Shown in pieces: positions 1 through 64,000 of a stretch of DNA of 64,000 nucleotides (positions within the stretch are counted from its first letter, which is position 1; each line of letters opens with the position of its first letter). The DNA comes from Gemmatimonadaceae bacterium. GTDB taxonomy: Bacteria > Gemmatimonadota > Gemmatimonadetes > Gemmatimonadales > Gemmatimonadaceae. The stretch is from positions 864,001 to 928,000 of the forward strand of contig JBHYGA010000001.1 of the NCBI GenBank assembly GCA_051859245.1. Reading direction: 5' to 3'. The translations under genes and the position numbers were made by a program. Below the pieces are notes generated by a model. It was not told the DNA's origin. It ran no database searches and worked only from the letters and a program-made list of their open reading frames with translations.

Positions 1-2
1 TG

Positions 3-1523
3 CTTGAGCAGGAAGGAATTGACGGAGTGCGACGTGTCTGGGCGTTTGACCGTCTGCCGAGCACCGATACGCTGCCAACATTTCTTGCGGTGGGCATTCC
101 GGAGGCAGTGATTTACGGGGGCATCAACGCGGCCATGCGGAACGCGTTGCTCGGACTGCTCGCATGGCTGCTGGTGGTTGCCGCACTGGCCTGGTGGGCC
201 ACCGATTCGTTTGTGCTGCGCGATGTGCGCGCGCTGCTCGGTCTCACCGAACGTCTTGGTGCTGGCGAACTCGGCGCGCGCAGTGCCGTGGCGGCACGGA
301 CGGAGGAGCTGGGTCGGCTCGCGACCAGCTTCAATCAAATGGCGCAGCGTCTCGAAGACCGTCAGTCACGCGATGTGCAAGCGCAGAAACTGGAAAGCAT
401 TGGGCAGCTGGCCGGCGGTGTGGCGCATGACTTCAACAACCTGCTCACGGCCATCATTGGCAACACGGAGCTGGCGCGCGACACGCTGGAGCCACGACAT
501 CCGGCTCGACAGGAGCTCGATGCTGCGCTCGATGCCGCCGATCGCTCGGCGGCGCTGACCCGACAGCTGTTGGCGTTTGCGCGCCGCACCGAAATTTCGC
601 CGCGTGTGGTGCGCGTTGACGGCATGTTGCACGACATTACGGCGCTGCTCAAACGACTCATTGGTGAGCACATTACACTCACCGTCGAGGCGGATTCGAA
701 TTTGCGCCTGGCCAGACTCGACACGGCGTCACTTGAGCAGGCGCTGGTGAATCTGGTTGTCAACGCCCGCGACGCGATGCCTACCGGCGGACAGATTGTC
801 TTGACCGCGCGCAATGTGATTGTCCGCGCCGATGATATTGATCATGCCAACGGCGTACCGGCTGGCCAGTGGATTGTGATCACGGTGCGCGATACCGGCT
901 CAGGGATGAGCGCAGACGTGCTGAATCGTGCGTTCGAACCATTCTTCACGACGAAGCCGGTGGGCAAGGGAACCGGACTCGGCCTGGCCATGGTGTACGG
1001 CACGCTCGCGCAGCACTCGGGACACATCTGGGTGGAAAGTGCGCCCGGACATGGCACGGCGGTCCGGTTGTTTCTGCCGCCTGAACCAGAAGGCAGTCGT
1101 GTTGACGTGCAGGACGATGATTCGCCCGCGCCTGTGCTCGCGCCTGGTCGCACCGTGCTGCTGGTGGAAGACGAGCAAGCGGTGCGCGCCGTGGTTGCAC
1201 GTGTGCTCACAGGGCACGGATTCACGGTGCTCGCATCGAGCAACGGTGCGGATGCCATTGAACGATGTGACGACGACACGCTCTCCAACCTCGCCCTCGT
1301 TGTTACCGACGTGGTGATGCCGCGCATGGGAGGTCCCGAGCTGGTGGTCGCGCTGCGCGAGCGTCGAAGAGACCTTCCCGTGTTGTTTGTCTCGGGATAT
1401 CGCGAAACGAACGCGCTCGACGATCTGCTGGAAACACCGCGCACCGGTTTCCTCGCGAAGCCCTTTACCCCGACGTCGCTGCTGCACGCCGTGCAGCAGC
1501 AACTCGAGGCAGCCGTACCGTAG
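3..1523 (+). CDS. Hybrid sensor histidine kinase/response regulator (TM-HAMP-HisKA-HATPase-REC), 5'-truncated by the window
   Basis: H-box AHDFNNLL, N-box NLVVNARDA, G-boxes DTGSGM and GTGLGL, F-box FEPFFTTK, C-terminal receiver (LLVEDE, TDVVMP, KPF). Frame is open to the window edge. Confidence 0.93.
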   Translation, partial: LEQEGIDGVRRVWAFDRLPSTDTLPTFLAVGIPEAVIYGGINAAMRNALLGLLAWLLVVAALAWWATDSFVLRDVRALLGLTERLGAGELGARSAVAARTEELGRLATSFNQMAQRLEDRQSRDVQAQKLESIGQLAGGVAHDFNNLLTAIIGNTELARDTLEPRHPARQELDAALDAADRSAALTRQLLAFARRTEISPRVVRVDGMLHDITALLKRLIGEHITLTVEADSNLRLARLDTASLEQALVNLVVNARDAMPTGGQIVLTARNVIVRADDIDHANGVPAGQWIVITVRDTGSGMSADVLNRAFEPFFTTKPVGKGTGLGLAMVYGTLAQHSGHIWVESAPGHGTAVRLFLPPEPEGSRVDVQDDDSPAPVLAPGRTVLLVEDEQAVRAVVARVLTGHGFTVLASSNGADAIERCDDDTLSNLALVVTDVVMPRMGGPELVVALRERRRDLPVLFVSGYRETNALDDLLETPRTGFLAKPFTPTSLLHAVQQQLEAAVP

Positions 1524-1534
1524 TCAGCGTCGCG

Positions 1535-3901
1535 TTATCTGGCCTTGCTGCCAGACGCACCAATCGTGCGTTCAAACAGTTCGAAGATGCGGCGATATTC
1601 GTCCGTCCACGAATCAGGTCGCACGAATCCGTGGTCTTCCACGGGATAGACCGCCATCTCCCATTCTGTTTTGCCGAGTTCGATCAATCGCTGCGCGAGG
1701 CGCACCACGTCCTGAAAATGCACGTTGGTATCCACCATGCCATGCGCAATCAGGAGTGGATCTTCGAGGCCTTCGGCAAAGAAGATCGGTGACGAACGAC
1801 GATACGCGAGCGTATCCGTTTGCGGCAGGTTGAGAATGCGTCCTGTGTAGCCGTGGTTGTAGTGCGCCCAATCCGTGACCGAGCGCAGCGCGGCACCGGC
1901 GCCGAATTCTTTGGGCGCGTTGAACAGGGCCATCAACGTGATGAACCCGCCGTAGCTGCCGCCGTAAATGCCGATACGTTCTGGATTGATGCCGCGCTCC
2001 TTCTGCAACCAGCGCGAGCCGTCAACATGATCCTGCAGATCGCGTCCGCCCATGTGCCGGTAGATCGCCGTGCGCCAGTCGCGACCGTAACCCGCCGACG
2101 CGCGGTAGTCGATATCGAGCACGACGTAGCCTTTACTCGCCAGCAGATGATGGAACATGTATTCACGCGAATACGTGGACCAGTATTCGTGCACGTTGTG
2201 CAGATAGCCTGCGCCGTGCACAAAGATCACCGCCGCGCCATTCGGTTGAGCGCCCGTTTGCTCCGGTGTGTAGATGCGCGCCGGTACCGCAACCCCATCG
2301 CTGGCCGGAATGCGCACAATCTGCGGGGCAATCCACTGTGACGCGCGGAACGCGGCACTTGTGGATGTGGTGAGTTGCGCGCGATTCGTTCCGTCGAATG
2401 CCTGCACAAACAATTCTGGCGGCGTATTCGATGACGAGTACACGTTCGCAGCGCGTCGTCCGTCCGGACTCACCACCACAGTGTGACCGCCCTTCTCACG
2501 TGTGAGCTTCTCGCGCGCGCCACCACCCACCGGCATGCGCCAGAAATCGCGCACGAACGGTGACGTTTCACTTGTGTGCAGCCAGAACCATGCGCGGTCT
2601 GGTGAAAGTTCTGCCTGCAAGACTTCCCAGTTGCCACTCGTGAGCGCTGACCGTGCGCTTCCGTCGGGTTGCGCGGCATACAGATGCGCGTACCCACTGG
2701 CTTCACTCACAAACCACGCCCGGCCATCGGGTAGCCAGCCGGCGCAGTTGAAGCACGGGCCGTTGACCCACGCACTGTCGCGCAGGGCGTCTGTCACCAT
2801 GGATGCACCGCTCGCAGCCGGGACTGACACGATGTAGCGCGACTTGAAGTCTGACGTCGTCGAAAAAAGCAGCGCCATTTCACCGTCGGCACGCCACTCC
2901 ACGACCTGCACACTCGCGGCGCGTTCTGTGGTGTCTGACCCGATCACTGCGAGCGCGCTCAGCGCACCCGTTTGCAAATCCATGCGCCACGCACGCATGC
3001 GACTTTGCACATCGCCAACCTTGGAGCGCGAGGGAATGTCTTCGGTAAAGCCGCTGGCCGTGACGTAGTTGGGAACGTCGGTAGCGCGTGCACCCGTGCC
3101 GGCGGCAATCGTGGTCACCACTGCGTGGCGCATGTTCGGCGACACACTCACCGTGGCCACGCGTTCTCCGGCCGGTGCGTACAGTGGCTGCAAACGCCGC
3201 GCCGCCGCGGCCTCGCGTGCGGCTCGCGCAACCGAGTCATTACGTGCGCCGTCGCGAATGACCTGCAGCAAGTCGAGCTGATCCTGCAATAGCGCGCCAC
3301 GCTGACCTGTCGCCCGCGCCGAATCACGCGGTGCGGTGCCGGTGCGCACGTCGGTCAACTGACGAACGCTTCCGGTCGCGATCTCCAGCGCGTACGCGTT
3401 GCCGTCGCGCATGAACAACAGGTGCCGCTCGTCCACAGAAAAACGGGGGTCGCTTTCGCTGGCCACCGTTTCCGTGAGCCGGCGCGCCGATCCGCGTCGC
3501 GCGTCGATCAACCATAAGTCGCCATTCGCCGCGACCGCACGCGTTCGGCGATCGCGCGTGAGCGGTCCGGTCGCGAGATACGGCGCCATGGAATCGGCGT
3601 GCGCGTCATCAAGCTTTTCCGGCGAAGCGCCCGCCGCGGGTCGAACTCTGAACCATGAGGTGGGCGCGTCCCACTTCGCTTCCGCCTCGGTCCAGCGGAA
3701 ATAGATCCACTGACCGTCGGCCGTCCATCGCACCTGCGCCGGCTCGCGACCGTAATGCTCCGGTCCACGCATGATGTTTGCGATGGACAAATCAAACGAG
3801 GCCGCGGCTGGCTGCGCTCGCAGTGTAATGGGAGCCACGCACAACGTCAGCATGACACCTGCGCCAACAAGGTGCGAGCACAACGAGGGAAACGATTTCA
3901 T
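1535..3901 (-). CDS. Secreted S9 family peptidase (dipeptidyl-peptidase IV/prolyl oligopeptidase-like)
   Basis: Signal peptide, beta-propeller region, nucleophile GGSYGG, Asp in HGMVDTNV, His in EDHGF. Confidence 0.92.
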   Translation of the reverse strand: MKSFPSLCSHLVGAGVMLTLCVAPITLRAQPAAASFDLSIANIMRGPEHYGREPAQVRWTADGQWIYFRWTEAEAKWDAPTSWFRVRPAAGASPEKLDDAHADSMAPYLATGPLTRDRRTRAVAANGDLWLIDARRGSARRLTETVASESDPRFSVDERHLLFMRDGNAYALEIATGSVRQLTDVRTGTAPRDSARATGQRGALLQDQLDLLQVIRDGARNDSVARAAREAAAARRLQPLYAPAGERVATVSVSPNMRHAVVTTIAAGTGARATDVPNYVTASGFTEDIPSRSKVGDVQSRMRAWRMDLQTGALSALAVIGSDTTERAASVQVVEWRADGEMALLFSTTSDFKSRYIVSVPAASGASMVTDALRDSAWVNGPCFNCAGWLPDGRAWFVSEASGYAHLYAAQPDGSARSALTSGNWEVLQAELSPDRAWFWLHTSETSPFVRDFWRMPVGGGAREKLTREKGGHTVVVSPDGRRAANVYSSSNTPPELFVQAFDGTNRAQLTTSTSAAFRASQWIAPQIVRIPASDGVAVPARIYTPEQTGAQPNGAAVIFVHGAGYLHNVHEYWSTYSREYMFHHLLASKGYVVLDIDYRASAGYGRDWRTAIYRHMGGRDLQDHVDGSRWLQKERGINPERIGIYGGSYGGFITLMALFNAPKEFGAGAALRSVTDWAHYNHGYTGRILNLPQTDTLAYRRSSPIFFAEGLEDPLLIAHGMVDTNVHFQDVVRLAQRLIELGKTEWEMAVYPVEDHGFVRPDSWTDEYRRIFELFERTIGASGSKAR

Positions 3902-4064
3902 GGGGCACATCGGAGCGGGACGTCAACGCAGCAGGCGCGGCGACATCGCGAAGACTCGCGAGCAGAACGCGCGGCGGGAATGCGCAACGTAGCCAACCGC
4001 ATCGGGCTCGGCGAGCGATCTATGCCGGGCACGTGACGCTTGTGCAGCCCCATGTGACGCTCCT

Positions 4065-5399
4065 GTGACTCCCACCACGTCGTCGCGTCTGGTGCTCGTA
4101 CGGACCGTCGTGCTTCGCCGGTCCCCGTTGCCGTGCTCCCACCGTTTCTCCGTGTCTGTGCCCGAATCCTCGTCCACCGCGCGTCCTTCTGTTGTTCTGG
4201 CGACACTGGCCGCGATTGCGATCGCGCTGGCCGTGTGCGCCACCGCCGCGACCGTCATCGTGGCCACGGACGTGACACGTGAGCGCGGCGCGAATACGGC
4301 AACGCCGCAACTGTCCTTGGCGCAGGCCCGCGCGTCGCTCGAGGCCATGCTCAGCCTGCGCGGCGTCGTGGACTCAATGACCGCCCGGATGGGCGACCTC
4401 CCGCCAACGGATAGCGCGACGATTGCCTTGGCAACGCGCCTCTGGGACACCTCCACCACTCGCCACCCGGCCTGGATTGCCGTGCCCGCCGGCGCTACGC
4501 CGTCCTCGAGCCCCAGTGGTGAACTGACAGTGCTGATCGAGCAGGTGCGCAAGCTGCGCGCCGACTCCGCACAAAACGCCGTAGACCTTGCCAGCGTCGC
4601 GCGTGACACACTTTCGCCCTGGATGGCGGTCTGGCGTAAGCTGGCGCACAGCGCCCCGCTGGCGGCCATGTGGGGCTATCAGAAAGGTCTGCCTGGCGTG
4701 AGCACCGCGGCCGATTTGCCAATTCGGAACTACGCGGCGCTGCGTCAGCTCTATTTGCTGAACGAACTGAGCGGCTGGATCGCGCTGCGTCGTGGCGAGC
4801 CCGGTGTGGCGCTCTTGCGCGCACTCGAAAACCTGTCCGCTAGTCGCCACTTCCTCGACGCTCCTGTGCTCGTCGACGTGCTCGCCGGACGCACCATTGC
4901 GGCAGCAGCGGGCCGACTTGCGGGCGACGCGGCCCGGGCGCTCGGTGACCGGTCGATGGTCACCATGGCCACGCAACTTGATCAACTCGCGCAACCTGGC
5001 GCCTCCGGCTTCATGGCCCTGCAGCAAGCTGCCGAGCGAGATGCCGCCGATCCGAACGCGCCGCTGGCCTTCGAACTCTTCGACGACGAGAAGCTCCCGT
5101 TCGCCGTGCGCGTCGAGATTCTCTATGCGGTCGTCTCGGGCGCCTGCAACCACACGCGCGAAGTGCTCTTTGGTTTTTCGCCTGAGCGCGAAGCTCGCCT
5201 GCGTGCGCTCGCCACACGGTACCAAAGCCACCCAACGCTCGGCCCCATTCTTGGACTGATGCCCGGAACAGCGCGCCTGGTCCGCGAGAACCCAATGTCG
5301 ATGCTCCGGAGCACCGATTTCCCGACTGCAGGCACCTTCGATTTCCTGCTGCCTGAGGGCGTCGCCGCGCGCGCCGTGGTCTGTCAGCGCGGGATTTGA
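4065..5399 (+). CDS. Hypothetical helical protein with N-terminal TM anchor (start uncertain)
   Basis: 444-aa ORF filling the gap with normal codon bias; hydrophobic segment VVLATLAAIAIALAVCATAATVIV; no recognised motif. Confidence 0.6.
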   Translation: MTPTTSSRLVLVRTVVLRRSPLPCSHRFSVSVPESSSTARPSVVLATLAAIAIALAVCATAATVIVATDVTRERGANTATPQLSLAQARASLEAMLSLRGVVDSMTARMGDLPPTDSATIALATRLWDTSTTRHPAWIAVPAGATPSSSPSGELTVLIEQVRKLRADSAQNAVDLASVARDTLSPWMAVWRKLAHSAPLAAMWGYQKGLPGVSTAADLPIRNYAALRQLYLLNELSGWIALRRGEPGVALLRALENLSASRHFLDAPVLVDVLAGRTIAAAAGRLAGDAARALGDRSMVTMATQLDQLAQPGASGFMALQQAAERDAADPNAPLAFELFDDEKLPFAVRVEILYAVVSGACNHTREVLFGFSPEREARLRALATRYQSHPTLGPILGLMPGTARLVRENPMSMLRSTDFPTAGTFDFLLPEGVAARAVVCQRGI

Positions 5400-5486
5400 G
5401 CGGAGAGGGGTGCCGAATGGCGGGTGCAGCCGAGACTTTTATCGGCAGGCCGTGACCCCTTCACTCCCACACGCCAGATTGCACGC

Positions 5487-6499
<1,013 letters not shown>

Positions 6500-6503
<4 letters not shown>

Positions 6504-7354
6504 GCGAAGGATCGGGCGCAGGCGTCACGCGCTTATTGCATCTCTCGGATGTGCACTTCGGTCGGCCACACGTGCCCGCGCACGTGTCGGCTGCCGAAGC
6601 CTTCGCAGAGAACGGTGCGTTCGACGCCATTATTGTGTCGGGTGACATGTCGCAACGTGCGCGGCGACGCGAGTTCGAACGTGCGCGTGCACTGCTCGAT
6701 CGACTAGCAGAGTTTGCCCCGATTCTTGTGGTGCCGGGCAATCATGATGCGGCCTGGTGGTTCGCACCGTTGGGCTTTGGTCCAACGCGAATGATTCACT
6801 CCGGGTATCGACGGTGGATCAACGAAAACCTCGAGCCAACGCTGCAAGTACCCGGGGCGACGGTCGTCGGGCTGAACTCGTCGCCTGGCATTCGATTGCA
6901 CACGCTCACCAAACGACCGCGCGACTTGTCGGTGAAGGGCGCACTGACACGAGCGCAGTTGGCTGATGCGCGCGCACGGTTCGCCGCCGCACCTGCCAAT
7001 GACCTGCGCGTTTTGGTCGTGCACCACAATGTCGTCCCGGGCGATCTCTCGCGGCGCTGGGGCCTCACCAAGCACGAAACCATGCTGGACGAAATCGTGG
7101 CCACCGGCGCGGACATTGTGCTGTCGGGGCACGACCATCAGGAGCGAGCGGAGACCGTGGAGCGTCCCAAAGGACGGTTCGTGGCCAGCACCGCCGGCAC
7201 CCTCAGTGATCGCTCGCGAGGCGCTCGGCCAAGCGCGTTCATGACCGTGGTCGCGGACACGGAGCGCATTGTGGTCACTCCGCATGTGTACGACGTGACC
7301 GACAACGTTTTTCATCCCACCTCGCCCCACATCGCACCGCGTCCTTCGCGATAA
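6500..7354 (+). CDS. Calcineurin-like metallophosphoesterase
   Basis: HLSDVH, SGD, PGNHD, HH and SGHDH motifs; ATGA overlap with the upstream gene. Confidence 0.88.
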
Positions 7355-7416
7355 TCCGCCGGATCTCCGGCGTCGCGAGCAGCCAGGGCAGGCGCTGTCC
7401 AAAACGGGTGAAAAGC

Positions 7417-7445
7417 TTGCATACGCAGTAGGTGTCATGTATCTT
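7417..7445 (+). promoter_or_regulatory. Putative sigma70 promoter of the VOC dioxygenase operon
   Basis: TTGCAT (7417-7422), 17-nt spacer, TATCTT (7440-7445); GGAGGA RBS before the ATG at 7490. Confidence 0.65.
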
Positions 7446-7462
7446 AGTACTAAGATACATGA
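7435..7462. promoter_or_regulatory. Perfect 28-bp palindromic operator, MhqR/MarR-like
   Basis: TCATGTATCTTAGTACTAAGATACATGA is its own reverse complement; core TATCT-N8-AGATA; overlaps the -10 element. Confidence 0.8.
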
Positions 7463-7489
7463 ACCGGCGCCAGTCGCCCGGAGGAACAG

Positions 7490-8638
7490 ATGTCCATTAC
7501 CGGCCTGCATCACATCACACTCGTTACCGCCGACGCGCAGCGAAACGTCGACTTCTACACGAGAGTGCTCGGCCTGCGGCTCGTCAAAACGACCGTCAAC
7601 TTCGACGATCCGAGCAGCTACCATCTCTATTACGGCGACGCCGTTGGTTCGCCCGGTACCGCGGTCACATTCTTCGAATGGCCGCGTGCGCCGCGTGGTC
7701 GGCCCGGTGTTGGCGGCACGCATCATCTGGCACTGCGCGTGGCCGACCGCAACGCGTTGCTGCGCTGGAAGCGTCGTTTGACAGATCTCGGCGTGCACGT
7801 GCGTGGGCCGTACGATCGCTACTATTTCGCGTCGATCTATTTCCGTGATCCAGACGGTACGATTCTCGAAATCGCGACGGATGGTCCGGGGTTGCTCATT
7901 GACGAGGAAGGGCAAGCACCGGGTGTGGCGCAGCACACGCCGCCGTCGGCACTGGTACGGGGTGCGCGCGATGAAGACGCGATTGCATCGGATACGTGGC
8001 CGGATCCCGTGCCGAGCATTGATGCGGACATGTCACTCACGCGTGGCATGCATCACATCAGTGCCACAGCCAGCGATCTGTCGCGCACGGATGATTTTCT
8101 GCGCGCGCAACTCGGTCTCACCTTGGTCAAGCGCACGAGCAACTTTGATGATCCGAGCATGCCGCACTGGACGTGGGGCACTGCTGATGCACGACCGGGA
8201 AGCCTGATTACGTATTTTGAACTCAGTACGCCGCACGCCAAGCGGTCAGTGATGGGTGCAGGACAAACACATCACTACGCGTTTGCCGTGCCCGATGACG
8301 AAGCGCAGGGGGCGCTGCGTGAGCGTTTGTTGCTCGCCGGTATTCCGGTGTCTCCGGTGCAGGATCGTGTGTACTTCCGTTCGATTTATACCAAAGATCC
8401 TGATGGGCACATTGTGGAAGTGGCAACCGCGGTACCCGGATTCCTGATCGACGAACACGCGTCGGTGACTGGGAGTGCGCTGCAGCTGCCGCCGTGGCTG
8501 CAGCCGCATCACGCACGCATCAGTGCAAGCCTCACCCCGATTGATGCACCGCAGTGGCCGCACGATGGTTCGAGTGCCACGCGCGATCATGCGGGACAAA
8601 CATTACACGCTCCAGTACTCGCCGAGGTTGGCTCATGA
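7490..8638 (+). CDS. VOC-family ring-cleaving dioxygenase/glyoxalase (MhqA/MhqO-like)
   Basis: GLHHITL...VLGLRLVKTTVNFDDPSSYHLYYGD; two VOC halves (YFRDPDG..LEIAT; YTKDPDGHIVEVAT). Confidence 0.9.
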   Translation: MSITGLHHITLVTADAQRNVDFYTRVLGLRLVKTTVNFDDPSSYHLYYGDAVGSPGTAVTFFEWPRAPRGRPGVGGTHHLALRVADRNALLRWKRRLTDLGVHVRGPYDRYYFASIYFRDPDGTILEIATDGPGLLIDEEGQAPGVAQHTPPSALVRGARDEDAIASDTWPDPVPSIDADMSLTRGMHHISATASDLSRTDDFLRAQLGLTLVKRTSNFDDPSMPHWTWGTADARPGSLITYFELSTPHAKRSVMGAGQTHHYAFAVPDDEAQGALRERLLLAGIPVSPVQDRVYFRSIYTKDPDGHIVEVATAVPGFLIDEHASVTGSALQLPPWLQPHHARISASLTPIDAPQWPHDGSSATRDHAGQTLHAPVLAEVGS

Positions 8639-9294
8639 ACAGTCGTACTCGACTCGATCCGCACGGCGCGCAGCCGGTCCTGACGCTCGGACCGGCGCTC
8701 GCTGATGCGAGGGCCGCAGTCATCATTCTGCACGGACGTGGTGCAGACGCGCAGGATATTCTGCCGCTTGCTCACGAAATCGACGTACCGCATGTCGCCT
8801 GGCTTGGTCCGGACGCCGCAAACAACGCGTGGTATCCCGATCGCTTCATGCAACCCATCGCCAACAACGAACCGTGGCTCACATCCGCGTTGTCGTTTGT
8901 GCAACGCACCGTGGAGCAGGTGATCGCGGCCGGCATTCCAGCCGAACGCATTGTGCTGGCGGGCTTTTCGCAGGGCGCGTGTCTGGCGCTTGAATACGCC
9001 GCGCGGAATGCGAAACGCTACGGTGGCGTGTTTGCGTTCGCCGGTGGTCTTATTGGCCCTGACGGCACGCCACGCGACTATCCGGGCTCGTTCAACGGGA
9101 CGCCGGTGTTCATCGGGGTGGGTGATCAGGACGCGCACATTCCGGTTGCACGCAGTCAGGAGAGCGCCGCGGTGCTGCAACGTCTTGGCGCGAGTGTGGA
9201 CTTGCGCGTGTATCCCGGGCTGCCGCATACGATCATCGAAGATCAGATTCTCGCGGCGCGTGCCATCGTGGCGGCCGCGGCTGCGATGAGCTAG
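8635..9294 (+). CDS. Phospholipase/carboxylesterase, alpha/beta hydrolase (MhqD-like)
   Basis: LHGRG, GFSQGA nucleophile, Asp in DQDAHIP, His in LPHTI; ATGA overlap with the dioxygenase gene. Confidence 0.88.
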   Translation: MNSRTRLDPHGAQPVLTLGPALADARAAVIILHGRGADAQDILPLAHEIDVPHVAWLGPDAANNAWYPDRFMQPIANNEPWLTSALSFVQRTVEQVIAAGIPAERIVLAGFSQGACLALEYAARNAKRYGGVFAFAGGLIGPDGTPRDYPGSFNGTPVFIGVGDQDAHIPVARSQESAAVLQRLGASVDLRVYPGLPHTIIEDQILAARAIVAAAAAMS

Positions 9295-9310
9295 CCATTT
9301 TCTGTGCGCG

Positions 9311-10192
9311 TTGGCATCATTCGCCATGCTTGATATGTTCGGCGCCGTAAAGCGACTCGCTGCGCGTGGACGCGTGGCAATGAATGACGCAGTCAGCGAA
9401 GCGCAGCTGGGCTTCGATTTTTTCGCGCCGGCGTCCGTACCCGCTGATACGCCAACGGTGGAGCGCAGCGTCACCCCAACGACCGAATCGAGCGCGGCCT
9501 CGCGCACGGCTCCCGTTGAAACACCGGCGTCGCGCGCGCGCCCTTCGCGCGGTGCGGCGGCACGTCGTGCGCAGAGCGCGATGCTGTTGCATCGGTTGCA
9601 CACACTTGGGTTGCGTACGGTTGACACGATTGTGCTCATGCGCACGCGGCGTGTGATGGTGTCCGTGATGGGTCGCACGCTGCGCTTGCACGAAGGCTAC
9701 GCCACGGCGCCGGAAGAAGTACTGCGTGCTGTCGTCACGTTTGCAACAGCCCGTACACGCGCGGCGCGCTTTGCCGCGCGCGATATCATTCTTGCGCATC
9801 CGGTGGATCGTCCTGCTGCTGTCAGGCGTGAGGAACCGGTGCGGCCGGGCGATGCATCGCTACTGAATCGACTTGCGGATGCGCACGCGGAGCTGAATAC
9901 GCAGCATTTTGGCGGCACGCTGGCGCGCATTCCGGTGCGCTTGTCGGGGCGCATGAAAACGCGGCTCGGACACTACAGTCCCGCCGGCGAAGACGGTCCG
10001 GGCTCAGAGATTGTGCTCAGTCGGCGGCATCTGCGCCGCGATGGATGGGCCGAAGCAATGCACACGTTGCTGCACGAAATGGTGCATCAGTGGCAGGACG
10101 AAACAGCGCGTCCTCTCGATCACGGCCCATCATTTCGCAAGAAGGCGAAAGAGGTGGGAGTCCTGCCGAGAGCCCGCCGCGCGGTCGGATAA
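9311..10192 (+). CDS. SprT-like zinc metalloprotease domain protein (start uncertain)
   Basis: LSGRMKTRLGHY, TLLHEMVHQW (HExxH), HGPSF. Confidence 0.85.
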   Translation: MASFAMLDMFGAVKRLAARGRVAMNDAVSEAQLGFDFFAPASVPADTPTVERSVTPTTESSAASRTAPVETPASRARPSRGAAARRAQSAMLLHRLHTLGLRTVDTIVLMRTRRVMVSVMGRTLRLHEGYATAPEEVLRAVVTFATARTRAARFAARDIILAHPVDRPAAVRREEPVRPGDASLLNRLADAHAELNTQHFGGTLARIPVRLSGRMKTRLGHYSPAGEDGPGSEIVLSRRHLRRDGWAEAMHTLLHEMVHQWQDETARPLDHGPSFRKKAKEVGVLPRARRAVG

Positions 10193-10219
10193 CCGCGCGG
10201 CGGGGCACTCGTACTCAGA

Positions 10220-12763
10220 TCACGGCACGTTGCCGGTGCGTGAGGCGAAAATCAGTCTATAGTTTTCGGCCAGTTCACCGGAGGCGGGAATGTTCTCCGT
10301 GCGGAACGCGGTCGCGCTGTACTGCGTGGCGCTTCCTGTCTGCAGACCCCAGGTGTTATTGAAGCCGGCAACTGCGGACAAATCCGGCAGGTCGAGCGAA
10401 TACGATGAGGCTCCGCCCAGGTAGCCGGCCGTTGAGTAGAGCGTCCAGGCGCGACCGCCGCTCGTTGTCTGTTGATACGATATGGTGATTTCCTGATTGT
10501 ATTCCGCCTGAAACGTTCCCGCGGCGCGATAGCGCTGATACGGCGCACCAGCGAGCGTAGTGAATGTCGGGGCATTCAGGTTTGAGCCGAGCGTCAACGT
10601 ACGATTCACCAGCTCGCGATTGTACTGCGTCACGCCTCGGATCGTCGCGCCGTTGCCGCCGGTCGCGAGTGCCTGCACCTGATGCAGGTCGCCAGCTTGC
10701 GTACGTGCCAACGGGATGCCGTACACCGGGCGAGAGTTGCCTCCACCGGTCACCGGGATCGAGAAGAACCCTGCCGCTCCGTTGGAGGTGAAGAATCCTC
10801 CAGTGACAAAAATGTCATCGGTGCCGTTGTTTGCGAGGGTGTACGTTGCCGTTGCAGGAGCGAACGCCTCAGCGCTCCCGAAGTCAATCACCGGGATACT
10901 GCTGCCTGCCGCTGGATTCAGGTTGCGACGAAGCACGAAGCGATCAGGCACAATCGCGAACGTCGTGAAATCAATACCTGCGCGCGCTGCGACGAGATCG
11001 GTCGCGCGGTCCAGAACGCCCGTGAGCGAGAACGCCGTGCTCGGGAACGTGACCGTTCCGAGCGTTCCACCCAGTGCGACGTACGCAGTCTGTCCTGCGC
11101 TGAGTCCAGCCACCGTTCCGTTCACCGTTTTGGTGCTGGGGTTCTGAACGCACTCGGCATTGCCGGCCGCGATCAACTCCGCCCGCGTCTGCTGATAGAT
11201 GAACGTGGACGTACCGCCACCGCTGATCGCGGTCACAACGGCAACAGCTCCAACATTCTCGTTGATGGTGAATGCGTACGTCTGATTTGCGCCAGGCAGT
11301 ACACGCGTCCAGGCACCGTTTGTGCCGTCACGGTATGCAAACCACAGCGGGAAACGTTCATTATTGCAGAAGCGGAACGTCACGTTACCCGTGCCCGGCA
11401 CCGGTGCCGACTGCACCGTGACACCAAGGTTCACCGTCCGTTCTGTAAGTCCCGTCGCGTTACCGCGCACCACGGCGGTGAACGTGCCTGCCGCAGCACT
11501 TGGTTGCGTGATGATGCTCAACTGCGCTTGCGTTCCGGTGGCCGACGCTGGCACAAAGTTCGCGCTGACTCCCGCCGGAAGGCCCGAAACCGTCAGGTTC
11601 ACCGCACCGGTAAACCCACCGCTGCGCGCGATGTTCACGGTGGTGTTGACCGTCTGTCCGGACGTGACCGTGACCGTCGCGGGTACCACCGACAGCGCAA
11701 AGTCGCCGGCGCTTGCAGCCGTGACCGTGAGCGCGAGCGCCGCTGTGCTCGTGACGGTGCCAACTGTACCTCTCACCACCACGTTGTACGCGCCTGCCGC
11801 CACGCTCTGTGCGACGTTAACCACGAGCTGCGTGCTCGAGCCGGTGGCGGGGTTTGGTGTGAAGATTCCGGTCACACCGGTCGGTGCACCTTCCAGCGCG
11901 AACTGCACGTCGCCGGTGAGCCCACCACCGCGCGTAATCACAATCGGAAGCGCCGCACTTTGCTGCGCCTGCGTGATGGTGACCGCCGTGGGCGTGAGGG
12001 CCAAGGCCAGCGTGGGGACCGGTGCCGGCGCGGTGACCGTCAACGCGATGGTTGTGGTCGCGGCCGCCGCACCCGTGCCCGTCCCACGTACCGTGAGAGT
12101 GTACGCACCGGCTGCGGTACCGGAAGCCACCGATACGGCGAGCGACGACGGAGTGGTTGTGGCAGGATTCGGCGTGAAAATTCCCGTCACACCAGTCGGC
12201 GGATTGTCTAGCGTCAGCTGCACATTGCCGGTGAAGCCCCCGGTTCGCGTGACTGCGATTTGCGATGTGCCGGATTGCCCGGCGACGATCGTAATCGCTG
12301 CGGGCGTTGCGGCCAATGTAAACGCCGGGGTTTGAGGTACCGCGACCGTCAGCGTAAACGTCGTCGTGGCGGCCGTGACCGACGCGCCGGTTGCCCGAAT
12401 CGTGATCGGGTACGTGCCGGCTGCTGCGTTGGCCGCAACGGCAAGTGCGAGCGAGCTGCTGGTCGTCCCCGTGGGCAGCGAGGCCGGTGTGAACGTGGCC
12501 GTGACACCGGTCGGAACGCCTTCCGCGGCGAGTGCTACGGCGCCGGTAAAGCTGCCACCACGCGTGATGTTGACAGCCACCGTCGCGGAGGTGCCGGTGA
12601 CCGCCGAGCCCGTGCCGGATGCCACGGCAACGGCCAGTGTACCAGGTGTGGGCGTAGGCGGTGGCGTGGGATCGTCACTGCCACCGCAGGCGGCGAGGAC
12701 GGTGAATACGGAGAGCGCGAGTATAGACCTGAGTCGCGCGTACGGGCCGGTTGGTCGAGACAT
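10220..12763 (-). CDS. Large lipoprotein with four tandem ~100-aa Ig-like beta-sandwich repeats and an unknown C-terminal domain
   Basis: Lipobox VLAAC after MSRPTG; four repeats sharing (T/A)RxGG(S)FTGxVxL...PxGV(T/S)xxFxP...AAGxY/F. Confidence 0.8.
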   Translation of the reverse strand: MSRPTGPYARLRSILALSVFTVLAACGGSDDPTPPPTPTPGTLAVAVASGTGSAVTGTSATVAVNITRGGSFTGAVALAAEGVPTGVTATFTPASLPTGTTSSSLALAVAANAAAGTYPITIRATGASVTAATTTFTLTVAVPQTPAFTLAATPAAITIVAGQSGTSQIAVTRTGGFTGNVQLTLDNPPTGVTGIFTPNPATTTPSSLAVSVASGTAAGAYTLTVRGTGTGAAAATTTIALTVTAPAPVPTLALALTPTAVTITQAQQSAALPIVITRGGGLTGDVQFALEGAPTGVTGIFTPNPATGSSTQLVVNVAQSVAAGAYNVVVRGTVGTVTSTAALALTVTAASAGDFALSVVPATVTVTSGQTVNTTVNIARSGGFTGAVNLTVSGLPAGVSANFVPASATGTQAQLSIITQPSAAAGTFTAVVRGNATGLTERTVNLGVTVQSAPVPGTGNVTFRFCNNERFPLWFAYRDGTNGAWTRVLPGANQTYAFTINENVGAVAVVTAISGGGTSTFIYQQTRAELIAAGNAECVQNPSTKTVNGTVAGLSAGQTAYVALGGTLGTVTFPSTAFSLTGVLDRATDLVAARAGIDFTTFAIVPDRFVLRRNLNPAAGSSIPVIDFGSAEAFAPATATYTLANNGTDDIFVTGGFFTSNGAAGFFSIPVTGGGNSRPVYGIPLARTQAGDLHQVQALATGGNGATIRGVTQYNRELVNRTLTLGSNLNAPTFTTLAGAPYQRYRAAGTFQAEYNQEITISYQQTTSGGRAWTLYSTAGYLGGASSYSLDLPDLSAVAGFNNTWGLQTGSATQYSATAFRTENIPASGELAENYRLIFASRTGNVP

Positions 12764-12978
12764 ATCGAGGGCCAGGGAGGGAAGTGAACAGGTGACACGA
12801 CTCGGCGCGACGTGGCGCCGATAAACCGCGGGTACACGCACAAACCGCATCTGCGGGAAATACCGCCCCGAACGCTCGAACGCCAACGGCGAGCTCATCC
12901 ACAACAGTCACGATTGAGTCCGGCTATATTCCGCCAGCTTCCTTGCCCCGAGTCTGGGCCCCACTGCGAGGGTTTTCT

Positions 12979-14214
12979 ATGTCGTTCGACACACTTTCCG
13001 ATCCAATTCCGGCGCTTCCATCGGTCGAACTGTCCGCACACGCGGCCGATCTGTTCAACATTGATGCGGCGCTGACTGAAGAAGAGCGCGCCATTCGTGA
13101 CACCGTACGCGCGTTCGTTGACGAAAAAATTCTGCCGATCATCGGCCAGTGTTACGTGGACGGACGTTTCCCGGCCGAGTTGATCCCCGAAATGGCCGAA
13201 ATGGGGTTACTCGGCTCGTCGCTGCCGGAAGAGTATGGCTGCGCCGGTCTCTCGAGCGTGGCGTATGGTCTGATCATGCAGGAGTTGGAGCGCGGCGACT
13301 CGGGCATTCGCTCGTTCGCGTCGGTGCAGGGCGCGCTCGTCATGTATCCGATCTACGCGTTCGGCAGTGAAGAGCAGCGCCGCACCTATTTGCCGCGGCT
13401 TGCGAAGGCTGAGTTGATCGGCTGCTTCGGGCTGACCGAATCGGACTACGGATCAAATCCGTCGGGCATGATCACGCGCGCGCGGCAGCAACCCGACGGT
13501 TCGTGGGTGATCAACGGCGGCAAGATGTGGATCACGAACGGCAACATGGCCGACATCGCGATCGTGTGGGCGAAAACGGAAGACGGCGACAGCGATAAGT
13601 CGATTCGTGGTTTTATCGTGCACACCGACACGCCAGGCTTCACGGTGAAGGAAACCAAGGGCAAGCTCTCGTTGCGTGCGAGCGTGACCAGCGAGCTGGT
13701 GTTTGAAGACGTGCACGTCGCGGCAAACGCGCTGCTCCCCAACTCGGGCGGCCTCAAGAGCCCTCTCATGTGTCTCACGCAAGCACGCTACGGCATCTCG
13801 TGGGGCGTACTCGGCGCGGCGCTCGCCTGCTTCGAAGAAGCGGTCTCGTACGCCAAGAATCGTGTGATGTTCGACAAGCCGATTGGTGGATTTCAGATTC
13901 AGCAGGTGCGACTTGCCGACATGCTCACCGAAATCGTGAAGGGGCAATTGGTCGCGCTGCATCTGGGGCGTCTCAAGGACGCTGGTAACTTTACCCCGGT
14001 GCAGGTGTCGCTCGCCAAGCGCAACAATGTGCACATCGCCACAGAAGCGGCGCGCGAAACGCGACGACTACTCGGTGGCAATGGTATTCTGGCCGAGTAT
14101 GCGGCCATGCGACATATGGCGAACCTTGAGAGCGTGTATACCTATGAAGGCACACATGATGTGCACTCGCTGATTCTGGGTCAGGCGATCACGGGATTGA
14201 ACGCGTTCAAGTAA
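12979..14214 (+). CDS. Acyl-CoA dehydrogenase, glutaryl-CoA dehydrogenase-like
   Basis: ELERGDSGIRSFASVQ, GCFGLTE, GGKMWITN, LGGNGI, NLESVYTYEGTHDVH. Confidence 0.9.
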   Translation: MSFDTLSDPIPALPSVELSAHAADLFNIDAALTEEERAIRDTVRAFVDEKILPIIGQCYVDGRFPAELIPEMAEMGLLGSSLPEEYGCAGLSSVAYGLIMQELERGDSGIRSFASVQGALVMYPIYAFGSEEQRRTYLPRLAKAELIGCFGLTESDYGSNPSGMITRARQQPDGSWVINGGKMWITNGNMADIAIVWAKTEDGDSDKSIRGFIVHTDTPGFTVKETKGKLSLRASVTSELVFEDVHVAANALLPNSGGLKSPLMCLTQARYGISWGVLGAALACFEEAVSYAKNRVMFDKPIGGFQIQQVRLADMLTEIVKGQLVALHLGRLKDAGNFTPVQVSLAKRNNVHIATEAARETRRLLGGNGILAEYAAMRHMANLESVYTYEGTHDVHSLILGQAITGLNAFK

Positions 14215-14237
14215 TCGCGGTCACACTCTAGGGTATG

Positions 14238-14274
14238 AGCGGCGACAGCATTCATGCTGTCGCCGCTTCGTTTT
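14238..14274 (+). terminator. Rho-independent terminator after the acyl-CoA dehydrogenase
   Basis: 13-bp perfect stem AGCGGCGACAGCA/TGCTGTCGCCGCT, TTCA loop, followed by TCGTTTT. Confidence 0.75.
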
Positions 14275-14467
14275 GTCCCTGCGAGCCGCCGCTGATCCCG
14301 GGAAGAGAACTCACGGGAAATCCCTCTTGCGCGGGACAAACTCCATTCGCAATATGCCGCTACGTGCGCAGTGTATCGATTCGGACACGAATCGGTTCGC
14401 TGCGTCGACCGCGCACAATCTCTCTCCCGCTGTGCGCCCGGATCTTTGTCTCCCTCGGAGGCTCGTG

Positions 14468-17400
14468 ATGCCAGTCAGTCGATGGACGATCGCTGCAGTC
14501 GGAGCGTGCTTGATGCTCTTCGCTCCGCCTGCAACGCTGCAATCGCAATCCACCGGTGTGATTGCCGGTACCGTGGTCAACGAACGCGGGAGTCCGATCA
14601 GCGACGCCCAGATCGGCGTTGAAGGACAAACCGTTGGCACCACCTCCGATGGCGGGGGCAGGTTTCGACTCACCGGCATTGCCGGCTCGGGCTCCGTCCA
14701 GTTGACGGTCCGGCGCATCGGCTATCAACCGCGCACCATCGCCAGCACGATCGGCAGCGCCGATGTGCGCATTGTGCTTTCCGAACGCGCGCTTGAACTA
14801 AATCAGGTCGTCACAACGGGCACGGTTGGTGTGACCGAGAAGCGCGCGATCGGCAACGCGGTGACCACGGTGAACGCGGCCGAGATTGTGGCCACGCAGC
14901 CGATCAACAGTTTTCAGGATCTGCTCAACGGTCGCGCCAGCGGCGTGAGCGTGATCGCGAGCTCCGGACAGGTGGGTACCGGCTCTCGCATTCGCGTGCG
15001 CGGTGCATCGTCGCTGTCTCTGTCGAACAATCCGTTGATTTACGTGGACGGCGTTCGCGTGGACAACACACAAGCGAGCGGCCCGTCCAATCAGGCGTTC
15101 GGATCGGCGTCGATTTCGCGGTGGAACGACTTTAATCCCGACGACATCGAGAGCCTTGAAATCATCAAGGGACCGGCTGCCGCAACGCTGTACGGCACGG
15201 AAGCGTCGAATGGCGTGATTCAGATTGTCACCAAGCGCGGCGCGGCCGGCCGTCCAACGTGGAACACCACGTTTCGCATGGGCAGCAACTGGGTGCCTGG
15301 CTGGCGCGACATTTACGAAGACAACTTCGGTCGCATCATCACAGAACGCCCCGGTGGCGGACGCGACACCACGCTGACGTCCATTTCAACCGCGCAGCTC
15401 AACGATTCGCTCAAGGCGCGCTACGGTCGCGAAATCTTCGAAGCGGGGCTGCTGCAGGATCTGCAGATGAGTGTGAGCGGTGGCACGAATGTGCTGCGCT
15501 ACTATGTCGGCGGCGGCTATCAGGAGAATCAAGGTGCCGAGCCGGTCAATCGGTTGAATCGTACGAACCTGCGCGTGAATCTGAGCGCGGTCATGAATGA
15601 GAAGTGGGATGTGCAGACATCCGTGGGTTACACGTCGGGACGCACGTACCTGCCGTATGAATCCGGCGGTGGTGGCGCCACGTGGGCCACGCAGTTTTCG
15701 TCTCCCGAATTTTTGTACACGCGCAGCGGCAGTGGAGCCACCACACTCGATCGGCCAGGCAATCCGCAGCTCGGTTTCCGAAGCGGACCGCCCGACGTGT
15801 ACTACGACGCGTACGACATTTTTCAGGACGCCAATCGCTTCACCGGTAGCGTCACCATCTCCAATCGCGCCAGCAAGTGGTTCAATCAGCGACTGATTCT
15901 CGGCGTGGACCAGCTGGCTGAAGACAATCAGACGCTGTCTCCGCGCGATGATGTGCTGGGTGCCACATTTGCCTCGTTCGCAGGCCTCGCGGCGCCAACG
16001 AATGGCAGCATGGCCGTGTCGACGCGCAATGTCACGTACAGCACCTTCGATTACGCGGCGAACCTCGAACTTGATATCACCTCGTCGCTGCGCAGTGTGA
16101 CCTCCGCTGGCGGACAGTTCTACGGACGTCGCTCGCTCTTCCGTTCCGCAAGCGCCACGGGCTTTCCGTCGGCAGGCCTCACGTCGCTCGCCGCTGCCGC
16201 GGTGCGAACCGTTGACGGTGACGAAGTCTTTGAAAACAACACGGTCGGCGGATTCATTCAGCAGCAACTCGTGTGGAATAATCGACTGTTTCTCACCGGC
16301 GCCATTCGTGCCGATGACAACTCCGCATTTGGTACCAACTTCGACATCGTGCGGTATCCGAAGTTGAGCGCGTCGTACGTCATTAGCGAAGAGCCATCCA
16401 TCAGCATGCCATCGTTTGTTGATCAGTTGCGTCTGCGCGTTGGCTACGGCGGCTCCGGTTTGCAGCCGGGCGCGTTTGATGCCATTCGCACGTATTCGGC
16501 CACCGGTGGTTTCCTCACGCCGTCGTCAGCGGGCAATCCGGATCTCGGCCCCGAGCGCAGCACGGAGCTTGAACTCGGTTTTGACGCGGCGTTGCTGAAT
16601 GATCGTGTGAGCATCGAAGCCACGTACTTCGCTGGCAGCACGACAGACGCCATTCTATCGCGTCAGGCCGCACCATCGGCAGGCTTCCCGGGTCAGCAGC
16701 TGTTCAACGCGGGCACGGTTGATCGTAAAGGGTTTGAAATGATGCTGCGCTACCAGGCGGTGAATCGCGAAAACTTTGGTCTCGATTTCACACTCAGTGG
16801 CAGCGATACGCGCTACAACATCGCAAGCCTCGGCGCCGCTGGTGATACCGTATCCATCTCGTCAAGCAACATGCACGTGGTCGGACACGCGCCTGGTGCG
16901 TGGTTTGACCGTCGCATTGTGAGCGCCACATACAACCCGGCCACGCGTCGCGCGGAAAACATTCTCTGTGACGATGGCGCGGGCGGCACCCGCTCGTGCG
17001 CTGGTGCGCCCCGCGTGTTCCTCGGCAACTCCGTACCTACCACGGAGGGATCAGTCAGCGCCGGTGCCACGATCTTCAAGAGTTTCCGCGTGAATGCGTT
17101 CTTCGACTATCGCGGCGGATACAAGAAGCTCGATGGTAACTATCGCGTTCGTTGCGGTGCCTTCACGCATTGCCGAGAGTTGTACGTGCCCGAGGACTAC
17201 GATCCGGCGCTCATCGCGGCGGTGCAGGGTGGAACGGCCTACACGCACCACCTCATTTACGACTCCGATTTCCTGCGCTTCCGCGAACTCTCGGCAACGT
17301 ATACGCTGCCGTCAAACCTCACGCGCGCACTCAAGGCCTCGCGCGCCACGATCACGCTGGCCGGTCGTAATCTCGGATTGTGGACGAGCTTCCCGGGCAT

Positions 17401-17515
17401 TGAACCGGAAGCCTCGTTCAACGGTGGTACACGCGGTGGATCGTACGGACTGTGGGAGCAGAACGTGCTGCCGCAGCTCCGTCAGTTTGTGACCACCGTC
17501 AACCTCAACTTCTGA
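14468..17515 (+). CDS. SusC/RagA-family TonB-dependent outer-membrane receptor
   Basis: Signal peptide, CarboxypepD_reg-like N-domain, plug signatures NNPLIYVDGV and DIESLEIIKGPAAATLYGTEASNGVIQIVTKRG, GNPDLGPE, terminal Phe. Confidence 0.93.
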   Translation: MPVSRWTIAAVGACLMLFAPPATLQSQSTGVIAGTVVNERGSPISDAQIGVEGQTVGTTSDGGGRFRLTGIAGSGSVQLTVRRIGYQPRTIASTIGSADVRIVLSERALELNQVVTTGTVGVTEKRAIGNAVTTVNAAEIVATQPINSFQDLLNGRASGVSVIASSGQVGTGSRIRVRGASSLSLSNNPLIYVDGVRVDNTQASGPSNQAFGSASISRWNDFNPDDIESLEIIKGPAAATLYGTEASNGVIQIVTKRGAAGRPTWNTTFRMGSNWVPGWRDIYEDNFGRIITERPGGGRDTTLTSISTAQLNDSLKARYGREIFEAGLLQDLQMSVSGGTNVLRYYVGGGYQENQGAEPVNRLNRTNLRVNLSAVMNEKWDVQTSVGYTSGRTYLPYESGGGGATWATQFSSPEFLYTRSGSGATTLDRPGNPQLGFRSGPPDVYYDAYDIFQDANRFTGSVTISNRASKWFNQRLILGVDQLAEDNQTLSPRDDVLGATFASFAGLAAPTNGSMAVSTRNVTYSTFDYAANLELDITSSLRSVTSAGGQFYGRRSLFRSASATGFPSAGLTSLAAAAVRTVDGDEVFENNTVGGFIQQQLVWNNRLFLTGAIRADDNSAFGTNFDIVRYPKLSASYVISEEPSISMPSFVDQLRLRVGYGGSGLQPGAFDAIRTYSATGGFLTPSSAGNPDLGPERSTELELGFDAALLNDRVSIEATYFAGSTTDAILSRQAAPSAGFPGQQLFNAGTVDRKGFEMMLRYQAVNRENFGLDFTLSGSDTRYNIASLGAAGDTVSISSSNMHVVGHAPGAWFDRRIVSATYNPATRRAENILCDDGAGGTRSCAGAPRVFLGNSVPTTEGSVSAGATIFKSFRVNAFFDYRGGYKKLDGNYRVRCGAFTHCRELYVPEDYDPALIAAVQGGTAYTHHLIYDSDFLRFRELSATYTLPSNLTRALKASRATITLAGRNLGLWTSFPGIEPEASFNGGTRGGSYGLWEQNVLPQLRQFVTTVNLNF

Positions 17516-17520
17516 TCGCC

Positions 17521-18831
17521 ATGCGCTCACTTAACAACGACTCCGTGACGCAGTGCTCCGGGCGCCGTCGGTCTGTGAACCGTGGCTACGCTCTGCGCTC
17601 AAGTTTTACGCTCGCTGTCTTTGCACTCACACTCTCAGCGTGCGACACCTTTGATCGCTTGCTCACGGTGAGCACGCCCAGTCGTCTGGCGGAGGAAGCG
17701 TATCTTGTGCCGTCCAACGCGCTGCTCATTTCGAACTCGGCGGTCGCCGATTTTGAATGCGCACTCGGCGCGTACATCGTGGCCAGTGGCATGGCCTCTG
17801 GCGAGTTTATTGAAACCACGCAGACGGCATCGCGATGGGACTATGATCGGCGTTCCATCGTACCGGTGCTCGCGGAATACTCCACGTCAGGATGCGGCGG
17901 GATTGGCACATACACACCGATCAACGTTGCGCGACACACCAATGATCAAGCCGTACGCGTGATCGAAGGCTGGACGGACGAGCAGGTCGCAAATCGGCAG
18001 CGCTTGATCGCGCGTAATGCAGCAATGGCCGGCTACTCCGTGCTGTTGCTGGGTGAAGCGTTCTGCGAGTGCACGATCAACGTTGGTCCGATTCTCACTT
18101 CCGCGCAGGCATTCGATTCTGCCGAAGTGCGATTCACCAAAGCCATCACGGCGGGGCAGGCGGCCAACGAGCCGGCCATCGTGAATCTGGCGCGCGTTGG
18201 TCGCGCTCGTGCACGACTCAACAAGGGTGACGCCGCAGGCGCCGCAGCCGACGCCGCATTGGTTCCGGTTGATTTCGTGTTCAACGCCACGGCAGACCTG
18301 AACGCGGTGGGCCGCAACAATCGCATCTTTGTACAGAACAACCAGAACTTCGGCGTGAGCGTTGGTGTGGCCTATCGCGGACTGACGGTGGCAGGTGCAC
18401 CCGATCCGCGTGTTCGTGTGGTCGACGCCGGTCGCAACGGCAGCGATCAAACCACGCGTTCCTGGTTGCAGCAGAAGTATCCCGCGCAGGCATCACCCAC
18501 GCCAATCGCCACTGGCGTGGAAGCACGCCTCATCCTTGCTGAGGCACGTGGCGCCGCGGAAGGCGTGGGCATTCTGAACGCGCTGCGCGCTCGTGCGGGC
18601 ATCGCGCTCCCGGCCCTCACCAACGCCGAGGCGGCCGCGTTCACCGCCACACTCGTGGAAGAGCGTCGTCGCGAGCTGTTTCTGCAGGGCAATCGGTGGT
18701 TCGATATTCGCCGCTTGAACCTCACGCAAAACCCCGCCGTCGGCGCGGTGTATCCGAAGGCCGGCTTCTACGGCGACCAGCGCTGCTGGCCGTTGCCGGA
18801 CGCGGAGCGATTTGCCAATCCGAACGCCTGA
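17521..18831 (+). CDS. SusD/RagB-family lipoprotein
   Basis: Lipobox LSAC, EARLILAEA, ERRRELFLQGNRWFDIRR, PLP.AE...NPN terminus; directly follows the SusC gene. Confidence 0.92.
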   Translation: MRSLNNDSVTQCSGRRRSVNRGYALRSSFTLAVFALTLSACDTFDRLLTVSTPSRLAEEAYLVPSNALLISNSAVADFECALGAYIVASGMASGEFIETTQTASRWDYDRRSIVPVLAEYSTSGCGGIGTYTPINVARHTNDQAVRVIEGWTDEQVANRQRLIARNAAMAGYSVLLLGEAFCECTINVGPILTSAQAFDSAEVRFTKAITAGQAANEPAIVNLARVGRARARLNKGDAAGAAADAALVPVDFVFNATADLNAVGRNNRIFVQNNQNFGVSVGVAYRGLTVAGAPDPRVRVVDAGRNGSDQTTRSWLQQKYPAQASPTPIATGVEARLILAEARGAAEGVGILNALRARAGIALPALTNAEAAAFTATLVEERRRELFLQGNRWFDIRRLNLTQNPAVGAVYPKAGFYGDQRCWPLPDAERFANPNA

Positions 18832-18860
18832 TCCTCGCGCCTCAATCTGAACGGCCTCGC

Positions 18861-18894
18861 GGGCCGTCTCCCACACGGGAGGCGGCCCGTGTTG
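18861..18894 (+). terminator. GC-rich hairpin after susD-like gene, probable terminator
   Basis: GGGCCGTCTCCC-ACAC-GGGAGGCGGCCC stem with a weak U tract. Confidence 0.55.
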
Positions 18895-19024
18895 CGTTGG
18901 TGCGCCTCGTCGCCCGCAGCATTCCCGAAATACGACGCTCGCGTCGCATTGCTCCACGGAGCGCATCGTCCTAGCTTTCACTCGTGAATTCATTCACAAG
19001 CAACCCAAGCATGGAGCGACTGCG

Positions 19025-19777
19025 GTGAAGATTGCCGTCTGCATCAAGCGCGTCCCCGTGATGGAAGTGAAGTTCGCGATTACCGCGGACGGCTCCCGTT
19101 ACGAAGAGACGGGCCTCAAATACGATATCAACGACTTCGATCTGTGGGCCATTGAAGCGGCGCTGCAGCTCAAGGAAAAGGCCGGTGATGGCACGGTGCA
19201 CGTGGTGTGCCTCGGCCCGAACGCGGCGCAGGAACAGATCCGCAAGGCGATGGCCATGGGTGCCGATTCCGGCGTGCTGCTCGAGTCCGACGCGCGCAAC
19301 TACGACGGTCTCACGGTCGCGCGCGCACTCGCCGCCGAGCTGAAGGACGGCGGCTTCGATCTGGTGCTGTTCGGTCGCATTGCCATTGATTCCATGAATC
19401 AGATGACGGGCCCAATGGTCGCCGAACTGCTTGACCTGCCCGTGGTCACCAACGTGTTCAAACTCGACATCACCGGTCGCACGGGTCGCGCCGAGCGTGT
19501 GCTCGAAGGCGCCAGCGAAGTGGTCGAGTTTCCGCTCCCTGCCGTGCTCACGATCGATGATGGCTTGAACAAGGAACGGTTGCCATCGCTTAAGGGCATC
19601 ATGGCGGCCAAGAAGAAACCGCTCGACATCAAGCCGGCCAAACTCGACGCCGCGCAGGTGACCGTGCGCTCCATGGCGCTGCCCGCCGAACGTTCTGCTG
19701 GCCGTATCGTTGGCGAAGGCGCGGACGCCGTGCCCGAACTTGTTCGTCTCCTCCAGACTGAAGCGAAGGTGCTCTGA
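19025..19777 (+). CDS. etfB: Electron transfer flavoprotein beta subunit
   Basis: MKIAVCIKRVP, AIEAALQLKE, AMAMGAD, RLPSLKGIMAAKKKP. Confidence 0.95.
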   Translation: MKIAVCIKRVPVMEVKFAITADGSRYEETGLKYDINDFDLWAIEAALQLKEKAGDGTVHVVCLGPNAAQEQIRKAMAMGADSGVLLESDARNYDGLTVARALAAELKDGGFDLVLFGRIAIDSMNQMTGPMVAELLDLPVVTNVFKLDITGRTGRAERVLEGASEVVEFPLPAVLTIDDGLNKERLPSLKGIMAAKKKPLDIKPAKLDAAQVTVRSMALPAERSAGRIVGEGADAVPELVRLLQTEAKVL

Positions 19778-19779
19778 TC

Positions 19780-20766
19780 ATGGCCAACGTTCTTGTATTT
19801 GCCGAGTCGCGCGCGGGTGAACTGCGCAAGGTGGCGCTCGAGGCGGTCACCGCGGCGCGTCAGCTCGCGGAGCTGTCAGGTGGTGGTGATGTGCACGTGC
19901 TGCTCGCCGGTGCCGCTGGGATTGGCGCGAAAGCCGAGCCGCTGGCCGCACACGGCGCCGACAAGGTGCTCGTGTTGGAGCACGCAGGATTTGCCCTGAA
20001 TAATCCCGAGGCACTCGCGGCCACGCTTGCGCAGCTGCTCAAGTCTGGCACGTACGGATTCGGACTCTTCAGCGCGACGTCAACCGGCCGCGATTTGTCG
20101 CCGCGCGTTGCGGCGAAGCTTGGTGTTGGCCTTGTGCCAGATCTTGTCGGTTTCACGGTCGACGCGGGTGCGGTTGTTGGACAGCATCCGATCAACAACG
20201 GCAAGGTGATCGCGACGCTCTCGCTCGCGGGTTCGCCCACATTGTTGTCGGTGCGTCCGGCGGCGTTTACGCCGGCCCCTGCGTCGCGTACGCTGGCAAC
20301 GGAAGCGATCACCTCGGCGGTCGACCCGTCGGCGTCGCGCGTGAAGGTGATCGAGCTCAAGCAGGGCAACACCGACAAGATCGATCTGAATGACGCGGCG
20401 GTCGTGATTGCCGGTGGTCGTGGGCTCAAGGTCGCGGACAACTTCAAGCTGTGCGAAGATCTCGCGGCGGCCTTTGGCAACGCGGCGGTTGGTGCAACCC
20501 GCGCCGTGACCGATGACGGCTGGCGTCCGCACTCCGATCAGATTGGTCAGACGGGTCGGAATGTCAGTCCGGACTTGTACATCGCCGCCGGAATCTCCGG
20601 TGCCATTCAGCATTTGGCCGGCATGCGCACGTCGCGCACGATTGTCGCGATCAACAAGGACAAAGATGCACCCATCTTCAAGATTGCCGATTACGGCATT
20701 GTTGGCGATGCGCTTGAAGTCCTCCCGGTGCTCACGGCGGCAGTCAAGGCGGCTCGCGCGTCCTGA
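19780..20766 (+). CDS. etfA: Electron transfer flavoprotein alpha subunit
   Basis: GGRG, GATRA, QIGQTG, YIAAGISGAIQHLAGM, INKDKDAPIF. Confidence 0.96.
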   Translation: MANVLVFAESRAGELRKVALEAVTAARQLAELSGGGDVHVLLAGAAGIGAKAEPLAAHGADKVLVLEHAGFALNNPEALAATLAQLLKSGTYGFGLFSATSTGRDLSPRVAAKLGVGLVPDLVGFTVDAGAVVGQHPINNGKVIATLSLAGSPTLLSVRPAAFTPAPASRTLATEAITSAVDPSASRVKVIELKQGNTDKIDLNDAAVVIAGGRGLKVADNFKLCEDLAAAFGNAAVGATRAVTDDGWRPHSDQIGQTGRNVSPDLYIAAGISGAIQHLAGMRTSRTIVAINKDKDAPIFKIADYGIVGDALEVLPVLTAAVKAARAS

Positions 20767-20792
20767 AGAAGGATCGCACCAATGTCGGCTTG

Positions 20793-20833
20793 GTGGCCCA
20801 TTCGTCTGTCGACGGGTGGGCCACGTTGTTTTT
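20793..20833 (+). terminator. Rho-independent terminator after etfA
   Basis: 14-bp stem GTGGCCCATTCGTC/GACGGGTGGGCCAC (two G-U pairs) followed by GTTGTTTTT. Confidence 0.7.
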
Positions 20834-20887
20834 GCATCAACGTTCGATCGTCTTGTGACGACCCGCGCCGCGCTCTAGCTTCGCCAT

Positions 20888-22915
20888 ATGACTCCGCTGA
20901 ACATTGCTTTCGCGCTCTGCCTTGTGGCGGCCGGCGCCTTCTTTACCAAGAGCGCCCTGCGCCTGCGCCGTTGGGCGCTGATCGGGCACGCTGAAGATCG
21001 CACCAACGATCCGGCCACACGCACAAAAAACCTGTTGCTCGTTGGCATCGCGCAAACCAAAATCATGCGCGACGGTTTTGGTGGATTGATGCACGCGCTG
21101 GTATTCTGGGGTTTCTGCGTGCTCGCGCTCGGCGCGCTTGAGATTCTGATTCAGGGCGTCGTGAACGGCTTCACGTACGCGTGGATTCTGCCGCAGCCGC
21201 TGTTCGTGGTGTACGTGTTCTCGCAGGAGATTTTTTGCGGACTCGTACTCGCGGCCGTCGCATGGCTGTTCTATCGACGTCTGGTCATCAAACCCAAACG
21301 CTTTAGTGGCGACCCCGTGCACGGCGGTGATGCGCTCTTCATTCTGAGCATGATCACCGTGCTCATGGTCACGTTGCTGCTCACGTTTGCGATGGAGATT
21401 CACGCGGGCGGCGCATCAGCCGGACACATTTTCTCGGCGCCTCTCGCCGCATTGTTTGGCGGACTGAGCACAGACGCCGCGCACGTGCTCGGCCGCACCA
21501 GCTGGTGGATTCACGCGCTCGGTTTGCTGTTCTTTGCGAACTATCTGCCGTTCTCCAAGCACTTGCACGTGCTCACGTCGCTCATCAACACGTGGTACTC
21601 CAATACATCAGGTCCGGGTCGTATTGGTGCGATGCGACCAATGGATCTTGAAGCCGAAGACGCCGAGCAGTTTGGTGCCAACGATGTTGAGCACCTGTCG
21701 TGGAAGAACTTGATGGATGGTTATTCGTGCACCGAGTGCGGGCGTTGTACTGCCGCGTGTCCGGCCAACATCACGGGCAAGAAACTGTCGCCGCGCATGA
21801 TTGTGGTCAAAACGCGCGCGCGACTCACGGAAAAGGCGCAGACGCTCGACGCGATTGGCGGCGGCACGGCCACGGCCAAGCAGCAGGCGGTGCTCGATAA
21901 GCGTCTGCTCGACGACTGGATTACCGAAGAAGAACTGTGGGCCTGCACCAGCTGCCGCGCCTGCGTGGAAGAATGCCCGGTGTCGATTGATCAGCTTGAC
22001 GTCATCAACGAGTTGCGTCGCGATCTGGTGCTCATGGAATCGCGATTTCCGGAAGAAGCGCAGGGCGCGCTCACGTCGCTCGAACGCAACGGCAGTCCGT
22101 GGGCGTTTAGCGCGGCCGATCGTGCGGCGTGGACAGAAGGCCTCGACATTCCCACCATGGCCGACATGGTGGCGCGTGAAGAACGCCCGGAAATTTTGTT
22201 CTGGGTGGGCTGCATGGGTTCGTTCGACGACCGCGCCAAGAAAATCACGGTGGCATTCGCGCGCATTCTGCAGGCGGCCAACGTAAAGTTTGCGATTCTC
22301 GGCCAGGAAGAAACGTGTCACGGTGATCCGGCGCGTCGCATGGGCAATGAGTATCTGTACCAGATGCTCGCCAAGGGCGTGATTGAAACGCTCGATGGAT
22401 ATCAGGTGAAGACCGTGGTCACGTTCTGTCCGCACTGTTTCCATCAGATGGGCAAGGAGTTCCCGGATCTCGGTGGTCACTACGACGTCATTCATCACAC
22501 CGAGTACATCGAGCGCCTGCTCAACGAAGGTCGTGTGCCGCTGGAGACGGAGCACGGACAGCGACTCAAAGTGGCGTACCACGATTCGTGTTATCTCGGG
22601 CGCTACAACGATGTGTACGACGCGCCGCGCAACACGCTGCGAAAGGCATTGCCCGTGGTCACGCTTGTTGAGCCGCCACGCACCAAGAGCCGCGGGCTGT
22701 GCTGCGGCGCCGGCGGTGGTCGTATGTGGATGGAAGAAACGGAAGGGAAGCGCGTGAATGTGGAGCGCACCGAAGAGCTGCTGGCTACGGGCGCCGATAC
22801 GATCGCCGTGGCGTGTCCGTTCTGCATGACGATGATGACGGACGGGCTCACGGCCTCGGGCAGCGACGTGCCGGTGATGGACATCGCCGAGGTGGTGGCC
22901 GGGCAGCTTGCATAA
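20888..22915 (+). CDS. Membrane Fe-S oxidoreductase, FadF-like (TM domain, two 4Fe-4S motifs, CCG domains); probable ETF:menaquinone oxidoreductase
   Basis: TM helices with His, [45 protein letters not shown]; adjacent to etfBA. Confidence 0.88.
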
Positions 22916-22920
22916 CGGGC

Positions 22921-22959
22921 ACTGCATCATTATGCATTCAGTATGCATAATAACTCCGC
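22921..22959. promoter_or_regulatory. Tandem ARG boxes (putative ArgR operator)
   Basis: ACTGCATCATTATGCATT-CAG-TATGCATAATAACTCCGC: two 18-mers separated by 3 bp, AT-rich in a GC-rich background. Confidence 0.7.
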
Positions 22960-23629
22960 CCTGCGCCGGTTCGCCGGTGACGGGGCGGTCGTCGTCTCGG
23001 GACTCGTCCCGACGGCCTCGACCGCCCGGGATTCACGTCGCACCGACGCGTCGAACTTCGCGCGTCAGGGCACGTCAACCTCGCTGCGCGCCCGTCTGGC
23101 GCAGCCGGCGGATGCGTTGGGCATTGCCACGCTCATCAGTCGCTATACCGCCGACGGTTCATTGCTGCCGCGCAGTGCGTCTGACGTGCTCAACGCGATC
23201 GACTCGTACGTGGTGGTCACCGCGCCAGACGGAGCCGTCCTCGCCTGTGCCGCACTGACTGAATATTCGCCGTCACTGGCAGAAGTTGCATCCGTAGCCG
23301 TTGCACCGGCCGCGCAGGGCCATGGCCTCGGTTCTATCGTGGTGCGCGCAGTGGAGCGCTTGGCGCGCGTGCGTGGGCACCGCGAGCTGTTCGCGCTGTC
23401 GTTGGCTGACCACTTCTTTTCGCACCTTGGCTATCGCGCAGCCACTCTCGAGCGCTTTCCCGAAAAGCGCGCGCGTTACGCCATGCTCACGGCGAGCGGC
23501 GCGACACTCGTGGAAAAGCGGGTGTTCCGCAAGCGGCTCCGTGCACCACGCGCGTTTCCGCACGTGGCCAACAACACGAATCTGGTGTCAGCGCCTACGG
23601 TCTATCACGCCAAGCCGGCGCGCGGCTGA
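22943..23629 (+). CDS. GNAT acetyltransferase, short N-acetylglutamate synthase (ArgA)-like; start uncertain
   Basis: LLPRS, ACAAL...LAEVASVAV, QGHGLG acetyl-CoA motif, FFSHLGY, FPEK; ARG boxes upstream. Confidence 0.75.
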   Translation: MHNNSALRRFAGDGAVVVSGLVPTASTARDSRRTDASNFARQGTSTSLRARLAQPADALGIATLISRYTADGSLLPRSASDVLNAIDSYVVVTAPDGAVLACAALTEYSPSLAEVASVAVAPAAQGHGLGSIVVRAVERLARVRGHRELFALSLADHFFSHLGYRAATLERFPEKRARYAMLTASGATLVEKRVFRKRLRAPRAFPHVANNTNLVSAPTVYHAKPARG

Positions 23630-23668
23630 TCACACGGCCTCGACGGCGCGTGCGCCGTCGTGCGCAGC

Positions 23669-24124
23669 TCACGGTGGCGATGACTGCACCTGAACGCGGC
23701 GGGTAAAGACCTCGCCTTGCATTCGTGAAGCGACGACTACAATCGACGGCCACGGCGCTGAATCAGCGGCAAAGTGGTGCTCAAACTCTCCGGGTACCTT
23801 GCCTACTTCACAGTTCGCCGCGGTTTGAACGCTCAGCGTGACCCAGGAGACGGTGTCCGGGGGGCGAGTGCTCACCGTTTCCTGAGTGATTCGTGGGCAC
23901 ACTGCCGGGGTCACCTGTCCGAACAGTGTCACGAGCACGCGGCTCGCGTTGTTGGGATCGCGAACTGCAACGGCGTTAACAATCTCAAGAGTCGGTCCTT
24001 GTATGGCCGGAATCCGAAGAGGACCGTCGCACGCCGACATCAAGAAAAACACTACGGTGCCGACGCTGATTGTAACGGTCCGGCGCCACGGGCACCCAGT
24101 CCCACGATAGGCCGCGTTAATCAT
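23669..24124 (-). CDS. Hypothetical lipoprotein coupled to the S8 protease gene
   Basis: ATG at 24124 overlaps the protease stop (ATGA); VVFFLMSAC lipobox-like; two further Cys. Confidence 0.55.
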   Translation of the reverse strand: MINAAYRGTGCPWRRTVTISVGTVVFFLMSACDGPLRIPAIQGPTLEIVNAVAVRDPNNASRVLVTLFGQVTPAVCPRITQETVSTRPPDTVSWVTLSVQTAANCEVGKVPGEFEHHFAADSAPWPSIVVVASRMQGEVFTRRVQVQSSPP

Positions 24125-25743
24125 GGCAGACACGTGAACGAGTAATCGTTCCAATCGATGGTCACGCTCACGGACCCACTCGCGGTTCGCCCAACTCCGT
24201 CCGTTACGAGTGCGAGCAGCTGAAACGAACTGCTTTCGCCACCGCCCGTCGACCAAGTCGTACCCCAAAAGGGAGCGAAACCTGATCTATACCAGACCGT
24301 GCCGTAAGGCGGTTGGCCACCGCTCCGTTCTGCGTACCAAGAACAAGATGCGTTTGGACCAAGAGAGGACGGGCCGCTTATCCAAGCTGAAAGTGCTGAA
24401 GGTCTGCTGTAAAGAAGCAGGTTGGGCGAGGTAAAAATCGGAAGTGCAAGCGCGCCGACGGTTGCGTTCGAGGTCATCCATGCCCGTACCTGTGACGGGG
24501 TCGCGTTAGGGTACCACTGCAGATAAAGCGCTGCAACGCCGCTCGCCATCGCAGCCCCCTCTGAAGTTCCGTTGCCGCCGTTCACCGGGGAATAGATGTC
24601 GATGCATGAACCGAAGTTGCTGTAGTTATGTGCACTGTCCGTGACGGGGTTTGACGCACCAATCGCGATGACCTTTGAAACAGCCGCAGGCAATTCCTGA
24701 CACGCGTCTCGAAAGCTGTTCCCAGCAGCTCCAACCACCGTGATCCCCGCATCTACGGCAAACTCTAGTGCGTTTACGACGGTAGACGGGCAGCCGAGGA
24801 TGCCACACTCCATACTCGCGCTGAGATTGGCCACGGCCGGTCGAGGCGACACGGTCGCGATGTGGTACAGCGCGCCAACGAGCGCGCCGCTGCTCAACAC
24901 GGTACACACATTGTCGTCAACCCTTGCCGAATGAATTGTGGCAGCATGGGCGATTCCCGTGCCCACCGACGCTGCCGCAGCACGAGCCATGTACGTGCCA
25001 TGAGGTTCCGTCGTACACTCTGCTAGGGCATTTTTCCCTGAGTGTGTGAAGTATTGGGTCGAGCTGACCCGGCCGCCGAGCAGGGGGTCGGCCTGATTGA
25101 TGCCATTATCAATGATCCAGAGATGAACCCCCTGGCCCGTCGCCGACCAAACATACTGCCCGTCGAGTGGGCGGGCGCGCTGGTCTACTCTGTCGACCGC
25201 ACTTCCAGCGCCTGCGCCGAGCTGCATTGTAGTATCGCCAACACCTGCCAAAGGAATAGCTATATCCGACTCAATGTGGTCGATCAGTGAGTCTCTCTGC
25301 AGTGCGAGTAGCGCGTCGGAGTCAGCGTCTACCCAGAACATTCCGAGGAGGGGCATCGGCATGCGAACCCGTAGTCCACGAACTCGAGACATGCGCTGCG
25401 AAGACTGGGCGAACGAGCCGATATCAGACTTAACTCGAATCAAGTAGCGACCCTCAATTTTCCGAGGGTGCGTGGCGAGCGTCACTGGATTCAGGTTTGA
25501 CTTATCGGCAAGCACTTCGGTAGCGACAGGCTCAGAGACGCCAGGGCTCGTGATTCTTGCTTCGTGTGGGTCAGTTGAGCAAGCCACTGTGAGAAATGCT
25601 ACAAACGGAAGTGCGAACTCGTTCCGCAGTTTAGGGCTCGCGAACAGATTCCAAAGTTTGGCCGGCTGGCGGGTACGAGGCGTGCTGAGCGACGGGTGCT
25701 TGCCTTGGCCGCGAAACAGAAATGACATGATACTTACCGCCAT
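24121..25743 (-). CDS. Divergent S8 (subtilisin-like) serine protease with lipoprotein-like signal, I9-type propeptide and C-terminal beta domain
   Basis: Triad contexts IIDNG, PHGT, NGTSEGAAMASGVAALYLQ; oxyanion AAGN; YSNFGSCIDIYSP; start uncertain. Confidence 0.85.
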   Translation of the reverse strand: MAVSIMSFLFRGQGKHPSLSTPRTRQPAKLWNLFASPKLRNEFALPFVAFLTVACSTDPHEARITSPGVSEPVATEVLADKSNLNPVTLATHPRKIEGRYLIRVKSDIGSFAQSSQRMSRVRGLRVRMPMPLLGMFWVDADSDALLALQRDSLIDHIESDIAIPLAGVGDTTMQLGAGAGSAVDRVDQRARPLDGQYVWSATGQGVHLWIIDNGINQADPLLGGRVSSTQYFTHSGKNALAECTTEPHGTYMARAAAASVGTGIAHAATIHSARVDDNVCTVLSSGALVGALYHIATVSPRPAVANLSASMECGILGCPSTVVNALEFAVDAGITVVGAAGNSFRDACQELPAAVSKVIAIGASNPVTDSAHNYSNFGSCIDIYSPVNGGNGTSEGAAMASGVAALYLQWYPNATPSQVRAWMTSNATVGALALPIFTSPNLLLYSRPSALSAWISGPSSLGPNASCSWYAERSGGQPPYGTVWYRSGFAPFWGTTWSTGGGESSSFQLLALVTDGVGRTASGSVSVTIDWNDYSFTCLP

Positions 25744-25879
25744 ACGGAAAAAGGAAAACGACTCCTCTGTGCAGTATAGTTCCTGAGATCAAGCGTGCAA
25801 GTGAAGGGTGCCGTCAGTGTCTGAGCTTGACCCGCTCTGGTTACTGCGCCCCGCTACAGTCACAGCAGATGGTACGTTT

Positions 25880-26656
25880 TTATGCCAATTGGTAGGAATA
25901 AACTGCTATTCTGTGCGCCGGCGGCAATCCCGGCGCACCGTTTGTCATGCCAGCCGCACCGGGACGCGCTCGCTGCACAAGATCTCCTGACGCCGGCTCG
26001 GGCTGCACCAACACGGTCAACGCCTCGACCTCGCGCAACCCACGCTTGGCCGCTTCCTCGCGGAACGGGGCCAGCGCTGCACGGCCAGGATCCGCAATGA
26101 GCACCAACCCACCAGGCGCCAGCGTGTGCACAATCGTATCGGCCACGAGCGTTGCATACTCGCGCTCGTACAACACGTCGGCGGCGCACACCACATCGTA
26201 GCGGCCGAGATCGTCGGGCAACGCACGCCAGTCGACATATCGCGTGCTCAACCGTGCGTCTCCGTCGCCGGCCAGACGCATCGCGTTGAGCCGCGTGACC
26301 TCGAGCGCATCGCCGTAGTAGTCGGTGGCCATCACCCGAAAGCCCGCGCGCAACGCGGTCACAGACACCAGCCCAACACCACAGCCGAGCTCAAGCAGTG
26401 TACGTCCTTCACCATGGTGCCCGCGCAACACGCCCGCGAGTGCCCGGGACGAGGGCCACACGTCGGCCCAGTACGGCAATCGCTCGTCGCCCTTGAAGTC
26501 TTCTTCGCAGATCAGCGACTCCGCACTGCGCGGCTTTCGCAAGACAACCTTCGCGCCACCGGCTTCAACCGCCGACGTCACGAGATCCAGACGCGCGAGC
26601 GCCGCATCCAACGCCGCGGTTCTCGCGCGGTCCTGCAACTCTTGTGACGACGTCAT
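25880..26656 (-). CDS. Class I SAM-dependent methyltransferase (Methyltransf_16-like)
   Basis: PYWADVWPS, LELGCGVG, ATDY, ADVLYE, ADPGR. Confidence 0.88.
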   Translation of the reverse strand: MTSSQELQDRARTAALDAALARLDLVTSAVEAGGAKVVLRKPRSAESLICEEDFKGDERLPYWADVWPSSRALAGVLRGHHGEGRTLLELGCGVGLVSVTALRAGFRVMATDYYGDALEVTRLNAMRLAGDGDARLSTRYVDWRALPDDLGRYDVVCAADVLYEREYATLVADTIVHTLAPGGLVLIADPGRAALAPFREEAAKRGLREVEALTVLVQPEPASGDLVQRARPGAAGMTNGAPGLPPAHRIAVYSYQLA

Positions 26657-26717
26657 GAAGACAACAGGGAAAGGGGACCAGCGACTGGTCGTCGCATGGA
26701 TCCGAAAGACGCAATAC

Positions 26718-27998
26718 TCATGACGCTGCGACAAGCAACGTGCGATCGAGCAGGAGTGCCGGCACCATGGTGCCAGCGGTCAGATGTTCTACAGGTCCTT
26801 CGATTTCCAGCAATGCGTTCGCCCGTGACATTGACGTGAGCAAATTGGAGCCCTGGCCACCGGTGAGACGCGCTTCGAGCACGCCATCGTGTGCCACCTG
26901 CAATTCAGCGCGCAGATAGAACGTCAGATCAGCATTCGCGCTGACCGTTTCTGACAGTCGTACTCGCACCGTTTGCGGAATAACGCGACGCTCTCCCGCG
27001 AGCGATCGAATAGCCGGGAGCACAAAAAGTTCAGCGGTCACCAGTGTACTCACCGGATTGCCCGGCAATCCGATCCACGGCGTGCCACCAATGTGGCCCG
27101 CCGCAAGTGGGCCACCGGGGCGCACGCGTACACGATGTACATCGATGCGTCCGCCGAGCGACTGGATCACCGCGCGCACGTGATCAAACGCGCCCGCCGA
27201 CACACCGCCGATCGTGATCAGCAGATCACACTCGTGATCGATGGCGCGCGCATACGCCTCGCGCATCAACTCGGGGTCATCGGGCAAGACGGGGAGCACA
27301 CGCACGTCGGCACCGGCCGCGCGAAGCAGCGCGGGAAGCGAGTAGCTGCTCGACGAGACAATCGCGCGACCCTCGCGCACGGCGTCGATCTCCGAGACAT
27401 CAACCAACTCATTTCCACTGGCCGCAATGACCACCACCGGCGCACGGTGCACATGCACGTGGCTCGCGCCAATGCTCGCCAACACACCGAGCAGAGCGGG
27501 CGTGATGCGATCACCGCGCGAAGCGATCACCGCACCTTCGCTGACATCTTCACCGCGCGGGCGCACATTCTTTCGCTCGTTGCGCGCGTCGCGACCATCC
27601 AGAATGCGAACGATATCGAGGCCGCGGTCGGTGTCTTCCACGCGCACCACACAATCCGCGCCCGGTGGCATCGGGGCGCCGGTCATGATGCGCACGCATG
27701 TGCCGCGTTCAACCTGTGGCCGTAACGAACTCCCCGCGGCGATCGTACCCAGCACCTGCAAAGTGACCGGCACCGTGGACGCGTCGCGCACGTCGTCCGA
27801 TAGCACGGCGTAACCATCCATACCGGCGTTGGGCCACGGCGGAAGTGTGACCGTTGATTGCACGTCTTCCGCCAACGCATATCCAACCGCGTTGGCCAGC
27901 TCCATGGTCTGCACCGGCAGCGCGTGCATGCGTGCCAGAATCGCACGACGTGCCTCGGCGACGCTGAGAGCTACGTGCACCGTCGCGCGATCACTCAC
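26718..27998 (-). CDS. moeA: Molybdopterin molybdenumtransferase
   Basis: AGMDGYA, RIMTGAPMPPGADCVVRVED, SGNEL, GGVSAG, GLPGNPVS. Confidence 0.93.
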   Translation of the reverse strand: MSDRATVHVALSVAEARRAILARMHALPVQTMELANAVGYALAEDVQSTVTLPPWPNAGMDGYAVLSDDVRDASTVPVTLQVLGTIAAGSSLRPQVERGTCVRIMTGAPMPPGADCVVRVEDTDRGLDIVRILDGRDARNERKNVRPRGEDVSEGAVIASRGDRITPALLGVLASIGASHVHVHRAPVVVIAASGNELVDVSEIDAVREGRAIVSSSSYSLPALLRAAGADVRVLPVLPDDPELMREAYARAIDHECDLLITIGGVSAGAFDHVRAVIQSLGGRIDVHRVRVRPGGPLAAGHIGGTPWIGLPGNPVSTLVTAELFVLPAIRSLAGERRVIPQTVRVRLSETVSANADLTFYLRAELQVAHDGVLEARLTGGQGSNLLTSMSRANALLEIEGPVEHLTAGTMVPALLLDRTLLVAAS

Positions 27999-28033
27999 GG
28001 CACACTCGCCATCGCACTATTCACCGTCGCAAC

Positions 28034-29641
28034 TCACCGCGGCATCGCCACGCGCAGGTCTTCCATACGCACGCTCGCGAGATACGCTCCAATCGCGTCC
28101 TGCACACGTTCTACTTCGCGCGTTGGGCCCACCCAGTTGTTGCACAACACCGAGAACACCAGCTGATGTCCGTCGCTGGTGTTCACATAGCCACTCAACG
28201 AACGCGCCTTGTCTACAAACCCGGTTTTTGCGCGCAAATTGCCCGCTGCCGGCGTACCGCGCATGCGCGACGCGATCGTGCCGTCCACGCCCGCAATGGG
28301 CAACCCGGAATAAAACACGTTGAACGCCGGGTGCGACTGCATCACCGTGAGCAACCGCACGACGGCGCGCGGCGTGATGTAATCATGACGTGACAAACCA
28401 CTGCCATCACGCACGGCGGCTTCATTGGTGCTGATGCCCCACAACGCGAGCTGACGTTCAATCACGGCGCGTGCACTGTCGGCCGAACCGATACCCGTCT
28501 TTTCGCGCGCAATCGTTTTGAACACCGCTTCTGCGATCTGATTCTGCGACGGCTTCTGCAAACGAGTGTGCACCTCGCGCAGCGGCGGCGACTCCAGCAC
28601 GATGAGCGTGTCAACGCGCGCGTTGGCCGGCGCCGCGCGGCCCGAGCGAAACTTCACTCCGCGCGCCACGAGTGCCTCGCGCAATGCTGCACGCACTGCG
28701 TCGTTTGGCTGACGATACGCGCGAGAGATCACCACACTGTCACCCAGCGGCAGCGTACCCGTGATCTCCAGCGCCAGCGCCGTAGAGTCCGACGCGACGG
28801 TGAGCGAATCACCTGCGGCTCCTACGCGTACCGAGGAATCACGACGCGCGCGCGTGGTAGCGGTGATGCGAAGCGCAGGATACGTGGTGGCCGGAATCGT
28901 ACGGGCGGAAACCTTGTCACCAACGCGTTTGCCCGCCTTCACGATCACCCGAAAAAAATTCTCGTTCAGCATCAGCTCATCGGCACCGGCCGAGTAGCCG
29001 CTGTCAAAATCGTCAAATGCCCAGCCGAATCCGTACGGCGACTGCGGAAACGCATCTCCTTCGGCAACGATACGTCCCTCAACGCGTTGAATGCCGCGTG
29101 CGGCGAGGGCGTCGGCAATGGGTGCAAACGCGCTCAATGCGTCACCACCGCGCATGGCGTCACTCCACGACGGGTCGCCGCTGCCAATGAGCACGAGGTC
29201 ACCACGGAACGTGCCACCGCTGGTGCGACCACGCAGCAGTACTGGCGTGCGCCACGTGTAATCGGGGCCGAGCAACTCCATAGCCACTGCACCCGTTACG
29301 ATCTTCTGATTCGACGCGGGCATGAACAGCTTGCCCGCGTTGATCGACACAATCGTATCGCCAACTTCCGGGTCCATGATCAGCACGCCCCAGTGCGCCA
29401 TCCGGAACAGACTGTCCTGAGTGAGTGAGTCCACCAGCTGCAGCAATCGCTCGCGCGCGGCGGGCAATGGTATGTCGCTCGCAGGAAGCTCTGCCATGGG
29501 CAGTTGCACGGGATCCACGCGCACCGGAATATCCGGCATAGGCGCGGCGCGACCGGCGCAGCCGAGCACTGCGAAGGACACCACGCTGGCGGTGCACGCC
29601 AATCGGAGCGCGTGCAACGCGGAGCTCAACTCACGCTTCAT
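28034..29641 (-). CDS. dacB: D-Ala-D-Ala carboxypeptidase/endopeptidase (PBP4, S13), lipoprotein
   Basis: PASNQK (SxxK), GSGDP, SQN (SxN), DGSGLSR, AKTG; lipobox VLGC. Confidence 0.93.
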   Translation of the reverse strand: MKRELSSALHALRLACTASVVSFAVLGCAGRAAPMPDIPVRVDPVQLPMAELPASDIPLPAARERLLQLVDSLTQDSLFRMAHWGVLIMDPEVGDTIVSINAGKLFMPASNQKIVTGAVAMELLGPDYTWRTPVLLRGRTSGGTFRGDLVLIGSGDPSWSDAMRGGDALSAFAPIADALAARGIQRVEGRIVAEGDAFPQSPYGFGWAFDDFDSGYSAGADELMLNENFFRVIVKAGKRVGDKVSARTIPATTYPALRITATTRARRDSSVRVGAAGDSLTVASDSTALALEITGTLPLGDSVVISRAYRQPNDAVRAALREALVARGVKFRSGRAAPANARVDTLIVLESPPLREVHTRLQKPSQNQIAEAVFKTIAREKTGIGSADSARAVIERQLALWGISTNEAAVRDGSGLSRHDYITPRAVVRLLTVMQSHPAFNVFYSGLPIAGVDGTIASRMRGTPAAGNLRAKTGFVDKARSLSGYVNTSDGHQLVFSVLCNNWVGPTREVERVQDAIGAYLASVRMEDLRVAMPR

Positions 29642-30069
29642 TCGCCGGACTCCTCCCAGGTGGCCCACAAATGCGGCTCTTCCGCTACGACCACCTTGAT
29701 CACGCGCGATCCCGATGTGGAAAGCGCAACGTTCACACGCTCCGCAATCCACTTGGCGATCTCTTCGCTGGAGGGAATGAGTTTGCCCTCGGCGAACTCT
29801 GCGATGTCGAGATTCAGGTTGGCGTGATCAAGTCTGTCGACGACCTCCTGCGCGAGCACACGATCAATCACACCGAGATTGGCCACAAATCCCGTTTGCG
29901 GATCGAGGGCGCCCGTCACCGTCACATCGCACACGTACGTGTGCCCGTGAAAGTTGGGGCGCGCACACTTGCCGAACGTCTCAAAGTTGCGAGCGTCGTC
30001 CCACTCGGGTCGTCGGTAGCGATGCGCGGCCGAAAAGAACACGCGCCGAGTGAGTGTGAGACGCGCCAT
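29638..30069 (-). CDS. 6-pyruvoyl-tetrahydropterin synthase family protein with PTPS-II-type signature
   Basis: FSAAH, C-x5-HGH (CARPNFHGH), LDHANLN, PSSEEIA. Confidence 0.88.
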   Translation of the reverse strand: MARLTLTRRVFFSAAHRYRRPEWDDARNFETFGKCARPNFHGHTYVCDVTVTGALDPQTGFVANLGVIDRVLAQEVVDRLDHANLNLDIAEFAEGKLIPSSEEIAKWIAERVNVALSTSGSRVIKVVVAEEPHLWATWEESGE

Positions 30070-30070
30070 G

Positions 30071-30793
30071 TTAACGGAAGATCGGCATGGAAATGCCGGC
30101 CGTCAGTCCCCAGTTGCTGCGCCAGCTGGAACGCAAACGCGTGTCCTGCAGCACGCTCGTGGAGTCACTCGCCGCGGTGAAGTACGTGCTCGGATACTGA
30201 ATCTGGTACAGGTTGTTCGTGAGATCGATGCGCGCCGAGTAACCGCGCGGCAATGTGATCCGCACGCCGGGACCAAATGGGAAGGCGAACTTGGTGCCGA
30301 ATCGATAACCGCCGATATCACGGCTCGCAAAGTCGGATGTCACACCGATACCGGCGCCCAACGTTGGAATCACGCCGCGCCAGGATTTTTTTCCGGTGAG
30401 CGCAAGCGTGAGGCCGATATCGCCAATGTGATGCGTTACGCTTTGAATACCCTGAAAGCGCTGTGCCGCCGGCAACCCCGGATCGATCACGCGGCGTTCC
30501 GAGAACAGTGCCGCGTAGCGCGTGGTCAGCCACGCCGGTCCACCCAGATGAATGTCATGTCGCAGCGACACCATCGGGCCGGCCTCAGGCCCCACGCGCG
30601 CCGCATCCTTGGTGGCGCTCAGCCAGCCGCCCGAAAGGGTAAGCTGCTGGGTGGTTGGCACATCGCGAAACGGGCTGCGCGAGGGTTCGGTACCCACGAG
30701 CTGCGCCTGCAGTCCGGACGCAGTGCAGAGCAGCGCTGCGCCGGTGGCAAGCACGCGCGCAATATTTGATGAAGACAGGGAAAGCAGCGTCAC
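30071..30793 (-). CDS. Hypothetical outer-membrane beta-barrel protein
   Basis: Signal peptide (GLQAQ), alternating amphipathic beta-strands, C-terminal GLTAGISMPIFR; start uncertain. Confidence 0.6.
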   Translation of the reverse strand: MTLLSLSSSNIARVLATGAALLCTASGLQAQLVGTEPSRSPFRDVPTTQQLTLSGGWLSATKDAARVGPEAGPMVSLRHDIHLGGPAWLTTRYAALFSERRVIDPGLPAAQRFQGIQSVTHHIGDIGLTLALTGKKSWRGVIPTLGAGIGVTSDFASRDIGGYRFGTKFAFPFGPGVRITLPRGYSARIDLTNNLYQIQYPSTYFTAASDSTSVLQDTRLRSSWRSNWGLTAGISMPIFR

Positions 30794-30797
30794 AACG

Positions 30798-32351
30798 TCA
30801 TTGGGAAAGAGGGGCGACGCGAAGATCACGTCCGTTCATTTCAACTGGCAGTTCCAGGCCGAGCATTCGCAGCGCGGTTGGACCAACGTCGCACAGCGCA
30901 CCGTCATCACGCAGCAACCATTCACCATCAGGATCACGAACCACCAGTGGCACAGGGTTCGTGGTGTGCGCGGTGTGCGGTCCTCCTGTTTCTGGATCAA
31001 TCATCACATCGCAGTTTCCGTGGTCCGCCGTGATGATCAATCGCGCCCCACTCTCGGCCGCCGCGTTAAGTATGCGACCCAGGCACGCGTCGATTGTCTC
31101 CACCGCACGAATCGCCGCTGGCAGCGACCCGGTGTGTCCTACCATATCGGTGTTCGCAAAGTTGCACAGCACAAAATCATGGGACCGCGACGTGAGGGCG
31201 TTGCACAAGATGTCACAGACGCCAGACGCGCTCATTTCCGGCTGCAAATCGTAGGTGGCCACTTTCGGGCTTGGCACCATTGAGCGCGACTCACCCGGAA
31301 ACGGCGTGTCGCCGCCACCGTTAAAAAAGTATGTCACATGCGGATACTTTTCGGTTTCCGCCGTGCGCAGTTGCAACAGCCCGGCGTTAGCAATGACTTC
31401 GCCCACCAGATTGGCCATCGACTGCGGCGCAAACGCGACCGGAAACGGAAACGCGTCGTCGTACTGCGTCATGGTGACAACGTGGACTGCCGGGCGCACG
31501 CCGGTGTCGAAGGCGCTGAAATCCGGTTGTGTCAGTGCGCGCAGCCACTGCCGCATGCGATCTGATCGGAAGTTCGCGCAGATTACCACGTCGCCGCTGC
31601 GCATGGGCGCCACCGGCAGCCCCGCTGCATTGAGCATCACGTGTGGCGGCAGAAACTCGTCGCTGGTGCCAGACGCGTACGCCGTCTCAAGCAGCGCCAT
31701 CGCATCAGTGGTTGTCTCACCAACGCCATGCACTGCGGCCGCGAACCACGCGCCGGTACGCTCCCAACGGTTATCGCGGTCCATGCCAAAGTAGCGTCCG
31801 GAAATGGACGCGAGCTGCGCGCGTCCATCAAGCACGGCCAGCGTTTCCCGCAAAAACTCAAGTCCGGATGTTGGTGACGTATCCCGTCCGTCGAGTAGTC
31901 CGTGCAGGACGACCCGCGGTACGCGCTCGCGTGTGCACAGGTCAACCAATGCGAACAGATGTTGTTCGAACGCATGCACACCACCGTTGCCGAGCAACGC
32001 TACCAGATGCACCGTGCCGCCGGTTTCGCGCGCGCGGGCACACGCCTCGCGCAGTGCCGCATTCTCGAAGAACGCGCCAGTCTCGATTGACGCACCGATG
32101 CGCACCAGATCCTGCATCACCACGCGACCCGCGCCAAGATTGAGATGGCCGACTTCGCTGTTGCCCATTTGACCGGCGGGCAGCCCAACCGATGGCCCAG
32201 ATGCGGACAGCAGTGTGCGCGTGGGTGTTGCCCAAAGCGCCTTCCAGTTGGGCGCATCGGCCAGTGCGATCGCGTTCGCATCTCGCGATTCGCGATATCC
32301 CCATCCATCGAGGATGATCAGTGCAACAGGTCTGGCAACAGTGGCAGTCAT
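30798..32351 (-). CDS. gpmI: 2,3-bisphosphoglycerate-independent phosphoglycerate mutase
   Basis: LIILDGWG, GQMGNSEVGH, DGRD, MDRD, AETEKYPHVTYFFNGG, DMVGHTG, TADHGN, HTAHT. Confidence 0.97.
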   Translation of the reverse strand: MTATVARPVALIILDGWGYRESRDANAIALADAPNWKALWATPTRTLLSASGPSVGLPAGQMGNSEVGHLNLGAGRVVMQDLVRIGASIETGAFFENAALREACARARETGGTVHLVALLGNGGVHAFEQHLFALVDLCTRERVPRVVLHGLLDGRDTSPTSGLEFLRETLAVLDGRAQLASISGRYFGMDRDNRWERTGAWFAAAVHGVGETTTDAMALLETAYASGTSDEFLPPHVMLNAAGLPVAPMRSGDVVICANFRSDRMRQWLRALTQPDFSAFDTGVRPAVHVVTMTQYDDAFPFPVAFAPQSMANLVGEVIANAGLLQLRTAETEKYPHVTYFFNGGGDTPFPGESRSMVPSPKVATYDLQPEMSASGVCDILCNALTSRSHDFVLCNFANTDMVGHTGSLPAAIRAVETIDACLGRILNAAAESGARLIITADHGNCDVMIDPETGGPHTAHTTNPVPLVVRDPDGEWLLRDDGALCDVGPTALRMLGLELPVEMNGRDLRVAPLSQ

Positions 32352-32474
32352 CCTTGCTCGGTGCAGGACATTGGGTACGTTTGCAGAGAACGCGTGCGGT
32401 GCATCGGTTGATCAAGCAGTCGATGCATTGGCGCCGGTGAACGCAGTCTGTGCATCATCCACCGTGCGCGCGAA

Positions 32475-33653
32475 ATGTACCCACCCTGCACATCCGCTCC
32501 AACAATGCGCCAACAGTCTGGCTCTCGTTCTGCACGGTCTCTCAGGCGCTTTCGATTCAGTGCGGTGTCAGCTGTTGTGGCTATATGCACGACCGTGGTG
32601 GGCGCGGCACTGGTACAGGCGCAAACGCCGCGACGAGGGGATCGGGTCACCGTACGCGCCGGCACCGCGCTGCGTGGGACACCCGGCGGCGACGTGATCG
32701 GCGTCTCAAGTCGCGACATCACCTCAGCGGTGGAGCTCACGCAGACCACGTTCGTACGAATCTCCGTCGACGGATTTGTTGAGGCTACGGCGATTCGATA
32801 TACCGCCGATCGCTCGCGAGGCGAGGTGTCGGGCGCGGCAGGGGCAACGCTCCGGGCGGCTGCGAACCAGGCATCCGCGGCGGTGGCAGAGCTGCGCCGC
32901 AGCACGTACGTCTTTCCCACGCGGAACGGCGGCAGCTTTCCGGCGCCCAGAGCTGGCGCCTGGGTTCCCGCGCGTCGCTCGCTGTGGGTCGACGTGAGCC
33001 GCCTCGAGTCGCGTCCCGTCGCGGCCCGCCCCAGCGCGCGTCCCGCGCCCGCGGCGAGAACGGAATCCGCGCGAACGGAGACGGCGCCTGCGGATTCCAT
33101 CGCGCAGTCCGCGCAAGCGGCGCCTGCAGCCCCGGCGGTCGATCCCTCGGCGCCAACGCTCGAAACCCGCGGTCCGTCCTCACTGCAAGCCGGTCCGGGA
33201 GGCGATGTCCTGGCCAACATCCCCGGCGGAGTTCGGCTCGTGCCGCTTGGCCGGGAAAACGGCTGGATGCGCGTGCGCATTGAGGGATGGCTGCCGGATT
33301 CGTCCGTCGAGGCAGCGGGCACGAGGTCGGCCGGCTCGCTCTCGGCGGCTGACCTGCGCGCCAACCCGGCGGGCACGGCGGGACGGCTCGTGCGCTGGTC
33401 AGTCGAGTCGCTGTCCTTCCAAACCGCCGATGAACTCCGAAAAGGCCTGACCCCCGGCGAAGCCTACCTGCTCGCGCGCGGCCCGGGAGCCGAGCGGGCG
33501 GTGCTGTATCTGGCCCTGCCGGACTCCCTCGTGGCCCGCGCGCAGGCACTACCGCCGCTCGCCGAAATCACCATTACCGCACGGGTTCGGAACGGGCGCA
33601 GTCAGCCGTCTGGCGTGCCGGTGCTCGATTTGCTGGATCTCGCGCGCCGGTAG
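32475..33653 (+). CDS. Hypothetical exported protein with SH3b-like segments and Pro/Ala linker
   Basis: Signal peptide ending VQAQ; two related segments (GTPGGDVIG...FVRISVDGFV and AGPGGDVLA...WMRVRIEGWL); start uncertain. Confidence 0.6.
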   Translation: MYPPCTSAPTMRQQSGSRSARSLRRFRFSAVSAVVAICTTVVGAALVQAQTPRRGDRVTVRAGTALRGTPGGDVIGVSSRDITSAVELTQTTFVRISVDGFVEATAIRYTADRSRGEVSGAAGATLRAAANQASAAVAELRRSTYVFPTRNGGSFPAPRAGAWVPARRSLWVDVSRLESRPVAARPSARPAPAARTESARTETAPADSIAQSAQAAPAAPAVDPSAPTLETRGPSSLQAGPGGDVLANIPGGVRLVPLGRENGWMRVRIEGWLPDSSVEAAGTRSAGSLSAADLRANPAGTAGRLVRWSVESLSFQTADELRKGLTPGEAYLLARGPGAERAVLYLALPDSLVARAQALPPLAEITITARVRNGRSQPSGVPVLDLLDLARR

Positions 33654-33963
33654 GAACTTGCGGCGCGCGTCTGCCGTAGTGGCAGCTGCGGTGAAATGTC
33701 TCACGATGTGACAATCAGGGGACCCTCAGCGTACCCTATGGGTACGGAGGGCGTACTGCGTGCGGCCAGACCCGCTAGATTCAGCATATGCATCCTGTGA
33801 CGGTGCTGGATCGTCAGAACAGCGGGTCGCGCGAGTGTTCTCCGCGCTTAAGGTCTTGCTTTGCTTCCGGAATCCTTGTGCCTGTGAATTCTTCGTTCTA
33901 CAATCGCCGTGCCCACACGCTGCTCGGCCATCGCGCGCTCGCCGCGGCGACCGTGGGGCTGCG

Positions 33964-35028
33964 GTGAGCCCGACTCACGAATCGGCGGCGCATCGCGAAC
34001 AGCAGCGTCAGAAGGCGCGTGCCGCCAAGCGGCGCGGCATGGTGAATCGTCGCGTCGTCATGGGGCTCACGTTCGTGGCGGCCATGGCCGGATTGTGGTG
34101 GTATGAACCCGCCGATGCCATGCGCTACGAACCACCGAACACAAACGCGGCGCCGAGTGAACCGAGCGTGGTGAGTGCGCGCGAAGCGTTTGGCACCAGT
34201 GGACATGTGCGTATGCAGTTTGTGCGCGCCGGCGAAGCGATCACGTTCCCTCTGGAAGTGCGCGGCAGCGGACTCGGCTACACGTATCAGTGGATGCGTG
34301 TGGGAACGAACGAGAGCGGCGACGTGGCGCGTCCGCTCACGGAAACTCAATTGCTGGCACCGCTCACGGCGGGCATCTACGAGTTGCAGCTCACGCGCGG
34401 CGCAGAAGTACAGCGACTCGCCGAGCCGAAGGTTGCCGTGCTCGTGCCGTTTGAACGCAAGCTGGGTGGACTGCTCAACGGCTATCGCATCGGGCAATAT
34501 CCTGCTGAATGGTCCTCAGGTCGCGATCGCTTCCAGCGGCCGCCTGGCTTTGTGGAAGTGCAGGAAGCAGACGCGGACCTGAAGCTGTCCACGCATTTGC
34601 AGGTCTCGGATTTTCTCACGCACGATGCGCAGAAACAGTGGCCACGCTACGTGGCCATCGATCCGCGCGTCGTCGACAAGATTGAGCTGGTATTGCAGGA
34701 ACTCGCGCGACGCCGCGGCGATGACAAAATCGTGTTCGATGTGCGCGTGCACAGCGGGTTCCGCACACCACTGCACAATGCCGGGGTCGAGGGATCGGCG
34801 CGCGATTCGCGGCACATGTACGGCGATGCAGCAGACGTTGCCATCGACGCCGACGGCGACGGTCGCTTCACAATTTTCGATGCTTATCAGGTCGAGCGCG
34901 CGGTCGACTGGATTGAGGGAACCACACCATTCCTTGCTGGTGGGATGGGGGTGTACTCGAGTCCACGCTGGCCTACGCCGTACGTTCACATTGATGCGCG
35001 CGGCGAACGCAAACGCTGGCGCGGGTGA
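33964..35028 (+). CDS. Membrane-anchored peptidase M15-family (YcbK/DUF882-like) zinc peptidase
   Basis: SGFRTP, SRHMYGDAAD (H-x6-D), YVHIDARG (HxD); N-terminal TM; start uncertain. Confidence 0.82.
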   Translation: MSPTHESAAHREQQRQKARAAKRRGMVNRRVVMGLTFVAAMAGLWWYEPADAMRYEPPNTNAAPSEPSVVSAREAFGTSGHVRMQFVRAGEAITFPLEVRGSGLGYTYQWMRVGTNESGDVARPLTETQLLAPLTAGIYELQLTRGAEVQRLAEPKVAVLVPFERKLGGLLNGYRIGQYPAEWSSGRDRFQRPPGFVEVQEADADLKLSTHLQVSDFLTHDAQKQWPRYVAIDPRVVDKIELVLQELARRRGDDKIVFDVRVHSGFRTPLHNAGVEGSARDSRHMYGDAADVAIDADGDGRFTIFDAYQVERAVDWIEGTTPFLAGGMGVYSSPRWPTPYVHIDARGERKRWRG

Positions 35029-35033
35029 CCTCT

Positions 35034-35486
35034 ATGAATCCGAATCTTCGGGATCGATTGTTGCGCAAGCTGGAAACGCTGAGCGATGAGCGCGGCTATC
35101 AGGTGCTCGACTACGTCGATTTTCTCGAGAGCAAGTACGCTGAGAAAGCACCGACGCCGGTTTCGCTGCTGCAGCGCTTCACCGACGGTGTCGAAGATCG
35201 GTTGCGCACCGGCGGTGTGGCGGCGTCTACGGTTGTCGAGACCATGGGACTGCTGAACCGTGCGGTCGGTGTACTCGGTGGTGTCGCCGCGGCCGGCATG
35301 TCTGTCGCTACCGACGTTGCGAGCGCTGGCATGTCGGTCGCCACGGATGTCGCGTCCGCGGCCTCTCGCATTGTCACGCCAACGCCCGGCGCACCCAGCG
35401 CGGCGCCATCTGCCACCGCACCGAATACACCGCCGCCCGCCGCACCGCCGGGGAATAGCGGCAACGTGGGTGGAGCGCCCGCGTGA
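35034..35486 (+). CDS. Hypothetical protein with 11-aa tandem repeat and Pro-rich tail
   Basis: Operonic spacing; GYQVLDYVDFLESKY helical domain; GMSVATDVASA twice. Confidence 0.7.
   Translation: MNPNLRDRLLRKLETLSDERGYQVLDYVDFLESKYAEKAPTPVSLLQRFTDGVEDRLRTGGVAASTVVETMGLLNRAVGVLGGVAAAGMSVATDVASAGMSVATDVASAASRIVTPTPGAPSAAPSATAPNTPPPAAPPGNSGNVGGAPA
35295..35360 (+). repeat. Two 33-nt in-frame tandem units
   Basis: Both encode GMSVATDVASA; 7 of 11 codons differ, all synonymously. Confidence 0.85.
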
Positions 35487-36013
35487 TCGGCGAAGAGGCT
35501 CCGCGGCGCCGATCGCGCGAAGAGCGTATGCGCGATCGACAGGCGTCACCACGCAGCGAACACGTGTCCGATCGCGCCACCGCCCGACTCTCCTCGCGAT
35601 CGCGTGGCGACGACGGCAGGCCCCGCCCGCGCTCCGGGGCCAAGCGCACCCTCATGAGCACGATTCGTGATTTGCCGGCCTATCTCAAGCTGCTCGCCGG
35701 GCTGATGAGTGATGGCGCGGTCTCGCGGGTGGATCGCCTGCTCGTAGTGGGCGCGATTGCGTACATCATCAGCCCCGTGGATCTGGTCCCGGACGTCATT
35801 CCGTTTCTCGGACAGGTGGATGACGTCTATCTGCTCGTGCTCGCGATTCAGCGACTGGTCAAGCGGGCAGGTCGTGGGACCATTATGCGCTACTGGCGCG
35901 GGGATCCGCGGGCGCTCTCCGACAAGGCGCTGGCGCGCGTGGTCGGCGCCGCCACGTTCTTTCTTCCCGGTCGCACCAAGCAGAAGATCACGCGCTTGAT
36001 GGGTCGCTGGTAG
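35483..36013 (+). CDS. YkvA/DUF1232 family membrane protein
   Basis: AYIISPVDLVPDVIPFLGQVDD signature. Confidence 0.9.
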   Translation: MIGEEAPRRRSREERMRDRQASPRSEHVSDRATARLSSRSRGDDGRPRPRSGAKRTLMSTIRDLPAYLKLLAGLMSDGAVSRVDRLLVVGAIAYIISPVDLVPDVIPFLGQVDDVYLLVLAIQRLVKRAGRGTIMRYWRGDPRALSDKALARVVGAATFFLPGRTKQKITRLMGRW

Positions 36014-37663
<1,650 letters not shown>

Positions 37664-37664
37664 T

Positions 37665-38747
37665 TTGTTCATGAACTCAACGCAGGCACCGGCGCGCCGA
37701 ACGCCGACTGACAACGCTGTCATTGAAGATCTGTTCTCGGTGCCGCGCGCTCGCGCAAAGGCGATTCGTGAACTCGAGCCGTTGCTGCGACCGGGAATCA
37801 CGGTGGCGCTGTCGACGCATCTCAATGCGGACGGCGACGGATGCGGTTCGGAAGCGGCACTGGCGCGGCTGTTGATGCAGCGCGGCATGAACGTGCGCAT
37901 CGTGAATCCCACGCCCTGGCCCACGTTGTTCAACTTTTTGTTGGGCAATGATGTTGAAGACGCGTCGCCTCGCGGCGCTGAGGCGCTGGAAGGCATCGAT
38001 CTGCTGTTGGTGCTGGATATCAACGATGTGCGCCGCCTTGGTGTGCTGGCCGACGCCGTTCGCGGGCTCACCGTGCCGATTGGCGTGATTGATCATCATG
38101 TCGCGGGTGACGAACCGGTTGGCCAGGTCACGTACGCGGATACCACCGCCTGTGCGACCGGCGAGCTGGTGTTTGATCTGGCGCGCGAGCTTGGGCTGGC
38201 GATCACGCCGGCGATTGCGGAGTCGCTGTACTGCGCCATTCTCACCGACACCGGTGGCTTTCGTTTCAGCAACACATCACCGCGCTGCCATGCCGTTGCG
38301 GCGGCGTTGCTGTCTGCGGGCGTGGCGCCGGAGTCGATGTACCGACTCATTTATGCGCAGGTCAAGCCGGCGCGACTGCACCTGCTTCGCGAAGCGCTGA
38401 GCACGCTGCAACTTGATCCGGAAATCGGGTTGAGCTGGATTACGCTCACGTACGATGTGGTGCACCGGCTCGGTGCGACCACCGATGACGTGGATGGTCT
38501 GGTTGAGCATCCACGATCGGTGGCCGGCACACGTCTGGCGCTGATGTTCCGCGATCTGGGGCACGGCAAGGTGAAGGTGTCGTTTCGCAGTACGGGGAAC
38601 ATCGACGCGCAGTTGTTGGCCAGACAGTTCGGCGGCGGCGGACATGTCAAGGCGTCGGGCGCACTGCTCGCCGGAACACTCGCCGAAACGGAAGCCAACG
38701 TGATTGCCGCCGCACGGGAATATCTCGCGAGTATTCCGCGAGCGTAA
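37665..38747 (+). CDS. DHH/DHHA1 phosphoesterase (NrnA-like oligoribonuclease/pAp phosphatase)
   Basis: HLNADGD, IDHH, TDTGGF, KVSFRS, GGGGH. Confidence 0.9.
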   Translation: MFMNSTQAPARRTPTDNAVIEDLFSVPRARAKAIRELEPLLRPGITVALSTHLNADGDGCGSEAALARLLMQRGMNVRIVNPTPWPTLFNFLLGNDVEDASPRGAEALEGIDLLLVLDINDVRRLGVLADAVRGLTVPIGVIDHHVAGDEPVGQVTYADTTACATGELVFDLARELGLAITPAIAESLYCAILTDTGGFRFSNTSPRCHAVAAALLSAGVAPESMYRLIYAQVKPARLHLLREALSTLQLDPEIGLSWITLTYDVVHRLGATTDDVDGLVEHPRSVAGTRLALMFRDLGHGKVKVSFRSTGNIDAQLLARQFGGGGHVKASGALLAGTLAETEANVIAAAREYLASIPRA

Positions 38748-38751
38748 CGCG

Positions 38752-39120
38752 CTACATCTCCTCCATGTCGCCCGGCGACTTGAAGTAGTTCTTGTACAGC
38801 GTCTTGGTGGTCTCGGTTTCGCACCCGTACCACGGGATCACGCCCACATACGGAAACGCTGGCAAGTAGTATCCTTTCCAGCTCCAGCCACAATCCGAGT
38901 ACGTGGTTTCTTCGCCGCAGACTTCAATCAAGCCAGCGCCGCACGGCGAGTAGTACATTTTGGTTTCGGATTGCGCGACCAGTTGCGACGCGAACGCACC
39001 TGTTGCCAGCAACGCCGCGAGCCCGATCAGCAACCGAGTATGCGCGCCCTTCGCTCGGCCTGCTGCGTTGGGTGACTGCCGGCGTGCTTTGGCGAGACGG
39101 GATGTTGTGGTAAGCATCAT
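38752..39120 (-). CDS. Small exported Cys-rich protein (paralog 2)
   Basis: GAGG RBS before ATGATG; hydrophobic signal segment; 4 Cys; clearly homologous to 40900-41292. Confidence 0.8.
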   Translation of the reverse strand: MMLTTTSRLAKARRQSPNAAGRAKGAHTRLLIGLAALLATGAFASQLVAQSETKMYYSPCGAGLIEVCGEETTYSDCGWSWKGYYLPAFPYVGVIPWYGCETETTKTLYKNYFKSPGDMEEM

Positions 39121-39162
39121 GACCTCACGAGAGAAAGAGTATAGGACGTATGCGAACATCGC

Positions 39163-40296
39163 TCAGCGCGACACGCTGTCGTTCGCGGTGATGCGGCGCC
39201 ACGCAACCAACTGCGGGGCAACCATGCTGTTGCGCATGGTGTAGAGCGTTCCGTTCGCGTACACCGCGTATTCGAGATCACGGTGTGGTGCTGGCCATGA
39301 CACGCGGTATCGTCCGAAGCGATCGAACAGGTCGAGTATCGGTTTGTCCGGGCCAGGTGCACCGCGAAACGTGATGAGCACGGTGTCATTCCAGGTGGAC
39401 CCTCGAGTGGCCGCCGACGTGCCACTCTCCATTTCGGTCCGCACCACTGGTTTTCCGTCTACCTGGCGCGATTGCGTGGTAAACGTTGGTGTCTCCAGCG
39501 CTTCGGCGTATGGCTGCAGTGTGAGTGCGCGAGCGTCGGCCGTGACGCCGCCGATGCCGTAACCGAACATGGTGAACACCGTACACGCATCACTGGCCTC
39601 GCCACGCGCAAACGCGGCGCTGGTGACCATGCTCGGCGCGGACGCGGGGAGTTCCACGGGAAACGCGAAGCGCGCGAGTGGTGAGGACTCACGACTGCGC
39701 GTGAGCCAGGCGCCGTTTCGTTGTGTTACGCCAACCAGTGAGCCGTCACGGAGCGCACAGATTGACGAGGCGTGCTGCTGCGGTCCGGGCTGCTGGTTCG
39801 CCAGCAAAGAACCACTCGGGGCAATCGTGGAAACGCGACCCAGTTGCACATCGAGTGCGAGGATGTTGCCCGCCGAGTCCATGGTGATATCGTTGATCTC
39901 CTGGAACTCACCGGGGCCAGCGCCTTTTCTGCCCACCGACCATCGCGTTTCTCCCGAACTGCGATCAAACGCGTGGATCTGCAGTGTCCCCTCATCCACG
40001 ATCACGACTCCATCCCGGTACGGAAGTGCGATTGGCACAACGGCGAACAACGCTTCTTCGCGCTTGCCACCGCGTGTCCACACCACCTGCCAGCCGGTGC
40101 TGTCGATCACGCGCTGTGATGGTGCTTGCCCGTTGAGCGAGGCCTGAATCAGCGCGTCACCTGGTGCGAGCGATGCGTCGGCAGGTGCGTCCGTTGCGGA
40201 GGAATTTTTCGCCGTTGTATCCGAACCTGCACAGCCAAACGCGGCGAACAGTGTGAGCAGCGCCAACGTGATCGAAGGGACACGATGCAGGCTCAT
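39163..40296 (-). CDS. Beta-propeller lipoprotein (6-bladed/NHL-like)
   Basis: Lipobox AFGC; GRKGAGPGEFQEINDITMDSAGNILALD blade motif; LDLFDRFGRY. Confidence 0.75.
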   Translation of the reverse strand: MSLHRVPSITLALLTLFAAFGCAGSDTTAKNSSATDAPADASLAPGDALIQASLNGQAPSQRVIDSTGWQVVWTRGGKREEALFAVVPIALPYRDGVVIVDEGTLQIHAFDRSSGETRWSVGRKGAGPGEFQEINDITMDSAGNILALDVQLGRVSTIAPSGSLLANQQPGPQQHASSICALRDGSLVGVTQRNGAWLTRSRESSPLARFAFPVELPASAPSMVTSAAFARGEASDACTVFTMFGYGIGGVTADARALTLQPYAEALETPTFTTQSRQVDGKPVVRTEMESGTSAATRGSTWNDTVLITFRGAPGPDKPILDLFDRFGRYRVSWPAPHRDLEYAVYANGTLYTMRNSMVAPQLVAWRRITANDSVSR

Positions 40297-40916
40297 GGCA
40301 CGGGGGGATTGGGGTTGTTGGTGACGAGTCGGGCAATGGCGGCGAGTTGTACGGTGCGTTCCACCGGACCTGGCGGAGAGGCGCCAGCATATCGAAGTCG
40401 GTGCTCCCCATCGAACAGCATGAGCGTTGGCGTGCTGCGATGACCGAGTGCGACCATGGTGCCGCGTTGCGCCGACGACAGTACGGCGAGTGTTGCATGT
40501 TGCAGGCTGCGCGGCAGTCGGTCGCGAAGCCCCACCGTGTCTGCAGCCAGGCCCTCCACCAGCAGCACGCGATGTGGCACGTGTGACGAGATCGACGGTC
40601 GCTCAAACAGCGCGAACACTCCGAGGTTGCCATCGCAGTCTTTGGCCTGCGCCACGATCACCGCCGTAAACGCGCGCGTTGAGTCTGCAGGTTGTACGGC
40701 GTCGAGCAATGTTGCCCCGGCCCCGCGACGCACCGTTGTAAAGCGCGCCGACATCAGCGTCGCCGAAAACATGGCCGCAATGAGCATGAGCAGCAGCGTG
40801 CCGATGCCGTCACCGATAGCGGAGTAGCGAGCCGCGTTACGCCGCATCGCCGAGGCCAAGGAACCGGGCGTCTTGCGACGCCCGTCCTCATGTGATGGGT
40901 CAGCACTCCGAGGCAT
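40293..40916 (-). CDS. Membrane-anchored protein with degenerate thioredoxin-like fold
   Basis: TM segment; beta strand then AKDCDGN (single Cys); STPTLMLFDGEHRLRY resembles the cis-Pro/beta-hairpin end of Trx folds; ATGA overlap with the next gene. Confidence 0.55.
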   Translation of the reverse strand: MPRSADPSHEDGRRKTPGSLASAMRRNAARYSAIGDGIGTLLLMLIAAMFSATLMSARFTTVRRGAGATLLDAVQPADSTRAFTAVIVAQAKDCDGNLGVFALFERPSISSHVPHRVLLVEGLAADTVGLRDRLPRSLQHATLAVLSSAQRGTMVALGHRSTPTLMLFDGEHRLRYAGASPPGPVERTVQLAAIARLVTNNPNPPVP

Positions 40917-41292
40917 ACTCTTCGTCGAGTCCGTCGCTCATATCCGTGCGACCCGGATTGGTCGCGTCTTTCGGCGCCCACTGGAAGCACACGCCAAGCT
41001 CCGTGCTGTTCTTGTCGTAGTTCTTGTACAGATTCTTGGTGGTGGTGCCCGTGCAGCTTTCACCCTCGTACTTGAATCCGAACACGCGGGCAATGATGCC
41101 AAGATCGATGCCCCACTTGTCGCTGCAGTTAGTGCCGGTGGTTTCGGAACCGCAGACTTCGAGCACGCCGTTGCCGCAGGTGGTGTAGATGATTTCGGGG
41201 CCGATTTCGTACGCACGCGCCGTGTTGGCGGCCATGGTGACAGCAAGAACAAGGGTGGCGGCGAGACCGCCGAACCAGGTGAGTCGGGTCAT
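40900..41292 (-). CDS. Small secreted Cys-rich protein (paralog 1)
   Basis: GAGAGGA RBS 7 nt before ATG; Sec signal ending ARA; 6 Cys; homologous to 38752-39120. Confidence 0.85.
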   Translation of the reverse strand: MTRLTWFGGLAATLVLAVTMAANTARAYEIGPEIIYTTCGNGVLEVCGSETTGTNCSDKWGIDLGIIARVFGFKYEGESCTGTTTKNLYKNYDKNSTELGVCFQWAPKDATNPGRTDMSDGLDEEYASEC

Positions 41293-41511
41293 GGAAGGGT
41301 CCTCTCAGGTGCTGCGAGGTAGTGAGCAGCGGCGGGAATCGTTCGCTGCGTCCAACGGGCCGCCCGGTCGGCCTGTTTGACTCGCGCAGTATGCGTGCGG
41401 TCTGTCATCCGCATGTCACCAAAACACCGCGCGTGTTATCACCAGCCCGCCGCCGCGCTGCGACTCACCGAGCTGCTTGGAGCTCCCGTCCGCGGGGACT
41501 AACTTTCGCGA

Positions 41512-42648
41512 ATGACTCAGACTCTTCAGGAACGCATTGCGACCGCCCTTCGGGGCGTGGCGCACCCGCGCAGCGGGACCGACGTGCTCTCCGCCGACGC
41601 CGTTCGCGATATTGGCACCACGACCGATGGCAAGGTCCGCCTGACCGTGCTCCTCGCGGCCGATGACGACGCCGAACTCGTGCGCGAAGTGCGCGACGCC
41701 GTGCAAAGCGTGAGCGGCGTGAGCGACGTACGTGTCGACGTGAAAGACCCGGCCCAGTTTGCCAAGTCACCGCCGCCGGAGCCAGCGCGTCCGGCCTCGC
41801 GATCGTTGCCGGTGATGGATGCCGCACCGGCCGCGCCGCGGAACGTGGCGCCGCCGCCGCAGGTGGCCTACCCGCAGCTCGGGCGAATCATTGCGGTGTC
41901 ATCGGGTAAGGGAGGCGTGGGCAAATCCACCATGGCCGTGAATCTTGCCATCGCGCTCGCGCAGCGCGGTGCACGGGTCGGCATTATGGACGCCGATGTG
42001 TACGGCCCCAATCTCCCACTCATGCTCGGCGTTGATCACGCGCCCGCTGTGCGTGACGAGAAAATCATTCCGCTCGAAGCACATGGCATCAAAGTGATGT
42101 CGATCGGTTTTCTCATCGAAAAAGAGCAGCCGGCGATCTGGCGCGGTCCCATCGTCATGAAAATCATCACGCAATTCCTGCGCGATGTCGCGTGGGGACA
42201 ACTCGACTATTTCCTGGTCGACATGCCACCTGGCACGGGAGACGCGCAGTTGTCGCTCGTGCAAGCGACGTCAGTGCACGGCGCAGTCATCGTCACTACG
42301 CCACAGCAAGTCGCGGTGGGTGACGCGTTGCGTGGTGTGAAAATGTTTGAGCGCACATCGGTACCGGTGCTTGGCATCATCGAAAACATGTCGTGGTTCG
42401 AAAACCCCGAAACGGGCAAGCCGATCGCGTTGTTCGGAACGGGCGGCGGGCAGCGTCTTGCCACCGAGACGGATCTTCCACTGCTCGGGCAAGTGCCGGT
42501 TGATCCGCGCATTCAGGAGGGCGGCGACACCGGACGGCCAATCATTGTGGCCGAGCCCGATTCGAAAGCGGCGCGTGCGATTCGATCGATCGCTGAAGCC
42601 GTCGTCTCGCGCATGGATGCGCGGTGGGGCGCGGTTGCAGGTGCGTAG
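41512..42648 (+). CDS. mrp: Mrp/NBP35 (ApbC) Fe-S carrier ATPase
   Basis: SGKGGVGKST, DADVYGP, WRGP, DMPPGTGD, VTTPQ, ENMS. Confidence 0.93.
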   Translation: MTQTLQERIATALRGVAHPRSGTDVLSADAVRDIGTTTDGKVRLTVLLAADDDAELVREVRDAVQSVSGVSDVRVDVKDPAQFAKSPPPEPARPASRSLPVMDAAPAAPRNVAPPPQVAYPQLGRIIAVSSGKGGVGKSTMAVNLAIALAQRGARVGIMDADVYGPNLPLMLGVDHAPAVRDEKIIPLEAHGIKVMSIGFLIEKEQPAIWRGPIVMKIITQFLRDVAWGQLDYFLVDMPPGTGDAQLSLVQATSVHGAVIVTTPQQVAVGDALRGVKMFERTSVPVLGIIENMSWFENPETGKPIALFGTGGGQRLATETDLPLLGQVPVDPRIQEGGDTGRPIIVAEPDSKAARAIRSIAEAVVSRMDARWGAVAGA

Positions 42649-42668
42649 ATGCTGGCACGCGTGATCTG

Positions 42669-43445
42669 ATGTCCGCGCGCGTCATCACGCTGCTCACGGA
42701 TTTTGGCACCGCCGACGGTTACGTTGGCGAGATGAAAGGCGTGCTCCTATCTCACGCGTCCACCGCGCAACTCGTTGACATCTCCCACGACGTGGCGCCG
42801 CAGGATATTGACGGCGCTCGACTCGCGGTGGCGCGGTACTGGAGACGGTTCCCTCTCGGTACCGTGCACCTGATCGTAGTGGATCCTGACGTCGGCACGG
42901 ATCGCGCGGCGCTCGCCGTGGAGAGTGGCGGACGGTTTCTCGTGGGGCCTGACAACGGCGTGCTGTCGCCCGCGCTATTCGCCCTCGATGCACAGGTCGT
43001 GCGGCTTGAGATACCGGCCTCGGCATCGGCCACGTTTCACGGTCGTGACGTGTTTGCGCCGGCGGCCGCACAGCTCGCGTGCGGCGCGCTCATCACTGAC
43101 CTCGGCGAACCGTGGCATCAACCTGTGCGTCGTCGCACTCCGGAGCCACGCAAGCGACCGGACGGCGCGGTGCAGGGTGAGGTCTTGTCGATCGACCGAT
43201 TCGGGAACGCAATTACCAACCTGTACGCGCGGGCCGACGGTTGGCTCGAAGTGCTCGACACCATGCTTCCGGTTGTTCGGACGTACGCGCAGGTGCCCGA
43301 GGGTACGCGCGTGGGTGTGATCGGCTCCAGCGGGCTGCTCGAAGTCGCCGTGCGAAATGGGAGTGCCGCTCAGGCGTTGCGACTCGTGCGCGGTTCGGCG
43401 GTGGTGTGGCACCCCACACGCCGCGCGGGCGCCGAACGACCGTAG
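42669..43445 (+). CDS. SAM hydroxide adenosyltransferase (DUF62; chlorinase/fluorinase superfamily)
   Basis: ITLLTDFG, VVDPDVGTDR, GPDNG, TFHGRDVFAP, IDRFGN. Confidence 0.88.
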   Translation: MSARVITLLTDFGTADGYVGEMKGVLLSHASTAQLVDISHDVAPQDIDGARLAVARYWRRFPLGTVHLIVVDPDVGTDRAALAVESGGRFLVGPDNGVLSPALFALDAQVVRLEIPASASATFHGRDVFAPAAAQLACGALITDLGEPWHQPVRRRTPEPRKRPDGAVQGEVLSIDRFGNAITNLYARADGWLEVLDTMLPVVRTYAQVPEGTRVGVIGSSGLLEVAVRNGSAAQALRLVRGSAVVWHPTRRAGAERP

Positions 43446-43449
43446 TCGG

Positions 43450-44424
43450 CTACTTCACGCCGGCGTGTTGTTCCGCGGGCGTTGGACGGCGCGCCGCCAC
43501 AACGCCGCTCACAGGAGTCGGCGTGGACCAGTCCGGCTGCGGGGCTGGGGCGCCAGCGGCAACGCGTGCCGGAACAGCGTCGGGCACGCGCAGCCCGCCG
43601 CGCGACCGCACCACCGCGCCAATGCCAACGGTTGCCACAACCCAGCTGGACGCGAGCGCGATAATGCGCGTTGCCAAACCGGCGCCGGGCACGGCCACGA
43701 GCAACGCTGCCGCAAGCCACGGCAGCCAGATCAGGCCGTAGCCGAGAAGGAGCGCGCGAAGTAATCCCGCCCGAGTACGAGCGCGATCGTCGGCGGCGCG
43801 TGCACGGCCGATCACGGCGGCGACAGCCAGTGCGCCGAGCGTGCCCACGCCGGCAATGCCGAGCACGCTCAGAAAGAGCACGATAGGCACGATCAACAGG
43901 CCAATCACCGTGACCGCGAGCGCCAGCAGCATAGCGCCGATTAACGGCAGGGTTATCGTCTGTGCGAGCAGTCCGCGCCAGAACGCACCCGAAACATCGG
44001 CCTCAACCGTACGAATGATTCCTTCGAGCGGGCCAAGCGCGGTGACGAGCACGATGAGGGCGATGACGAGCCCGATGATCATCACGCCGCCCACCTGCGC
44101 CAGGGCGCTGCCCGTGCGGGCAGCCGCTGATTGCGGTGCACTCTCCGCGCCACCGCGACGCTTGGCGAGCAGCGAATCAATGCGCTCGGCCAGGCCCGGG
44201 GAAAACTGACGCGTTGCTTCGATGACTCTGGCGGCTACAAGCTGTGAGAGCGATCGCAGCGCCTCGCCCGGACTGAAAAGCGCGTCCGATGCCACGACGG
44301 CAACGCCAACCGCCTGCGCAGCGCTGCGTGACGATTGCGCGCTCACATCTCGCCCCGAAAGCACCAGCATTCCAACAAGAATGCCGAACAGACGCAGCGG
44401 TCGGAGCAAACGCCGCGTGAACAT
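43450..44424 (-). CDS. Hypothetical multi-pass membrane protein in the ECF operon
   Basis: Signal-like N-terminus and about 5-6 hydrophobic helices; start overlaps the anti-sigma stop. Confidence 0.7.
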   Translation of the reverse strand: MFTRRLLRPLRLFGILVGMLVLSGRDVSAQSSRSAAQAVGVAVVASDALFSPGEALRSLSQLVAARVIEATRQFSPGLAERIDSLLAKRRGGAESAPQSAAARTGSALAQVGGVMIIGLVIALIVLVTALGPLEGIIRTVEADVSGAFWRGLLAQTITLPLIGAMLLALAVTVIGLLIVPIVLFLSVLGIAGVGTLGALAVAAVIGRARAADDRARTRAGLLRALLLGYGLIWLPWLAAALLVAVPGAGLATRIIALASSWVVATVGIGAVVRSRGGLRVPDAVPARVAAGAPAPQPDWSTPTPVSGVVAARRPTPAEQHAGVK

Positions 44425-45011
44425 CAGGACTGCCGACTACGAGCCGTTGTGAGAGCCCGCAGTCCGGCCACGGCAGCGCCGGCCACCACAAGGAACCCCA
44501 CACCCGCTCCGAGCGCGACCATCGGCCCACCCGCGGCCCAAGCCTCGAGGCCGGTTTGTCCGACTGCGGCCAGAATGAGATCGGAAACAGCGGCGTTCGC
44601 AGACGCGCGGGCCTCTTCCAGACCAACGTTGGCCATCAACAAGCCGATGTCGGCCCGGTTGACCGCCCAGACGGCACCTGACACCAGCACGGCTGCGGAA
44701 GCCGCAGTGGCCAGACCGGCGGCGACCTGCGCAGGGCGGGTGGCCGGCACAAATCGAAGCACGCTATTTCGGGCGGCCACGTGCCACGGCTCAAACACCT
44801 GCACCTGACTCATGACGCGGTTCGTGAAATCGACAGAGGGCACGAAATGCGGCAGGTCTTCGAGGACCAGCAGCACGGCGCGCGCCTGTTCGAGTTCGCC
44901 CTGACATTCGAGGCACTCTTTCACGTGCTCCCGGAGGGGTTTCACGCCAAAGCCCACCTCGGTGTCGAGGAGAAGATCAATTTCGTCTGGTCGCAGGTGT
45001 CGTTCTAGCAT
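44424..45011 (-). CDS. Zinc-binding anti-sigma factor (ZAS, RsiW-like)
   Basis: H-x3-C-x2-C (HVKECLEC), FTNRVM, two TM helices; downstream of an ECF sigma gene. Confidence 0.82.
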   Translation of the reverse strand: MLERHLRPDEIDLLLDTEVGFGVKPLREHVKECLECQGELEQARAVLLVLEDLPHFVPSVDFTNRVMSQVQVFEPWHVAARNSVLRFVPATRPAQVAAGLATAASAAVLVSGAVWAVNRADIGLLMANVGLEEARASANAAVSDLILAAVGQTGLEAWAAGGPMVALGAGVGFLVVAGAAVAGLRALTTARSRQS

Positions 45012-45041
45012 TTATCTACCAAGTGAGGCTCCTTCGGGGCG

Positions 45042-45068
45042 TACGGCCCTGTCCGGCTGGCGGTTTCA
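45042..45068 (-). promoter_or_regulatory. Putative ECF (SigW/SigM-type) promoter upstream of the anti-sigma gene
   Basis: Minus strand TGAAAC-N17-CGTA. Confidence 0.55.
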
Positions 45069-45127
45069 CATCTGTTTCACAAAAAGTCCGGTGCCTCTAC
45101 GGCGAGACGTCCCGCGTGTAATTCCGG

Positions 45128-45730
45128 TCACTCATTGATCCCCTCAAGCGCACGCCGCAGCTCGTGGCGCGCCCGGTGGATGTAGGTCTTGACCGTTCCA
45201 AGGGGCAGGTCGAGCGTGGACGCAATTTCCTCGTAGGAACGACCTTCCACGTGCCGTAGCATGATGCAGGCGCGGTATTCCGGGCGCAGCAGGCCGATGG
45301 CGGATTCAATGGCGTCGCCAAGTTCGCGCGCCTCCATTTCGTCGAGCGCGCTTTCCTGATCCGAGGCAACGTCAAAGGTGGAGGCTTCCACCTCGGCGGC
45401 ACTCGACGCGTGTGGCGAACCATCCATGCTCACCGTGTCGAGGCGACGACGACGCAAATGGTCAATCGCGACGTTGTTGGCAATCTTGAACACCCAGCTC
45501 GAAAACTTGAACTCCGGGCTGTAGCGATCAATGTGGTTGAGCACTTTGATGAAGGCGTCCTGCGCCAGATCCTCGGCGGTTTCGCGGTCGCGCACCATGC
45601 GATACACCAGCGAGAACACTGGGCGTTCGTATCGGCGCACGAGTTCACGGAACGCGATTTCGCGCCCCTCCTGTGCGAGGCGTACGACATCCGCGTCCGG
45701 AAGCGAGACCAGCTGTTCGTTGGTAGGCAT
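45128..45730 (-). CDS. ECF RNA polymerase sigma factor (SigW-like)
   Basis: Region 2 AEDLAQDAFIK...FSSWVFKIANN.AIDHLR; region 4 SYEEIA..LDLPLGTVKTYIHRAR. Confidence 0.95.
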   Translation of the reverse strand: MPTNEQLVSLPDADVVRLAQEGREIAFRELVRRYERPVFSLVYRMVRDRETAEDLAQDAFIKVLNHIDRYSPEFKFSSWVFKIANNVAIDHLRRRRLDTVSMDGSPHASSAAEVEASTFDVASDQESALDEMEARELGDAIESAIGLLRPEYRACIMLRHVEGRSYEEIASTLDLPLGTVKTYIHRARHELRRALEGINE

Positions 45731-45846
45731 CAGGGCGACGTCAAGGTAGTCCCACGCTCAGCGCGGGACCAGCGGTCAGCGCAGACGGACGTGCGCAAGT
45801 CGTTGCGATCGCTTGCTCGCACGCTGACGTGCGGCGAGTTTTGAGG

Positions 45847-46641
45847 ATGGTACCACCAGTGATTTCCGGCCCGCCGGCGACCCCGGAACAGCGGGCCCAA
45901 TCGAGCGATGCCTCGCGTGACGCCGCCGCGGCTGCCGCAGCGGGCGAGGGGAAGCGCGCGTACGTGCAGCGCATGTTCAGTGAGATCGCACCGCGCTACG
46001 ATCTGCTGAATCATGTGCTGTCCCTGAACATTGATCGCGCCTGGCGTCGGAAGGCCTTGCGCGCTCTGGCGTGGGATCGGGCGCCCAACGGGTTCTATCT
46101 CGACCTGTGCGCTGGCACGCTCGACGTTGGTGCCATGCTGATTAAACAGACCGGTTTCGGCGGACGCGTGATCGGGGCCGACTTCGCCGTGCCGATGCTG
46201 CGACACGGCGCTGGCAAGGCACCCGCAGATCGACTCACGCCGGTGGGTGCCGACGCGCTGGCGTTGCCCGTGGCGGATCGGGCGCTCGATGGAGCGATTG
46301 TGGCCTTTGGGATTCGCAACGTGGCGGATCTCGATGCCGGACTGCGCGAAGTGCGTCGTGTGCTCAAACCGGGTGCACGGTTTGTGATTCTGGAGTTCAG
46401 TACGCCGCCGTCGCGTCTGGTGCGCGCTGGATATCACGCCTATTTCCACCACGTGTTGCCTGCAGTGGGTCGCATGGTGAGCGGACACGGTTCGGCGTAC
46501 ACGTACTTGCCGATGTCAGTGGCGCATTTTCCCACGGAACAATCGCTGGCCGACCGCATGTTGAAGGCCGGATTCCGCGATGTGTCGTGGCAGCGCGTAA
46601 GCTTTGGAATCGCGGCGATTCACGTTGGCGTTGCTCCGTGA
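45847..46641 (+). CDS. ubiE: Demethylmenaquinone methyltransferase (MenG/UbiE)
   Basis: MFSEIAPRYDLLNHVLS, LDLCAGT, AFGIRNV, RVLKPG, AYTYLP. Confidence 0.92.
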   Translation: MVPPVISGPPATPEQRAQSSDASRDAAAAAAAGEGKRAYVQRMFSEIAPRYDLLNHVLSLNIDRAWRRKALRALAWDRAPNGFYLDLCAGTLDVGAMLIKQTGFGGRVIGADFAVPMLRHGAGKAPADRLTPVGADALALPVADRALDGAIVAFGIRNVADLDAGLREVRRVLKPGARFVILEFSTPPSRLVRAGYHAYFHHVLPAVGRMVSGHGSAYTYLPMSVAHFPTEQSLADRMLKAGFRDVSWQRVSFGIAAIHVGVAP

Positions 46642-46677
46642 GTTGGCGTGTGTGTGTGTCTTCAACCCAGTGTTGAC

Positions 46678-48183
46678 GTGTCACTCGATACTCTGTCGGA
46701 ATTTATTGCGGCCATCGACAAGGCCGGTGAGTTGCATCGCATCACACATCCGGTGCGCGTTCATCTTGAACTGTGTGAGATTGCGGATCGTGTGATGAAG
46801 CTGCCGGGCGGTGGGCCGGCGCTGCTCTTTGAGCATCCCGTGCTGCGCGACGGGACGCGATCGGCGATGCCCGTGGCCATCAATCTGTTCGGTTCGATGC
46901 GACGCATGTCGCTCGCGCTTGGCGTTGACGATCTCGACATCGTTGGCAATCGCATCACGCAACTGCTCGATCTCAAGGTGCCCGACGGATTGTTCGCGAA
47001 GCTCGGACTCGTCTCGCGGTTGTTCGAAGTGAGCAAGTTTCCGCCGCGCACCAGCAGCAGCGGAACACCCGCGTGTCAGGAAATTGTGTGGCGCGGCGAC
47101 GAAGTCGATCTCGACAAGCTACCGATCATTACCTGTTGGCCGGAGGACGGTGGACCATACGTGACGCTCACGATGGTCATCTCCAAAGATCCGGCGCGCG
47201 GCATTCGCAACGTGGGGATGTATCGCGTACAGCAGCTTGGCAAACGTGACGTGGCCATGCACTGGCAGCGGCACAAAACGGGCGCTGAACATTTGCGCGT
47301 CATGGCTGAGCGTGGCGAAAAAATGCCCGTGTGCATTGCCGTTGGCGCGGATCCGGCCAGCATGTACAGTGCGTCCGCGCCGCTGCCGCCTATGATTGAC
47401 GAGTTCATCTTCGCCGGATTTTTGCGCAAGTCACCCGTGAAGCTGGTCAAGGCCGTGACGTGCGATCTCGAAGTGCCGGCCGATGCAGACCTTGTGATCG
47501 AAGGCTACATCGATCCGGCCGAAGCACTGGTTATGGAAGGGCCATTTGGTGATCACACGGGATATTACAGCGAAGCCGATCTGTATCCGCGTGTGCACGT
47601 GACGGCGGTAACGATGCGCAAGCAGGCCACGTACGCCACCACGATTGTGGGCAAGCCGCCCATGGAAGACTTCTATCTCGGACACGCCACCGAGCGCATC
47701 TTCTTGCCGCTGCTCAAACTCACGTGTCCGGAGATCGTGGACTACCACATGCCGGCTGAAGGTGGATTTCACAATCTTGTGTTTGTGTCCATCGACAAGC
47801 GATATCCTGGGCATGCAGACAAGGTGATGCACGCACTCTGGGGCGCGGGGCTCATGTCGCTGGCGAAAGTGCTCGTGGTACTGGATCACGATGTAAATGT
47901 GCGCAACACGACCGAAGCCTGGTGGGCGGCGCTCAATAACATGGATCCGGATCGTGATACGCGATTTACGATGGGTCCGGTTGACGTGCTGGATCACGCG
48001 AGTCGTGCTTTCACGTATGGCAGCAAGATGGGAATTGACGCCACGCGCAAATGGACTGAAGAAGGCGCCACGCGTCCGTGGCCGAAAATGATCTCCATGG
48101 ACGAGACCACGAAAACGAGTGTTGACGCCATGTGGAGCAAGCTCGGTCTGCCGGCGATCGGCGCGAAGGCTGGATCGAGGTGA
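46678..48183 (+). CDS. ubiD: UbiD-family prFMN-dependent decarboxylase (menaquinone biosynthesis type)
   Basis: EDGGPY, RNVGMYR, MHWQRHK, EGPFGDHTGYY, KMGIDAT. Confidence 0.92.
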   Translation: MSLDTLSEFIAAIDKAGELHRITHPVRVHLELCEIADRVMKLPGGGPALLFEHPVLRDGTRSAMPVAINLFGSMRRMSLALGVDDLDIVGNRITQLLDLKVPDGLFAKLGLVSRLFEVSKFPPRTSSSGTPACQEIVWRGDEVDLDKLPIITCWPEDGGPYVTLTMVISKDPARGIRNVGMYRVQQLGKRDVAMHWQRHKTGAEHLRVMAERGEKMPVCIAVGADPASMYSASAPLPPMIDEFIFAGFLRKSPVKLVKAVTCDLEVPADADLVIEGYIDPAEALVMEGPFGDHTGYYSEADLYPRVHVTAVTMRKQATYATTIVGKPPMEDFYLGHATERIFLPLLKLTCPEIVDYHMPAEGGFHNLVFVSIDKRYPGHADKVMHALWGAGLMSLAKVLVVLDHDVNVRNTTEAWWAALNNMDPDRDTRFTMGPVDVLDHASRAFTYGSKMGIDATRKWTEEGATRPWPKMISMDETTKTSVDAMWSKLGLPAIGAKAGSR

Positions 48184-49163
48184 GCACACCCGCTGGAGTT
48201 CCGCTTCCGCCGGGCGCGCGCGACGGTCAGACGTTTGACGGTACCTCATTACCGGTGCGGCTGGCCAACTTTGTGAAGCTGCCACACACGGTGTTCGGTT
48301 TGCCGTTTGCGCTCGTGGGGGTGTGCTTTGCGAGCGCCGTGGTCGCACCGACGTGGAGCGTGATTGGATGGGTGCTCGTCGCGTTTACCGCAGCACGCTT
48401 CGCCGGCATGGGATTCAATCGCATTGTGGACCGCGATGTGGACGCGATCAATCCGCGTACGGCGATGCGTGAGATTCCACGCGGCGCGCTGACTGTGGCG
48501 CAGGCCACAACTGCGGTCGGTGTGATGAGCGTGCTCTTTGTGGTTGCGTCCTGGCAACTGAACACACTGTGTTTGTGGCTTTCGCCAGTCGCACTGCTGT
48601 GGGTGCTGGGGTACAGCTACACCAAACGCTTCACACGCTGGTCGCATTTGTGGCTCGGCCTCGGCTTGAGCATTTCACCAGTGGGCGGGTACCTCGCGGT
48701 GACCGGCGCGTGGAGTGATCCGTGGTGGCTCTTGTGCGCGCTCTCGCTGGCCGTGGTCACATGGACTGGTGGTTTTGATATTCTGTACGCGTTGCAGGAC
48801 GCGGAGTTTGATCGACGTCAGGGGCTGCATTCGTTGCCGTCGGCGATTGGTGTGTCGAATGCCATCACGGTGGCACGCACGCTGCACGTACTCACAGTGG
48901 TGTGTCTCGCCGTGGTGGTTGCAGCCGATCCGCTGCAGCTAAGCGGCCGCGATGGCGCGGAGTTCGCACAGGCCACGTTGCGGGTAGGCGTGGTACTCGC
49001 CGCGCTGCTGCTGGTGTGGGAACATCGCCTGGTCAAAGCGGACGATCTCAACAAGCTCGACGCCGCGTTCTTTACGATGAACGGAATCATCTCGATGGTG
49101 TTTTTTGTGTGCGTATTGGCGGCCACTTTGATGGGTCGCGGCCTCATACCGGTGCTCACATGA
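48180..49163 (+). CDS. ubiA: UbiA-like polyprenyltransferase (MqnP-like)
   Basis: KLPHTVFGLPFA, NRIVDRDVDAINPRT, YSYTKRF, GFDILYALQD, AFFTMNG. Confidence 0.88.
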   Translation: MSTPAGVPLPPGARDGQTFDGTSLPVRLANFVKLPHTVFGLPFALVGVCFASAVVAPTWSVIGWVLVAFTAARFAGMGFNRIVDRDVDAINPRTAMREIPRGALTVAQATTAVGVMSVLFVVASWQLNTLCLWLSPVALLWVLGYSYTKRFTRWSHLWLGLGLSISPVGGYLAVTGAWSDPWWLLCALSLAVVTWTGGFDILYALQDAEFDRRQGLHSLPSAIGVSNAITVARTLHVLTVVCLAVVVAADPLQLSGRDGAEFAQATLRVGVVLAALLLVWEHRLVKADDLNKLDAAFFTMNGIISMVFFVCVLAATLMGRGLIPVLT

Positions 49164-49762
49164 GCGCGCGATTGCCGGTGGTGCTGGCGATCACGGGGGC
49201 GAGCGGCGCGCCGTACGCGGTGCGATTGCTTGAGGCACTCGTACAGTTGCAGGTGCCGACCTGGCTCATTGTCTCGTCGCACGGGTGGCGGCTGCTGGAA
49301 ACCGAATCGGGAATCTCCAATCTCGATGCGCTGCGCATTTTTGTCGGCGTCGATGCATTCAACGCGCACGTCACTGTTTTTGATGACAATGATCGTGGTG
49401 CGAAGCCTGCCTCCGGCTCGGCGCGCACGTCTGGAATGGTTGTTTGCCCTTGCAGCATGGGCACCGTCAGTGCGATTGCGCACGGTACGTCACGCTCGCT
49501 GGTGGAGCGCGCTGCGGATGTGACGCTGAAAGAGCGTCGACGTTTGTTGCTGGTCCCTCGGGAGACGCCGCTGTCGCTCGTGCATTTGGAAAACATGATC
49601 GCGGTGACGCGTGCCGGAGCGATTGTGCTCCCGGCGGCACCGGGGTTTTACCATCAACCGCAGCAGATCAACGAGCTCGTCGATTTCATTGTGGCCCGAA
49701 TTCTGGACCAGCTGGAAATTGAACACTCGATCGGTCGTCGCTGGGGAGCCCCAATCGAATGA
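49160..49762 (+). CDS. ubiX: Flavin prenyltransferase
   Basis: AITGASG, ASGS, PCSMGT, RAADVTLKERR, PRETP. Confidence 0.95.
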   Translation: MSARLPVVLAITGASGAPYAVRLLEALVQLQVPTWLIVSSHGWRLLETESGISNLDALRIFVGVDAFNAHVTVFDDNDRGAKPASGSARTSGMVVCPCSMGTVSAIAHGTSRSLVERAADVTLKERRRLLLVPRETPLSLVHLENMIAVTRAGAIVLPAAPGFYHQPQQINELVDFIVARILDQLEIEHSIGRRWGAPIE

Positions 49763-50265
49763 GTCCAGTTCCCATGGAAGGACGCGGCGCGGAACACGTC
49801 GTGATCGGCCTTATCTCGGATACGCACGGTCTGGTACGCCCCGAAGTGTTCGCGGCGTTGAGTGGCGTGAGTGAAATCCTGCACGCTGGCGATGTCGGTC
49901 CCGCCGCTATCCTGGCCGAACTCGGAACGATTGCACCGATTCGCGCCGTCTCCGGTAACACCGACGAACCAGGCCGGCCCGATCTCACCGATCGCATTGA
50001 AGTTACGATCAGTGGGATTCGTGTGGTGGTCACACACGGCCACGAGCTTGGCGCGCCCACGCCCGAAGCACTCGTGGCGCGATATCCAAACGCCGAAGTG
50101 ATTGTGTACGGCCACACACACAAGTCGCTCGTGACCCGCGTAGGCAATACGCTGGTGGTCAACCCCGGTGCCGCCGGCCCCAAACGCTTTGAACTCACGC
50201 CCAGCGTTGCGCGGCTGAACATCGCGCGTGGCAGTGCCAACGTGGAGATCGTACCGCTCTGCTAG
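49759..50265 (+). CDS. YfcE/MJ0936-family metallophosphoesterase
   Basis: ISDTHG, HAGD, GNTD, THGH, GHTH, NPG. Confidence 0.9.
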   Translation: MSPVPMEGRGAEHVVIGLISDTHGLVRPEVFAALSGVSEILHAGDVGPAAILAELGTIAPIRAVSGNTDEPGRPDLTDRIEVTISGIRVVVTHGHELGAPTPEALVARYPNAEVIVYGHTHKSLVTRVGNTLVVNPGAAGPKRFELTPSVARLNIARGSANVEIVPLC

Positions 50266-50269
50266 GCGC

Positions 50270-51418
50270 TTACAAGAGCTCGCGAACCGTTGGCGCCGTT
50301 CGCGAGCTCTCTTCCGCACGCGTACGAAACCAGTGCTCAAGCAACGTCAGCTCTTCCAGTGCATCAACGGTGAGCGCCGTGGCGGTTGATACGGGGCGCG
50401 CCTCGAGCGCGAGCAACTGGTCGATGCCGTCGAAATCGCGCACCGCCGACTCGCCGATCACGCGCCCGTCGCGAATGAGGTAGAGGCGATCGTTACCGCC
50501 GGCGCCGGGCACTCGATACGCGAAGGATGGTCGCTGCAGTGCTTCACGCACTCGCGCGAGCTGGGCGTTGAGTGTTTCGAGTGCCGCAAGTCGGTCTCGC
50601 AACCAGCCGGCGCGCTCGTACGAAAGTTGTGCACTGGCCACTGCCATATCGCGTTCGAGCGCTTCTTGCGGTTCATCGCTCGTGCCACGCAAGAACGCCT
50701 GCGCGCGAGTGAGCTGAACATGATATTCCGCGTGCGTGCAGGCCGCGACGCACGGCCCAAGGCAGCGTTTGGTTTCGTACCGGTGACACGATGGCGTGCG
50801 CGCGTACGCGGCATCATCCGCAAAAAAATCGCCACTGTCGCGCAATACCATGGGCACGCGATCGGCGCAGTCGCGCAATCCGAGGGCGTCGTTGAGTACG
50901 CGCACCGCTGACACGAGCGGTGTGCGGTGCGCGAAGGGACCAATCACGGTGCTGGCAGCGCCGCCGCGCGACGAGGCAACCACGCTGGCCCGCTGTACGC
51001 GCAGTCGCGGGACGGCCCCTCGAGGAATCACGATCACCCACCATTTATCCAATGGCCGGGCGCCACGCCGATTGTATTCTGGCAGATGCGCACGAATGAG
51101 ACGTGTTTCCCGCAGCAGCGCCGCAAACTCGTTGGGCGACGATTCCCATTCAATATGCGCCGTTTCCCTGAGCATACGGGCGTGACGATGTTCGGGCCAC
51201 GGCAGCCGAAAGTATGACAGGAGTCGCGTTCGGAGTTGGCGCGACTTGCCAACATACAACACGTTGCCGCGGGCGCCGAGCATGCGATACACGCCGGGGA
51301 CATTCTTTGCGTCTCGGCGAACCAGCTCGCGCAGGGGCGACGCATCGAGCCGCGGCGGGGCCTCAAGAAACGAAAACTGAAGCGCGGCCGGCTTCTGGTT
51401 GAACGCGTGTCCGAACAT
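50270..51418 (-). CDS. GIY-YIG excinuclease resembling the UvrC N-terminal half (Cho-like)
   Basis: PGVYRM...LYVGKS..LRTRLLSYF, PEYNR, four-Cys cluster (LRDC...SCHRYETKRCLGPC), UVR coiled coil; no RNase H or HhH domain. Confidence 0.85.
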   Translation of the reverse strand: MFGHAFNQKPAALQFSFLEAPPRLDASPLRELVRRDAKNVPGVYRMLGARGNVLYVGKSRQLRTRLLSYFRLPWPEHRHARMLRETAHIEWESSPNEFAALLRETRLIRAHLPEYNRRGARPLDKWWVIVIPRGAVPRLRVQRASVVASSRGGAASTVIGPFAHRTPLVSAVRVLNDALGLRDCADRVPMVLRDSGDFFADDAAYARTPSCHRYETKRCLGPCVAACTHAEYHVQLTRAQAFLRGTSDEPQEALERDMAVASAQLSYERAGWLRDRLAALETLNAQLARVREALQRPSFAYRVPGAGGNDRLYLIRDGRVIGESAVRDFDGIDQLLALEARPVSTATALTVDALEELTLLEHWFRTRAEESSRTAPTVRELL

Positions 51419-51575
51419 AAGCCGAAGATAGGTCGTAGGCGCTCAGCGGGCAATACGTAGTTGGCGCGGAGAGTTACTACGTCATTCGACCTATGCCGTA
51501 CCCCTTCGACGGAGGGCAGTATTCCGCGTAGGATTCCCGAGGGTCGGCGGCTGTCTGTCTCGCTGGCCACGCCTG

Positions 51576-52694
51576 ATGGTTCGATCACGAACTCCTCAAC
51601 AGATCCACTCACGCATGATCCTGTCGTCTGGAATCGAAGCGCGTCAAGAACTCGCGGCAGAGCTTGCACGCTCAAGCCGCAAGCCGCAGACCGTCGTGCA
51701 ACTCGCGGCGGTCGGGGCGTACCTGCCCGAGCGTGTGCAAACGTCGCGTGACGTCGAGCAACAAATCGCGGCATCGAGCCCCGGCTTTCGTGTGCGCCCG
51801 GGTATCATCGCGGCGCGCACCGGCATTCACGCGCGCCGAGTGGCTGAGGAACACGAGCAATGCAGCGATCTCGCGGTGGCTGCGGCTCGGCGTGCGTTGA
51901 GCTCAGCGGGACTTGAGGCACACGATGTGGACCTGCTGATTTTTGCCGCGGCGAGTCAGGACCTGATTGAGCCGGCGACCGCGCACATTGTGCAGCACAA
52001 GCTGGGTACGAACTGTCAGGTGCTCGACGTGAAAAATGCGTGCAACTCATTCCTGAACGGCGTGCAGGTTGCCGAGTCGCTGGTACAAACCGGCGCCGCG
52101 CAACGTGCGCTGGTGGTCACCGGCGAAATCTGTTCACGCGCCGTTCGCTGGACCGTGCGCAACGCAGACGAGTTTCGGGAGCATTTTCCCTGCTACACGA
52201 TGGGTGATGCCGGCGCGGCGGCGGTGCTCACCGCGTCTGACTCCGGTCGTGGTCTGCGCTACCGCAACTTCGCGGCGCGCAGTCATCATTGGCCACTCGC
52301 CACGATCCCGTACGGCGGCTCCATGCACCCGCGTGGTGACGAGTTTGCGTATCTCAAGGGCGACGGTCCCGCGCTGAAAGACGCATTCGTGGCGGAGGGT
52401 CCATCGATCTTGCACGAGATGCTGCGCGATGCGCAGATCGGCTTTGACGATGTCGACCACATCTTTGTGCATCAGGTTGGCGTGCCGTATCACGCGGAGA
52501 TGTTGGCGGCCACCGGCATCCCCGCGCACAAAGTGCGCGGCACTGTTTCAGACTTTGGTAACATGGCCTCGGCCACGATTCCCGTGGCGCATGCAATGGC
52601 CGTGGCCGACGGAACGGTACGCGCGGGTGATCGGGTGATGTGGCTGGGCATGGCGAGTGGCATCAGTGTGGCGCTGTTCATTATCGACGTATGA
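51576..52694 (+). CDS. OleA-like condensing enzyme (thiolase/KAS III superfamily); start uncertain
   Basis: QDLIEPATA (OleA-type Glu-Pro), NACNSF (catalytic Cys), HQV, GNMASA. Confidence 0.85.
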   Translation: MVRSRTPQQIHSRMILSSGIEARQELAAELARSSRKPQTVVQLAAVGAYLPERVQTSRDVEQQIAASSPGFRVRPGIIAARTGIHARRVAEEHEQCSDLAVAAARRALSSAGLEAHDVDLLIFAAASQDLIEPATAHIVQHKLGTNCQVLDVKNACNSFLNGVQVAESLVQTGAAQRALVVTGEICSRAVRWTVRNADEFREHFPCYTMGDAGAAAVLTASDSGRGLRYRNFAARSHHWPLATIPYGGSMHPRGDEFAYLKGDGPALKDAFVAEGPSILHEMLRDAQIGFDDVDHIFVHQVGVPYHAEMLAATGIPAHKVRGTVSDFGNMASATIPVAHAMAVADGTVRAGDRVMWLGMASGISVALFIIDV

Positions 52695-53455
52695 CCGCGC
52701 GCATGACCGATCGCTTTGCCGTCGTGGTACCATGCTTTCAGGAAGAGCGCGGGGTGGAGCACACATTGCGTGCGCTCGCCGCACAAACGGATACCGCCTT
52801 CACGCTCGTGTTCGTGGACAATGGCAGCACTGATCGGTCAGTCGAGATTGTGCGTGCGTTTGCGAATGCGCACGCACCGTTTGCGGTGGAGATACTGCAC
52901 GAGCCGGAAAAGGGAACCGGCGCCGCCTCGGATACGGGCTTTCGTTTTGCGATTGCGAGCGGCGCCGCCTGCATTGCACGAACGGATGCCGACTGCCTGC
53001 CCGCTCCGGACTGGATTGCCAAAATCAAGCAGGCACTCCGCAGCGATGGACTCGAGTTTGTTGCCGGTCGTATCGCGCCGCGGCAGGACGAAGGCTTGTC
53101 ACTGCGCGAACGTTTTGTGTTGCCCCTGATGATTGCGCTCGCGGAACGCTATGGCCGTTATGCAAGGCGGGGACCGCAGTTCAAGTATCCCTACTTCATG
53201 GCGGCCGGCAACAACCTGGCGATTACTGCCGATCTCTACGAGCGGGCGGGGGGCTTTCCGCGCACCGCGATCGAAATCGCACATGAAGATCGTGAGCTGT
53301 CAGAGCGTGTTCGTCAACTCACGCATCGCGCGGAGGTGCGCCGCGACATTCTGGTGTATAACTCTGTGCGACGCGTGCGTGCCTACGGATTTGTGAACGT
53401 GCTCCGATGGTATCGCAATCACGGATACCGTCCTGCTGTGGTTGATGTGCGATGA
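52691..53455 (+). CDS. Glycosyltransferase family 2
   Basis: VVVPCFQE, VDNGSTD, TDADC (DxD), GGF, HED, SVRR. Confidence 0.9.
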   Translation: MTARMTDRFAVVVPCFQEERGVEHTLRALAAQTDTAFTLVFVDNGSTDRSVEIVRAFANAHAPFAVEILHEPEKGTGAASDTGFRFAIASGAACIARTDADCLPAPDWIAKIKQALRSDGLEFVAGRIAPRQDEGLSLRERFVLPLMIALAERYGRYARRGPQFKYPYFMAAGNNLAITADLYERAGGFPRTAIEIAHEDRELSERVRQLTHRAEVRRDILVYNSVRRVRAYGFVNVLRWYRNHGYRPAVVDVR

Positions 53456-54675
53456 CGAGCGCGTCTGGTCGGCGTATTGCGTGGCAGGATATGCGCGTGA
53501 ATCTCGCCGCGCACCCGTTCGCGTGGCCAGCGGCGCGTGCGCTGCGCAATCTTGGCGCTGTGGTCCGCGTACCTGGCGTGGGCGTTGTGGTGAACAGTGC
53601 GCTGCTGGCACATGAGGTGCTCTCGCAGGATCGTACGTTTGTAAAGCAAGGGCCCGGTTCAATCGCTGATGCCTTCACCAGGGCGTTCGGACCGAGTGCG
53701 CTCGCCAACATGGACGGCAACAGTCATCGTGAACTGCGGCAGCGATTGGGGCCGCTCGCCAGTAGTGGTCAGGCAGACGCGTGGCTGTCGAGCGCACGCG
53801 CTCCCTTCGAACGCGCGGTGGCGGCGCTCGCGCGCGGTGAGACGGTGGATCTGTCACGCACATCCCGCGAGCTGTCCGGGCGCCTCACCCTCACACTGAT
53901 GGGTGCCATCCCCGACACGCTGGACGCCACCCAGGAAGACGAACTCGATCGTGCGTCCCGCGAGGTGCACGCGCTCGGTGAACGGATCTCGTCATCGTTG
54001 CAGTTGAACGATCTCGCGAGCTCTGTCAGTCCACGCGTTAAAGCAGATCTCAAGCGACTGTTGGCGTATGCCAATGATGCGTTCGCGCGCAATGATCTGC
54101 CGCCGGCGTCACTTGTGGCACGTCTGAAGGCACTCGGGTGCGACGCCGAAGAGACACGTGGTATTCTTTCCATCTTCTTTGTTGCCGGAGCGCTCACGCT
54201 CGGCGTGGCGCTGCCACGTATTGCGGCGCTGCTTATCGAGTCAGGGCAGCTGGACCGCTTACGCAATGATCCGTCGGCCGTTGCGCGCGCCGTTGACGAA
54301 GGGCTGCGATATACCTGTCCCGTGCCAGCCACCATGCGCATCGCGGCGCAAGACGCGGATGTGGGTTCGCTCCGCGTGCGAAAGGGCGAGAGGCTGTTGA
54401 TTCTCACCGCGAATATGTCACGTGACGCCGAGCTGTTTCCGAATCCGGATCGCTTCGACGTGTCGCGCCAGCACGATCCACGCGCGCGTTATCTGTGGTA
54501 CGGGGCGGGACCGCACTTCTGTCTTGGCTTCACACTCGCGCAGCGCACGTTGCAGTATGCTGTGACCGCGCTGGCGGACGTGCCCGGAGCGTTGCGTGTG
54601 GTCCAGCGGCGCTCTGCTCGCGGGGTGCTATTGCCGGCGTGGCTGGAGTTGCACGTGGCGCAGCGACATCCATGA
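53452..54675 (+). CDS. Cytochrome P450
   Basis: EGLR (ExxR), FPNPDRFD, heme ligand YGAGPHFCLG; I-helix VAGALT. Confidence 0.92.
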   Translation: MTSASGRRIAWQDMRVNLAAHPFAWPAARALRNLGAVVRVPGVGVVVNSALLAHEVLSQDRTFVKQGPGSIADAFTRAFGPSALANMDGNSHRELRQRLGPLASSGQADAWLSSARAPFERAVAALARGETVDLSRTSRELSGRLTLTLMGAIPDTLDATQEDELDRASREVHALGERISSSLQLNDLASSVSPRVKADLKRLLAYANDAFARNDLPPASLVARLKALGCDAEETRGILSIFFVAGALTLGVALPRIAALLIESGQLDRLRNDPSAVARAVDEGLRYTCPVPATMRIAAQDADVGSLRVRKGERLLILTANMSRDAELFPNPDRFDVSRQHDPRARYLWYGAGPHFCLGFTLAQRTLQYAVTALADVPGALRVVQRRSARGVLLPAWLELHVAQRHP

Positions 54676-56339
54676 GCACGCTCCGCGCCGAACGCACGGA
54701 AGCTTTCGCTTCCGGCGACGAAGCCGCAGATCCGATGACGCCACCGCTGTCGCGCATCGCGCACCAGGCGCGGCGAGATCCACACGCTGTGGCAATCGTG
54801 GAGGTCAACGGCGAACGCGAACTGCGTCGCATTAGCCGTAGCCGTCTCGTAGAGCGTGTGATGCATGTGGCGCGTGGTTTACGCGCGTGCGGCTTTCGAG
54901 CGGGTGATCGCGTGCTCTTCTCTGTGCGCCCGGGCATTGATGCGGTTGTTCTGGTGCTTGCCGTGCACTCCCTTGGTGGTGTGCTGATACCGCAGGATCC
55001 GGGAACCGCAGACGCACTCTTCACGGCGCGCGCTGAACTGCTGCAGCCGCGCTGGGTCATGGCGGAGAGTTTGTTGCTGGTGTCTCCAAGAAGCGTTGTG
55101 TCACGCGTGCTGCGCTGGCGCAACGTAAACCTGGCTCCGCTCGGCGCGGTTCAGGGCGCGCAGCTCGTGCGAACAGGGCCGTGGTTACCAGGCCTTCCGA
55201 AAGCCAAAACACTCGGCGCCATTGAACGCACAGGGCGCCGTGTAACTGCGCTCTCGCACGCGCCGCTGAGTGAGCGCGAAGCCCAGCCTCTGCGCGGATC
55301 ACGCGATGTGTTCACGGAATCGGCCGAGGCGTTCATTGTGTGCACGTCGGGCACCACGAGCGCACCAAAGGCTGTCGTGCACACGCGTGCCTCGCTCCTC
55401 GCAATTCTCCGGGCTACTGAGCGAGAGCTGGCGATGGATTCGTCTCACGTGGTGTACAGCAAGGAGCTGCACCTCGTACTGCCGGCGCTCTCGGTTGGCG
55501 CTCGCGTGCTTATGCCGCGCAATCTTGCATTTGACGGAGCGCGAACGCTTCAAGCCTTTGCAGCGCACCGCGCAACGCACGCGTTTCTAGTCACACGCGA
55601 TTGTCGGGTATTGCTCGATACATGTCTCGCGCAGGCCACGAAGATTCCCGACTCGTTGCAGTCGTTGATGATCGGTGCGGCTCCGGTACGCTCTGCATTT
55701 CTGGCGCGGCTGCGTGAGGTGTTGCCGGCACGCTGCGTGGCGTGGTGCGTATACGGCGCGACTGAGGTGCTGCCGATTGCCCGCGTCTCGCTGGAAGAGA
55801 AGGTTGCGTGGTCAGGCCAGGGCGATTTGGTGGGACGCGCGATTCCCGGTGTGAGTGTGCGCGTTGGCAATGATGGACAGTTACATGTCAAGGGCGAGCG
55901 ATTGTGCGCGGGCTATGTTGGCGCCGAGCCAATGCAGGAATACGCGACCGGTGATCTGGCACGCATGGATGGTGAAGGCATTGTGCTGCTCGGTCGAGCG
56001 AAGGACATGTTGATTCGCGGTGATTACAACATCTATCCCGAACTGTACGAGCCACTGGTCGAGCGCATCGCTGGTGTGCGGCGCGCCGCCATGATCGGTG
56101 ACTTTGACGCGGTGAATGCCGACGAACGTGTGATTCTGGTGGTGGAGCCAGAGCGGGGCACTGATGCCGTCGCGCTTCGTGAGCGCGTGGCAAAAGAGGT
56201 GCGCACGGGTCCGAATCGCCTCGATTCCACCGCGCTACCAGACGAGATCATCGTGCGTTCTCTGCCGGAGTCTGGCCGCTCCAACAAGATTGACAAGGTG
56301 GCGCTACGCCAAGCGGTCGGTGCTCGGTCGTGCGCGTAG
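54672..56339 (+). CDS. Adenylate-forming enzyme (ANL superfamily), OleC-like by context
   Basis: CTSGTTSAPKAV, YGATE, ATGD, LLGRAKDM, terminal SNKIDK. Confidence 0.88.
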   Translation: MSTLRAERTEAFASGDEAADPMTPPLSRIAHQARRDPHAVAIVEVNGERELRRISRSRLVERVMHVARGLRACGFRAGDRVLFSVRPGIDAVVLVLAVHSLGGVLIPQDPGTADALFTARAELLQPRWVMAESLLLVSPRSVVSRVLRWRNVNLAPLGAVQGAQLVRTGPWLPGLPKAKTLGAIERTGRRVTALSHAPLSEREAQPLRGSRDVFTESAEAFIVCTSGTTSAPKAVVHTRASLLAILRATERELAMDSSHVVYSKELHLVLPALSVGARVLMPRNLAFDGARTLQAFAAHRATHAFLVTRDCRVLLDTCLAQATKIPDSLQSLMIGAAPVRSAFLARLREVLPARCVAWCVYGATEVLPIARVSLEEKVAWSGQGDLVGRAIPGVSVRVGNDGQLHVKGERLCAGYVGAEPMQEYATGDLARMDGEGIVLLGRAKDMLIRGDYNIYPELYEPLVERIAGVRRAAMIGDFDAVNADERVILVVEPERGTDAVALRERVAKEVRTGPNRLDSTALPDEIIVRSLPESGRSNKIDKVALRQAVGARSCA

Positions 56340-57217
56340 CCGTTACTGGTGCGAGTGGTTTCATTGGCGGGCGTGTGGCGCGAACGCTGCAGGCGCGTGG
56401 ATATGAAGTGCAGTCGTTTGGCCGGCGTGACGCAGCGCATCTTGAGCACCCGCTGCCGAACTATCAGCGCTGGGACCTTGCGCATGGTCCGTATGCACTC
56501 GGCGACATGGACGCCGTGGTGCATTGTGCCGCGCACGTGGCTCAGTGGGGAGGCCAGCACGAATTCGAGATGGTGAACGTGCGTGGTACCGAACATGTAG
56601 TCGAGAGTATGCCAGCTGCGGCGCGCATGGTGTATGTGAGCTCCGGCAGCGTTCATCACACCACGCAACCGGACAGCCTGCCACCCTACGCGCGGACTAA
56701 GCAGCGCGGTGAAGCGATTGCACTCAGTCGCGCTGCGAAAGCAGTGGTGTTGCGACCACACATCGTGTATGGTCCCGGCGATACCACGCTCTGGCCACGT
56801 GTTCGCGACGCACGGCGAGGCACGCGACTGCTGGTGCCGGGCAACGGGCAGAATTGTGTGGCTGTCACGCACGTGGACAATCTCGTACACGCTGTAGAAC
56901 GGGCGCTGCATGCGTCGAGTCCCGCCGGCGTGTACAACATCGCGGATGAAACGGCGCCACGCGTGCACGACTTGCTGACCACCATGTTCGCACGCTACAA
57001 CGAACCGGTCGAAATCACGTACATCCCTCGGCCGGTCGCGTGGACCGCGGCGCTGGCACTCGAAGCCGCCTGGACCGTGCTGCAACGCCAGTCGGACCCG
57101 CCGCTTACACGGTATGTGGTGCAAAGTCTGGCCGATCCGTTTCCGCTTGATATCAGCGCCGCCAAAGCTGTGCTGCAGTATGCGCCGCACTACACGTACC
57201 GTGATGGGCCACTGTAA
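56330..57217 (+). CDS. NAD(P)-dependent extended SDR (3-beta-HSD/OleD-like)
   Basis: TGASGFIG, HCAA, YARTK (YxxxK), LRPHIVYGPGD. Confidence 0.88.
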   Translation: MRVAVTGASGFIGGRVARTLQARGYEVQSFGRRDAAHLEHPLPNYQRWDLAHGPYALGDMDAVVHCAAHVAQWGGQHEFEMVNVRGTEHVVESMPAAARMVYVSSGSVHHTTQPDSLPPYARTKQRGEAIALSRAAKAVVLRPHIVYGPGDTTLWPRVRDARRGTRLLVPGNGQNCVAVTHVDNLVHAVERALHASSPAGVYNIADETAPRVHDLLTTMFARYNEPVEITYIPRPVAWTAALALEAAWTVLQRQSDPPLTRYVVQSLADPFPLDISAAKAVLQYAPHYTYRDGPL

Positions 57218-57222
57218 CTGAT

Positions 57223-58131
57223 CTACCGCTGGCAGTTCGCGCAGAACACGGTGTTGCGTCCATCAATGGCGTGTGTCGCAATCAAACGTTTGCCGCAGCG
57301 AGCACACGGTGCGCCTTCTCGCCCGTACGCCAGCAGCTGTCGTACAAAGTCTCCGCGCTCTCCACTCGCATCCCGATAATCACGAAAGCTGGTACCACGC
57401 GCTGCGATGCTTGCCGTCAGGATCTGGCGCAGCGTGCTGTGCAACCGCAGCCATTCGTGTGCTTCCAACGAACGCGTTTCACGCGACGGATCAATCTGTG
57501 CGGCCCACAGTGCTTCTGTGGCGTAGATGTTCCCCACGCCAGCCAATCGGTGCTGATCCATGAGCGCCGCCTTGATCACGCGCGTGGAGTCACCGAGCGC
57601 GGCGCGAAGATCCGCAGCAGTAAAATCTGCGTCGAGTGGTTCGGGACCGAGAGCGCGTTCGTACTCGGCAAATCGCGCCCGATCCATCCACGATACGGTG
57701 CCCAGTCGCCGTACATCACGGTAGTGCAGGGCGCGACCGTCGTGCAGCGTGAAGGTGACGGTGAGATAGTCGGCGAGACCTTCAGGAAGTGTGCCGTCGT
57801 CGACCAACAGCGAGCCGGTAAACCGCGGTTGCACCACGACGTGGCCGGCGAGCAGCAAATCGCTACCGGCGCCCGACGCTCCACCAGCACCTGACCGTCC
57901 GGCAACACCAGTCGCCGCAGCGCCATCTCGTCCAGCCAGATCAAGCACGATCAACTTGGCGCGTCGCCACACGGCGGCAATCGTGCAGTCGCTGACGTGT
58001 TGCGCCAACTCGCGAACCGTCGCGCCGCGCAAAACATCCTCGCGCTCCACGTGTACGCCGCGAACACTCGCCCCGCGTACCCGTGCTTGCAGATCGCGCG
58101 CAATTGTTTCCGTTTCCGGCAACTCCGGCAT
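57223..58131 (-). CDS. mutM: Formamidopyrimidine-DNA glycosylase
   Basis: MPELPE, H2TH motif AGVGNIYATEAL, zinc finger CARC...CANCQ. Confidence 0.95.
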   Translation of the reverse strand: MPELPETETIARDLQARVRGASVRGVHVEREDVLRGATVRELAQHVSDCTIAAVWRRAKLIVLDLAGRDGAAATGVAGRSGAGGASGAGSDLLLAGHVVVQPRFTGSLLVDDGTLPEGLADYLTVTFTLHDGRALHYRDVRRLGTVSWMDRARFAEYERALGPEPLDADFTAADLRAALGDSTRVIKAALMDQHRLAGVGNIYATEALWAAQIDPSRETRSLEAHEWLRLHSTLRQILTASIAARGTSFRDYRDASGERGDFVRQLLAYGREGAPCARCGKRLIATHAIDGRNTVFCANCQR

Positions 58132-59412
58132 TTACGCCTGCCGCTCGTGCTCCCGCCATCCGATATCGCTGCGGTACTGCTTATCCGCCAGCTCCACGGC
58201 CTCCGCGCCTTCGCGACTGATCGTGCGCGCTTCGTCGAAGGTTGCGCCAATTCCCGTCACGGCAACAACACGGCCGCCGCTCGAGACAAGTTCGCCATTG
58301 TCCGCACGCTTGGTGCCGGCGTGAAACACGCGTCGCGTGTCGGTGTCGTCAGGCAAACGAATCACATCACCGGTGCGTGGCGTCTCTGGATAATTCGCGG
58401 CGGCAACAACGGTGGTTACCGACGCACCGGAGCGCCACGTGAGCGGCGACATGTTGTTGATCTTTGCACCGCGCGCAATCGCCAGCATCGGATCAAGCAA
58501 GCTGCTGGTCAGCATCGGCAAAATTGCCTGTGTCTCCGGATCACCAAAGCGGCAGTTGAATTCCACTACCTGCGGCCCTTCTTCGGTGAGCATCAGGCCA
58601 GCGTACAACAATCCCGTAAACGGCGTGCCGCGCTTGCGCAGCGCGTGCAGCGTGGGCAGCAGAATGCGTTCGGTCACATCTTCGAGCAGCGCGGCTGTGC
58701 CGAGCGATACCGGGGTGTATGCACCCATGCCGCCGGTATTCGGACCGTCATCACCGTCAAGCAGACGCTTGTGATCCTGCGCTGGAATCATGGTGAGCAC
58801 ATCGGTGCCGTCCGTCATTGCAAAGAGCGACAACTCTTCGCCCTGCATGAAGGCTTCCACCAGGCACTCATCGCCGGCGGCACCGAACGCTTTGTCTCCC
58901 ATGATGCGATCAATCGCGGCGTGTGCTTCAGCATCCGTGTTACACACAATCACGCCTTTGCCGGCCGCGAGCCCTGACGCCTTGATCACAACGGGTGCCG
59001 CGAATCGTTCATTCACCGCGGCATGCGCACCGGCCGCGGTGCGATGCGTCTCCGCGCGCGCGGTGGGGACACCCGCGCGCTCCATCAGCGACTTGGCCAC
59101 GTGCTTGGATGTTTCGATCTGCGCCGCTTCATACGTGGGCCCGAACGCGGGAATGCCGCGCAGCCGCAACCGATCGACCAGACCTTCGGCGAGCGGTGCT
59201 TCGGGCCCTACGATCACGAGATGTACCTGCTCGTCGGCTGCAAACGCCACGATGTTGTCGCTGTCCGTGACCGGAATCGGTACCACGCGCGCGAGCGATG
59301 CGAGGCCCGGATTTCCAGGCGCCGCAATCAGCTCGAACGTTGTGTTTTCCCGGAGCAGCGTATCGGCGATCGCGTGTTCGCGACCGCCGTTTCCAATCAG
59401 AAGAATCTTCAT
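58132..59412 (-). CDS. purD: Phosphoribosylamine-glycine ligase
   Basis: GNGGREHA, GPEAPL, KASGLAAGKGV, QDHKR, GPNTGGMGAY, EFNCRFGDPE. Confidence 0.97.
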   Translation of the reverse strand: MKILLIGNGGREHAIADTLLRENTTFELIAAPGNPGLASLARVVPIPVTDSDNIVAFAADEQVHLVIVGPEAPLAEGLVDRLRLRGIPAFGPTYEAAQIETSKHVAKSLMERAGVPTARAETHRTAAGAHAAVNERFAAPVVIKASGLAAGKGVIVCNTDAEAHAAIDRIMGDKAFGAAGDECLVEAFMQGEELSLFAMTDGTDVLTMIPAQDHKRLLDGDDGPNTGGMGAYTPVSLGTAALLEDVTERILLPTLHALRKRGTPFTGLLYAGLMLTEEGPQVVEFNCRFGDPETQAILPMLTSSLLDPMLAIARGAKINNMSPLTWRSGASVTTVVAAANYPETPRTGDVIRLPDDTDTRRVFHAGTKRADNGELVSSGGRVVAVTGIGATFDEARTISREGAEAVELADKQYRSDIGWREHERQA

Positions 59413-59464
59413 AGCCGACACAGCGAATTAGGGGCGTGACCTCACGTCCGAGGCCACGCGAAAC

Positions 59465-60502
59465 CTAATCCGTCTTTGGCGGCGGCGCGTCGTCTTCTGC
59501 AGTCGCTGTAGCGGCTCCACCGGTGGCCGCGCGGAAGGCTTCGGCGAACGCGTCGGCCGCCTTGGTGATCACGTCTGAGACGCGGTCGGCCGCTGCGCGC
59601 GCTTCACGGGCGTAGTAGTCGGAGGCTTCGCGCACATCGTCGCCAAGCGGACGTGCGGCTTCCTCACCACGACGAACGTACGCGCCACCAACAATGCGGC
59701 TGTACTCGCCCGCCTCAACCCAGCGATCCAGCTCGCCTACACGAACCGTGTGGAACGGATGGACGCGCAACGCGGTGTTGAGTGCCTTCAGCACCGCGTC
59801 CCAGCTCGTGCCACCGATTTCGTACTCACGCGCCTGCGCGATGTAGGCATCAAGGTCTACCGTGTCGTTCACCACCTTGCCACCGGCGAGTGACAGAAAT
59901 GCACCCATTGACGCGCGTACGTTCTGCGAGCCGAGCAGTCCCGCGCGATCCGCCGACAGCTCTGACTTGCGATACCACTCGAGCAGCGCCAGCTGGAACG
60001 GTAAGAGTGCCACCGTGGCCACAATCGGCAGGGCCTGCAAACCGAACGTCATCACGATGATCGCAATGGTACGATACGTGGTGTGTCCGCTCATGATATG
60101 ACCGAGCTCGTGCGCCAGAATGAAACGCTGCTCCTCGTACGAGAGGATCTCGAGCGCGCCCGAGTTGATCACAATGAACGGCTTGTCAAAGCCCACGGCG
60201 CCGGCGTTCGCGAGAGGCGTTTGCGCCACGTATAACTGGGGCGGCTCAAGACCGGCGTTTGGCCAGTCGAGCGTTTGCAACACTTCCTGATACAGCGCGT
60301 ACAGATTCGGACGCTGTGTGGGGCCCACGAGCACCGCGTCGCCGAGGAAAAGATTGCGGATGCCGCGTTCGCCAAAAATGCCGGCGATCTTTCGCACGGC
60401 GAGATCAAAGCCGGGCAGGGCGCGCAGTGAATTGAGCGCCGCGCGGTCAGCCGGGTGCTCCCAACTGACGGATGCGATCTGAGTGAGCGGTACTTGGGTC
60501 AT
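59465..60502 (-). CDS. M48-family zinc metallopeptidase
   Basis: WEHPADRAAL, AHELGH, ELSADRAG, HP....R. Confidence 0.9.
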   Translation of the reverse strand: MTQVPLTQIASVSWEHPADRAALNSLRALPGFDLAVRKIAGIFGERGIRNLFLGDAVLVGPTQRPNLYALYQEVLQTLDWPNAGLEPPQLYVAQTPLANAGAVGFDKPFIVINSGALEILSYEEQRFILAHELGHIMSGHTTYRTIAIIVMTFGLQALPIVATVALLPFQLALLEWYRKSELSADRAGLLGSQNVRASMGAFLSLAGGKVVNDTVDLDAYIAQAREYEIGGTSWDAVLKALNTALRVHPFHTVRVGELDRWVEAGEYSRIVGGAYVRRGEEAARPLGDDVREASDYYAREARAAADRVSDVITKAADAFAEAFRAATGGAATATAEDDAPPPKTD

Positions 60503-60599
60503 GGCGGCTCGGGCTGGAGGTTTCCTAGCCCTACGCCACAACGGCCAGAAGGTTGCGACCGCCCGCGGGAAAATCCGGCGGGCGGCCGACATCGCATCA

Positions 60600-61763
60600 C
60601 TACGCCAGCGCCTGCTCCAGATCCGCGATCAGATCTTCCACGTCCTCTACACCGCATGACAGGCGGATCATGCCATCGGTCAGTCCCATCTCGGCCTTCA
60701 CATCCGCGGGCACGGACCCGTGTGTCATGCTCGCCGGGTGGCTGATCAGGCTCTCCACGCCGCCCAAAGACTCGGCCAGGGCGAACACCTTCACCTTCTC
60801 CAGCACCTGCGTGGCACGGGCCATGGTGCCGAGCTCGAGCGTAATCATGCCGCCAAAGCCGCTCATCTGGCGCGCTGCCAGTTCGTGCTGCGGGTGCGAC
60901 TCGAGCCCGGGATAAATCACCGACTCGTGCCCGAGCCGCTCGGCGAGCCAACTCGCGATCTGACGGCCATTTGCGTCGTGCTGCTTCATGCGCAGCGGCA
61001 GCGTCTTCGTGCCACGCAGCGCCAGCCAGCAATCGAAGGGTCCGGGCACGGCGCCAGCGGCGTTTTGAATGAATTGCAGGCGATTTGCCAGATCGTCCTC
61101 AAGAACCACTGCGACACCGCCGATCATATCAGAGTGACCGTTCAAGTACTTGGTCGTGGAGTGCCACACGATATGCGCGCCCACTTCGAGGGGACGCTGG
61201 AAAATCGGCGTGGCAAAGGTGTTGTCGACAACGAGCAGGGCATCGTGCTTTTTCGCGATCTCGGCCATGGCGGCGAGATCGGCCAGTCGCATCAGCGGGT
61301 TCGTAGGAGTTTCGATCAGCAGGGCGCGGGTACTTGCCGTCATCGCGTCCGCCACACGCTGCGCATCGCGTGTGTCCACATAGGTGAAGGACAAGCCGAA
61401 ATGACGCAGGATCTTGTCGAACAGGCGGAACGTGCCGCCGTAGACATTTTCGCCAACGACGATATGGTCGCCGGCGCGGAAGAGCTTCATGATCGAATCG
61501 AGACAGCCCATGCCGCTGGCGAAGGCGAAGCCATGCTGCCCGCTCTCGAGCGTGGCGACATTGCGCTCCAGCGCCTCACGCGTAGGATTCTTTCCACGGG
61601 CGTATTCGTAACCCTTGTTCCGTCCGACCCCGTCCTGCACGTAGGTCGAGGTCAGGTAGAGCGGGGTCATGATCGCGCCCGCGTGGGGTTCGGGGCGCTG
61701 GCCCGCGTGAATGGCACGGGTAGCGAGTCCGGCCTCGAGATCGTCAGCAAAGATGCGCGTCAT
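60600..61763 (-). CDS. Cystathionine gamma-lyase/synthase (PLP-dependent trans-sulfuration enzyme)
   Basis: YARGKNPTR, ETPTNP, VDNTFATP, HSTTKYLNGHSD, AESLGGVESL. Confidence 0.92.
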   Translation of the reverse strand: MTRIFADDLEAGLATRAIHAGQRPEPHAGAIMTPLYLTSTYVQDGVGRNKGYEYARGKNPTREALERNVATLESGQHGFAFASGMGCLDSIMKLFRAGDHIVVGENVYGGTFRLFDKILRHFGLSFTYVDTRDAQRVADAMTASTRALLIETPTNPLMRLADLAAMAEIAKKHDALLVVDNTFATPIFQRPLEVGAHIVWHSTTKYLNGHSDMIGGVAVVLEDDLANRLQFIQNAAGAVPGPFDCWLALRGTKTLPLRMKQHDANGRQIASWLAERLGHESVIYPGLESHPQHELAARQMSGFGGMITLELGTMARATQVLEKVKVFALAESLGGVESLISHPASMTHGSVPADVKAEMGLTDGMIRLSCGVEDVEDLIADLEQALA

Positions 61764-61870
61764 GGCAAACTGGGCGTGGTGCGAGGAGGGAAGAAGGATC
61801 GTGTGGAAGCTAGCCGACGGTTCGTCTGGTCGCAGGCCGACACGCGTTTTGACCCGCCTCCCGCGGCCTG

Positions 61871-62980
61871 ATGTCTTCGATTTCCCGATTCCGCGATCCG
61901 ATGTCGGCTCCTCCGGTTGATACGCGTCCCCGCTGTCTCATCGTCGACGATGAGGCGCCGCTTCGTGCCGTGCTGCGTCGTATTCTCGAGCAGCAGGGAT
62001 TCCATTGTCGTGATGCGGCGTCGGGTGTCGACGCGGTCACCGCGCTGGAACAGGAACCGGCGTGTCTGGTGCTCTCCGACTACCACATGCCCGAGATGGA
62101 CGGCGTGGAGTTGCTGCGCACTATTCGCGATCGCTGGCCCGACACCGCGGTGGTGATGGTGACGGCCGTGTCCGATGTTGAACTCGCCGTGCAGTGTCTC
62201 GCCAACGGCGCGATGGATTACGTGACCAAGCCGTTTCGCGTGGAAGAAATTCGCGGACGTGTTGGCCAGGCGCTTGAAAAGCGCGAACTGTTGCTTGAGA
62301 ACAAAACGTATCGCGAAAATCTTGAAGCCCGTGTGCAAGCGCAGGCGCGTGCGTACGAAGAGCTCTTTCTCGCATCGCTGCAGTCGCTCGCCGACGCACT
62401 CGAAGTGAAAGATCCGTACACCTGGGGACACTCGGTGCGTGTTGGGCGTTATGCGATGGCTATTGCGATCGAACTGGGGCTCGACGAACAGCAGCTTGTG
62501 CAGATCGAACTCGGCAGTCGTTTGCACGACATCGGCAAGATTGGGGTGCGCGAAACGGTGCTGAACAAAGACGGTCCACTCACCGACGAAGAGTACCATC
62601 ATGTGATGGAGCATCCGGTGATCGGCTGGCGCATTTTGTCGCCGCTCTTGCGCGACGCACCGCACGCGTTGTCGGTGGTACGCTCGCACCACGAACGTTT
62701 TGACGGACGTGGTGCGCCGGATCGTTTGGTCGGCGATGCGATTCCCGTAGAGGCACGCGTAGCGGCTGTGGCAGACTCGTTCGACGCGATGACAAGCGGA
62801 CGCCCGTATCGTGCCGGCATGGCGGTGGAAGACGCGATGGCGGAGTTGGAGCGCTGCGCCGGTTCACAGTTTGATCCGGAGTGTGTGCAGGCGTTCAAGC
62901 GGGCGTTGGCGGCGCGCGCGTTTCCGCTGCCGGACTCGTTTGTGCGACGGCCCACGTCGCGCTCGATGGTGGCGGCCTAA
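61871..62980 (+). CDS. Response regulator with HD-GYP phosphohydrolase domain
   Basis: Receiver (IVDDE, SDYHMP, KPF), KDPYTWGHS, LHDIGKIG, HHERFDGRGAP, ADSFDAMTSGRPYR. Confidence 0.92.
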   Translation: MSSISRFRDPMSAPPVDTRPRCLIVDDEAPLRAVLRRILEQQGFHCRDAASGVDAVTALEQEPACLVLSDYHMPEMDGVELLRTIRDRWPDTAVVMVTAVSDVELAVQCLANGAMDYVTKPFRVEEIRGRVGQALEKRELLLENKTYRENLEARVQAQARAYEELFLASLQSLADALEVKDPYTWGHSVRVGRYAMAIAIELGLDEQQLVQIELGSRLHDIGKIGVRETVLNKDGPLTDEEYHHVMEHPVIGWRILSPLLRDAPHALSVVRSHHERFDGRGAPDRLVGDAIPVEARVAAVADSFDAMTSGRPYRAGMAVEDAMAELERCAGSQFDPECVQAFKRALAARAFPLPDSFVRRPTSRSMVAA

Positions 62981-63654
62981 ACGTTTTCTGACGGCGGCTC
63001 GTCGCGGAGCGGCGTGGCAATCAGGTGGCGAATGAGCTCACCGGCCCAGCCGCCCGAGTCGCCGCTCATGACGTCGCGGTGGCTCGCGTGTTGAAGCTCG
63101 CCGTGCTCGTACCAGCGAATAACCGTTTCCTCGCTGCCCTCGGCGCCCGACTCGCCTTCCAGGTCGAGTCCAAAATGTGAACCCAGATCGACGTCGCGAA
63201 TATCCGTGGCCGACAGTCGTACTGTCGCGAACTGCGGCACGCGCTCGAGCAACACGCAAATCGTTTCGATGGGCACCTGCGCCGCGAACGCCGCCTCCGT
63301 GAACACGACGCGAGTTTCGGTCTTGGCCAGCGTCTCCCGTACCCGTTGCAGCGAATCTTGTGGATCGAGCACGTGGAGTGCCTGACCGTCGCTGCTCATT
63401 CGGTGCAGCAAATCGCGCGGATCGAGAACCAGCAACGCATGGCCATCGCTCGCGCCGAGTGCTGTCACGAGCGCCGCACTGGGTAGGAGCAGGGCCGCCG
63501 GCGAGGAATCCGCGAGCGCCCGCACGAGCGGCGGACAGCGCTGCAGCAGCGTGAGTCCGGCGGCGATGAGTGCCCGGGCGGAATGTCCATCAACTGATCC
63601 GCCCACCGCAGCAATTGCGTAGGGCACGTACGACATAGGGTTCGACATGATCAC
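62977..63654 (-). CDS. Hypothetical protein, possibly a degenerate fragment of an AMP-binding enzyme N-terminus
   Basis: 225-aa ORF; internal 19-aa duplication; no intact P-loop. Confidence 0.5.
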   Translation of the reverse strand: MIMSNPMSYVPYAIAAVGGSVDGHSARALIAAGLTLLQRCPPLVRALADSSPAALLLPSAALVTALGASDGHALLVLDPRDLLHRMSSDGQALHVLDPQDSLQRVRETLAKTETRVVFTEAAFAAQVPIETICVLLERVPQFATVRLSATDIRDVDLGSHFGLDLEGESGAEGSEETVIRWYEHGELQHASHRDVMSGDSGGWAGELIRHLIATPLRDEPPSENV

Positions 63655-63844
63655 CCAGACTAGTGGAAAATGTGCGATTTGTCACCGACACGCATTGGGC
63701 CACGGTTGTAACGGCAGGACGGTCTCGGGCGTCCTTGTAACGCAATGGCAGCAGTCGCCCTCCCCGAGTGTGTCCCCGAGCGTCAACTCGTTTATATTTC
63801 ATGGTTTACCGCATTTTACCGCGCTCTGGCGCGCGCGAGGATTC

Positions 63845-64000
63845 ATGGCGTTTGACGGCTTGATGGTAAGTGTCTCCGGAGTCCGGGGGCGTGTTGGTGA
63901 GGCGCTCACGCCGGAGGTCATGGCGACCTACGCGGCGGCCTTTGGCGCCTGGGCGACTCGGCGTCACCCAGGCCGACCGGTGATCGTGGGACGGGATAGT
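63845..64000 (+). CDS. Alpha-D-phosphohexomutase (GlmM/PMM-like), 3'-truncated by the window
   Basis: Manual translation MAFDGLMVSVSGVRGRVGEALTPEV...VIVGRDS after a GAGGA RBS. Confidence 0.85.
   Translation, partial: MAFDGLMVSVSGVRGRVGEALTPEVMATYAAAFGAWATRRHPGRPVIVGRDS

Follow-up and report, generated by a model that had tools for sequence, protein, structure and literature searches.

In a 64,000-nucleotide stretch of a Gemmatimonadaceae genome (the window), we found that four minus-strand genes, here called A, T, B and D, form a cassette that belongs to a conserved, co-inherited unit. Our preferred reading, to which we assign a probability of roughly 40%, is that this unit is an inducible module of the periplasm, with T handling disulfides and B binding peptides. 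We infer induction and co-transcription, with an activator switching on one transcript that would span the cassette. After export, A and D would take the shape of hairpin miniproteins held by disulfides, probably paired C1-C2, C3-C4 and C5-C6. The membrane-anchored T, with its one cysteine, would act on these peptides by forming transient mixed disulfides that sort the bonds of A and D, with B as a scaffold or carrier that would bind the hairpins, once folded, in the envelope. The most plausible end use is a response to envelope stress, in which the hairpin would pair at the outer membrane with a partner beta-strand.

Gene layout and the upstream region

Four tightly packed genes had been described in an earlier note on this DNA, and sequence and ORF calls agree on their positions. 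Gene A (40900..41292, minus strand, 130 aa by ORF call) overlaps by 17 nt with gene T (40293..40916, minus strand, 207 aa), which shares an ATGA overlap with gene B (39163..40296, minus strand, 377 aa). Gene D (38752..39117, minus strand) encodes 121 aa from an ATG pair preceded by a GAGG ribosome site, the same start as in database protein P0002; an alternative first ATG at 39159 gives 135 aa. The flanking genes are also as described, both on the plus strand and outside the cassette: 37665..38747, which we take from its motifs to be a DHH-family phosphoesterase, and 41512..42648, presumably an mrp/ApbC-like ATPase, which is divergent from the cassette. The two flanking genes adjoin each other in all five cassette-free genomes examined. 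The GC content of the cassette did not differ from that of the flanks.

Upstream of A lies a promoter-like element (41388..41420, minus strand). It consists of a GG-TGAC-N7-TGAC direct repeat with an 11-bp period (41420-41404), followed after 10 nt by a -10-like hexamer, CATACT (41393-41388); no canonical sigma-70 -35/-10 pair was found. The element is conserved in relatives, where the second TGAC is exact in 12 of 15 and all 15 have an equally spaced N-A-T-N-N-T hexamer, and it was not present in the five cassette-free sites listed. OmpR-family activators typically use direct repeats of 11-bp period, and the sequence is predicted to be an activator site. When the source genome was scanned with a matrix trained on the relatives, this site scored 32.7 and the runner-up 21.0; a genome-wide regulon was rejected, as there was no convincing second site. 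The 5' leader (41326..41373, minus strand) carries a GGCCGACCGGGCGG box and a GCAGCG...CGCTGC stem before the ribosome site, and its conservation was seen in an alignment of seven upstream regions from the source genus. A structured leader RNA was not supported (folding z-score -1.5, with 12 of 200 shuffles equally good).

Distribution and inheritance of the cassette

A-T-B occupies one mrp/DHH site in two genera, with D in six genomes and without it in ten. The conserved core is thus three genes, and D is an additional copy that is limited to the source genus and forms its own clade. The proposal of a dedicated peptide/thioredoxin/propeller unit therefore stands as regards a co-inherited unit whose peptides belong to no named family, but not as regards four genes, the core being three and D genus-limited. 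Trees of A, T and B all unite the source genus with genomes G184 and G362 (support 0.80, 1.00 and 0.999, respectively), while the DHH and mrp trees put G184 and G362 elsewhere, an apparent incongruence. The agreement of the three trees and their departure from those of the flanking genes suggest that A, T and B move together. Distances were correlated most tightly between T and B (Mantel 0.81 overall, 0.88 within one genus), with 0.78 for A and B.

Purifying selection acts on each of the four genes (dN/dS 0.10-0.14; A 0.14, D 0.10), and positive selection was rejected. The cassette dS is close to that of the flanking genes and, together with the flat GC content, led us to reject a recent horizontal island. 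The cassette is dispensable, with no match in 7 of 15 source-genus genomes and only a deletion relic in genome G208. The promoter motif, this natural deletion and the variants with one or two peptides make the function of a propeller-peptide cassette directly testable, and G184 and G378 are complete single-contig carrier genomes.

A first family search with the two-sequence A/D alignment gave matches in none of 200 other genomes; a deeper A/D profile gave matches in 17 of 400. A metagenome pattern scan turned up no relative. The T profile reached 38 of 401 genomes of the phylum. At eight distant T loci, a small Cys peptide gene was directly upstream in six, and a propeller gene was downstream in seven scored cases. 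Another 11 T loci were kept out of model building as an out-of-sample set. Here T had one Cys in 11/11, an upstream peptide in 7/11, a propeller next to it in 7/11 and all three features in 5/11; four loci had no upstream peptide and four no adjacent propeller. The refuting observation put forward previously, homologs without their partners, was made at just a minority of distant loci. Two loci keep peptide and T without a propeller, which ties T to the peptide. Two genomes depart from the pattern: in G351 a peptide gene is present, yet its genome gave no match to T, and in G206 the B-T pairs run in the opposite order and no peptide was detected up to 1.5 kb away. One distant locus also holds a CPWC DsbA-like gene.

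A monothiol thioredoxin fold beside a propeller

On its predicted structure, T is a membrane-anchored thioredoxin fold of the TlpA/ResA/CcmG type, in line with the earlier description of the middle protein. The AlphaFold2 model (pLDDT 85.7) matched CcmG (E 1.3e-4), DsbE and ResA in Foldseek, and VIA-align superposed it on DsbE (3gl3) with Z 10.2 and rmsd 2.5 A over 110 residues. A single hydrophobic segment (37-55) would provide the anchor. PDB sequence searches with the T profile gave nothing significant. T has only one Cys (Cys94), in QxxDCDGN (QxxDCxxN in general), with no CxxC, and has TP at the conserved cis-Pro-loop position. The Cys is invariant in 20/20 homologs, and a second Cys was missing in 20/20 aligned and 11/11 further homologs. 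T therefore shares fold, TlpA-type insertion and anchor with TlpA/ResA/CcmG-like proteins but lacks their CxxC dithiol. The same is true of a comparison with CcmG, ResA, DsbE, StoA and SdbA: fold and anchor are alike (Foldseek E 1e-4 to 2e-3; VIA Z 8-10), but sequence identity is only 7-18%, and all of these proteins have CxxC, whereas T has no resolving Cys. Several of them serve dedicated substrates. T and its homologs make up a family of monothiol thioredoxin-fold proteins located outside the cytoplasm, and active sites with a single N-terminal Cys are recognised as one of the catalytic classes of this fold (PMC2757866). As an argument against T sorting peptide disulfides, a single Cys would suit a peroxidase or relay role equally well.

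B is by its sequence a six-bladed NHL/DUF5128 beta-propeller. It passed Pfam DUF5128 (PF17170; 28.6 bits, cut-off 22.9), a family matched by 15 of 20 B homologs, and the B profile matched the NHL domains of Thin, TRIM3 and TRIM71 (E 1e-32 to 1e-36). The lipobox scan found AFGC (C22), so that the propeller lipoprotein recognised earlier was upheld. The lipobox is present in the source genus, where B is a lipoprotein, and 9 of the 10 members of the other genus are without it, a pattern consistent with action in the periplasm. B has one conserved internal Cys pair. The B profile also gave a weak match to PAM (E 6.5e-4). PAL-type lyases use His ligands, and such an activity was rejected for B despite this match, as no His is invariant in 20 homologs. 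DUF5128 propellers are abundant and unexplained, with 45 paralogs in the source genome alone, and only one of these has peptide and T neighbours, so that a chance pairing with one propeller out of many was rejected. The locus marks a subfamily with fixed peptide and redoxin partners.

It is possible, though rather unlikely, that the cassette is instead a split SOQ1/NHLRC2-like thiol relay, with a reactive Cys in T, the small Cys proteins as carriers or resolving partners and B as the substrate cleft; T might then reduce peroxides, methionine sulfoxide or disulfides, again at odds well below even. Human NHLRC2 and Arabidopsis SOQ1 likewise combine a six-bladed NHL propeller with a TlpA-like fold whose active site is atypical. 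The alignments of T to the Trx-like domains of SOQ1 (7djk, Z 8.8) and NHLRC2 (6gc1, Z 8.0) were about as good as those to ResA/CcmG, and B is of the NHL type. In NHLRC2, the CCINC motif sits in a cleft between the TlpA-like domain and the propeller (PMC6107167), and SOQ1 hands electrons on from its Trx-like domain to a domain that has a Cys pair and Msr activity (10.1101/2024.11.01.621559). A relay is also favoured by the tight T-B correlation, and the absence of a resolving Cys from all T homologs calls for an external partner. However, NHLRC2 and SOQ1 hold both domains in one chain and carry CC(I/V)NC, whereas at all loci read T and B are separate genes with separate export signals, and T has QxxDCxxN. 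The cassette, unlike these proteins, has dedicated peptide genes, with T and B as envelope proteins, and bacterial NHLRC2 homologs are reported to have no conserved neighbours (PMC6107167). No DsbD/CcdA-type electron source is found among the genes of the block, and variable, often duplicated peptides suit products better than a fixed redox carrier.

Small cysteine proteins A and D

The shared A/D cysteine motif is present letter for letter as first reported, with loops of 23 and 22 aa, and the two proteins are indeed paralogs (40% identity; tblastn E ~1e-7; profile-profile 98.7%, E 2e-16). A has six Cys (C39, C47, C56, C80, C102, C130) and an acidic tail; D has four Cys and a hairpin rich in Pro and aromatic residues, without the two additional Cys and the tail. 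A is predicted to be a Sec-exported miniprotein, with a hydrophobic N-terminus and an A-x-A site, and D to be its exported paralog. The 27 aligned peptides have A-x-A signal peptides, not GG leaders. The AlphaFold2 model of A, of low confidence (pLDDT 54), has strands at 45-65 and 70-90, predicting a long beta-hairpin clamped by C56-C80. Across the phylum, hairpin length and sequence vary and the peptides are often duplicated, and those near distant T homologs are shorter, with four Cys and 8-residue loops. Taken together, the peptides form a natural library of hairpins, probably clamped by disulfides, on a shared scaffold.

Pfam and NCBIfam searches gave no match for A, and the A/D family has none in Pfam, in keeping with the earlier note, which recognised no named family; the family has 11 representatives among 1.84 billion. 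In Bacteroidota, NVEALA (PF14055) small proteins neighbour DUF5128 propellers and TlpA-like proteins, and the cassette resembles such neighbourhoods in combining a small, predicted exported Cys protein, a DUF5128 propeller and a thioredoxin-fold partner. PF14055 matched 0 of 27 peptides at E<=0.1 and nothing in the source genome at E<=1, which rules out membership; in addition, T has one Cys and not CxxC, the block has no C39 exporter or signal peptidase gene, and the host belongs to Gemmatimonadota. PF18063, considered with regard to beta-pore-forming toxins, was touched by one of 27 peptides (E 0.064). A literature search on the cassette, NVEALA and DUF5128, with most subscription papers outside its reach, found no describing paper. 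PDB sequence searches with peptide profiles gave nothing significant. With the low-confidence model of A, Foldseek gave no match at E<=0.001 and the best VIA-align Z was just 2.3. A complex prediction for B 58-372 and A 28-130, each given as an alignment, scored 0.01 and was weighed neither way.

The C3-C4 loop is 21-24 residues long in 30/30 A/D sequences, which leaves room for two membrane-spanning strands. A and D might accordingly be tiny beta-pore formers or antibacterial hairpins that act on membranes, matured by T, with B as immunity protein or anti-aggregation chaperone, but we consider this unlikely. Of 21 A-type loops, 7 showed hydrophobic alternation at p<0.05 (related sequences, p uncorrected), compared with only 1 of 9 D-type loops, which are Pro-rich. 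In the ESM Atlas, A came closest to fragments of outer-membrane barrels, a lead only given the low scores (0.82-0.88); D gave no usable match. Patchy presence and exchange as a unit would fit such a role. On the other hand, distant peptides have 8-residue loops, and the toxin/immunity reading is weakened by the acidity of mature A (-7, with near-neutral hairpins), by selection that is purifying, not diversifying, and by the lack in the block of a double-glycine leader, a peptidase ABC exporter or another outer-membrane export gene. Similarly improbable is a phylum-wide, undescribed secretion-and-display system in which the monothiol redoxin would clamp miniproteins into hairpins whose length can be tuned, the propeller would chaperone them, and the 21-24-residue hairpins would oligomerise into outer-membrane beta-barrel pores or plugs among the smallest known.

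Being small, Cys-rich, acidic and signal-peptide-bearing, and standing behind an 11-bp-period direct repeat, A and D could also be bufferin-like metal buffers whose expression a two-component system would raise in response to stress by copper or another metal, with T keeping or sorting their thiols. Bufferins, RiPPs with a signal peptide, give protection from copper and are likewise encoded in compact stress clusters (PMC11626156). We regard this as very unlikely: a propeller and a monothiol redoxin stand in place of the MNIO enzyme, the ORF list and Pfam search found no MNIO/DUF692 enzyme in the four-gene block, no His or Met is conserved in the aligned peptides, and their even Cys numbers and hairpin-compatible spacing point to disulfides. 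There is only a slim chance that the peptides are cell-to-cell signals with B as receptor. The constant scaffold, with lineage-specific hairpin tips that co-evolve with B (the A-B correlation above), would suit signalling, but the block holds no kinase, sigma/anti-sigma pair or transporter, and B has no membrane-spanning signalling part.

The 15-mer reported as identical in the two small genes was found at both positions, 38785..38799 in D and 41017..41031 in A (plus-strand coordinates), within a 33-nt repeat of 88% identity; both copies encode LYKNY on the minus strand. In the closest relative, the copy in D carries two synonymous changes; this excludes the 15-mer as a sign of recent duplication or conversion, D being a separate long-branched clade, and points to a protein-level constraint on the LYKNY codons.

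Gene layout, constraint and upstream element

We found the four minus-strand genes reported between mrp and the DHH phosphoesterase gene both in the sequence and among the ORF calls: A (41292-40900, 130 aa), T (40916-40293, 207 aa), B (40296-39163, 377 aa) and D (39117-38752, 121 aa, or 135 aa if an upstream ATG is used). A and T overlap by 17 nt, T and B by ATGA. The cysteine motif of the small, putatively exported proteins A and D matched exactly, and their similarity is significant. The 15-mer shared by both genes lies where the earlier note placed it (38785-38799 and 41017-41031), but it encodes merely LYKNY and shows two synonymous differences in the D copy of the nearest relative. Of the middle genes, T has a single hydrophobic anchor and a confidently predicted TlpA/ResA/CcmG-type fold, and B is a DUF5128/NHL propeller, a lipoprotein in the window genome.

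Against the congeneric genome G202, dN/dS was 0.14 (A), 0.13 (T), 0.14 (B) and 0.10 (D), with 0.01-0.03 for flanking genes, and dS was 0.6-1.6 (flanking genes 0.84-0.88); the ORFs are therefore real, constrained genes. Judged by tree length in 13 genomes, their rate of evolution is three- to fivefold that of DHH, and dN/dS against G202 gave no sign of positive selection. The cassette very probably forms one dedicated unit.

Upstream of A, the element GG-TGAC-N7-TGAC-N10-NATNNT is conserved in the window's genus and in a second genus, with the second TGAC repeat exact in 12/15 and the hexamer present in 15/15. It is unique in the window genome. Its 11-bp direct repeat, 10 nt ahead of a -10-like hexamer, is arranged as in sites of OmpR/PhoB-type activators. 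On the minus strand 3-4 kb from the cassette (44424-45730), what we take to be an ECF sigma factor-like gene (45128-45730) precedes one for a putative anti-sigma membrane protein.

Distribution of the cassette

The peptide profile matched 8/15 genomes of the window's genus. Six carry A-T-B-D between mrp and DHH (the window genome G000, G202, G207, G209, G210 and G201, the last counted although split across two contigs). In G206 the contig begins within B, leaving B-D-DHH visible. G208 is a clean deletion relic in which the intact promoter motif runs straight into the 3' half of D (L041:5746-5946); its sister in the DHH tree (100/100), G209, has an intact cassette. DHH and mrp adjoin in all five non-carriers examined, out of seven. 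Outside this site, G206 also has two gene pairs in which B comes before T, the reverse of the usual order, with a QAAECT motif (L142, L144); no peptide was detected within 1.5 kb of them.

A deeper peptide profile matched 18/401 family genomes, including eight of the second genus, all with A-T-B at the mrp/DHH site and no D; the T profile added two more such genomes. G089 has two shorter peptide genes, T and B at a different site. In G351, a peptide gene faces part of a propeller on a contig of 1.5 kb, and the genome gave no match to T. Only 11 proteins, none informatively named, came out of a profile search run exhaustively over 1.84 billion representatives.

Across 401 phylum genomes the T profile matched 19 at first and 38 later. 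One or two small exported cysteine peptides directly precede T in 6/8 distant loci, and a propeller follows in 7/8 by score and in the eighth by eye only. These peptides share the scaffold C1-x6/7-C2-x5/8-C3-loop-C4-x6/9-aromatic, with loops of 8 to 25 residues. The second T-profile search gave 11 new loci as an out-of-sample check (10 weaker rows without loci were left out). T has one cysteine in 11/11, with an upstream peptide in 7/11, an adjacent propeller in 7/11 and all three in 5/11. Two have peptide, T and a small membrane protein without a propeller (L136:2825-4240 and L137:2755-4189, each preceded by a presumably cation-exchanger-like gene); in two, one at a contig end, neither partner was detected beside T.

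Other neighbours are, we assume, a DsbA-like gene with CPWC after the propeller (L101:1158-1931) and, at L103, an ABC ATPase with further membrane genes after the cassette and an AraC-like gene before it (7391-11059, 4386-5516). In L132 (G594), T is broken over two frames between intact peptide and propeller genes, by a frameshift or a sequencing error.

Gene histories

Trees of A, T and B all join the window's genus to G184 and G362 (support 0.80, 1.00 and 0.999), whereas in the DHH and mrp trees these two fall among their own genus. This disagreement between trees suggests that A, T and B moved, or were replaced, together. D forms a separate clade on a long branch and is not a recent duplicate of the A gene beside it.

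Candidate function

No published description of the cassette was found in the open-access literature, and we conclude that it is a real, conserved, undescribed variant. By analogy, it would work like a dedicated peptide/oxidoreductase cluster. It presumably resembles the NVEALA-DUF5128-TlpA neighbourhoods of Bacteroidota, but A/D-type peptides fail the NVEALA profile test and T, unlike TlpA-type dithiol proteins, lacks CxxC.

Our preferred reading, still tentative (probability about 0.4), is an inducible periplasmic module in which A and D would be hairpin miniproteins exported by Sec, T would sort their disulfides through mixed disulfides and B would bind them, possibly in an envelope-stress function. 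T has only the N-terminal active-site cysteine, a recognised class (Cxxc; PMC2757866). The same feature would suit a split SOQ1/NHLRC2-like thiol relay, the peptide providing the resolving cysteine missing from T (compare PMC6107167 and 10.1101/2024.11.01.621559); this is rather doubtful, and the cassette proteins have neither the domain fusion nor the motif of NHLRC2/SOQ1.

Both signal peptides end in A-x-A, and a low-confidence model of A shows a long hairpin (strands 45-65 and 70-90). The C3-C4 loop is near neutral and spans 21-24 residues in 30/30 A/D sequences. Such a fixed hairpin length, with weak barrel-like features, would fit small pore-formers with immunity, but the acidity of mature A, purifying selection, the lack of an exporter and relatives with short loops make this unlikely. 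That the peptides buffer metal (compare PMC11626156) is quite improbable, and a signalling role slightly more so. D of the window genome, L001, P0003 and P0004 has a basic extension ahead of the signal peptide (39117-39030 in the window) with RRQ[ST], not a canonical Tat motif; other D members lack it.

For B, the proposed peptide binder of the module, the lipobox is absent in 9/10 second-genus members by a scan pattern that does not catch the TFGC variant of L001. Among about 45 DUF5128/NHL-like propeller genes of the window genome, only B adjoins T and the A/D family; nearly all others are without peptide or redoxin neighbours, and a crude filter gave two unrelated small cysteine ORFs close to other propellers. 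The closest paralog of B (E 2.6e-26) is a propeller lipoprotein whose gene has a lower GC3 and stands alone, inserted among housekeeping genes (C8:64563-65792, plus strand); neither T nor a peptide gene was detected beside it. The propeller genes are often clustered, for example at C1:431557-451826, C4:113605-117265 and C4:339877-344387.

Follow-up and report, generated by a model that had tools for sequence, protein, structure and literature searches.

What is made by a compact run of five genes encoding relatives of OleA, OleC and OleD, a glycosyltransferase and a cytochrome P450, when oleB is missing from their side? The question is raised by a cassette on the plus strand at positions 51576-57217 of the window, that is, the whole 64,000-nt stretch of Gemmatimonadaceae DNA that was analysed. 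Five open reading frames, in the order KAS III-GT2-P450-ANL-SDR, fill the cassette, and are listed here with the two genes that bound it.

51576..52694, plus strand: OleA-type KAS III, a thiolase-fold condensing enzyme (PF08541/PF08545; catalytic residues aligned with OleA)
52691..53455, plus strand: GT2 glycosyltransferase with DXD motif RTDADC (PF00535, 85 bits)
53452..54675, plus strand: cytochrome P450 (PF00067; motif table)
54672..56339, plus strand: adenylate-forming (ANL) enzyme from the sister clade of OleC (PF00501; tree; motifs)
56330..57217, plus strand: extended SDR, OleD-like ketoreductase (top NCBIfam match OleD, NF042422)
50270..51418, minus strand: uvrC-like GIY-YIG/UVR nuclease, left boundary, outside the cassette (profile search)
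57223..58131, minus strand: fpg/mutM DNA glycosylase, right boundary, outside the cassette (TIGR00577, above cut-off)

Consecutive genes overlap by ATGA at three junctions and by 10 nt at the ANL/SDR junction, and all five products scored above the curated Pfam cut-offs (ACP_syn_III/III_C, Glycos_transf_2, p450, AMP-binding and Epimerase). The first-pass annotation, which had described overlapping stop and start codons and no ACP, hydrolase, regulator or transporter, was borne out on both counts, the latter by a family profile search of the five ORFs. The KAS gene probably starts at ATG 51615 rather than 51576, since the 359-aa database protein begins there. Scans for promoter-like sites (0 versus 1.2 expected) and terminator-like sites (3 versus 4.9 expected) were not informative either way.

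The cassette is a self-contained insertion into a purD-fpg-uvrC-like run. A cassette-free site, with fpg followed directly by the uvrC-like gene, was found in 25 of 26 loci of other Gemmatimonadaceae genera and also in three of five loci of the same genus, and this vacant site sets the limits of the cassette at exactly five genes (5.6 kb). All five genes occur in the same order in eight of 11 related Gemmatimonadota loci, the remaining three beginning inside the P450 gene, hence the grouping is not due to chance. The GC content of the cassette (0.63) is the same as that of the window and so gives no sign of recent transfer.

The first-pass annotation had proposed a beta-lactone or beta-hydroxy acid that is further oxidised and glycosylated, and the Ole-like enzyme set is in keeping with this, as is the absence of any linked oleB. 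The reading put forward here, with a probability of roughly 45%, is that the five genes direct synthesis of an oxidised, glycosylated dialkyl beta-lactone lipid; that the product is a head-to-head lipid of some kind seems likely from the sequences. In the proposed pathway, the KAS enzyme would carry out a head-to-head condensation of two acyl-CoAs, giving a 2-alkyl-3-oxo acid, as its residues E132, C156, H299 and N329 suggest, and the SDR would reduce this to the 2-alkyl-3-hydroxy acid. The ANL enzyme could then adenylate the acid and close the beta-lactone without CoA, to which its kinship with OleC and the loss of the A8 glycine both point. The P450 would hydroxylate a chain with the aid of redox partners of the host, and GT2 may attach a sugar at the resulting hydroxyl.

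The relationship of the ANL enzyme to OleC, for which phylogeny had been put forward as a check, was examined in a quick IQ-TREE search (no bootstrap, midpoint-rooted), in which the OleC references were oleB-linked genes, none of them biochemically tested. The enzyme fell in a clade of 30 rows (SH-aLRT 100) that is sister to nine OleC-type rows (99) and separate from another 14 ANL rows. The enzyme has its closest relatives in OleC, yet lies outside the OleC clade proper, in a clade of its own. The segment that follows motif A4, a marker derived in this analysis, is 16 residues long in 30/30 rows of the clade and 9/9 OleC rows, and 22-24 residues long in 14/14 others. Motifs A3, A5, A7 and the A10 lysine (Lys539) are present. 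Of the A8 pattern of CoA ligases, Rx(D/K)x6G, the enzyme has R442 and K444, with Asp451 at the glycine position; the glycine occurs in 2 of 30 clade rows versus 14 of 14 outgroup rows, and an initial reading of the region as CoA-ligase-like was dropped once it had been counted. A8 touches the pantetheine tunnel (PMC8388817). The A8 of the clade is unlike that of OleC also, with lysine at +2 in 30/30 rows versus 0/9 OleC rows.

Scores against family models were low. PRK09274 was the best of 88 families for the ANL enzyme, nonetheless at 143.7 bits (cut-off 478), and the Xanthomonas OleC model NF045786 gave 72.6 bits (cut-off 900), compared with 441.5 and 403, respectively, for an oleB-linked actinobacterial OleC. 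Class I acyl-CoA ligases share with the enzyme the ANL fold and motifs A3, A5, A7 and A10, whereas the window protein lies outside their part of the tree, carries the OleC-type deletion and has no A8 glycine. Together, the sequence comparisons support a clade that is sister to OleC and related to it rather than to ordinary acyl-CoA ligases. Since that clade is separate and its member here fails the OleC models, closure of the lactone is a step that we infer, and it is in this respect that the earlier proposal for the product is qualified.

The same features bear on the foremost competing explanation, in which the core is a mycolate-like 2-alkyl-3-hydroxy acid that the ANL enzyme passes to a sugar hydroxyl, a P450-made hydroxyl or an amine, yielding an ester- or amide-linked glycolipid of the envelope in place of a beta-lactone. 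Such a transfer would suit an enzyme that falls short of the OleC model cut-offs and belongs to a distinct clade with an A8 motif of its own. It would also suit the structural model of the ANL enzyme, the top fold matches of which are amide bond synthetases, albeit at only 20-23% identity; the fold search otherwise returned generic ANL matches, and a sequence search found no solved OleC-type structure. Additionally, a sugar-bearing reactive lactone appears ill-suited to a cassette that has, in this genome, neither exporter nor resistance gene. However, OleC is the closest relative of the enzyme and the post-A4 deletion is common to both, and nine loci carry a GT2-less variant, AurF-KAS-ANL-SDR, the existence of which rules out the sugar as a general acceptor. 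An ester or amide product is regarded as less probable than the lactone.

The tailoring enzymes were considered next. The P450 has the heme ligand Cys357, E283xxR286 and I-helix Thr249, but the residue before this threonine, usually an acid, is Leu248 (motif table, 46 rows); the acid is missing from 22 of the 46 rows, this P450 included. Its model (pLDDT 84) has a P450 fold, with distant solved relatives (best 18-25% identity) and fold matches only to generic P450s, and the cassette holds no redox partner gene. P450s that serve as activators of glycosyltransferases (TIGR04515) lack the heme cysteine, and this role was ruled out because Cys357 is present; the score against TIGR04515 was 76.9 bits (cut-off 343). 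In GT2, the DXD residues D99/D101 are kept in at least 93% of 37 rows, and the nearest Atlas clusters are automatically named 4,4'-diaponeurosporenoate glycosyltransferase (0.98-1.00). CrtQ forms a glycosyl ester in staphyloxanthin synthesis, and GT2 could feasibly make a glycosyl ester on a carboxylate, either a terminal acid from repeated P450 oxidation or that of the beta-hydroxy acid. The names and the co-occurrence of GT2 and oxidase across loci would fit with this, but the names are automatic, no NCBIfam glycosyltransferase model reached its cut-off and the solved relatives of GT2 are remote (best E 7e-8); a glycosyl ester is considered an unlikely product.

The description of the cluster as lacking OleB holds for linked genes, with no oleB in the cassette or in any of 71 metagenome loci of the ANL clade; oleB is present in six of eight OleC-class loci. 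OleB is a member of the haloalkane-dehalogenase family, and the same genome encodes, on another contig, a haloalkane-dehalogenase-like hydrolase (G000 C4:920238-921125; PRK03204, 195.7 bits) that sits behind a regulator-like ORF. The beta-lactone might accordingly be an intermediate that loses its carboxyl carbon either spontaneously or through the action of an unlinked hydrolase, with a hydroxylated, glycosylated olefin as the outcome. Indeed, the hydrolase is 29% identical to the OleB homologue of locus L046, and loci L070 and L079 have a metallo-beta-lactamase-fold hydrolase within the cluster. Nevertheless, its score of 191 on the OleB profile is below that of every held-out OleB row (220-457), and among the 41 genomes searched this type of hydrolase was found in four of seven with the cassette and in five without it. 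Hydrolase and cassette do not co-occur consistently, and an olefin end product is considered improbable.

An oxidase of some type, be it a P450, an AurF-like diiron enzyme or a fatty-acid hydroxylase, is present in 35 of the 41 clade loci that have both KAS and ANL, and from this gene content appears interchangeable. Given that oleB is missing across the clade while one of these oxidases, often a P450 devoid of the I-helix acid, is present, the oxidase slot could conceivably replace OleB, with the carboxyl carbon being removed or rearranged oxidatively. The cassettes would then make undescribed but widespread head-to-head glycolipids, and the OleC-sister clade would represent a new ANL reaction class; this, too, is a long shot.

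Returning to the glycosylated beta-lactone, its carbon skeleton would be built by the KAS and SDR enzymes. The SDR has the Rossmann motif TGASGFIG (TGxxGxxG) and the triad S104, Y120xxxK124 (motif table, 74 rows), and the OleD model NF042422 was the best of 17 families, with 160.7 bits against a cut-off of 580, which supports its earlier assignment as OleD-like. In the KAS enzyme, E132, C156, H299 and N329 (numbered from 51576) align with E117/C143/H285/N315 of OleA, the last three forming the Cys-His-Asn triad. The stretch DLIEPATA, which includes E132, lines up with DYLEPSTA of PDB 3row/3s21, which we take to be Xanthomonas campestris OleA, and this places E132 at the OleA general-base glutamate. 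The OleA-type EP.TA and HQV motifs reported previously were recovered as IEPATA and VHQVG, the FabH counterparts being of the PSTA/HQAN type; the last position of the printed OleA motif, [LIVYF]-E-P-X-X-[VIL], is unmatched in the KAS enzyme and likewise in the 3row/3s21 reference. The best NCBIfam match was PRK09258, presumably the OleA-linked model, at 202 bits (cut-off 285); this model does not cover the OleA family, since it gives only 141.6 bits to an actinobacterial KAS that is linked to oleB.

The general-base glutamate is needed for Claisen activity in OleA, as which PDB 4ku3, also among the KAS structure matches, is named (PMC8180931). The residue is present in 28/28 rows of this KAS clade and missing from the three other KAS III enzymes of the genome. 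The clade takes in the KAS of actinobacterial loci L046 and L049, both of which have oleB, oleC and oleD homologues, and the enzyme has an OleA-like insertion ahead of the T(M/L)G motif. It also retains a FabH-like flap, which Xanthomonas-type OleA rows lack, and its two top PDB matches are FabH-type. A KAS without the glutamate accompanies the same ANL, GT2 and P450 at L070 and L079, and L085 and L089 carry a second ANL and a PPTase. The purified OleA-like enzyme of Actinoplanes atraurantiacus, obtained in low yield and prone to precipitation, did not condense C8-C16 acyl-CoAs, yet hydrolysed p-nitrophenyl hexanoate in cells (PMC7064751). Hence the OleA-type assignment holds for the catalytic residues but not as regards a Claisen product, none having come from the Actinoplanes enzyme, the sole tested KAS of this gene set. 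The least probable alternative, that the KAS acts as an acyltransferase, or condenses short or carrier-bound substrates, and leads to a different small acylated glycoside, draws on this assay, the flap and the second ANL with PPTase, but the negative result relied on scarce, precipitating protein, and the invariant glutamate, the insertion, the nesting with oleB/C/D-linked KAS and the OleC- and OleD-like partners argue against it.

All five genes were found in 18 of 80 metagenome loci, and the set is frequent in Streptomyces, Kitasatospora, Actinoplanes and Micromonospora, with further occurrences in several other lineages. Arthrobacter was the only taxon named in the protein-cluster look-ups (1 of 10). 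The novelty implied for the gene set by the first-pass annotation was too high, as the same set with the same prediction is in print (PMC7064751) and common in Actinomycetota; the cassette is a further member of an orphan cluster type already published. No characterised product of the set was found in the literature searched, and no Kitasatospora viridifaciens expression data on the cluster were among the entries listed. As a gene set, then, the window copy adds little that is new; its use is practical, the limits fixed at five genes offering a clean expression construct, and it extends the cassette type to Gemmatimonadota. The comparisons also yield testable points, namely an OleC-sister ANL clade without the CoA-ligase glycine and a putatively swappable oxidase. 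Beta-lactones, lipstatin among them, act as enzyme inhibitors, and if the preferred reading is true a widespread cassette type encodes a glycosylated beta-lactone lipid.

The closest known system is the A. atraurantiacus region described by Smith et al. in 2020 as 'OleA, glycosyltransferase, OleC, P450, OleD', for which a glycosylated beta-lactone was predicted, not isolated (Fig. 6 of PMC7064751). It shares with the window cassette the five adjacent protein kinds, the lack of a linked oleB and the predicted product, and the gene order given for it matches the one in the pKVP2 cluster of Streptomyces viridifaciens (L044; DSM 40239, BOQ63_042930-042910). The KAS, GT2, ANL and SDR proteins of L044 are 42, 49, 32 and 36% identical to those of the window, and the alignment of the P450 profiles spans 363 columns; homology to the exact A. 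atraurantiacus cluster, the proteins of which are not among the 120 matches listed, we infer via L044. By contrast, the window P450 gene precedes the ANL gene, the host belongs to Gemmatimonadota and the P450 acid position is Leu rather than Asn. In the Nlt pathway, all three steps, from Claisen condensation through reduction by the SDR to ATP-dependent closure of the lactone, proceed in vitro with no OleB, and NltC indicates that an oleB-less pathway can end at the lactone (10.1101/856955). The same route is proposed here as for nocardiolactone (NltABCD) and lipstatin (LstABCD), but those systems use a heterodimeric thiolase pair, whereas the window has a single KAS with the glutamate and triad, and GT2 and P450 in addition; the NltC and LstC sequences lie outside the ANL comparison. 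Likeness to X. campestris OleABCD consists in the OleA residues, the OleD model as top match for the SDR and the OleC-type rows as sister to the ANL enzyme; the window cassette differs in having no oleB, in the scores of all three proteins below the Ole cut-offs, in its A8 motif and in the added GT2 and P450.

The interval from 51576 to 57217 was found by ORF calling in the window to be filled by five plus-strand ORFs, the products of which all exceed the respective Pfam cut-offs. The relevant features of the window are as follows:

51576-57217, plus strand: the cassette, encoding a KAS III, a GT2, a P450, an AMP-binding adenylate-forming (ANL) enzyme and an extended SDR
50270-51418, opposite strand: short uvrC-like protein (382 aa; GIY-YIG plus UVR)
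45829-49762: consecutive ubiE-like methyltransferase, UbiD, UbiA-family prenyltransferase and UbiX-like flavoprotein; apparently ordinary quinone biosynthesis

Three junctions within the cassette comprise ATGA overlaps and the final junction a 10-nt overlap, confirming the first-pass annotation of a five-gene operon with overlapping genes. The GC content of the cassette is that of the window, and its flanking genes, encoding the uvrC-like nuclease and fpg, both lie on the opposite strand. In other genera of the family, fpg leads directly on to the uvrC-like gene at 25 of 26 fpg loci, the contig of the 26th coming to an end (24 of 25 when the one site supplied by G021, an unpublished genome, is left out), while five same-genus genomes that lack the cassette show an empty site (three), other DNA (one) or a contig end (one). 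Because relatives carry these empty sites, the five genes are a single inserted unit, and its boundaries are sharply defined. The complete cassette is present in the same order at 8 of 11 genome loci found via the P450, the remaining three starting within that gene. Those relatives that bear names are Gemmatimonadaceae or Gemmatimonas assemblies, so the host probably belongs with them. The uvrC-like protein follows purD-fpg across the family, is split from fpg here by the cassette, and has two further paralogues in the source genome. In one relative (L017:11702-13268), ∼1.5 kb of additional DNA separates the SDR from fpg.

The earlier proposal of a glycosylated or oxidised beta-lactone finds support in the OleA-type KAS residues, the OleC-sister ANL and the lack of a linked oleB, but is weakened by models and a tree that do not place the ANL within OleC. 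The best reading, with a probability of roughly 0.45, is that head-to-head condensation would come first, followed by reduction and then by lactone closure, and that the product would be hydroxylated and glycosylated.

PRK09274 is the best family for the ANL protein, although its score (143.7, cut-off 478) and that against the OleC model (72.6, cut-off 900) are both below threshold; an oleB-linked OleC, by comparison, scores 441.5 and 403, respectively. A quick IQ-TREE search without bootstrap, rooted at the midpoint, was applied to 53 rows taken from loci whose matches were close to full length. In this tree, the cassette clade (30 rows) is sister to nine OleC-type rows, none of them biochemically tested, with 14 acyl-CoA ligase-like or NRPS rows standing apart. 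A deletion after motif A4 is common to the clade (30/30) and OleC (9/9), and occurs in 0/14 of the others. Loss of the A8 glycine impairs CoA use. Within the A8 motif, given as Rx(D/K)x6G in PMC8388817, the clade keeps the lysine and has the glycine in just 2 of 30 rows; the glycine occurs in all 14 outgroup rows (three offset by one residue) and in 16 of 94 matched rows from 105 single-domain representatives, while OleC rows have a different A8 (D/K in 0/9). Model scores, tree, deletion and A8 pattern together suggest that the window ANL is probably not a CoA ligase and is predicted to work most like OleC, of which it is not a member by the tests run. The affinity with OleC raised previously was thus upheld as regards nearest relatives, but the clade is a separate sister outside OleC. 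An ester- or amide-linked glycolipid, as a different outcome of the cassette, seems unlikely, if still credible.

The SDR carries a Rossmann motif and S104, Y120 and K124, with OleD its best model (160.7 vs a cut-off of 580). The P450, one of three in the source genome, has C357, ExxR and T249; the acid position across 46 rows is Leu in 21 (window P450 included), Glu in 15, Asn in nine and Val in one, and the predicted structure (pLDDT 84) gives generic P450 matches, with identities of 18-25%. A DXD motif is present in the GT2, the nearest Atlas clusters of which bear CrtQ-like names that are automatically assigned and constitute a lead only; a glycosyl ester is considered an improbable product.

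The cassette contains no oleB, and none was found at the 71 clade loci, of which many are short; oleB is present at 6 of 8 OleC-class loci. Among 35 alpha/beta-hydrolase matches in the source genome, the nearest OleB candidate is a haloalkane-dehalogenase-like hydrolase preceded by a regulator-like ORF (C4:920238-921125). Against an OleB profile built from six sequences it reaches 191, below the 220-457 of held-out OleB rows. Among 41 genomes searched, this hydrolase type was found in four of the seven that have the cassette and in five that do not, and is not tied to the cassette, which, with its low score, makes a decorated olefin quite improbable.

Among 41 clade loci with KAS and ANL, 25 have a P450, nine an AurF-like protein and one a fatty-acid hydroxylase; at the remaining six the contig starts inside the KAS match or no more than 400 bases from it. 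Since an oxidase is present at 35 of 41 loci in interchangeable forms, oxidation looks like part of the core pathway, and glycosylation like an optional addition. Oxidative decarboxylation is known from the P450 OleT and the diiron enzyme UndA, and the oxidase swap is the basis of a further, improbable reading in which the oxidase would replace OleB, removing or rearranging the carboxyl carbon.

Several variants were observed at other loci. The AurF-like diiron oxygenase lies upstream of KAS-ANL-SDR at nine low-GC loci, Bacteroidota-like by neighbour genes (L090, L100, L106-L109, L112, L113 and L118; five Pfam-checked), with no P450 or GT2 match. At L070:1-7962 and L079:647-8503, the clade ANL, GT2 and P450 are accompanied by a KAS III without the OleA-type Glu, together with an SDR, an MFS transporter and a protein of the metallo-beta-lactamase fold. 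In a low-GC variant (L085, L089, L103 and L081), an additional ANL of ordinary type is encoded on the opposite strand, with a phosphopantetheinyl transferase at L085, L089 and L081; L085 further includes an NAD-binding reductase and an alpha/beta hydrolase in the vicinity. An MMPL transporter or fatty-acid hydroxylase adjoins the SDR at L068:9465-11672, L109:9475-11040, L088:4438-5370 and L100:9448-10314, which fits a lipid product.

KAS residues E132, C156, H299 and N329 align with OleA E117, C143, H285 and N315, the roles of which are described in PMC8180931. The OleA-type Glu is present in 28/28 rows of the KAS clade, which in a FastTree tree takes in KAS proteins from a pair of actinobacterial loci where oleB/C/D homologues also occur, and is absent by alignment from the three other KAS III of the source genome. 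Against OleA identity, however, the KAS retains a FabH-like flap, its best PDB matches are FabH-type, and it scores 202 against PRK09258 (cut-off 285); a KAS acting by non-Claisen chemistry is nevertheless judged very improbable. A different KAS III of the source genome, lacking the OleA glutamate and immediately followed by an AMP-binding enzyme (C1:1195166-1197846), is not related to the cassette.

Among 15 genomes of the genus, 7 were found to have the cassette KAS (5 of the 6 near-complete ones), and the ANL was found in 2 of 401 phylum genomes, the source genome included, with three candidates scored per genome. Of the best 80 of 112 metagenome loci, 71 fall in the ANL clade, eight in the OleC class and one in neither, and 18 have all five genes. 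The same gene kinds, ordered KAS-GT2-ANL-P450-SDR, are found on a Streptomyces viridifaciens plasmid and in a Kitasatospora record, with identities to the window proteins of 42-43% (KAS), 49% (GT2), 32% (ANL) and 36% (SDR). By BLAST the P450 of these two records is only distantly related to the cassette P450; the profile alignment between them spans 363 columns (score 217), compared with 282 (score 144) for a generic P450. Counting the P450 alone and not whole cassettes, this type gave 852 matches among 8000 scored candidates, the 120 listed being mostly from Kitasatospora and Streptomyces, and the P450 of an Actinoplanes member gave 893, with named rows mostly from Actinoplanes and Micromonospora.

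A literature search, with most subscription journals outside its coverage, returned no product for the five-gene set and nothing from Gemmatimonadota. The cassette belongs, though, to an orphan cluster type already published. According to PMC7064751, the Actinoplanes atraurantiacus region encodes OleA, a glycosyltransferase, OleC, a P450 and OleD in a genome without oleB; its KAS acts on p-nitrophenyl hexanoate in cells, the scarce purified enzyme condensed none of the acyl-CoAs tried, and the predicted product is a hydroxylated, glycosylated beta-lactone. The Nlt pathway, likewise oleB-less, has been reconstituted, as reported in 10.1101/856955.
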